NCBI GenBank assembly: GCA_021654395.1
Contig: AP024486.1
Span: 570,001-602,000, forward strand
Origin: Candidatus Saccharimonadota bacterium
Lineage (GTDB): Archaea > Micrarchaeota > Micrarchaeia > Micrarchaeales > Micrarchaeaceae
DNA: 32,000 nucleotides
Direction: 5' to 3'
Position numbers and translations under genes: made by a program. The notes beneath the pieces were generated by a model, which was not told the origin of the DNA, made no database searches, and saw only the letters and a list, made by a program, of their open reading frames with translations. Each line of letters opens with the position of its first letter. Position 1 is the first letter of the stretch. Shown piece by piece: positions 1-32,000 of this stretch.

Positions 1-571
1 CTAAAGCGCTGCTAACAAATGATTCTGCAACATAATCGAAATTAAGTTTTCTTACAGCCTTAAATAGCTCTATGTCTTCACGAGTTGGCACCTTGGCAGA
101 TAGCTTTCCGTTCTTTATGCTAAAGCCTCTCCTTGCCTTAAGTATACCATCGTTAAGAGCCTTTGCCTTTATTACATTACTTCCCTTCTCTACTACTTCA
201 AATGATAGCTCTCCATCTCCAATTACAACAATACTCTCTTCAGATATATCCTCAAATAGATTGTCATAATCTACTGGTACGGCGCCTTCTACCTTCTTAT
301 TACTAAAGCTTATGATATCTCCTTTCCTTATATTTATATCCTTTATATCTCCTAGTCTTATCTTTACACCTGGGAGATCAGCCATCTTAGCAAGATAAAG
401 ATTGTATCTATCTCTTGCATCATCTATTCTATCGCTTATCAGCTTAAGCTCATCTATATCTTTTACATGCGATAGATTGACTCTTATACAGTCTACCTTT
501 GTTACTATACTCTTAAGCTTATCATCATCTAATGATGGACCGTATGTTGCTATTATCTTAACTCTTCGCAT
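1..571 (-). CDS. pyk: pyruvate kinase, N-terminal ~190 codons (3' end runs off the left edge)
   Basis: Edge-truncated ORF not in the supplied track. The reverse complement from ATG at 571-569 reads MRRVKIIATYGPSLDDD..RVNLSHV..ADLPGVKIRLG..VIGDGELSFEVV..KARRGFSIKNGKLSAKVPTREDIELFKAVRKLNFDYVAESFVSSAL. This matches the pyruvate kinase N-terminal and barrel signatures (KIxATxGP, RxNxSH, DLxGxKIR, DG, xxD..D, SFV). A GGTGAT SD-like motif (rc of 577-582) lies 5 nt upstream of the ATG. The plus-strand ORFs 72-269 and 402-617 are its S/L-rich shadows. Confidence 0.85.
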   Translation of the reverse strand, partial: MRRVKIIATYGPSLDDDKLKSIVTKVDCIRVNLSHVKDIDELKLISDRIDDARDRYNLYLAKMADLPGVKIRLGDIKDINIRKGDIISFSNKKVEGAVPVDYDNLFEDISEESIVVIGDGELSFEVVEKGSNVIKAKALNDGILKARRGFSIKNGKLSAKVPTREDIELFKAVRKLNFDYVAESFVSSAL

Positions 572-712
572 ATTATATCACCAATGTAAAAATAAATTTC
601 TGATAGCATATTTATAAACCTTATACACATTATAATGCATCTATATTTAAGCAAATCTTTATAATAGCTAAAAGATTAACTTATCTTTAATTAGCTGATT
701 GGGTTATTCTAT

Positions 713-2641
713 ATGAGTGATAGTAGCGATTCAAAGAAGGATAGCTATACAGGAAAGGATATAACGGTGCTATCCGGAACAGAAGGCATCAGAAAGAGGC
801 CTGCTATGTATATAGGCTCAACAGACTCTAGAGGTATGCTGCATCTGCTCTTTGAGATAATAGATAATAGCATAGATGAAGCATTAGCAGGCTACTGTAA
901 GAACATAACGATAAGGCTTGAGAGAGAGGACAACATGGATGTTGCAGAGGTAGAAGATGATGGTAGAGGCATACCTGTCGATATAGTTGAGAAGTATAAT
1001 AAGCCAGCATTAGAGGTAATACTAACGCATATACATGCTGGCGCTAAGTTCTCAAATAATGTATATAAGGTATCTGGAGGATTACATGGAGTAGGATTAA
1101 CAGTAGTTAATGCTCTCTCAGAGTACCTTATAGTAACTGTAATGAGAGATGGTAAGATATATAGGCAGCGCTATAGTAGAGGCGCTTCAGTATCTCAATT
1201 AGAGATTATAGGCAGTATCGATGGCAATAAGACTGGTACTATAATAAGATTTAAACCAGATAGGGAGATCTTCTCTTCTGATTCTTTTGACTCTATGCTT
1301 CTTGAGGAGAGAGTAAGATATCTTGCATTTCTAAACCCTGGTATAACAATAAGGCTTATAGATAGTAGATATGAGAGCAAGAGAGAGCTTATCTTTAGAT
1401 ATGAGAATGGGCTAAGAGACTTTTTAGATGATATAAATAGTAAGAAGCCCTTGATAACTGATCAGATAGTTATAGACAAGACAGAGCAGAATGTAAGGGT
1501 AAATATAGCATTCGATTATGTTGATGACTATTCAGAAAAAGTACTAGGATTTGCAAATAGTATAAGGACATATGATGGTGGAACTCATATAACAGGCTTC
1601 TACTCAGGCTTATCTAAAGCGATACAGAGCTATATAGACTCTAATGAGAAGATAAAGAAGAGCTTAAAGGTAAAGATAGAGGCAGAGGATATGCATGAGG
1701 GCTTAAGAGCAGTAGTTGCTGTATATCTTCCTAACCCGGAGTTTGAAGGTCAGACAAAGGAGAAGCTAGGCAATAGCATAGTAAAGAGCATAGTTGAGAA
1801 GATAGTATATGATGAGCTATACTCATATCTAGATAAGAATCCAGGAAAGGCCTCAGCGTTGATTAATAAGCTAGCTATAGCAGCTACTGCTAGAGAATCT
1901 GCTAGAAAAGCCAGAGAGATCGTTAGAAAGAGCAAAGAGATAGATAAGATCCTATTAGCAGGAAAGCTAGCAGACTGTAGTGAGGATGACAGCTCTATAA
2001 CAGAGCTCTTTATAGTAGAGGGAAGAAGTGCAGCTGGCTCTAGTAAGCAGGCAAGAGATAGAAGGATACAGGCGATACTGCCATTAAGAGGAAAGGTGCT
2101 AAATGTTGAGAAGGCTAATCTAGAGAAAGTATTCAATAATGAGGAGCTAAAGTCTATAGTGGCTGCATTAGGCACAAATATGAAAGAGAAGTTCGATTAT
2201 AGTAAGCTGAGATATAATAAGATAATAATACTTACAGATGCAGATGTAGATGGAAGCCATATAAGAACATTACTGCTAACATTCTTCTATAGATATATGC
2301 CTCAGCTTATAGAGAAGGGTCATCTATATGTTGCTCAACCCCCTCTATACAGAGTTCAGCATGGTACAGAGGTTATATACGCTTACTCAGATAGTGAGCT
2401 AGAGGAGCTTAAGAAGAGGTATGGAAAGGTTATAGTTCAGAGATTTAAGGGATTAGGAGAGATGAATCCAGAGCAGCTATGGGAGACTGCTATGAATCCT
2501 AAGACAAGAAGGCTAAAGCAGATAACAGTAAGGGATGCTGAAGAGGCAAATAGGATCTTTGATATTCTTATGGGAGCTGATGTTGAGAAGAGAAAGGAGT
2601 TTATAGAGCAGCACGCTACTGAGGCTGTTCTAGATATATAA
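713..2641 (+). CDS. gyrB: DNA gyrase subunit B
   Basis: 642 aa. GHKL ATPase motifs are present (EIIDNSIDEA, DDGRGIP, GGLHGVG), plus the Toprim motifs ELFIVEGRSAAGS and LTDADVDGSHI and the PLRGKVLNVEKA motif. It lies directly upstream of gyrA. Confidence 0.97.
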   Translation: MSDSSDSKKDSYTGKDITVLSGTEGIRKRPAMYIGSTDSRGMLHLLFEIIDNSIDEALAGYCKNITIRLEREDNMDVAEVEDDGRGIPVDIVEKYNKPALEVILTHIHAGAKFSNNVYKVSGGLHGVGLTVVNALSEYLIVTVMRDGKIYRQRYSRGASVSQLEIIGSIDGNKTGTIIRFKPDREIFSSDSFDSMLLEERVRYLAFLNPGITIRLIDSRYESKRELIFRYENGLRDFLDDINSKKPLITDQIVIDKTEQNVRVNIAFDYVDDYSEKVLGFANSIRTYDGGTHITGFYSGLSKAIQSYIDSNEKIKKSLKVKIEAEDMHEGLRAVVAVYLPNPEFEGQTKEKLGNSIVKSIVEKIVYDELYSYLDKNPGKASALINKLAIAATARESARKAREIVRKSKEIDKILLAGKLADCSEDDSSITELFIVEGRSAAGSSKQARDRRIQAILPLRGKVLNVEKANLEKVFNNEELKSIVAALGTNMKEKFDYSKLRYNKIIILTDADVDGSHIRTLLLTFFYRYMPQLIEKGHLYVAQPPLYRVQHGTEVIYAYSDSELEELKKRYGKVIVQRFKGLGEMNPEQLWETAMNPKTRRLKQITVRDAEEANRIFDILMGADVEKRKEFIEQHATEAVLDI

Positions 2642-5047
2642 ATGGTAGATATGGACCTTGCAGCTAATATAGAGGATGAAGTTAAGGACAGCTATCTACA
2701 GTATGCAATGAGCGTTATAGTAAGCAGAGCTCTACCAGATGCTAGAGATGGATTGAAGCCTGTCCAGAGAAGAATTCTATATGCAATGTACAAGCTTGGA
2801 ATAACTCATGATAAGCCATTTAAGAAGAGCGCAAGGATAGTCGGTGAGGTTATAGGAAAGTATCATCCACATGGAGACGAGGCTGTATATGAAACACTAG
2901 CTAGAATGGCTCAAGACTTCACAATGAACTATCCTTTAATAGAGGGTCAAGGAAATATGGGATCTATAGATGGAGATCCTCCAGCAGCTCAGAGATACAC
3001 AGAGGCAAGATTAAGCAAGATCTCTGAAGAGATGCTCGAGGATATAGATAAGAATGTAGTAGCGATGATGCCGAACTTCGATGCCACAGAGGAGGAGCCA
3101 GAGATACTTCCTGCAAAGGTTCCAAATCTATTTTTAAATGGAGCGAATGGTATAGCTGTAGCATTTACTACAAATATAATGCCACATAATCTAAATGAGC
3201 TAGCAGATGCGATAATAGCTTATATAGATAATAATAGTATAACAGATGATGATCTTCTTAACTATATAAAAGGGCCGGACTTTCCTACGGGAGGCATAGC
3301 CTTAAGAGATAAAGGTCTCATAGACTCTTATAAGACAGGGTATGGATATGTAATAGTTAGAGCTGTAACTGAGCTAGAAGAGAGCAAGGGTAGAAAGAGC
3401 ATAGTAATAAAAGAGATCCCATATACAGTAAATAAGTCTAGCTTAGTAAATAGAATAGCAGAGCTAGCAAAGAACATACTGACAGATATATATGATATAA
3501 GAGATGAGTCAGATAAGAAAGGCGTAAGAGTTGTTATAGAGCTAAGCAAGAATGCAGATCCAGACTATATACTTAATTATCTATATAAGCATACAGATCT
3601 GCAGCTTAAGATACAGATAACAAATGTTGCTGTAATAGGCAATAGGCTTGTCAGACTTTCATTAAAGGAGTATATAAAGACATATCTAGAGCACAGATTT
3701 AATGCTATAGTAAATAGAACTAGATACGATCTTAATGAGTCTCTAAAGAGATTAAAGATTACAGATGGTTTAATTCTGGCTATAAGAGATATAGATGATA
3801 CAGTAAAGATAATAAGATCGAGCAAAGACTATAAGGAAGCAGAGGAGCAGTTAATGAAGAGATTTAATATAGATAAGGAGCAAGCAGATGCGATACTAGA
3901 TCTGAGGCTTAGTAGGCTAACCTCCTTAGAGGAGTCTGTCTTAACAAAGAGCAAGGAGGAGCTAGAGAGGAAGATAGCTGAATGCAAGAATATACTAGAG
4001 AATAGCTCTGAAGTATACAGAATAATAAAGGATGAGCTGAATTATCTAAAGGAGCATTATGGAAGAGAGAGAAAGACTAAGATAGTTGATAGTATAGAGA
4101 TGAGAGAGCTAGATATAGAAGACACTATAAAAGACACATACTCTATTATTGCATTATCAGAGTCTGGCTTAATAAAAAGGATCAGCGCAGATATACTTAA
4201 GAGACAGGGGAGGGGCGGAAAGGGACTTAAGCTATCAGAGCTAAAGGACAATGACTCTCTAAGAGCCTTAGATATTCTAAAGAATAAAGATTATGCGATA
4301 TTTATAACAGAGGACGGCTTTGCATATGCTATAAAGGCATACTATATACAAGAGAGCTCTAAGGAGTCTATAGGCAGATCTATAGCAAACTATATAGAGA
4401 GTCTAAGAGATAAGAAGATAGTAAAGATACTGCATGCTAGAGAGTCAGATAAGTATCTAATACTGCTTACAGAGAAAGGCATTGTAAAGAAGATTGCCCT
4501 TAGTAAGATATTAGACTCAAGATATAAGCAGCAAGGTTTGTCTATAATACAGCTAAATAATGATAAGCTTATAGATGCGGTAATAGCAGATAAAGGATCA
4601 CATATAACTATAGCCACAGAGAGAGGCTATACATTAACATTTAGCGAGGAGCAGCTTAGAGCTATGGGAAGAAAGTCTTATGGAGTTATAGGTATAAGAC
4701 TAGATAATGACAAGCCAGTATCTATAACGAGTCTTTACAACGCTAACTATATCTTCTTTATCACATCTGAAGGCGTAGGCAAGATAGTTGATATAGGCAG
4801 ATTTAAACCTCAAAGAAGAGGAGGTAGGGGCATAATAGGAATAAAGATAAAGAATCAGAGCGATAGGCTTGTTAGAGCTATCTCTTTGCATAGGGATTCA
4901 ATGATAACAGCAGCCACTAAGAATGGAATATGCATAACTATAGATCAGGCTTCACTCAAGCCATTAAGTAGAGCAGCATACGGAGTCAGGATAATTAAGT
5001 TAGATAATGACTCTATAGTAGATGTTAAAGAGCTTCAGACAGGCTGA
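2642..5047 (+). CDS. gyrA: DNA gyrase subunit A
   Basis: 801 aa. The ATG abuts the gyrB TAA (TAAATG). It has the HPHGD motif, the catalytic-Tyr context [10 protein letters not shown], and a GyrA-box-like QGRGGKG at the start of the C-terminal repeat domain. It ends in TGA. Confidence 0.97.
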
Positions 5048-5056
5048 GCAGTTAGG

Positions 5057-5144
5057 CGGATCTGGCGGGATTCTCATTATTATTTTGAACCCGCAACCTC
5101 TCGGTCCGAAGCCGAGCGCGCTATCCAGGTTACGCCACAGATCC
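5057..5144 (-). tRNA. tRNA-Arg (anticodon TCG) with a ~13-nt insertion (putative intron) in the T-loop
   Basis: The reverse complement folds as a cloverleaf. Acceptor GGATCTG/CAGATCC. D-arm GCGT-AACCTGGATA-GCGC. Anticodon arm CTCGG-CTTCGGA-CCGAG (U33, anticodon TCG, G37). Variable loop AGGTT. T-stem GCGGG/CCCGC, discriminator G. The T-stem halves are separated by 20 nt (TTCAAAATAATAATGAGAAT) instead of 7. CCA is not encoded (GCCT follows). A TATA-like TTTATAT (rc, ~5161-5170) lies ~20-25 nt upstream of the 5' end. Confidence 0.8.
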
Positions 5145-5188
5145 GCCGTACTAATATTTTAGATATAAATCCTTTAATCTATATCTGA

Positions 5189-6544
5189 TTAAGATTGCTC
5201 TGATATGGTCTTTCTTCTGCTATTCTTAATAAGCTCGATACTGCCATCAATTAAATCATATATCTCTCTCTTTGCTTGTAAAGATGCTCTGCTATTATCT
5301 ATATTTTCTATTGCATTCTCTATCTTATTATAGCTCTCTTCAGTATCTATAATACTTAGAAGATCTTTAAGATAAGTAGGCTTCATGTAGATCTTTTTAC
5401 CCTTAAGGATCCTTATAAAAGTATCTGCCAGGTCTATATCTAGCTTATGGGTAATGCTTATGTAATTAAGTCTGGTTGCCGCTCTTAACAATCTGGTAAC
5501 TATATCATTACCTATATCTGTGCCGTTGATCTTACTAATCACAGCTTTCTTTATATCAGAATTATTACCTATTCCTATTTTAGCTATGGTGCTTATTATA
5601 TAGAAGCTATCAAGAGTATAATCAAGAAGCTCTATAAGGGATCTGCTCTTATAGCTACGTTTAAGCTGCTCTATCAAAGCCTTATCATTAAATATATTCA
5701 GTATAAAATCGATATATCTTGAATCAGATCCGTTCATCCTATGATTAAATGGATATGTCTCCTTATAGCTACCTCTAATATCGTATATGTTCTTAAAGGT
5801 ATTAAAGAGAGCAGCCTGACTTATATAGGTTCTAGAGATATTTATAAGATCTGTGAAGTGGTAGAGCGTATCTTTATCCTCTATGTCATTAGCTATATTA
5901 AAGAATCTTTTAAAAGTACTAATATTTATATTCTTATCAGCCGCTATAGAGATTAGATTCATAAGAGCTCTGAGAGTTGTCCTATCATCTTTTAGATAAG
6001 ATATAGATATATTATAGGCTTTTGTCTCTGGAGTCTTATCTGAATCGGTATCGTGGCTATCTATACTTTCTTTGAGCTTGTTATAGTATTTAAGCAAGCT
6101 AAACATATTAACGATATTGTCATTATTTATAAACTCGTATAGGATTATCGCTCTCTCAGTATCTAGAGTCTCTCCTAATCGCAATATATCTGCTATGAAA
6201 TCATAAGGCCCGTATTTATAGAATGTTCTTAGTATAAGCAGAAGCTTGTACTTATATCTCTCAAGCCCCTCTTCTCTATTGTCTCCTGTCTTAAGAGTAT
6301 GCGCTGCATGCTGCTCTATCTCTTTTATATTACTATCTATTATATTCAAGAGTGTCCTTATTGGGCCATTTAATCTTGGGCTATGTACAGACTTAGTAAT
6401 ATCGATAAGCATATCCCCAATCTTATCAATCTCATCTCCTTCATCATAAAGTATCTTATCCTTTAATATTTCAAAGCTTACTTTTAAATCTTCTATTAGC
6501 TGCTCTCTTACAGATATATATGTCCTTTCCCTCTGCTTGTTCAT
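5189..6544 (-). CDS. hypothetical protein, 451 aa, predicted all-helical, no TM segment
   Basis: Long uninterrupted ORF with composition typical of this genome's real genes. The internal plus-strand ORFs look like shadows. A TATA-like AAAATATAAAT (rc of ~6573-6585) lies upstream. I recognised no family motif. Confidence 0.7.
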   Translation of the reverse strand: MNKQRERTYISVREQLIEDLKVSFEILKDKILYDEGDEIDKIGDMLIDITKSVHSPRLNGPIRTLLNIIDSNIKEIEQHAAHTLKTGDNREEGLERYKYKLLLILRTFYKYGPYDFIADILRLGETLDTERAIILYEFINNDNIVNMFSLLKYYNKLKESIDSHDTDSDKTPETKAYNISISYLKDDRTTLRALMNLISIAADKNINISTFKRFFNIANDIEDKDTLYHFTDLINISRTYISQAALFNTFKNIYDIRGSYKETYPFNHRMNGSDSRYIDFILNIFNDKALIEQLKRSYKSRSLIELLDYTLDSFYIISTIAKIGIGNNSDIKKAVISKINGTDIGNDIVTRLLRAATRLNYISITHKLDIDLADTFIRILKGKKIYMKPTYLKDLLSIIDTEESYNKIENAIENIDNSRASLQAKREIYDLIDGSIELIKNSRRKTISEQS

Positions 6545-6634
6545 AATCTTATAAGATAGTTAAGATTACCTGATTTATATTTTTTAGCTATTACTAATAA
6601 TCTTCTAAGATGATGATTAAAAAGCTAAAAGAGC

Positions 6635-6704
6635 TATTAAATCTTCTAACTATTAACTTAAGTATATTAAATCTTAGTATATTAAATCTTATATATTAAT
6701 ATCT
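6635..6704. repeat. short direct repeats (TATTAAATCTT core) in a divergent intergenic region
   Basis: AGTATATTAAATCTT occurs twice in perfect tandem (6661-6675 and 6676-6690). A degenerate third unit follows (ATATATTAATATCT, 6691-6704), and a core copy TATTAAATCTT precedes at 6635-6645. Confidence 0.7.
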
Positions 6705-6745
6705 ACAAAAGCTTTAAATATCAGGTAATATTATACTTTATCTTT

Positions 6746-6940
6746 ATGATAAGCGAAGGGGTACTAAGATCAGATCTCATTAAAAAGATATTAGGCATCA
6801 GATATATAGAAGATAATCTGCTTAATCCGAATACAATAAAGTATAATCCACTAATGAGGTTATTATGCATTATGACTCCCTTTTATATAGAACAGTATCA
6901 TAATAAGGCTATTCTTACTATATCTGGTAGAGCAGTATGA
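6746..6940 (+). CDS. small hypothetical protein (64 aa), stop/start-overlapped with the 822-aa gene
   Basis: TTTAAATA (6713-6720) sits ~26 nt before the ATG, a spacing consistent with a leaderless transcript. The stop overlaps the next ATG as ATGA (6937-6940). No homology recognised, so coding status is uncertain. Confidence 0.35.
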   Translation: MISEGVLRSDLIKKILGIRYIEDNLLNPNTIKYNPLMRLLCIMTPFYIEQYHNKAILTISGRAV

Positions 6941-9405
6941 ATATAACTTCATGGCTAGATTCAAATTATAAGAGTCTATTAAATGAGTTAAAAGCATTGG
7001 AAGTAAGCGAAGATAGCGTATTAAAGTTTGATAAGGCAATTAGATCAATAAATGAAAGCATAGATCTAGTATATAAAAGTAAGTCGCGCTTAAGTTATGA
7101 GCTGCGAGATCTTCTATCAGATCTAAATTACTTCCTAGGCTTATTATACGATTATCCAGAATATAGCAAGGTAGAAAATCTAAGCCATATTATCAATCCT
7201 TTATCTAAGATAATAGATATTATAAGCATAGGTATTAATAGAGGCGATAAGAAGAGTATAAATATAGCTAAAGTCGCTTCAAAGTCTGCAGAGAAGCTAA
7301 TAAGGCTAAGCAGTGTAGCAGATGGACAAAGATTGGGCCTTATGGCTGAAAAGCTTTCAGATTATCTAGATAATCTAGATAAAGAAAGCTATAATATAAA
7401 ATACATAGAAAACTTATATTCAATTTTAGTGAGGCTACAAAAGATCTACCCTATATTTGGATTAAGCACTCTTGATCTTGTTAATAGAATACTATCAAGT
7501 AAGAATACTGATATAATAAGATTAGTAACATATCTAGACAGTTTAGATGCACAAGATGCTTCGTATGATAAATTACTTAACAAGATAGATGAAGATGTAG
7601 CAAAGACAGTAGATACTAAAGTAGCAGATCTCGTAGAATCTATTAAGAACAGAGATAGCATAGATGAAGAAGATCTATCTATCCTTATAGGATTAAGCAC
7701 TCTAATAAGAAAGGCAGTTAAAGGCTATAAGAATAATAAAGAGAGGCTGCAAAGGCAGCTTAGCTATATCTATGATATTAAAGGATCATTGAATTCAGAG
7801 AGTAAGAGCAATCTCAAGAATCTATGTAGAATAGCTATTGATTTAGATATAGAAGAGGATGACTTAATAGGGCTAGATGAAAAAGTCCGCTATCTATTAG
7901 GTATAGATTATAATGATCTTCATCTTATAATAAGCTCTATAAATAATATGGAAAAGAGATATAAAAGCTATAAGATATACGGATACAAGCCAGAGCTAGA
8001 GAAGCTGGGGCTTTTAATAAGTAGTACATTTAAAGGCATAGTAGAGGAGAGATATAACAAAGCAGATAGTCTAAAGGTTATTAATATAATTAATAACTTC
8101 GCTGAATTCTTAATAAAGTACTATAGATCAGATACAAAGTCCTTCGAAGCTATTATAGAAGCGTTAGCATTAAGCCTAGATTATAATAAGCTTATAGATA
8201 AAAAGGATATTATTAGATTAGAAGATATCTCTACTAATCTTAATAAATTGGATCTACTTGGTAGTAGGTCCTTAGATATTATCTTATATCTAATAAAGTA
8301 TAAAGACATGGATCTATTATACAAAATAAGATCGATTAGACTATCAGATAGCTTAATAAAAGATATTATTAAGAGATTTGATAGCTACTATGGCTCGGAG
8401 AGGCTTGGAAAGAGGCGTATAATAGAGCTTGTAGATGCATTACACTATGCTGAGCTCCTGCAAGCTCTTAGCGAAGATCCTAATAGCATCATAGGATCTA
8501 TAAGATCTCCTAAGGAGCTAATATACAAGGTTAACGAGCTGCTAAGAGAGTATGGAGTATCTTATGAATCTGTTGACAAGCTTCTTCCATTTATAAGGAG
8601 CTTAGATAAAGATAGCATAGGCAGATTTATGGAGAGGCTAAAGAATAGATATAGTAGCAGCATACCAAGAGAGGTATATACAGTAGATGCAGATCCAGAG
8701 ATCGTTAAGAGAGAGCTTTCTATAATAAATAAGGAGATAATCGATATAGCAGAAATTGTTGGATATCTAGATATAGATAAAGAGAAGCTTAATAGTCTAT
8801 CTTTTGATTATACAAAGAAGCTCTTAGATAGAATGATATTCTATGTTAAAAAGAATGATCTATATAATAAGATCGCATATAATAAGCTACAAAATATAAG
8901 CTCAAGGCTAGGTCAGCTGGAGAGGATATCAAGATTGACTATTACTATAAATGATGATATAGGAGAGCAGGTAGCCTCTTTAGTAAGTGTAAAGACATGC
9001 TTGTCACCAAATGGAGAGCTCTTTGATTATACTAAGACATATATAGATAATTTAGATTCTGTAGTATTTATTACTATAAAAGACAAGGAGAACAAGATAG
9101 TGGGAAGGACATTCATTCTAGTAGGAGAAGATCCTCTTACAGGAATCGAAAGACTTATAGCAAGGGCTAGTGGAATACATCCAACATATCTAGAGGATTA
9201 TATAGCGGATCAGCTTGATAAGATATTAGAGATATATGCAATTAAGAATGGTATGCGATTCATTAAAAAAGGATGGATATCAGTTAAAGGCTTAAGTATG
9301 CTGTATGGAGATCTTGTAAGGTTTAGTCATAATTATAATAAAGATTACTTAATGGTTTATATATCGAAGGATCTTAAAGGATTTGATATACGTGATAAGC
9401 AGTAA
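6937..9405 (+). CDS. large hypothetical protein (822 aa): ~650-aa helical region plus a C-terminal Cys/His domain; paralogue of 15604-17991
   Basis: Long ORF with no TM segment. The C-terminal ~150 aa align with the 795-aa ORF: LTITINDD..SVKTCLSPNGELF (Cys688, codon 8998-9000), FITIKDKENKIVGR, ILEIYAIKNG, LYGDLVRFSHNY (His798, codon 9328-9330). Confidence 0.8.
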   Translation: MNITSWLDSNYKSLLNELKALEVSEDSVLKFDKAIRSINESIDLVYKSKSRLSYELRDLLSDLNYFLGLLYDYPEYSKVENLSHIINPLSKIIDIISIGINRGDKKSINIAKVASKSAEKLIRLSSVADGQRLGLMAEKLSDYLDNLDKESYNIKYIENLYSILVRLQKIYPIFGLSTLDLVNRILSSKNTDIIRLVTYLDSLDAQDASYDKLLNKIDEDVAKTVDTKVADLVESIKNRDSIDEEDLSILIGLSTLIRKAVKGYKNNKERLQRQLSYIYDIKGSLNSESKSNLKNLCRIAIDLDIEEDDLIGLDEKVRYLLGIDYNDLHLIISSINNMEKRYKSYKIYGYKPELEKLGLLISSTFKGIVEERYNKADSLKVINIINNFAEFLIKYYRSDTKSFEAIIEALALSLDYNKLIDKKDIIRLEDISTNLNKLDLLGSRSLDIILYLIKYKDMDLLYKIRSIRLSDSLIKDIIKRFDSYYGSERLGKRRIIELVDALHYAELLQALSEDPNSIIGSIRSPKELIYKVNELLREYGVSYESVDKLLPFIRSLDKDSIGRFMERLKNRYSSSIPREVYTVDADPEIVKRELSIINKEIIDIAEIVGYLDIDKEKLNSLSFDYTKKLLDRMIFYVKKNDLYNKIAYNKLQNISSRLGQLERISRLTITINDDIGEQVASLVSVKTCLSPNGELFDYTKTYIDNLDSVVFITIKDKENKIVGRTFILVGEDPLTGIERLIARASGIHPTYLEDYIADQLDKILEIYAIKNGMRFIKKGWISVKGLSMLYGDLVRFSHNYNKDYLMVYISKDLKGFDIRDKQ

Positions 9406-9707
9406 TTCTTCTATATATAAGTATTATTAGCAATTTAGGCGTTAGCGTACCAAAGAATAACTCTAAATCTAAGATTGGGATTAGAGATTAAATATTTAAA
9501 TTCAATATAGTTTAATCATAAAGATCAATGCGAGTGCTCCTATATGTCAAATAAGAGCATAGAATCACAAGCAGATAGTAAATAAGATCCCTGAATCTTT
9601 ACATGACGGCTCTCTTATAATTATAGAGGGGACTTCTAAACTCAATCAGAATTATAGATCAGATATAAGAGAATTAGATTAATAAAGCTATAAAGTAAAG
9701 ATCTTAG

Positions 9708-10148
9708 TTGATATATATGTCTAATAAGATAATAGACTTTGGTAAAGATGTGTTAAATAGCGCCTTATATACAACATCAAATTTAAAGCTATTAAAAGAA
9801 AGAGAGCTATATGAGATTAATATATCTATATTAAAGATGATGAAAGATGAGGAGAAAAGAGAGCTATGTAATAAAGTTATAAAGACTATTAGAAGCATAG
9901 CTATAAGAAATAAGGATACAATCAGACTAGAAGGAGAGATCTGCATCGATTATAACGGAAGTATATGCACGCTACTTTTATTAGATCTAGTAAGAATAGC
10001 TACAGAGCATGATAGAATAATTAAAAGAGATTATATAGACATGCTACTTAATGATATTGAGGAAAGTAATAAGTTCGAAACAGATAGAGAGTATTTAATA
10101 GAGTCTTATATTAGAACGTATAATTCAGTTAACAATGCATGTAGATAA
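9708..10148 (+). CDS. hypothetical protein (~143-146 aa)
   Basis: The ORF track start at 9708 is TTG; ATG at 9717 is more likely. No family recognised. It weakly resembles the next ORF (EEKRELCNKV vs KKERKELMDDL, followed by hydrophobic LLLLDLVR vs LDLLFEFLR). Confidence 0.5.
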   Translation: MIYMSNKIIDFGKDVLNSALYTTSNLKLLKERELYEINISILKMMKDEEKRELCNKVIKTIRSIAIRNKDTIRLEGEICIDYNGSICTLLLLDLVRIATEHDRIIKRDYIDMLLNDIEESNKFETDREYLIESYIRTYNSVNNACR

Positions 10149-10170
10149 GCTTTAATTAATATTAAGTTTA

Positions 10171-10581
10171 ATGGCAATTATTATTTATATGACTACAGAG
10201 AATCTAGATACTCTAAAGAAGTTAATGGAATATGCTCCTATTGATATATCAAGAGATGATTTGGACAATGAGATAATAGCTGGATTCTTTAAGCTAAGCA
10301 AGAAAGAGAGAAAAGAGCTTATGGATGATTTAGAGAATCTAGTGAGGAAGGAGTTAAGTGAGGCTGGCTATTCATTAGTAAGATGCCATAGTGGAAATAG
10401 GATCTACTTAAGGATTGATATGCTTGATCTGCTCTTTGAGTTCCTTAGACAGAGTAATCTAACTTTATCTAATTCAGATAATTATGCGATACTAAATGAA
10501 CTAATTAATAACAAGATATACAGAAGAAAGCTTATGACAGCATACCTAGAAGATCTTTGCACACCTATTAGAGAGCTATAG
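10171..10581 (+). CDS. hypothetical protein (136 aa)
   Basis: ORF 22 nt after the previous gene, ending in TAG. No family recognised. It may be a tandem paralogue of 9708-10148. Confidence 0.5.
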   Translation: MAIIIYMTTENLDTLKKLMEYAPIDISRDDLDNEIIAGFFKLSKKERKELMDDLENLVRKELSEAGYSLVRCHSGNRIYLRIDMLDLLFEFLRQSNLTLSNSDNYAILNELINNKIYRRKLMTAYLEDLCTPIREL

Positions 10582-10918
10582 GTAGATAGATTAATATAGC
10601 TTTAATATTAGGTAGTATTATAAGCAACGAGCTATTATCTAGATAATGAGATCTTTAAAAAGCTATATCTTTAGAGATAGATAGCTAAGATATCGGAACC
10701 TCTTTGAATAAGATTTTTATAAATACTCTAAGCTCTATAACTATCTTATTCTAAAGTTAAAAAGATCAGAGGCATAACTAACTAGTTATACAAGCCCAAT
10801 ATTTTATTAAAGTCATTTAAAATAGCAGCTAATAGATCTCTGATAATCTGATTGGCTAATGGCCTCTAATCTATTATAAAATTTAAAGTATATGTAGATA
10901 TAATTAAGACATGTAGGA

Positions 10919-11614
10919 GTGATTTACATATCTAAAGAGAATGAGCAGATGTTTAACAGAATAGCAGATAGATACGAGATAGCAAATACAATATTTAGCT
11001 TTGGCTTGGATAAGTACTTCAGGGCTAAGGCTGCAGAGATTGCTATTAAGCCTAATGAAATATATAAGATTCTAGATACTGCTACTGGTACTGGAAATCT
11101 TATCACCGAGCTATTAAGAAGAGCGTATAGTGTTAATAGTAAGATAGAGATATATGCTATAGATCAAAGCTCTAAGATGCTTAATGTAGCAAGGAGAAGA
11201 TTTAATGGCTTAAGTAATGTACATATATACAGAATGGATGCTCTGCATACTAGCTTTAAAGATGAAAGCTTTGATCTAATAACTAACTCTATGGCTTTAA
11301 GGAACTTTGATGATAGATTAAGCTTCCTTAAAGAGTCGTATAGACTATTGAAGCGTAAAGGTAGATTAGTTATACTAGATACTGCTATACCAGATAGCTT
11401 AGCTTGTAGAATCTTCTTCGAGATCTACTCCAGATTAATTCTACTAGAGGGATACTTTATTGATAAAGATGCATATAAGTTTATGATAGATAGTATAAGA
11501 AGGCAGAGAAGAGATGAGGTACTAGAGCTATGCTATAAAGCTGGCTTTAGTAAGTGCAATATAATGAATCTATTTAGTGAGATTCCATTTATAATAGAAG
11601 CTTTTAAGATCTAG
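10919..11614 (+). CDS. class I SAM-dependent methyltransferase, UbiE/MenG-like
   Basis: UbiE-type N-terminus (MFNRIADRYEIANTIFSFGLDKYFR). SAM motif I ILDTATGTGN, post-I IYAIDQS, motif II DESFDLI, motif III KRKGRLVILD. The track start at 10919 is GTG; ATG at 10949 is an alternative start. Confidence 0.85.
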   Translation: MIYISKENEQMFNRIADRYEIANTIFSFGLDKYFRAKAAEIAIKPNEIYKILDTATGTGNLITELLRRAYSVNSKIEIYAIDQSSKMLNVARRRFNGLSNVHIYRMDALHTSFKDESFDLITNSMALRNFDDRLSFLKESYRLLKRKGRLVILDTAIPDSLACRIFFEIYSRLILLEGYFIDKDAYKFMIDSIRRQRRDEVLELCYKAGFSKCNIMNLFSEIPFIIEAFKI

Positions 11615-11831
11615 GGTAGAAGTATCTTCCTATGAGCGATTGGATCTATTACAATAGATTTCAATAGCTATATGGCTAAAAGCTTTTAGCACATGCTAAG
11701 TGTAATTTTCTAGGCAACTATAGAGATTATTAGGATATAAATAAGGTAAAGGTCTTTCTAGGAGTAAGTTTATAATATCTATCTATGAAATATAAACTCT
11801 CATTCTTAAAATAGATTATACTCTTATAATA

Positions 11832-11870
11832 AAATTTAAATAGTTTATATTACAATATTTTTTTAAAGTA
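11832..11870 (+). promoter_or_regulatory. TATA-box promoter region conserved between two Yip1-like paralogues
   Basis: ATTTAAATAGTTTATATTACAAT precedes the start by ~20-35 nt. It is nearly identical to 19889-19924, upstream of the second paralogue. Confidence 0.5.
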
Positions 11871-12536
11871 GTGATGTATATGGAAGGAAACTCTTTTATA
11901 GATTCATACAAAAGAGCAATAGATGTAATACTGCATCCAGGCGTAGCTACGAAGGACACTATGACTTTAAAATCTGGCATTATAGAAGTTTATAAAGTTG
12001 GCTTAATACCAGCCATACTAGGAATTATAATTAGCGTTCTATTAGGATCTACATTAGCAACGACCTCTACATTAGGGCTTGTTAGTGGAGCATTCGTGTC
12101 TTTACTTGGAGTTATAGGAGTAATAATAGAGTATATACTTGAACCGTTGCTATTAATAATAGTAGCAGGTATATACCATTTAATAGTTGGAAAGCTTTTT
12201 AGGATCTACAAATCTGGCTTCAGCAATGTATATACTGCATTTGTATATGGAATATTCCCATATATGCTCCTATTCTGGCTTCTTAATGTACCAGGATTAA
12301 ACATAGTATTAGCAATAGTAATAATAATATGGGAGTTTATCATACAGATAATAGCATTATCTAATCAGCTACATATTAGTAGATTCAAAGCTTTCGGAAC
12401 ATTGCTGCTAGAGTATATAATAATTGTAATAATATCTGCATTAATAAGCTTTGCACTATTGCTGCCAGTACTAACCGGCGCAGTTGGGCCAGTACCATAT
12501 AGTGGTAGTAGACCACCAGTACCGCCATATCCTTGA
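11871..12536 (+). CDS. multi-pass membrane protein, Yip1-domain-like (paralogue 1)
   Basis: 221 aa. The N-terminus NSFIDSYKRAIDVILHPGVATKD is followed by about five hydrophobic helices, an architecture typical of prokaryotic Yip1/DUF1282-type proteins. It has a Pro-rich tail (SRPPVPPYP). The likely start is ATG 11874 or 11880 (the track start is GTG). The family call is tentative. Confidence 0.8.
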   Translation: MMYMEGNSFIDSYKRAIDVILHPGVATKDTMTLKSGIIEVYKVGLIPAILGIIISVLLGSTLATTSTLGLVSGAFVSLLGVIGVIIEYILEPLLLIIVAGIYHLIVGKLFRIYKSGFSNVYTAFVYGIFPYMLLFWLLNVPGLNIVLAIVIIIWEFIIQIIALSNQLHISRFKAFGTLLLEYIIIVIISALISFALLLPVLTGAVGPVPYSGSRPPVPPYP

Positions 12537-12550
12537 AATAGAAGCCAGCC

Positions 12551-12577
12551 TTATTTCTTTTTATATCTTTCTTTTTA
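12551..12577 (+). terminator. oligo-T tract downstream of the Yip1-like gene
   Basis: TTATTTCTTTTTATATCTTTCTTTTTA lies 15 nt after the TGA. Archaeal termination commonly uses T-runs. Confidence 0.35.
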
Positions 12578-12740
12578 AAATATCTAACTTTAAAAAAGAA
12601 TTTAGACTTTATTAGACTATTTAATGTATTGCTCTTTTTAAGTTAATATCTTATTGCATTATAAGCATCTTAGTTAGATAGAAGATATAAATATCTATAA
12701 TTAGCTAATACTCTTAAAAGATCTCAGGATAGAGATTTAG

Positions 12741-13214
12741 ATGAATACTAGTTTAAGATCTAGCAATCTTGAAAGTTCTACGGAGCAGATATACAAGTAT
12801 AATATAGAATTTATTAAGAGCTTAGAATCCAAGAAGATATATCTATCAGTAGCTATTGATATAGTTAAGCAAAGAGTTAAGGATAAGAGGCCAAATCTTG
12901 ATATAAGTAAAGAAGATATTGAAGATCACTCTGAGATACTTCTAACTATGATCTTTGGGGAGATTATACGTAATGCCTCTGAGTCTGGTATTCTACTAGA
13001 TAAAGATAGTACTTCAAGTATCTTTAATAGATTACTTAAGGACGAAAGCTTTATGCAAACAATTGAAAACATATGCATTAGTATTATAGAAGAAAAGAGT
13101 AGGGGAAAATATAATATTAGAACTAAAGGATTCAATGATAGTATTGTTGGAACTACAAAGTCAGCTAGTATAGGTAAGTTCCCTATTGGGCCTTTAGGAC
13201 GTTTTATGGATTAA
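12741..13214 (+). CDS. hypothetical protein (157 aa)
   Basis: Clean ATG ORF with a soluble composition. No family recognised. Confidence 0.55.
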   Translation: MNTSLRSSNLESSTEQIYKYNIEFIKSLESKKIYLSVAIDIVKQRVKDKRPNLDISKEDIEDHSEILLTMIFGEIIRNASESGILLDKDSTSSIFNRLLKDESFMQTIENICISIIEEKSRGKYNIRTKGFNDSIVGTTKSASIGKFPIGPLGRFMD

Positions 13215-13397
13215 GTAGTTAAATATGAGGATATCGTTATTAAGCCGTTTAAGACCTGCTTACTAGAGGCTTCATAAATATCTATCAATCATAGAAAGTA
13301 AAATAATATATGCCTAATATGCCTAAAAACGACAAGATTTATAAATCAGATAATCTTAATATCTAAAAATATTAATTCTTCAGTTTTGTGATTCTAA

Positions 13398-14188
13398 ACG
13401 CTATTATCTAAGAGAAAAGAGATAGATAAATCAACTCTTATTAAAGCTATAAGAAATGTAGATGAGAAGAAGTTCACAGATTACTATTATAGTAAGTTAG
13501 ACAATAGTACCGAATGCTTTAGCTTAAAAGCAGAGATCAGAGATACATTTCCAGTAGATGTATGTGGGGAGCTTTTTATATACCGGTTGTACAATTTTCA
13601 GCATATACATTTGGTAAGATTAAAGATAAGAAGGGATATACGCTACTTTGTGCAGAAAGTATAAGAAGTCCTGTATTTAAAGATATAGATGGCAACACAT
13701 ATACTATGGAAGTAGATATAGAAAGGACAGCAAAATATCCAATAAGCGAGCTGCTTCCACGTCATACAATCCATATAATTAAACCACAAATTTATCTAAA
13801 ATTCGTAACTAATAGGGATATACCAATAAATAGAGAGGAGAATTCTCTTCCTTTGATGCTAGTCTTTCCATTTATTAGATTTAATAAAGATAAAGGCTAT
13901 CAGAAAAGGTATCTGCTATTATATAAGGCATGATATGGCTACGATACATTTATAGAAACAAGAAAGTTATTGCTAAAACTATTACCAAATATTCCTGAGC
14001 TGATGCTACCCATCAATCTAATTATTGAAAGAGTAGAAGGTAGATCTAAAGAATACATTATAACAAGTAGTAAAGAAAGACTAAGTGTAAATTATATTGT
14101 ATTTAGTAATATAAAAGATGATGCCGAGGAGTACTATAGTGAGAGAAAGATACCAAGAGCAAGAAAAGTAATAAGACTTAAAGATTGA
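13398..14188 (+). pseudogene. disrupted gene of unknown function (one frameshift plus an in-frame TGA)
   Basis: An open frame at 13398-13664 has no ATG and overlaps the ORF 13562-13933 in another frame. The track ORF 13970-14188 starts at TTG and is in the same frame as 13562-13933. The two are separated only by TGA at 13931-13933, with no other stop between them. Confidence 0.45.
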
Positions 14189-14498
14189 AATATGACGAAT
14201 TAAGAAGCATATGGTAATATATAAATATCTCATAAGTGCCTTATTATAAGATATTAATGATAAATTCTACAGAGGAATCAGAGTTTAGTATAAGAGAATT
14301 TTACATAAAATTAATAAAGAACGTTCAAATAAATATTATAAGATATTAAAGAGAAAAGGAGAGGAGGACTTAGAAAAAGAAACTTTTATCGTTGTATCTT
14401 CCTCAGCCCAGCATAAAAGATCCGGATCATAAGCAGATGCATATAGAAAAAAGTTAGAAGAAGCGCTAGAAAAATTCTTTGGTGATCTTAAAACTACA

Positions 14499-15268
14499 AT
14501 GGAAGAAGGATCATTGGCGCTTATTTATAATGAAAATGGTCATGAGAATTATACAACACTAGATCGTATTGTCATAGAAGAGAATGATGAGTCAGCAGAC
14601 ATAGGTATATTCGAAGCTAAAGGATTCCCCAAGGGAGCTTACTATATAATAATTAATCGTATGAGGCGTATATTAGAAGATAAAAATTTAAAAGATAAAG
14701 ATATGGGTATATTAATAAATGATGTTGTCAAGGAGCTTCCTAATCATATACAGAAGCTTTTCTATAGGCTAAAGGATGGTTTTAGTGAGATAGCAGGTAG
14801 CTTTGATGTAGAGACTGAAGCGAAAAAGAAGAAAGAGTTAAATTTATACTATATATTTGTAACTGGAGTATTGAAGAGAATAAGAATGCTTCTAATAGTA
14901 ATGTTCAGGCAGAAGATAAAGATATTATAAATATGCTACATACCTTTATATCGGCTACGCGTAATAAACCAGAGAGTTACTATTAATGTGGGAAACAAGA
15001 AATTAGAGATTATATTAGTAGGGATATGATATTCTTATCATTAAATCAGTTTAAGATAATCTTAAGTCATTTAAAAGCACAGAGAGCGAGTCAGCTTCGT
15101 TTAACTAGTATGGATTATGCAAATGCTATTATAGAGCCAAAGGGTGTAATAAACTTTGTAAAGCAAGAGATAATTAATAGAAAGAAGGAGCAAGAGATTA
15201 ATGACAGTAAATTAGAGATTAGAGGTGAGGATAGCAGCAACAGCGAAGTAACGATTACGAGCGTTTAA
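14499..15268 (+). pseudogene. disrupted gene of unknown function (probable frameshift plus an in-frame TAA)
   Basis: ORF 14499-14930 overlaps an alternative open frame at 14819-14986. That frame continues past a single TAA (14984-14986), with no further stops, into the track ORF 15026-15268. Confidence 0.4.
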
Positions 15269-15548
15269 ATTAATAATTAAGAATTTTTTAGACATCTCTA
15301 GAAAATTACTCTTATTTTTATTCTATATATTCTAATTAAAGATAATTATTATATAAATCTACAAGATTTCAGATCTAATAGGTAATGTAGTATATATCTA
15401 CTTAAAGGCTAATAAATAGCTTTAAATCAAATTTAATCTAGTATATTCTAAATTATTCTTAAGACTTTAAGCTAGAATGTAATTTCATAAAATAACTATT
15501 TAATAATTTATAGTATTTTTAAATCTTATGCTTTATTTAATAGAAAGA

Positions 15549-15599
15549 TTTAAATATCATTAATATGCCAATATATAGGATATCTAAAGTTTGAGGTGA
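15549..15599 (+). promoter_or_regulatory. TATA box plus strong Shine-Dalgarno for the 795-aa gene
   Basis: TTTAAATA at 15549-15556 and GAGGTGA at 15593-15599, 4 nt before the ATG at 15604. Confidence 0.5.
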
Positions 15600-15603
15600 T
15601 TAT

Positions 15604-17991
15604 ATGAGAGTATTAAAAGGCATAGATAATGGTTTTTCTGGTTTAGATGAATTAAATTTTATTATAGAAAATACAAAATCTGCTCTTAGATCTAAACATC
15701 CTGAATTTGATGAAGTCCAGAAGTTACTGAAAAAATTAGAAGAAACTTATAGAGATATGCCAGAAGCCTTAGAACTTTTACGTTATAGCTTAAAGAGTTT
15801 TATAGGGTATGAGTTTACTGATAAATTATATAAAACGGAATATAAAATTAGGGTAATTGATCTTCTAGCATCACAAGATACAAAAGAGCTTTTTAAAGAA
15901 GCTTTTAAGAGAATCGATTCTTTATTTGCAAATGGAAATGGTTCAGAAAAAATAAAGGCTCAATTTGTAAACGCTATTGAATCGATAGCCAAGGCCATTT
16001 CTAAAGCAGAATATAGTGGTAAATTAAGTCCTGATAGTACAGATATAAAAAATATCTATAAAAATTTTATAGAGGACACTAAAGAGTTATTAAGGTATAT
16101 AAATGAAGCTAATGTTAGTAATGATTTAAAAATAGAATTCCTTAAAGCTATTAATTTAACTATATATGAAACAAGCGATTACTATTATAAAGATATATAT
16201 AAAACAGATATATATAAAATATTTAAATTAGAGAAAGGGGGGTCAATTAGGAAAGATAAAGTAGAAGCCGAGTTAAACAAATATAAAAGTATATCAGAAA
16301 GGTTTGATCTAGAACTCGATGATTTTCTTGTAAAAGAGATATATAGTTATATATCTGCAATAAGAATTAAATCTGATGATCAGAGGTATGATAAATTAGC
16401 AGATGGTATACTAGATTGGTATTCTAAAGATTTAAGTTCTAAGTGGGAGGCAGCTCGCCTTACTAAATACGCATTGGAACTTTTCTATTTAACTATCAGA
16501 AATAGTAATTTTAAAGATTTAGAACCAATAGAGCGTATAATTGAACCACTTAAGAATAAAGATCTTGCTGAAGGATTAGCTTATAACAGAAATATTTCTG
16601 ATATTATAAATAATGTAGCAAAGATTTATAAGATATTTGGCGATCTTTATCCAGAAGTTATAAAGTATATGGTAAAGAAGGGTAATACTAAGGATCTAAT
16701 TACCATAGAAGCTATAAGTGATGAAAAGTATGCTTCTGAAGTAATAGAGAAGCTAGGTCTTGATAAAAATAATATAGGATATAGAGCAATAGGTAAATTA
16801 ATTGAAATCGCCTTCTATGCAGATTTATGTAAGTATTTAGGTATAGATATAGAGAAGGTAGATAACAAAGATCTAAATGGCTTTTTAGATAGTATTAAGA
16901 GGTTAGTAGCTGAAAAGTTAATAAAAGAAATAATAGAGGAAAGAAACAACAAAATTAGAAATGAAGCTAATCTAAAAGGTACAGAAAGCCCGCAGTATAA
17001 TGAATATATAGAAAGATACGCTGACAAAGTTATAAGATTATTAGATATTTTTGGGTCAACTATAAAATCTTATACAAAGCTAGTAAAAGAAGTAATAGCT
17101 AAAACCATATCTAATAATGAAACCTCTTATGAATCATTTACAGTTAAGGTTAAAGGATTATTTAGAATGAAAGATAGACATCAGTTTATTTATAATATTA
17201 TAAAGGAAGAGCTAAATGATTATGCATATAAGCTCGGAGTTAATACAGATATAGATAAATTGAACACTACAGAAGAGCTTAAGAAGCTTGCTCAGAGTCT
17301 AATAAGCCGTGTAAATAATATAATTAGGAAGAATAAACAGATAAATGATATAGAAAAAAAGAAGTATAAAGAGATTGAAGGTAAGCTAAATGAAATAATA
17401 AATAAGCTAAGTAATGGTGTTGATAGTAAAGAGCTAACAGTAGAGATAACTAGAGACCCTATTCGCATGTTTGAAGCAGTGAATTCCGTTAGCTCATGTA
17501 TATCTCCTGGTGGAGTTAACTTTTGGAGATCAAGTCGCGCATTTATTAAGGATGCTTTAAATTCCGAAGAGCCGAGCTTCCTTATGCTAGTAGTATCAGA
17601 TGGAAATAGAATCATAGCTAGAGCTCCATTAGCTATCGGATATGTGCTTGAGAAAGATGGGGATGGAAGATATTTATTAAAAAACAATAGAAAAGCAGTT
17701 GCTTTGATAAGTAACGTATACACCTCAATACCAGATACTGAAGTCGATGAAGAGGTCTTAAAGAAGATATTAGAAGAGTATGCACATAAGAATAATCTTG
17801 ATATTGTAATACCTAAAGAAGAGAGAATATTATTTGCAGTAACACACCGAGAACCAGATATATATGGAGATCATATTGTCGGCCATAATTGGTTCAATAT
17901 ATCATATATCAAAGGAATAGGAGGTATTAGGATATACGATAATGAATACTGGTCGGTAGTAGAATTAGAGAAAAAACCACCAATGCTTTAA
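15604..17991 (+). CDS. large hypothetical protein (795 aa): helical region plus a C-terminal Cys/His domain; paralogue of 6937-9405
   Basis: Long ORF with no TM segment. The C-terminus aligns with the 822-aa ORF: LTVEITRD..SVSSCISPGGVNF (Cys632, codon 17497-17499), FLMLVVSDGNRIIAR, ILEEYAHKNN, IYGDHIVGHNWF (His761, codon 17884-17886). Confidence 0.8.
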   Translation: MRVLKGIDNGFSGLDELNFIIENTKSALRSKHPEFDEVQKLLKKLEETYRDMPEALELLRYSLKSFIGYEFTDKLYKTEYKIRVIDLLASQDTKELFKEAFKRIDSLFANGNGSEKIKAQFVNAIESIAKAISKAEYSGKLSPDSTDIKNIYKNFIEDTKELLRYINEANVSNDLKIEFLKAINLTIYETSDYYYKDIYKTDIYKIFKLEKGGSIRKDKVEAELNKYKSISERFDLELDDFLVKEIYSYISAIRIKSDDQRYDKLADGILDWYSKDLSSKWEAARLTKYALELFYLTIRNSNFKDLEPIERIIEPLKNKDLAEGLAYNRNISDIINNVAKIYKIFGDLYPEVIKYMVKKGNTKDLITIEAISDEKYASEVIEKLGLDKNNIGYRAIGKLIEIAFYADLCKYLGIDIEKVDNKDLNGFLDSIKRLVAEKLIKEIIEERNNKIRNEANLKGTESPQYNEYIERYADKVIRLLDIFGSTIKSYTKLVKEVIAKTISNNETSYESFTVKVKGLFRMKDRHQFIYNIIKEELNDYAYKLGVNTDIDKLNTTEELKKLAQSLISRVNNIIRKNKQINDIEKKKYKEIEGKLNEIINKLSNGVDSKELTVEITRDPIRMFEAVNSVSSCISPGGVNFWRSSRAFIKDALNSEEPSFLMLVVSDGNRIIARAPLAIGYVLEKDGDGRYLLKNNRKAVALISNVYTSIPDTEVDEEVLKKILEEYAHKNNLDIVIPKEERILFAVTHREPDIYGDHIVGHNWFNISYIKGIGGIRIYDNEYWSVVELEKKPPML

Positions 17992-17995
17992 ACCT

Positions 17996-18181
17996 TTATT
18001 CCTTTATTACTTCCTCGTGCTCATCTGCTTGGAAGTTGACTTTATGGTGTGTTCCATCACAGAATGGCTTGTTTGCTGAATGACCGCATCTACATAACGC
18101 AAATCTTACCTTGCCATCTATTAATAATAGATTTGGTCCATTCTTAGTGGATTTTATCACAATCTCTTTCATATTAATCAA
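17996..18181 (-). CDS. CDGSH-type iron-sulfur domain protein (61 aa)
   Basis: CRCGHSANKPFCDGTH matches the CDGSH signature C-x-C-x2-(S/T)-x3-P-x-C-D-G-(S/A/T)-H exactly. It is convergent with the 795-aa gene, with 4 nt between the stops. Confidence 0.88.
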   Translation of the reverse strand: MINMKEIVIKSTKNGPNLLLIDGKVRFALCRCGHSANKPFCDGTHHKVNFQADEHEEVIKE

Positions 18182-18262
18182 TAATGAATTGTATATAAAT
18201 TTTTATATATCTGTTGCTTAATCTCATTTACTCAGATAATTAAAATTAAAATATAGATTACA

Positions 18263-18295
18263 TATGACACAAAAAATATATAAATTTGTGTTACA
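18263..18295. repeat. 33-nt palindromic element, copy A (downstream of the ATPase gene)
   Basis: TATGACACAAAAAATATATAAATTTGTGTTACA has arms TGACACAAA / TTTGTGTtA with one mismatch. It is nearly identical to 19608-19639. Confidence 0.8.
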
Positions 18296-18321
18296 TGTGA
18301 TATAAAGTATCTTTCAGTGGT

Positions 18322-19638
18322 TTAACTTTTAATATAATAGCCAAGTAAGAAGCTTACAATATCAATGATCTTTATGCCTTTGTTATATAGATCTTTGATA
18401 ATCTCATTATTAGGTAGCTCCTTAACTATTATGTATCTGTTCTTTATATTTAAGCGTAATCTTTTGCTTATTGTCTCTATAGCGCTAACCTCTCTTTCGT
18501 ATGTTAAAGGATCATTAATAGAATAGCTTACCTGTATAATATCTAAAGATCTATCATTATTTACAACTACAAAATCAACCTCTTTCTTAGTTAATGTATC
18601 TGTCCAATAGTAGAACTCTTTACCTCTTCTCTTTAGCTCTATAGCAACAAGATTCTCTAATAATCTGCCTCTGTCTAGCATATTAAATCCGTTAACTATT
18701 GCTAAGCCATTGTCTATAGAATACACCTTTCTAGGACTATTCTCTTGCTCTTTTAAAGACGTTGAGAATCTCTTTACTAAGAATATAGAAAATGAGCTCT
18801 CGATATAATTTGTATATCTCTCTATAGTTTTTAAAGGTATCTTAGTAAATCTTGCTAATCTATTATATGTTATTGGATTTCCTATATTTGTAAGATAGTA
18901 TCTTGCTATAGCTCTAAGCTTCTCAGGATTTCTTATGTTGTATCTTAATATTACGTCTTTTACTATTATTGTATCGAAGTAGCTGTTTAACAATTCAATC
19001 TTGCTATCGTTTAATACTACATCCGGAAATCCGCCATAGAGCATATACTCTTCTAGATATCTTTGAATCTCTATATGTTTACTTGCAAGATCTAGCTTAT
19101 CCTTTATATCTAATCCTTTAAAGATTAAAAATTCATAGAAGCTTAAGGGCGTTATCTCTATGCTTATATGCCTTCCAGATAGCAATGTATTATACTCAGA
19201 GCTCAACAGCTTTGATGAAGATCCAGTAAGAATGAATCTGGCTTCGTTTCTCTCTGTTAAACCTCTAACAAATCTCTCCCATCCTTCTATCTCTTGTGCC
19301 TCATCTATTATTATATAAGCTATTCCTTCTTTCTTTATATTCTTTCTGTAAACATTGTAGATATCATTTAGTATATCTTCTTCTTTCTGAAGTCTCTCAT
19401 CATTCAGATTTATTATTAATGTTGAATACTTATCCAATCCATTATCAATTAGCTCCTTTATAACCTGCTTGGCTATATAAGACTTTCCAGATCTTCTTAT
19501 ACCTATTTCTGCTATGATCTTAGAACTCTTAAGTAATCTAACTATCTTATCTGTATATATCTTTCTTTTAATATTATTAGTACCTGATCTTCGAGCATTA
19601 ATATCTATATGACACAAAAATATATAAATTTGTGTCAT
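18322..19638 (-). CDS. AAA-type ATPase of the COG1373 family (AAA_14 plus DUF4143 architecture)
   Basis: Walker A GIRRSGKSY and Walker B IIIDEAQ. Other family-typical motifs are ILTGSSSKLL..LSGR..ITPLSFYEF, YMLYGGFP, a DUF4143-like middle region (IVKDVILRYNIRNPEKLRAIARYY), PRKVYSIDNGL, and C-terminal EVDFVVV..IIQVSY. The annotated ATG lies inside the palindrome 19608-19639 and there is no other ATG nearby, so the true start is uncertain. Confidence 0.9.
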   Translation of the reverse strand: MTQIYIFLCHIDINARRSGTNNIKRKIYTDKIVRLLKSSKIIAEIGIRRSGKSYIAKQVIKELIDNGLDKYSTLIINLNDERLQKEEDILNDIYNVYRKNIKKEGIAYIIIDEAQEIEGWERFVRGLTERNEARFILTGSSSKLLSSEYNTLLSGRHISIEITPLSFYEFLIFKGLDIKDKLDLASKHIEIQRYLEEYMLYGGFPDVVLNDSKIELLNSYFDTIIVKDVILRYNIRNPEKLRAIARYYLTNIGNPITYNRLARFTKIPLKTIERYTNYIESSFSIFLVKRFSTSLKEQENSPRKVYSIDNGLAIVNGFNMLDRGRLLENLVAIELKRRGKEFYYWTDTLTKKEVDFVVVNNDRSLDIIQVSYSINDPLTYEREVSAIETISKRLRLNIKNRYIIVKELPNNEIIKDLYNKGIKIIDIVSFLLGYYIKS

Positions 19639-19639
19639 A
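19608..19639. repeat. 32-nt perfect palindromic element, copy B (overlapping the ATPase start)
   Basis: TATGACACAAAAATATATAAATTTGTGTCATA has perfect 11-bp arms TATGACACAAA / TTTGTGTCATA around a 10-nt AT spacer. Confidence 0.8.
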
Positions 19640-19888
19640 TAAAATATAAACTATAAGCTAGGAATCTCTAATTTAGTCTCATAATATAGAATAGACTAAT
19701 GCTATTAATTATTATATAGGCATCTAAGAGTCTTAGAGACAATAAGATAATAGCTAAAGAGCAGTAGCTAATAGCTAATCTGTTAAACCCAGTAAGCACA
19801 AGTATATAATAGAGATTGTGTGACTCTGTCAATAAAGTATGATATAAACTCTTATTCTTTTTAAAAAATTGATTACATTCTATAGCAA

Positions 19889-19924
19889 ATTTTTAAATAG
19901 TTTATATTACAATCTTTTTAAGTA
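19889..19924 (+). promoter_or_regulatory. TATA-box promoter region, near-identical copy of 11832-11870
   Basis: TTTTAAATAGTTTATATTACAAT precedes the second Yip1-like gene. Confidence 0.5.
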
Positions 19925-20587
19925 GTGATGTATATGGCAGGAAACTCTTTTATAGATTCATACAAAAGAGCAATAGATGTAATACTAGATCCAGTTATAT
20001 TTACAAATGACACGATGAATATAAAGTCAGGCATAGTAAAGCTATATACGATTGGATTAATACCACTATTATTATGTATTATTATTAATATTCTGTTTGG
20101 CTCTTCAATAGCAAATTCATCTTCATTAAATATTAGTTTCTCATCGCTTCCATTATATGGAACAATACTTGCTCTCTTAGAGTACATACCAGTACCTTTC
20201 GCGTTATTGATCTATGCCGCTATATACCATCTAATATTTGGTAAGATACTTAGAATATATAGATCTGACTTTAGTCACGTTTACACAGCATTTGTATATG
20301 GGGGATTTCCATATATGTTACAATTCTGGCTTATTAATATACCCGCATTAGCTTTTGTAGTTATTATAGAACTATTTATAGCAACTTTAAATACATTGAT
20401 AACAGCATTATCTAATCAATTAGGTATAAGTACAGGTAAAGCATTTGGAACGTTTATCTTACTTTTTATAATAACCGTTATAATACTAACTGTAGAGACC
20501 ACGCATTCTGAACTTTCAGCGCCGCTAATACAAGGTTTAAACGGATCGACAGGTTATGGAGGAGTACAATTAAACTCTTCTCCTTAA
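19925..20587 (+). CDS. multi-pass membrane protein, Yip1-domain-like (paralogue 2)
   Basis: 220 aa. The first 70 nt are 67/70 identical to paralogue 1. The central part is nearly identical to the minus-strand copy at 28054-28693. Confidence 0.8.
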   Translation: MMYMAGNSFIDSYKRAIDVILDPVIFTNDTMNIKSGIVKLYTIGLIPLLLCIIINILFGSSIANSSSLNISFSSLPLYGTILALLEYIPVPFALLIYAAIYHLIFGKILRIYRSDFSHVYTAFVYGGFPYMLQFWLINIPALAFVVIIELFIATLNTLITALSNQLGISTGKAFGTFILLFIITVIILTVETTHSELSAPLIQGLNGSTGYGGVQLNSSP

Positions 20588-20722
20588 GCTATATTCAAGG
20601 TCTACTATCTTTTCTATATAAGTATTATTTAGATTACTTATCCTTCTATCTTTAAATATATTAGAGATAGGGATCAATGAATAATTTAAAAGCTTTTATG
20701 ATAATATTATACTAAATAATTT

Positions 20723-22606
20723 ATGAATGAGCTTAAGTATAGTAAGAGTGCCTTTCTTCTGCAGTCTGCAGATAGTCCTATTGAATGGCATCTCTGGAAT
20801 GATAATGCATTTAATAAGGCAAGAGTTGAGGATAAGCCAGTATTAGTAGACGTTGGCGCAGCATGGTGCCATTGGTGCCATGTAATGGATGAAGAGACAT
20901 ACTCTGATAAAGAAGTCATAGATCTTATAAATAGCAACTTTGTAGCTATAAAGGTAGATAGAGATGAGCTTCCAGATATAGATAGGGATCTTCAGAATAA
21001 GGTTGCATTTATATCTAATGAGTCTGGATGGCCTTTAACTGTATTTATGACTTATGATAAAAAGGTCTTCTTTGGCGGCACTTACTTTCCTTTAGAGGAT
21101 ACTTATGGGAGAATAGGCTTTAAGAATCTATTAAAAACAATAATAAAGCTATGGAAAGATAGCAGAGAAGAGCTACTAAAGATAGCTGAAGAGTCATCTA
21201 AGATTAATCTTTATTTTAAAGCAAAAGACACTAAGATGGAGCTTATAGATGATAATATAGAAAGCATATATAAGATATATGATAACAAAAATGGAGGTAT
21301 ATTAGAGAGTAAAAAGTTTCCTCATCCAGCTATAGATCAACTATTTATAGCTTATTCATACTACAATAATAAGAAAGAGCTTCTTGATAAAGCAGTATTT
21401 ACATTAAAGAAGATGTATTATGGTGGAATATTTGATCAGGTTGGCGGCGGTTTTCATAGATATACTGTAGATGATGAGTGGTATATACCGCATTTTGAAA
21501 AGCTTGCTATAGATAACGCAGAGCTTATGCTTTCTTATATAGAAGCATATAAGCTCACAAACGATTATGATCTTCTAGATGCTATAAAACAGACCTATAG
21601 ATTTATAATCAGCGATCTCTTCAACGGAGATTCATTTTCTAACAGCATAGACGCAGACTCAGAAGGAATAGAGGGCTATTATTATACGTGGACTGATAAG
21701 GAGTTCAATGAGGCTCTAGAAGATGAATCTAATGATATATACTATAGGTTGTTTGGCTTAGATAATGCTAAAGAGGTTGAAGGAAGAAAGGTATTAAGAA
21801 GAGTTATAAGCAATGAAGAGTTTAAGAAGGAGCATAAGATAGAAGAGCTTTATAGTATAAGGGATAAGCTTCTTAGATATAGAGAAGCAAATAGAGAGAA
21901 GCCTTTTATAGATAGAAATCCTTATACTTATAGCAACTGCAGACTAGCTGAAGCATTGATTAATCTATCTCATATAATAGATATAGATCTAAAGCCCGCT
22001 TTATCTGTTCTAAATAGACTAAGCAGCTCTTTAGGAAGAAGACTTGATAGCAGTAATGATGCTCTTATCGAGGATTATGCCTCTGCTATATTGGCATTGC
22101 TATCTGGTTGCGAGATTACTGGAGAAGAGAGATATAAGGATCTTGCAGTAAAGCTATATGATAATATTAAAGATTCAAGTGGATATATAATAGACTCGCC
22201 TAATGAATCTCAAGAGTCATTAAGATTAAGAGCTTTAATAAAGCTTTCAATGATATTAGATGAAAAGCCAGAGATAAAGCTTTATGAGAGCTCACCATCA
22301 TTTATTGCCGGTATATTATACAATAATCTATGCTATCTAAAAGGCACTGTACATATAGTTATAGTTAATGAGAATGATGGAAAAGCAGAAGCTCTTCATA
22401 AGGAAGCCTTAAGATTGTATCATCCTTTTAAGCTTGTAGAGATAATAGATAGCAGCAATGTAGATTCTCTACCATCTTATATGAGATCTATGCTTAATTA
22501 TAAAAATGATCAAAGCAGAGCTTTTGTTTGCATAGGCAATAAATGCAGCATGCCTATTACCTCTACAGATAAGCTTAAAGAGTATATAAAAAGCAAGTCA
22601 ATATAA
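20723..22606 (+). CDS. thioredoxin-domain protein of the DUF255 / YyaL / SSP411 type
   Basis: 627 aa. The N-terminus SPIEWHLWNDNAFNKARVEDKPVLVDVGAAWCHWCHVMDEETYSD carries the family's CHWCH motif. It is followed by a long helical (alpha/alpha-barrel-like) region with GGFHRYTVDDEWYIPHFEKL. Confidence 0.9.
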   Translation: MNELKYSKSAFLLQSADSPIEWHLWNDNAFNKARVEDKPVLVDVGAAWCHWCHVMDEETYSDKEVIDLINSNFVAIKVDRDELPDIDRDLQNKVAFISNESGWPLTVFMTYDKKVFFGGTYFPLEDTYGRIGFKNLLKTIIKLWKDSREELLKIAEESSKINLYFKAKDTKMELIDDNIESIYKIYDNKNGGILESKKFPHPAIDQLFIAYSYYNNKKELLDKAVFTLKKMYYGGIFDQVGGGFHRYTVDDEWYIPHFEKLAIDNAELMLSYIEAYKLTNDYDLLDAIKQTYRFIISDLFNGDSFSNSIDADSEGIEGYYYTWTDKEFNEALEDESNDIYYRLFGLDNAKEVEGRKVLRRVISNEEFKKEHKIEELYSIRDKLLRYREANREKPFIDRNPYTYSNCRLAEALINLSHIIDIDLKPALSVLNRLSSSLGRRLDSSNDALIEDYASAILALLSGCEITGEERYKDLAVKLYDNIKDSSGYIIDSPNESQESLRLRALIKLSMILDEKPEIKLYESSPSFIAGILYNNLCYLKGTVHIVIVNENDGKAEALHKEALRLYHPFKLVEIIDSSNVDSLPSYMRSMLNYKNDQSRAFVCIGNKCSMPITSTDKLKEYIKSKSI

Positions 22607-22704
22607 GCATACTTAAGCTTTTTATTGATATCTCTTTAGAAATATTAAATGATGTAGCTGTTTGACATTAATTTATATATTATTAATAAGTTAATAGAAA
22701 GCAA

Positions 22705-23280
22705 TTAACTGTGATCTACTCTTTTTACTTGTATCTCCTCATACTCTTTTAACTGCTCTCTACTTTTAAATATAAATATCCTCTCTAGTTTATTAAATTC
22801 GATATAATTCGCAATCCTTTTAATATATCTAAAACCAGAATCTTCAGTTAAAAATATATCGCATCCAGCATAATCTGCTATAAGTAGATGCATTAGATCC
22901 ATACCATTTAGTACCTTTTCACCTTTATCTTTATCGGCTTTCATATCTATGCCGGATTCTGACATAGATATTAAGCTTTTAAGAAGCTTTGCTTTTATAA
23001 CATTAAAGTTTATTTTTAAGTTTGTCGATTCAAATATTTCAAAGTAAGTTTCTAGCTTATTTAATCTATAAATGAATTCTTTAAAGTCTATATGTTTATC
23101 GTGGTATTCTGTTATGGCTCCTCTATTTATATAAACATTCACAGCTTCTTGAAGAGTTAAGAATGATGTATAACATGGCTTTTTAGCTATTGGAGAAAAA
23201 CTATTACTTTCTAATTCTTCATCGTTATACATAAAATGCAGAACAAGACTTGTATCATAGTAGTATTTAGTCATATCCAT
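22705..23280 (-). CDS. PIN-domain nuclease-like protein (191 aa) with an inserted helical segment
   Basis: The four PIN acidic positions are recognisable in order: YYYDTSLVL, TLQEAVNV, GMDLMHLLIA and FLTEDSGF (the classic D..H...A......T.D..F C-terminal pattern). Confidence 0.7.
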   Translation of the reverse strand: MDMTKYYYDTSLVLHFMYNDEELESNSFSPIAKKPCYTSFLTLQEAVNVYINRGAITEYHDKHIDFKEFIYRLNKLETYFEIFESTNLKINFNVIKAKLLKSLISMSESGIDMKADKDKGEKVLNGMDLMHLLIADYAGCDIFLTEDSGFRYIKRIANYIEFNKLERIFIFKSREQLKEYEEIQVKRVDHS

Positions 23281-23986
23281 ACCTAAGTTTATACAGCTCT
23301 TTTATAAGTTCTTTGTATTCTTTTTTAGAACCAAATGGTTTATTTAAGTCAGTTGCTTCTAAGTAATCTTTAACATACTTGTGAGCAACTATATGCCCAA
23401 ACCTATGGATTAAAGCGCCATAGTTTCCTTGAAATTCCATGTTATCTATTAAGCTATTTGATAAAGCAGCTGTTACTAATAACGGTGCTAAGCCAACAAA
23501 TACTCCTAACTTAAAATCTTCTGAATCATACAGCTTCTTTATATCTATTCTCTCTATTAAACCTTTTAACTCCTCTTCTTTTATAGAATCTGTCTTTATA
23601 TTTTTTAATATAATATCAGCTAGTGTGAAATGCATAGATACATTATAATATGTAATTGGATTTACATTCTCCATCTTATTAAAGATCTCTTTTGTAATAT
23701 TGAACGTCTTTTCAAATACTTCTAAAGAATTATTAATTTTAGTAGCAGTAATAGATGAGCTAAAGAGTTTTCTTTTTAATCCTTTTATAATCTTTGAGAT
23801 AAATTTATCATAGTTTTCTACTATATTCAATGCAAATTCAATAATTCTCTTATCTGGTATAATTATTGCACCATATTTATCGTTAAATCTTACATATTCT
23901 AATTTCTTATAAAGATCAGTTCTAGCTATCACTTTAGTAATTAAACCTTCTTTCTCTAGATTAGTCTGCATAAGATTATCACACAA
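23267..23986 (-). CDS. hypothetical protein (239 aa), upstream partner overlapping the PIN gene by 14 nt
   Basis: The ORF overlaps the PIN-gene start (23267-23280), which indicates an operon. It is predicted helical. R195-x6-H202 (RFGHIVAH) sits near the C-terminus. No family recognised. Confidence 0.6.
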   Translation of the reverse strand: MCDNLMQTNLEKEGLITKVIARTDLYKKLEYVRFNDKYGAIIIPDKRIIEFALNIVENYDKFISKIIKGLKRKLFSSSITATKINNSLEVFEKTFNITKEIFNKMENVNPITYYNVSMHFTLADIILKNIKTDSIKEEELKGLIERIDIKKLYDSEDFKLGVFVGLAPLLVTAALSNSLIDNMEFQGNYGALIHRFGHIVAHKYVKDYLEATDLNKPFGSKKEYKELIKELYKLRYGYD

Positions 23987-24075
23987 AGCTAATTGCTTGT
24001 TATATATTTTTTATATACTTTTAATATGTTTTAAATATTTTAATAGCTTTGTATATTTTCATATTTTAACATATT

Positions 24076-24129
24076 CAGGGTTAAGGAGTGGAAGTCCCCA
24101 TCCGTAAGGGTGGAGTAGTTCACTTGTCC
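24076..24129. ncRNA. GC-rich island with a GNRA-capped hairpin; candidate structured RNA of unknown class
   Basis: CAGGGTTAAGGAGTGGAAGTCCCCATCCGTAAGGGTGGAGTAGTTCACTTGTCC is embedded in ~400 nt of very AT-rich intergenic DNA. CCATCC (24098-24103) pairs with GGGTGG (24108-24113) around the loop GTAA. The flanking AAGT/ACTT or AGTG/CACT could extend the structure. Strand is undetermined. Confidence 0.3.
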
Positions 24130-24380
24130 TTTAATAATCTTATATTAGATTTGATCTATTGTTTAGATTAATGTTTTAGTTGGCTATTGCGATTTCCAGT
24201 AAGTTTTCTATATACTGGCTGCATCAACCTTTCCATAGAATTATAATTTTCTTTCTAGAGGAGTTAGCTAATATATTTATATGAAATTTTGCTTAGGTTA
24301 AGGGGCTTATATAAGTTTTATGTATTTAGTAATTTAGTGATACAAAACAATTTTATATTACTAATCTAAATTATTTATCA

Positions 24381-24746
24381 ATGGTAGATAAACAAGTAAG
24401 TATAAATGCATTTGATATTAATGCTGTTTCTAGCATAGTAAAAAGGTTGGATATTAATATTATAGAAGTTTTAAACTACTATCTGAAAGGAGCATCTATT
24501 ACATATAAAGAGACCACAGATGAAGCGTCGATAAGCATACATAAAATTAAATCAAGGTCAAAAGAGCAACAAGAAAGGAGCAAAACAATAATACTGTCAT
24601 TATATAAGAGGAGACTTATTGCCAGCTCTAAGTTTACAGCTATGTATATATGTGATGAGGAGTATATTAAAAGCACAGTTAATAAAGAGGATGCTGATAC
24701 TTATAGAAAGATCTTCGATATATACTTCCTTTATAACTATGTATAG
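24381..24746 (+). CDS. hypothetical protein (121 aa); possibly the N-terminal part of a TAG-interrupted gene
   Basis: ATG ORF ending in TAG at 24744-24746. The next ORF is in the same frame and starts 3 nt later. Confidence 0.4.
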   Translation: MVDKQVSINAFDINAVSSIVKRLDINIIEVLNYYLKGASITYKETTDEASISIHKIKSRSKEQQERSKTIILSLYKRRLIASSKFTAMYICDEEYIKSTVNKEDADTYRKIFDIYFLYNYV

Positions 24747-24749
24747 TAC

Positions 24750-25631
24750 TTGTATAGATATAGCTCTATCGCAAATCATAATAACAATAATCTTAACAAA
24801 GCGTTTGAAGACTTAATAAAGATTCTAACAGACAATAAGTATATTAGTAATACTGAAAATCTACTAAATAATGATAAAGTCTTCAGATCTTATATAAAGG
24901 CTCTCAAGAAGAGTCTCGATAATATAGAAAAATTAGTAAGTAAAAATTCAGGAGATAATATTGATATCTATAAGAATATATTATGTTATATAGAAAGCAT
25001 ATTAAATAGCTATAATATTCATAATAAGAATAACTTTAGAGCTAAGCTAAGCTCTTTAGTATTTAGGCATAGTAACGAGAATAAAGATTTAGATATAGAT
25101 CTATTAGATATTATAGAGAGAAATCTAATAGATATTAGTAATATAGAATCGATAATTTATAGTAAGGCAAAAACCTATTATATAAGAGATACGGATGAGA
25201 AAGCAGATACTGATAAAGATAGTACAAACGAAGAAGATGCAGCATGGATAAGAGTAGCACAAGCAATAGCTGCATTTAAGAGGGCAGAGTCTATACATCG
25301 GGCTCTACGTAGTGATAAAGATAAGGCAGATGCTGCAGCTAGCTACTTTATACTAATGAATTTAATTGATATTAATAAAGATAAGTTAAATTATAATGTC
25401 TCTTTTAAAGAGCCATCTCCATTCTCTATAGAAGATCTTATTATATTAGCATTTGGCATACTACATAACAGCGATTTCTCTAATTCTAAGAAAGAATACC
25501 TATACGGATCTATTAAATATCTGTTCGAGTATGGCAGTGAATTAATTAAGCTAGATATAGATGAGAGAGAATACTTTATGAAGAGACTACTTGCAAAGTA
25601 TCTAACTGGCTCTGCTAGCTTTACAGCTTAA
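24750..25631 (+). CDS. hypothetical helical protein (293 aa); no ATG start
   Basis: The track start is TTG, with no ATG for more than 200 codons. It is in the same frame as 24381-24746. The composition is plausible for a protein (acidic/helical, with a DKDKADAAASYF segment). Confidence 0.6.
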   Translation: MYRYSSIANHNNNNLNKAFEDLIKILTDNKYISNTENLLNNDKVFRSYIKALKKSLDNIEKLVSKNSGDNIDIYKNILCYIESILNSYNIHNKNNFRAKLSSLVFRHSNENKDLDIDLLDIIERNLIDISNIESIIYSKAKTYYIRDTDEKADTDKDSTNEEDAAWIRVAQAIAAFKRAESIHRALRSDKDKADAAASYFILMNLIDINKDKLNYNVSFKEPSPFSIEDLIILAFGILHNSDFSNSKKEYLYGSIKYLFEYGSELIKLDIDEREYFMKRLLAKYLTGSASFTA

Positions 25632-26055
25632 TGCTTCTATAGAGCTTTTCTCTATTGATACTTTATAAAGTAATTAATAGAAAACAATACTGCGCTTCTA
25701 TGCTAGCTTTATATCTTTATAATGTAGCTTGAATATCTCAAGGCTATGCATTAAGCAATTATACGCTTAACTAAATCTATCGCTATCTAAGAATTATTTT
25801 TATTAAACTTAAAGAATTATACTGCTAATCCGAAGTCACTGAATCTATAAGAGAGCATTATAGCATTAAGCAATAGTCAGTTACATATATGTGCTGTATG
25901 TTAAAGTTACATTAAAGCTATGCATATCTACTAATAAGCAGTATCCGGCACATTTTCGATTTACATCTCTATAATATCTTAGCTTAGAATGACATTAAAG
26001 AGAGATTCAAAATACAAATATAAAGTTTATCATTGTGTATTATTATTTCTTATCT

Positions 26056-26703
26056 TTATTTTGTTGTTTTTCCATCATCAATGGCTCCTCTAATCTGTTT
26101 CCATGTTTCTTTATCAATTTTATCATCAATGCTCTCATCTCTTATCTGATTAAAAACACTTTCCTTTTTCTTTTCGAATATAGTAACATTTGCACTTTTA
26201 TTATTTATACGCACTGAGCTTTTTCTAGATGTACTGATATATATCTCCTTTTTATCTTTATTTACCTCAAAAAGGCGAGCATTATATATAGTAAATTCGT
26301 CTCCGATATTTAAACCCTCTATCTTTTTATCAGAGCTTAAATATACATTATTACCATGTACATCTATTATTTTATATAAAATAATATTCTTTGCCTTTGA
26401 TAGAGATAGTTTTTATATCAGATACTTTTCCTTTAACATCAACTAAACCGTTTTCTGGCCTTCTAGATAATTGAGTTAGATCTTTGAATATAAGCTCATC
26501 TGGTACATTCGGATTCTTAAAGAGCTCTGCTACCTTACTACCTATCTCCTCATCCCTCTTTTCATTTCTTCTTTTTGTTAATGAATTAAGTAGAGCCTTA
26601 GGTAGATTATTTAATTTAGTCTTAACCTTCTCTTTAAGCTTGCTTATAATAGTCTTAGTTAAGGTGTAGATTCTGATATATAAAACTTACCTTTATGTTT
26701 GTA
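26056..26703 (-). pseudogene. OB-fold nucleic-acid-binding (RPA/SSB-like) gene remnant, frameshifted and lacking a start codon
   Basis: Not in the track because it has no ATG. Minus-strand frame A (26703 down to the stop at 26374-26372) reads ..LIFKDLTQLSRRPENGLVDVKGKVSDIKTISIKGKEYYFI*. A +1 frame continues YKIIDVHGNNVYLSSDKKIEGLNIGDEFTIYNARLFEVNKDKKEIYISTSRKSSVRI..GKTTK* with its stop at 26058-26056. The pattern (V.GKV..i, D.tG.i.l, GD...i.na.v.e, i.i...s.v) is that of single-OB-fold archaeal RPA-like proteins. Confidence 0.5.
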
Positions 26704-27145
26704 TTAATTATAAATTATAATATAAAATTCATTTAAACCTTTAGGCAAAAAAAGAAAGCTTTTAATATCTATCTAATAGAATTAGTTTTGCAGAATAATG
26801 TAATCATCTATACGGTATTTTTATTATATTTTTCATCTGATAGTGCGACTGGTCTGAAACGCTGAAGTACTAAAGTCGTATCTTCTAGTTATACTGCATA
26901 TAGCATCTTCTCTAATAACTTATGTACGAATTAAGTATCATAATTTATTATCTAACTTAGAGAGATCTATCTAAGAAGTAAATAGGATAAGTCATTAGAC
27001 AGTATGATCTTAGAGATCTGCTTTGGAAGATTATCTAATAAGGCACAGATACGTACTTTTACCTATCATCTAACATATCTATCAAAGTATTATTTATGGG
27101 GTTATATAATCAATACTTTGGCTCTTTTTAAACATGTCTCTTTAT

Positions 27146-27176
27146 AATTCTAAGCCTTAGAGGCTTTAGAATTTTT
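27146..27176 (+). terminator. orphan hairpin followed by a T-run
   Basis: AATTCTAAGCC (27146-27156) pairs with GGCTTTAGAATT (27162-27173) with one bulge and loop TTAGA. The 3' arm runs into a T-run (TTTTT, 27172-27176). There is no CDS upstream on this strand for ~450 nt. Confidence 0.3.
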
Positions 27177-27393
27177 ATTAGCTAGCTAAGAGTTAATTGT
27201 TAAAGTTTATTGCAAATAAAGTGCAAATTAGAAGAAAACATAGAAATCATTAAGTTTAATTGGAGTGTATATAATGTAGTTATGTTAGCATATCTTAATG
27301 TTTAAGACTTTTAATGAGAAGCCATGATGCAATAAAACAAACTTATGCGAGTTTGGCTAAACTATTTACCAGTTAAGCCTAGACAGCTTAAAG

Positions 27394-27413
27394 GTTAAGT
27401 ATAAATACTTAAC
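27394..27413. promoter_or_regulatory. perfect 8-bp inverted repeat overlapping the TATA box of the wHTH gene (candidate auto-operator)
   Basis: GTTAAGTA-TAAA-TACTTAAC. TATAAATA (27400-27407) lies within it. The SD GGTGAT (27435-27440) sits 5 nt before the ATG at 27446. Confidence 0.4.
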
Positions 27414-27445
27414 TATCCATAAAATAATTAATTTGGTGATGAAGT

Positions 27446-27733
27446 ATGCCTTCCATGCCCTTAGATAAAATTAAAGAATATTCAGAAATACTCTCTAAAT
27501 ATGCAGAAATATATTCTAATGAGACCAGAACCGCGATACTTTTAATAATAGCTAACAGTGAACATGGTGTTACCTGGAAAGAAATAGAAGAGAAGTATCT
27601 CAAAATTTATAATGTTCCAGCGAATCCTAATACCATTGCTTTTAATTTAAAGAGATTAATAGATAGGGGAATTGTTAAAAAATTTGGGGATACATACATT
27701 CTTGAAGATAAAAACGCCGCCATTAGATGTTAA
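27446..27733 (+). CDS. winged helix-turn-helix transcriptional regulator (ArsR-like, 95 aa)
   Basis: NETRTAILLIIANSEHGVTWKEIEEKY...NTIAFNLKRLIDRGIVKKFGDTYIL follows the wHTH pattern R..IL..L......t..EL......s.l..HL..L...G.V. Confidence 0.75.
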   Translation: MPSMPLDKIKEYSEILSKYAEIYSNETRTAILLIIANSEHGVTWKEIEEKYLKIYNVPANPNTIAFNLKRLIDRGIVKKFGDTYILEDKNAAIRC

Positions 27734-28053
27734 TAATTAGTGAGTAAACCAATAATGAATAAATATCTACACAAATAGAGTTATCTAAGATCTGCATTAG
27801 AAAAGTCCTTAAGATGCAAGGTAGCAATGCAAAAGCGGAGAATGTAAAGTTATCTTATTTTTGAATTACATATAATTTTTAATTGCCCATAAAAGTATAT
27901 ATAAAGTAACAATAAATATGGATCTAGAGGTATTTTATTTCATTTTGTCGTCTAAAAATAAACCGGAAGATTTCATGTTCTCTACTTAGATTTAAGAGAA
28001 TTAAATAATATACAATTAATACTATACATTAAGATCTGAGTAGAAGAGTTTAA

Positions 28054-28693
28054 TTATAATCCTCCATAGCCTGCTGATCCATTTAAAGCACTTATTAGTG
28101 GCGCTGACATTTCAGACTGCACTGTTTTTACTGTTAATATTATAACAATTATTATAAAAAGTAGTATGAATGTTCCAAATGCTCTACCTATACTTATACG
28201 TAATTGATTAGATAATACTGTTATTAGTGTATTTAAAGTTGGCTATAAATAATCCTATAGCAACTACAAAATTCAATACAGGTATATTAAGAAGCCAGAA
28301 TAGTATGGTGTATGGAAATCCCCCATATACAAATGCTGTGTAAACGTGACTAAAGTCAGATCTATATATTCTAAGTATCTTACCAATTATTAGATGGTAT
28401 ACAGTAGCATAGATTAATAATGCGAAAGGTACTGGTATATACTCTAATAGAGCAAGTATTATTCCATATGTAGTAATTGATAAGGAGTTAATAATTCTTA
28501 AATTAGAATAATTTGGTATTAAAGAAGCAAGCAGAATATTAATGATTATGCATAATAATAATGGTATCAACCCAAGCTTATACAGATTTATTATACCTGA
28601 CTTTATAGTCATCGTATCGTTTGTATGTATAATTGGGTTCATTATTACATCTATTGCATTCTTATATGATTCTAGAAATGAATTTTCTAGCAT
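28054..28693 (-). pseudogene. Yip1-domain-like membrane protein (paralogue 3), interrupted by a 1-nt insertion
   Basis: The likely start is ATG at 28693 (MLENSFLESYKNAIDV..). The frame ends prematurely at 28208. Relative to paralogue 2 there is one extra C in GCCAAC (~28238-28243). After correcting for it, the reading ATLNTLITVLSNQLRISIGRAFGTFILLFII..SAPLISALNGSAGYGGL* continues to the stop at 28054-28056. Confidence 0.7.
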
Positions 28694-29483
28694 AATACCA
28701 CAATCAAAAATAATATTAAAGCAAATATATTTAAATATTAATTTAAAAGCATACATGCTATTTAAATAATCTATTGTATAGAGAGTAGTGACATTTTCCT
28801 ATTTTATCTTGTCACACTCTACTCTTATCTTTTATCAAGTTCTTTTCCTCTCCTTTTCTTTCCTCTCTTTCCAGCTTATATAATCTTCCGGTTTCTCTTT
28901 ATTTTGAATCATTATTTTACTCTTTTCTCTCTATCATTTTATTTATTCTTAGTACTTGAATAGAAGATATTCTATAGTAATCTCTCTTCGAACTAATTTC
29001 TTTGTTACATTTTAAAAAGAGGATAAATAAATTTTACTCTTTTATTGTCTTTCTCTATTATGGTAAACTGGTTAAGTTAATGTGAGAGCGTGAGCAGTAG
29101 TTTGCGGTTTTAAAGTGTTAAACGATCATTAGTAGTGCTTAAGATAATATAAATAATATATTATCATTAACTTTAATTTATATTAAATCTTTAAATTTGC
29201 AGTTGCATGTTTGCTTGAAAAATCTTTTAAATACCAATCGATTTCAAGAGAATTTCAAGAAAGCCCAATTTGAATACGAGTCGCCTAAACTTAAAAAACT
29301 TCTATGAAGATAAATACCTTTGATTATAAATATAACTGAAATTTAAATGATTTGTAAGAAGCGTATCAAAACTTTATCTTGATATTACTTATTCTTTCCA
29401 TCTATCTAACTCATTTCACAAAGAAGAACTAAATAGTATGGTAAGTATTTAAATCATTTCTGAATTAATTTAAAGGAGAGATA

Positions 29484-29678
29484 ATGATAAAGTATTGTCC
29501 AAGTTGTGGAAAACCTAACCTGAACGATGTAGCTTTATTTACAAGCTGTGGTTACAATCTGAAGCAATCCAACCAAATATCAACAAAGACCTATCAGTCA
29601 TCAACGCCATCTACATGGTACTATACTAACTACAATAGACTATCAGGACATTTAAGCCCAACTCATAGAAACCTTTAA
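29484..29678 (+). CDS. degenerate zinc-ribbon protein (64 aa), probably the detached N-terminus of the next gene
   Basis: The SD GGAG (29475-29478) precedes the ATG. The first knuckle CPSCG is intact, but the second reads FTSCG, with only one Cys. A Ser/Thr/Gln-rich linker follows. It ends inside a duplicated segment. Confidence 0.5.
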   Translation: MIKYCPSCGKPNLNDVALFTSCGYNLKQSNQISTKTYQSSTPSTWYYTNYNRLSGHLSPTHRNL

Positions 29679-29714
29679 ATACTTGTACTATACTAACTGC
29701 AATAGACTATCAGG
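29618..29714 (+). repeat. 30-nt direct repeat pair (29/30 identical) separated by 37 nt
   Basis: GTACTATACTAACTACAATAGACTATCAGG (29618-29647) matches GTACTATACTAACTGCAATAGACTATCAGG (29685-29714). The offset is 67 nt. Confidence 0.8.
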
Positions 29715-29724
29715 TGGAAAGATA

Positions 29725-30330
29725 ATGATGAATGCCATGAGCTCCAAGCCTATTGTGGCTGCAGTGATCACTGTGATTGGCTTGATCATAGTCTTATTCT
29801 TTGTATTGCTCAGTCCATACCATTCATCCAATTACGAGATGATATCTGCTTCTCAAGCTGCTTCTGTACTTGGTGGTAAATGGACCATTATGACAAATGC
29901 ATCTGGAACTGTAACGCCAATCAATTCCACCGCATCTAAAGTCTCATTTGCCAATGGTACTACTAGGGTTGTGAGCGATTCTTCCCTCGGGCTAGGCCAT
30001 TATGGCATGGAAAATTCGTTTCTTGTTCCGAACTCACAGCTTCTAATTGAGTCTCTAGCAGGAATAAACACCACTTATGGAAACATGACATTATTCGTCT
30101 TCAAGTATACAACTCCAAATTCCACGTTTGCAGAGTCTATATTTAACTCGATTAAATCTAATTTTAGCGAAGGTTCTCCTCCCACTACAATTAATGGATA
30201 TAATGTCTATACCACTCACATCGGCTTTGTAATAGGAATAAAAGGCAATCAAATAGTTCTGGTAGCAGAATCAAGCGACTTCTTATTTCCAAATTCCGCA
30301 TTGCAAAAACTATTTGCCTATGCTACATAA
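29725..30330 (+). CDS. N-terminally anchored extracytoplasmic protein rich in N-glycosylation sequons
   Basis: The track ORF starts at TTG 29683; ATG 29725 or 29728 is more likely. It has one TM helix (PIVAAVITVIGLIIVLFFVLL) followed by a soluble domain with seven N-x-S/T sequons (NAS, NST, NGT, NTT, NMT, NST, NFS). It is visibly more GC-rich and uses different codons than its neighbours. Confidence 0.7.
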   Translation: MMNAMSSKPIVAAVITVIGLIIVLFFVLLSPYHSSNYEMISASQAASVLGGKWTIMTNASGTVTPINSTASKVSFANGTTRVVSDSSLGLGHYGMENSFLVPNSQLLIESLAGINTTYGNMTLFVFKYTTPNSTFAESIFNSIKSNFSEGSPPTTINGYNVYTTHIGFVIGIKGNQIVLVAESSDFLFPNSALQKLFAYAT

Positions 30331-30335
30331 ACTAG

Positions 30336-30350
30336 TTTTCTTTTTTTCTT
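30336..30350 (+). terminator. oligo-T tract
   Basis: TTTTCTTTTTTTCTT begins 6 nt after the TAA at 30328-30330. Confidence 0.4.
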
Positions 30351-30934
30351 GAATTCGTTTCTCTAATCTCAATCATTTTTTCTTGGTTCTCTATATTTTT
30401 CTACTTACCAAAGTAGTGTATTTAGTAAAACATTTAGCTTAACAGTTTCTTGGCATTGCTCGCTAAGGTAGCGGTTTTTATAATCTATGTTAGCTCCAGA
30501 ACTATTAAGTATATCTTAATAATGATAGTTGCATTAGAATTATTTATTTCGGCCATTTACTAAGTATTAGTATATTATCTTCTCTTGAAATTTCAAACAA
30601 TCTAGAAAGGAATTTGTTTTCATGATAGCTTATTCCAATATTCATTGCTATTTTTCTAATAAGATAGCACATATATTTTGAGTATTTTTTCTAGATCTTT
30701 TATACTGTTACATTCCAAAACTTGAAAATCCAAGGAAGAATTTAGAGACATGCTACTTTTTCATTTGAATTTGACTACTTTCCCTTCTGAAAAAATTTGT
30801 TGTTAATAAGATTGCTTAAAGTAGTGCATCTTTTGCATTTTAAGATAGATAATTTTTATTTTGTTAAGTATCAAACTAATAACATCTAAACAATGATAGC
30901 TGAATATTAATAATAATTTAGAAATTGCTTATAC

Positions 30935-32000
30935 TTACTTAATATGCTTTATTTGTTTTCTCCTATTTCTTCTTGTTCTTCTATGTTTTTCTCTTTCTTT
31001 AATTCTTCCAGTCTCTCTTTCGTATGCTTCAAATATTGAATCTATTGTTAAAATTCCTTGTAATTTATTGTTTTCTACTACTGGTATCCATCTTGATTTA
31101 TTTCTTCCAAGTACTTCTAATGCATGTTCTAGTGAAGATGAGTAGGATACATAAGGAGAACCTAATGTTACATATTTAGATATTTTATCTGATCTTTTTT
31201 TGTTTTCTATATCTCTTAGATAAAGAATGCCAATGAAGCTATTATTTGAATCTATTACTGGTAAACTTGCTAGGTTATTTTCGCTCATTAATTTGATTGC
31301 TTCTTCTAATGTATTGTTTATGAAGATTTTTATATTATCTATTTTACAATCTTTAACCTTTAATTTTTCCATTATTGGTACTTCATACTCTACTTTATCT
31401 GCTGGAGAATCTTTTCTGGTAGGATATTGTGATGGATATAATGAATATCTTCCTGTTATCACATATGCTATTACTACTGCTATCATTTCTCCAGGTAGTA
31501 ATTGTAGTGACGCTGTCATCTCTGTTACTATAATTATAACTGAAACTGGTGTTTTTGCCGGTGCTCCAAACATTGTGAGTAATCCTATTATAACAAATGG
31601 GGCTACTGTTGGTATTATAGCAGGGAAAAGAATATGAAATATTTCTCCATAAGATGCTCCTATTAATGCTCCTATCTCAAAAGCTGGAGCTTCTATTCCT
31701 CCACTACCACCTGAGCCTATAGTTAATGAAGATGAAATCATTTTTACTATTGCTAATAAAAAAAGAAATAGAATTAATGGTATTCCAAAAGTGTTTATTA
31801 CACTGAAATTTCCTTTATAAAGTATATAATCCCAACCATATCCTGTTCCGATTATTTCTGGAAGTATTATCATAGGAATTCCTGCTAATAGACCACCTAT
31901 AGCTGGTTTTACAAAGTTCGGTAATTTAGTTTTCTTGAAGAGTGTGGTAATAGAGGAGTATATTTTTACAAATACTATGGATAGTATACCTATTACTATG
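30935..32000 (-). CDS. ClC-family chloride channel/antiporter, C-terminal part with a CBS-domain pair (5' end off the right edge)
   Basis: The frame stays open upstream of the track's ATG (31873) to the window edge (..IVIGILSIVFVKIYSSITTLFKKTKLPNFVKPAIGGLLAGIPMIILPEIIGTGYGW). ClC motifs are PxxGGLL, GxGY, K..sssLTIGSGGSGG-IEAP and GA.AKTPVS.III.TEMT. Two CBS-like repeats follow (LEEAIKLMSENNLASLPVID.. and LEHALEVLGRNKSRWIPVVE..). Confidence 0.85.
   Translation of the reverse strand, partial: IVIGILSIVFVKIYSSITTLFKKTKLPNFVKPAIGGLLAGIPMIILPEIIGTGYGWDYILYKGNFSVINTFGIPLILFLFLLAIVKMISSSLTIGSGGSGGIEAPAFEIGALIGASYGEIFHILFPAIIPTVAPFVIIGLLTMFGAPAKTPVSVIIIVTEMTASLQLLPGEMIAVVIAYVITGRYSLYPSQYPTRKDSPADKVEYEVPIMEKLKVKDCKIDNIKIFINNTLEEAIKLMSENNLASLPVIDSNNSFIGILYLRDIENKKRSDKISKYVTLGSPYVSYSSSLEHALEVLGRNKSRWIPVVENNKLQGILTIDSIFEAYERETGRIKEREKHRRTRRNRRKQIKHIK

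Follow-up and report, generated by a model that had tools for sequence, protein, structure and literature searches.

Genes A and B are paralogues that diverged long ago and belong to a cytoplasmic protein family not described before, so far known from DPANN archaea alone. Their C-terminal domain is predicted to have a fold closest to that of the GNAT acyl-CoA N-acyltransferases. As a GNAT, the domain is aberrant: a loop bearing an invariant Asp stands in place of α4, the CoA motif is gone and an S-C-x-S-P turn is present. We hypothesize, tentatively, that the proteins combine a helical scaffold with this GNAT-like domain, in which a conserved pocket may serve group transfer.

Two diverged genes in the ARM-1 genome

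The genes lie in a window of 32,000 nucleotides (the whole stretch of DNA analysed) from ARM-1, a cultivated Micrarchaeota symbiont whose genome is 814 kb long. Features are given below by their position in the window.

6711–6720, + strand: TATA-like GCTTTAAATA, 26 nt 5' of a 64-aa open reading frame (ORF) and 217 nt 5' of A
6746–6940, + strand: 64-aa ORF, the stop of which overlaps the ATG of A (ATGA)
6937–9405, + strand: gene A (ARM1_0604, BCS91147.1, P0001), 822 aa, from the ORF list, translation and profile match
6937–8199, + strand: A residues 1–421, N-terminal region, lineage-specific and unalignable to B or the family
8200–8931, + strand: A residues 422–665, helical core conserved in the family, from alignments and AlphaFold2
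8932–9402, + strand: A residues 666–822, C-terminal divergent GNAT-like α/β domain, from AlphaFold2 and Foldseek
8998–9000, + strand: Cys688 codon of A (TGC), in S/T-C-x-S-P of the α1-α2 loop, conserved in 32/32 sequences
9310–9312, + strand: Asp792 codon of A (GAT), at the end of Y-[DG]-D, post-β5 loop, conserved in 32/32 sequences
15547–15556, + strand: TATA-like GATTTAAATA, 48 nt 5' of the ATG of B
15593–15599, + strand: GAGGTGA, Shine-Dalgarno-like, between GATTTAAATA and B
15604–17991, + strand: gene B (ARM1_0615, BCS91158.1), 795 aa, a more divergent family member, from the profile match
16594–17433, + strand: B residues 331–610, conserved helical core, from alignment and family profile
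17434–17988, + strand: B residues 611–795, GNAT-like C-terminal domain with additional insertions and a longer tail
17497–17499, + strand: Cys632 codon of B
17869–17871, + strand: Asp756 codon of B, in Y-G-D

The initial annotation of this DNA had reported both reading frames, with these coordinates and lengths, as free of transmembrane segments and had placed a shared Cys at residue 688 of A and 632 of B. All of this was borne out, the maximum Kyte–Doolittle mean over 19 residues being 1.32 (A) and 1.15 (B). Cysteine is rare in both proteins (two residues in A, three in B).

The reported similarity of the C-terminal parts was recovered, as were all four motif blocks described as shared. Over the C-terminal ~200 residues, A and B were 27% identical (BLASTP E = 2e-6), and their Smith–Waterman alignment had a z of 8.6, with 0/200 shuffles attaining its score. 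The two genes had also been taken for whole-gene paralogues, which was true of part of their length. When A and B were left out of the family profile, it still matched residues 422–799 of A (E = 3.8e-37) and 331–734 of B (E = 1.1e-33); these matches were collinear over ~380 residues and retained the eight residues that are invariant in the family. In contrast, the first ~420 residues of A and the first ~330 of B showed no significant similarity (Smith–Waterman z = 2.3, best blocks off-diagonal). The equivalents of the near-invariant Gly723 and Arg743 are substituted in B (IIARA, VALIS).

Each gene had been credited with its own TATA box. This was the case for B, which is preceded by GATTTAAATA and GAGGTGA, but the GCTTTAAATA motif near A precedes the 64-aa ORF instead. 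TATA-like motifs were seen 10 times in the window, with 4.9 expected, and the enrichment was not significant. The 64-aa ORF had no counterpart upstream of 12 homologues; it may be a gene co-transcribed upstream of A, or spurious. Two neighbouring ORFs (451 aa and 293 aa), which had likewise been listed as family-less, had no Pfam match but bore no relation to the family of A and B.

Members and distribution of the family

An exhaustive HMMER scan of 1.84 billion proteins returned 23 true homologues beyond A and B, and the contig scans yielded further members. The homologues found by HMMER were 445–855 aa long, and their GNAT-like domain was always C-terminal. Members consist of a variable N-terminus (~100–500 aa), a helical core (~250 aa) and an α/β C-terminal domain (~150 aa). 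Those with a named taxon were DPANN archaea throughout (metagenome-assembled genomes of Aenigmatarchaeota and Nanoarchaeota, besides the Micrarchaeota ARM-1), and others came from further archaeal metagenome-assembled genomes.

Scanning contigs with a hand-made degenerate pattern (Q...L....SC[LIM]SP.G..F.[YF]...Y) gave four true members and no false ones, all four being confirmed by hmmsearch; a contig scan with back-translated peptides gave no members. The 1119-aa protein P0015, which has 10 weak repeated stretches, was dropped as a repeat-driven false positive. Word-indexed searches found self only with full-length A, nothing (not even the seed proteins) with a two-sequence C-terminal alignment, and P0019 only with a 20-sequence core alignment. 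Since a local hmmsearch scored the same seeds at 1e-85 and 1e-117, these negative results were artefacts of the index.

Members had no consistent match in Pfam, NCBIfam, PADLOC, PHROGs or PDB sequences (20–25 members searched), in keeping with the initial placement of the C-terminal domain outside any named family. When A, B and the full set of 25 domain sequences were run through hmmscan against Pfam-A with E cut-offs of 1 to 10, no acetyltransferase family came up, nor did NCBIfam yield one. A literature search gave no mention of the ARM1_0604 and ARM1_0615 proteins, and the accessions BCS91147.1 and BCS91158.1 were not found in the accessible part of the supplements of the ARM-1 proteomics paper.

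The family genes sit amid housekeeping genes (SMC, LeuRS, rpS15, EF-2, gyrase). No conserved gene neighbourhood was apparent across seven contexts, and no pathway was indicated. IMG/VR contigs contained no viral relatives, and tblastn found none in 50,697 phage genomes; a mobile-element or viral origin was rejected on these results.

Predicted fold and conserved residues

AlphaFold2 modelled the C-terminal domain of A with a pLDDT of 86.7 and a pTM of 0.77. A 419-residue core model (pLDDT 84.6) gave the same C-terminal domain, and in it residues 404–665 of A formed helices and one strand. The core model thus agreed with the reported fusion to a large helical scaffold, and the description of the N-terminal part as all-helical was supported for the stretch checked, A 404–665. 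The predicted order of elements was β1, α1, Cys loop, α2, β2, β3, β4, α3, β5, Y[DG]D loop, β6 and β7. Of the motif blocks, F[IL]..D..N[KR]I[IV][GA]R, read initially as strand-like, was predicted to be a β-hairpin, and ILE.YA.KN a helix, as had been proposed.

In a Foldseek search of the PDB, the best 50 matches were all GNATs, including GNA1, SpeG, NatD, Naa10, AAC(6') and RimJ-like enzymes, although the matches were weak (E 5e-4 to 7e-3, TM 0.34–0.49, rmsd 4.5–10 Å). With the 419-residue core, the only matches of probability >0.15 were GNATs, and the helical part of the core matched no PDB fold. When checked against the GNAT topology, every element was predicted except α4, which is a loop here; the agreement is weak at a TM of 0.34–0.49. 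The models point to an α/β domain whose nearest fold is an acyl-transfer fold, one of the alternatives named in the initial annotation. A regular-expression search of 25 members found no CoA P-loop (Q/R-x-x-G-x-G/A) in the β4-α3 loop; it matched elsewhere only (RIVGRA/RLAGRA, and RKRGEG in P0024), on or directly ahead of β3. For an internal duplication (β0-αA vs β4-α3), the hhalign result was no more than suggestive (P = 0.0015, probability 16%).

Among 32 sequences, eight residues were invariant (Cys688, Ser690, Pro691, Phe696, Gly730, Ser745, Ala768 and Asp792 in the numbering of A) and ~14 further columns were near-invariant. The conserved columns were concentrated on the α1-α2 loop, β3, β4, α3 and the post-β5 loop. 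They include S-C-x-S-P in the α1-α2 loop, a near-invariant VGR on β3, AR.S on β4 and Y-[DG]-D after β5; the β4 Arg is absent from B and P0009. In the helical core, the motifs ..LG..SLDIILYLIKYKD.. and GKRRIIELVDALHYAELL of A correspond to LFG.KY..IL.YL.RR.DR and GNK...RLIKLA.YLD in the family.

The initial annotation had suggested a thiol-dependent enzyme akin to papain, transglutaminases or arylamine NATs, with a Cys...His (+Asp) set. Its Cys was indeed invariant (32/32 homologues), as was the last Asp of the Y[DG]D motif, and A and B have HN[YW] in common, 6–7 residues past YGD. The proposed His (His798 in A, His761 in B) was missing in all other members, however, and matching it between A and B requires one gap. 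The 32 sequences contained no conserved His column in the domain. Loss of conservation of the Cys and His had itself been named as grounds against the dyad, and this was found for the His. In addition, the domain is predicted to form a GNAT-like β-sheet, and 0 of the best 50 structural matches had a papain-like, transglutaminase or arylamine-NAT fold. A papain-/transglutaminase-like Cys-His mechanism was rejected, as the His is not conserved and the predicted fold is GNAT-like, and a thiol enzyme of this type now seems highly improbable.

The best structural matches in BFVD were uncharacterised phage proteins of 322–674 aa (E down to 2.9e-6), and the matches in this viral structure library include GNAT/NAT_SF proteins. 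These phage matches are consistent with distant kinship to the PcfJ-like domain (PF14284) of plasmids and phages. By eye, the order of motifs is alike (helix, [SH]-C-[LV], Y, β-hairpin, helix), as is the layout of a long N-terminus with a C-terminal Cys domain, PcfJ-like proteins being 450–820 aa long. On the other hand, 0/25 members matched PF14284 at E ≤ 1, the tblastn search of phage genomes was negative, and the PcfJ domain (~90 aa) stops where β5-β7 would start. With hhalign, the 25-sequence profile gave P = 0.19 against PcfJ of pCF10, and P = 0.39–0.54 was obtained against a 10-sequence alignment of this protein and nine phage PcfJ proteins. The lead was rejected because of these hhalign values, and we regard the kinship as very unlikely.

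Proposed function and comparison with known systems

The substrate cleft of a canonical GNAT is lined by the α1-α2 loop, β4 and the post-β5 segment. As all three of these elements carry conserved residues in the family, those of the Cys loop, β4 and the post-β5 segment most likely shape a single functional pocket, to which the near-invariant VGR on β3 may add. Two Arg residues, with Ser and Tyr residues, would hold a donor bearing a phosphate or carboxylate. A group would be transferred or processed with Cys688 as the nucleophile or a key contact and Asp792 as the base, while the helical scaffold would pick the macromolecular partner. Acyl-CoA is a doubtful donor, since none of the 25 sequences has the P-loop and the model lacks α4.

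The topology of the GNATs and the role of motif A have been described (PMC8556138). Covalent catalysis by Ser is known in one GNAT, every active-site Cys tested in GNATs to date proved non-catalytic, and a catalytic Cys has yet to be shown in any GNAT (PMC8072286). Given these non-catalytic Cys residues (PMC8072286), a Cys nucleophile starts from a low prior. We consider it unlikely that the family represents a new catalytic class of the GNAT fold, in which a Cys nucleophile and Asp replace the P-loop and the Tyr/Glu acid-base pair, form a covalent thioester on a macromolecule chosen by the scaffold and make the protein a lineage-defining DPANN modification enzyme. The description as lineage-defining would follow, were this reading true, from retention across several minimal-genome DPANN phyla.

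The domain might instead be non-catalytic, sensing a ligand or providing the scaffold with a surface for protein-protein contacts. Its Cys-Ser-Pro turn would then be structural or contact a ligand, and acyl-CoA chemistry would have been lost. This is consistent with the loss of motif A, the absence of α4 and the lack of a GNAT HMM match, as well as with a helical scaffold that makes up most of the protein. Loss of the β4 Arg is tolerated in B and P0009. Regulatory GNAT-like domains exist, and the acetyl-CoA-binding C-terminal domain of M. tuberculosis ICL2 was among the weak matches of the core model. Yet the eight invariant and ~14 near-invariant residues are kept at ~25–40% identity and lie on GNAT cleft elements, and a rare Cys together with the Arg, Ser, Tyr and Asp pattern fits an active or ligand site better than a purely structural domain. 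We consider a non-catalytic role less likely than not.

A further reading keeps a transferase of the GNAT fold with a donor other than acyl-CoA (aminoacyl-tRNA or acyl-carrier protein), similar to the Fem and L,F-transferases or the toxin-activating acyltransferases, with the basic helical core holding the tRNA or carrier. To our knowledge, the Fem and L/F-transferase branches of the GNAT fold have no CoA P-loop, and the GNAT-like fold without motif A fits with this. So do the conserved basic core motifs RR.DR and GNK...RLIKLA, the presence of FemX among the weak core-model matches, and several loci that adjoin translation genes (LeuRS, ProRS/EF-2, rpS15). Against it, the FemX matches were very weak (probability 0.33–0.54, TM 0.13–0.16), the neighbourhood is not conserved, and no Pfam similarity was found to Fem, L/F-transferase or HlyC-type models. 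A donor of this kind appears quite improbable to us. The tentatively preferred reading remains a helical scaffold with an aberrant GNAT-like domain for group transfer.

DPANN archaea have genomes of <1 Mb, and their lineage-specific genes are mostly unannotated. A protein of 500–850 residues is a costly one to keep, so its retention in Micrarchaeota, Aenigmatarchaeota and Nanoarchaeota, with a second copy in ARM-1, makes it probably important for DPANN biology. Because ARM-1, which can be grown with Metallosphaera, is among the few cultivated DPANN archaea and a proteomics data set has been published, the hypothesis is testable.

Of the known systems, the PcfJ-like domain (PF14284) resembles the family in its C-terminal position in long unannotated proteins and in a post-helix Cys followed by a β-hairpin. 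It differs in being shorter and in belonging to bacteria and mobile elements (conjugative plasmids, Firmicute phages), and it shows neither profile-profile similarity nor an HMM match. Papain-like, transglutaminase and arylamine-NAT enzymes share an invariant Cys and Asp with the family, but the family has no conserved His and its predicted fold differs; in the model, Cys688 lies in a loop after α1, unlike the helix N-terminus of the papain-like fold. Malonyl-CoA decarboxylase (MCD) and ICL2 also combine a large helical part with a GNAT-like domain. Both were among the core-model matches, although these were not significant (probability 0.06–0.15, TM 0.07–0.21) and no sequence similarity was found. 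MCD relies on Ser/His and takes CoA substrates; the family of A and B instead has conserved Cys, Arg, Ser, Tyr and Asp residues and no CoA motif. A large helical part likewise accompanies a GNAT-fold domain in NatA-type Naa15/Naa10 complexes.

The closest comparison is the GNAT fold itself. The predicted order β1-α1-α2-β2-β3-β4-α3-β5-...-β6-β7 is alike (PMC8556138), and the conserved residues lie on cleft-lining elements of the GNAT fold. In contrast to GNATs, the domain of A and B has no P-loop, α4 or GNAT HMM match (TM 0.34–0.49), carries an invariant S-C-x-S-P turn and post-β5 Asp, and is always joined to a helical core of ~250 aa without a structural match. A GNAT-like domain that breaks these rules offers a concrete handle, with Cys688, Asp792, Arg743 and Ser745 as obvious residues to mutate. 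If the Cys were catalytic, it would widen the chemistry known for one of the largest enzyme superfamilies.

A and B in the window

The two open reading frames singled out in the initial annotation, A and B, were present exactly as described, and neither contained a transmembrane-like segment. A matched 'hypothetical protein ARM1_0604' from a Candidatus Micrarchaeota archaeon (814,439-bp contig) with 100% identity, and B was ARM1_0615. The source, ARM-1, is a cultivated thermoacidophilic DPANN symbiont, alias Microcaldus variisymbioticus (PMC8784108, PMC11329633).

Features of the window
713–5047: gyrB and gyrA
6635–6704: 15-bp tandem repeat TATTAAATCTTAGTA, 4.7 copies, 78% matches
6746–6940 (+): 64-aa ORF (MISEGVLRSDLIKK...), ending in ATGA with a four-base overlap with the ATG of A
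6937–9405 (+): A, 822 aa
15604–17991 (+): B, 795 aa

Each copy had been assigned its own TATA box. For B this held: the TATA-like GATTTAAATA lies 48 nt before the ATG, and a GAGGTGA site is also present. The equivalent element for A (6711–6720), the best TATA-like one, preceded the 64-aa ORF and not A directly; at 26 nt upstream of the ORF, it has the spacing expected of a leaderless transcript in archaea. The TATA-like motif was not significantly enriched in the AT-rich window. The 64-aa ORF may be spurious or may be translated together with A as its partner; no counterpart was found upstream of 12 homologues. The TATTAAATCTTAGTA repeat, located in the divergent intergenic region between a minus-strand 451-aa ORF and the promoter of A, might provide several binding sites for a regulator.

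The window (G+C approximately 30%) also encoded a UbiE-type methyltransferase, an AAA_14/DUF4143 ATPase, a DUF255 thioredoxin-domain protein, a PIN protein and a partial CLC channel. The G+C of the gyrB–gyrA pair was 0.36–0.39, compared with 0.27–0.32 in the rest of the window, which would fit a horizontal acquisition of gyrase. A stretch of approximately 1.8 kb (25632–27445) contained no ORF of ≥100 aa on either strand, no tRNA and no Rfam match at the gathering threshold. A decayed gene or an unannotated RNA could account for this stretch, as could an intergenic region of unusual length for an 814-kb genome.

Delimitation and distribution of the family

Word-indexed homologue searches were nearly blind to the family, returning 1 of at least 23 relatives; with an alignment as the query, even the seed proteins were not returned. 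For compositionally biased proteins like A and B, 'no homologues' in such a search should not be read as proof of orphan status. HMMER, run exhaustively over 1.84 billion cluster representatives with a two-sequence (A and B) profile of the C-terminal domain, yielded 26 proteins at E ≤ 1e-3, namely A, B, 23 true relatives and a repeat-driven false positive that was dropped. The domain was C-terminal in every full-length relative (445–855 aa). The ~250 residues upstream were likewise conserved, with the recurring motifs LFG.KY..IL.YL.RR.DR, GNK...RLIKLA.YLD, FLPW.K..D..ALKVL.GE..EK.G..R.Y and E.KPNL.RI.N. In an ENA metagenome protein (P0004), the usual helical N-terminus gives way to bactofilin-like repeats (PF04519, residues 33–96, E = 2.8e-6, at the gathering score), which shows the family to be modular in its N-terminal part.

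Aligned directly, A and B matched only over their C-terminal ~200 residues (27% identity, E = 2e-6, BLASTP), with a Smith–Waterman z-score of 8.6 for this part and 2.3 for the N-terminal 600 residues. A profile made without A and B matched A 422–799 (3.8e-37) and B 331–734 (1.1e-33); they are therefore collinear family members over ~380 residues. The collinearity proposed for the N-terminal regions thus applied from A 422 and B 331 onward, whereas the first ~420 and ~330 residues, respectively, were idiosyncratic. Within the domain, identity was 23% between A and B, and averaged 30% between A and other members and 24% between B and other members. A and B are the products of an ancient duplication, and B has diverged further. 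No further ORF of the window contained the domain or the conserved helical core upstream of it.

Family members with named sources came from Aenigmarchaeota MAGs. A degenerate DNA pattern of the Cys motif matched four of 185,579 species-representative genomes: a Nanoarchaeota MAG, the Aenigmatarchaeota MAG and two MAGs labelled 'uncultured archaeon'. The family HMM verified all four. Further members were located on eight metagenome contigs; searches of IMG/VR and of phage genomes gave none. A and B belong to a family of helical scaffold proteins, restricted to DPANN archaea, whose GNAT-like domain is aberrant and bears a cysteine. The family itself is new, and it is unusual within its fold. 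The initial annotation was essentially right in what it observed, and its claim of an undescribed module stands; its Cys–His chemistry does not.

Neighbours varied between loci and were mainly housekeeping genes (SMC, LeuRS, rpS15 and EF-2/ProRS at one locus each, gyrase in the window), and no operon partner could be named from the loci compared. One homologue (P0013) was the 14th, third from the end, of 16 co-directional ORFs (L001 3429–12988) that were tightly packed and often overlapping. This run, on a 723-kb contig, was flanked by EF-2 and a class-II aaRS, and had no Pfam matches besides two weak ones (TPR_1, CxxCxxCC). It may represent an integrated element or else an operon specific to DPANN archaea.

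Conserved residues and predicted fold

Across 32 aligned sequences (A numbering), Cys688, Ser690, Pro691, Phe696, Gly730, Ser745, Ala768 and Asp792 were invariant, and Gln678, Leu682, Ser687, Gly693, Tyr702, Val722, Gly723, Arg724, Thr726, Ala742, Arg743, Tyr767, Gly779 and Tyr790 near-invariant; the corresponding codons were checked. The invariant set includes the cysteine proposed as catalytic (Cys688) and the aspartate of YGD (Asp792). The histidine proposed as partner (His798 in A, His761 in B) occurred in A and B only. A papain/transglutaminase reading was not supported by the Foldseek PDB matches and residue conservation. A relationship of the domain to PcfJ was also tested, by profile–profile comparison, and not supported.

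The AlphaFold2 model of A 638–822 (25-sequence alignment; pLDDT 86.7, pTM 0.77) predicted, in order, a long linker helix, β1, α1, the Cys loop, α2, a β2–β3 hairpin with VGR, β4 with AR.S, a long α3 with YA, β5, the Y[DG]D loop and β6–β7. A 419-residue core model (pLDDT 84.6) predicted the same domain again, with A 404–665 modelled as helical. A strand-plus-helix unit upstream of the domain (A ~510–571, window 8464–8650; G.AR.Y.L...I..E...YA...G..I) resembled β4–α3 (A ~738–775, window 9148–9260; IARVS.VY.....D.AL..YA.E.G..F), and the domain HMM had a sub-threshold second match there in six homologues. The two may stem from an ancient internal duplication, although the similarity was not significant (hhalign P = 0.0015, probability 16%).

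Comparison with GNATs and proposed mechanism

Only GNAT acetyltransferases were among the top 50 Foldseek matches of the domain in the PDB, all marginal (E 5e-4 to 7e-3, TM 0.34–0.49). With the core model, only GNATs exceeded a probability of 0.15, and its helical part had no structural match. In BFVD, uncharacterised phage proteins ranked first (E down to 2.9e-6), ahead of proteins annotated as GNAT/NAT_SF. Measured against the GNAT topology and motif A (PMC8556138), the modelled domain lacks α4, the Q/R-x-x-G-x-G/A P-loop is absent from 25 of 25 sequences, and GNAT HMMs did not match. We therefore call it GNAT-like in fold, not a GNAT family member. A canonical CoA binding mode is unlikely.

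The deeply conserved residues sit on the predicted α1–α2 loop, β4 and the segment after β5, the elements around the donor/acceptor cleft of canonical GNATs. They would make up one pocket. For the function of the family, we infer that this pocket would bind an anionic donor via Arg724, Arg743, Ser745 and tyrosines, that Cys688 and Asp792 would perform the chemistry, and that the helical scaffold would provide target specificity. The chief alternative is a binding module without catalytic activity; a further possibility is a transferase dependent on aminoacyl-tRNA or ACP. A covalent mechanism is precedented in one GNAT, whose nucleophile is Ser (PMC8072286). Since all active-site Cys residues of GNATs tested to date were dispensable (PMC8072286), Cys688 as the nucleophile is a minority bet, and would be novel if true.
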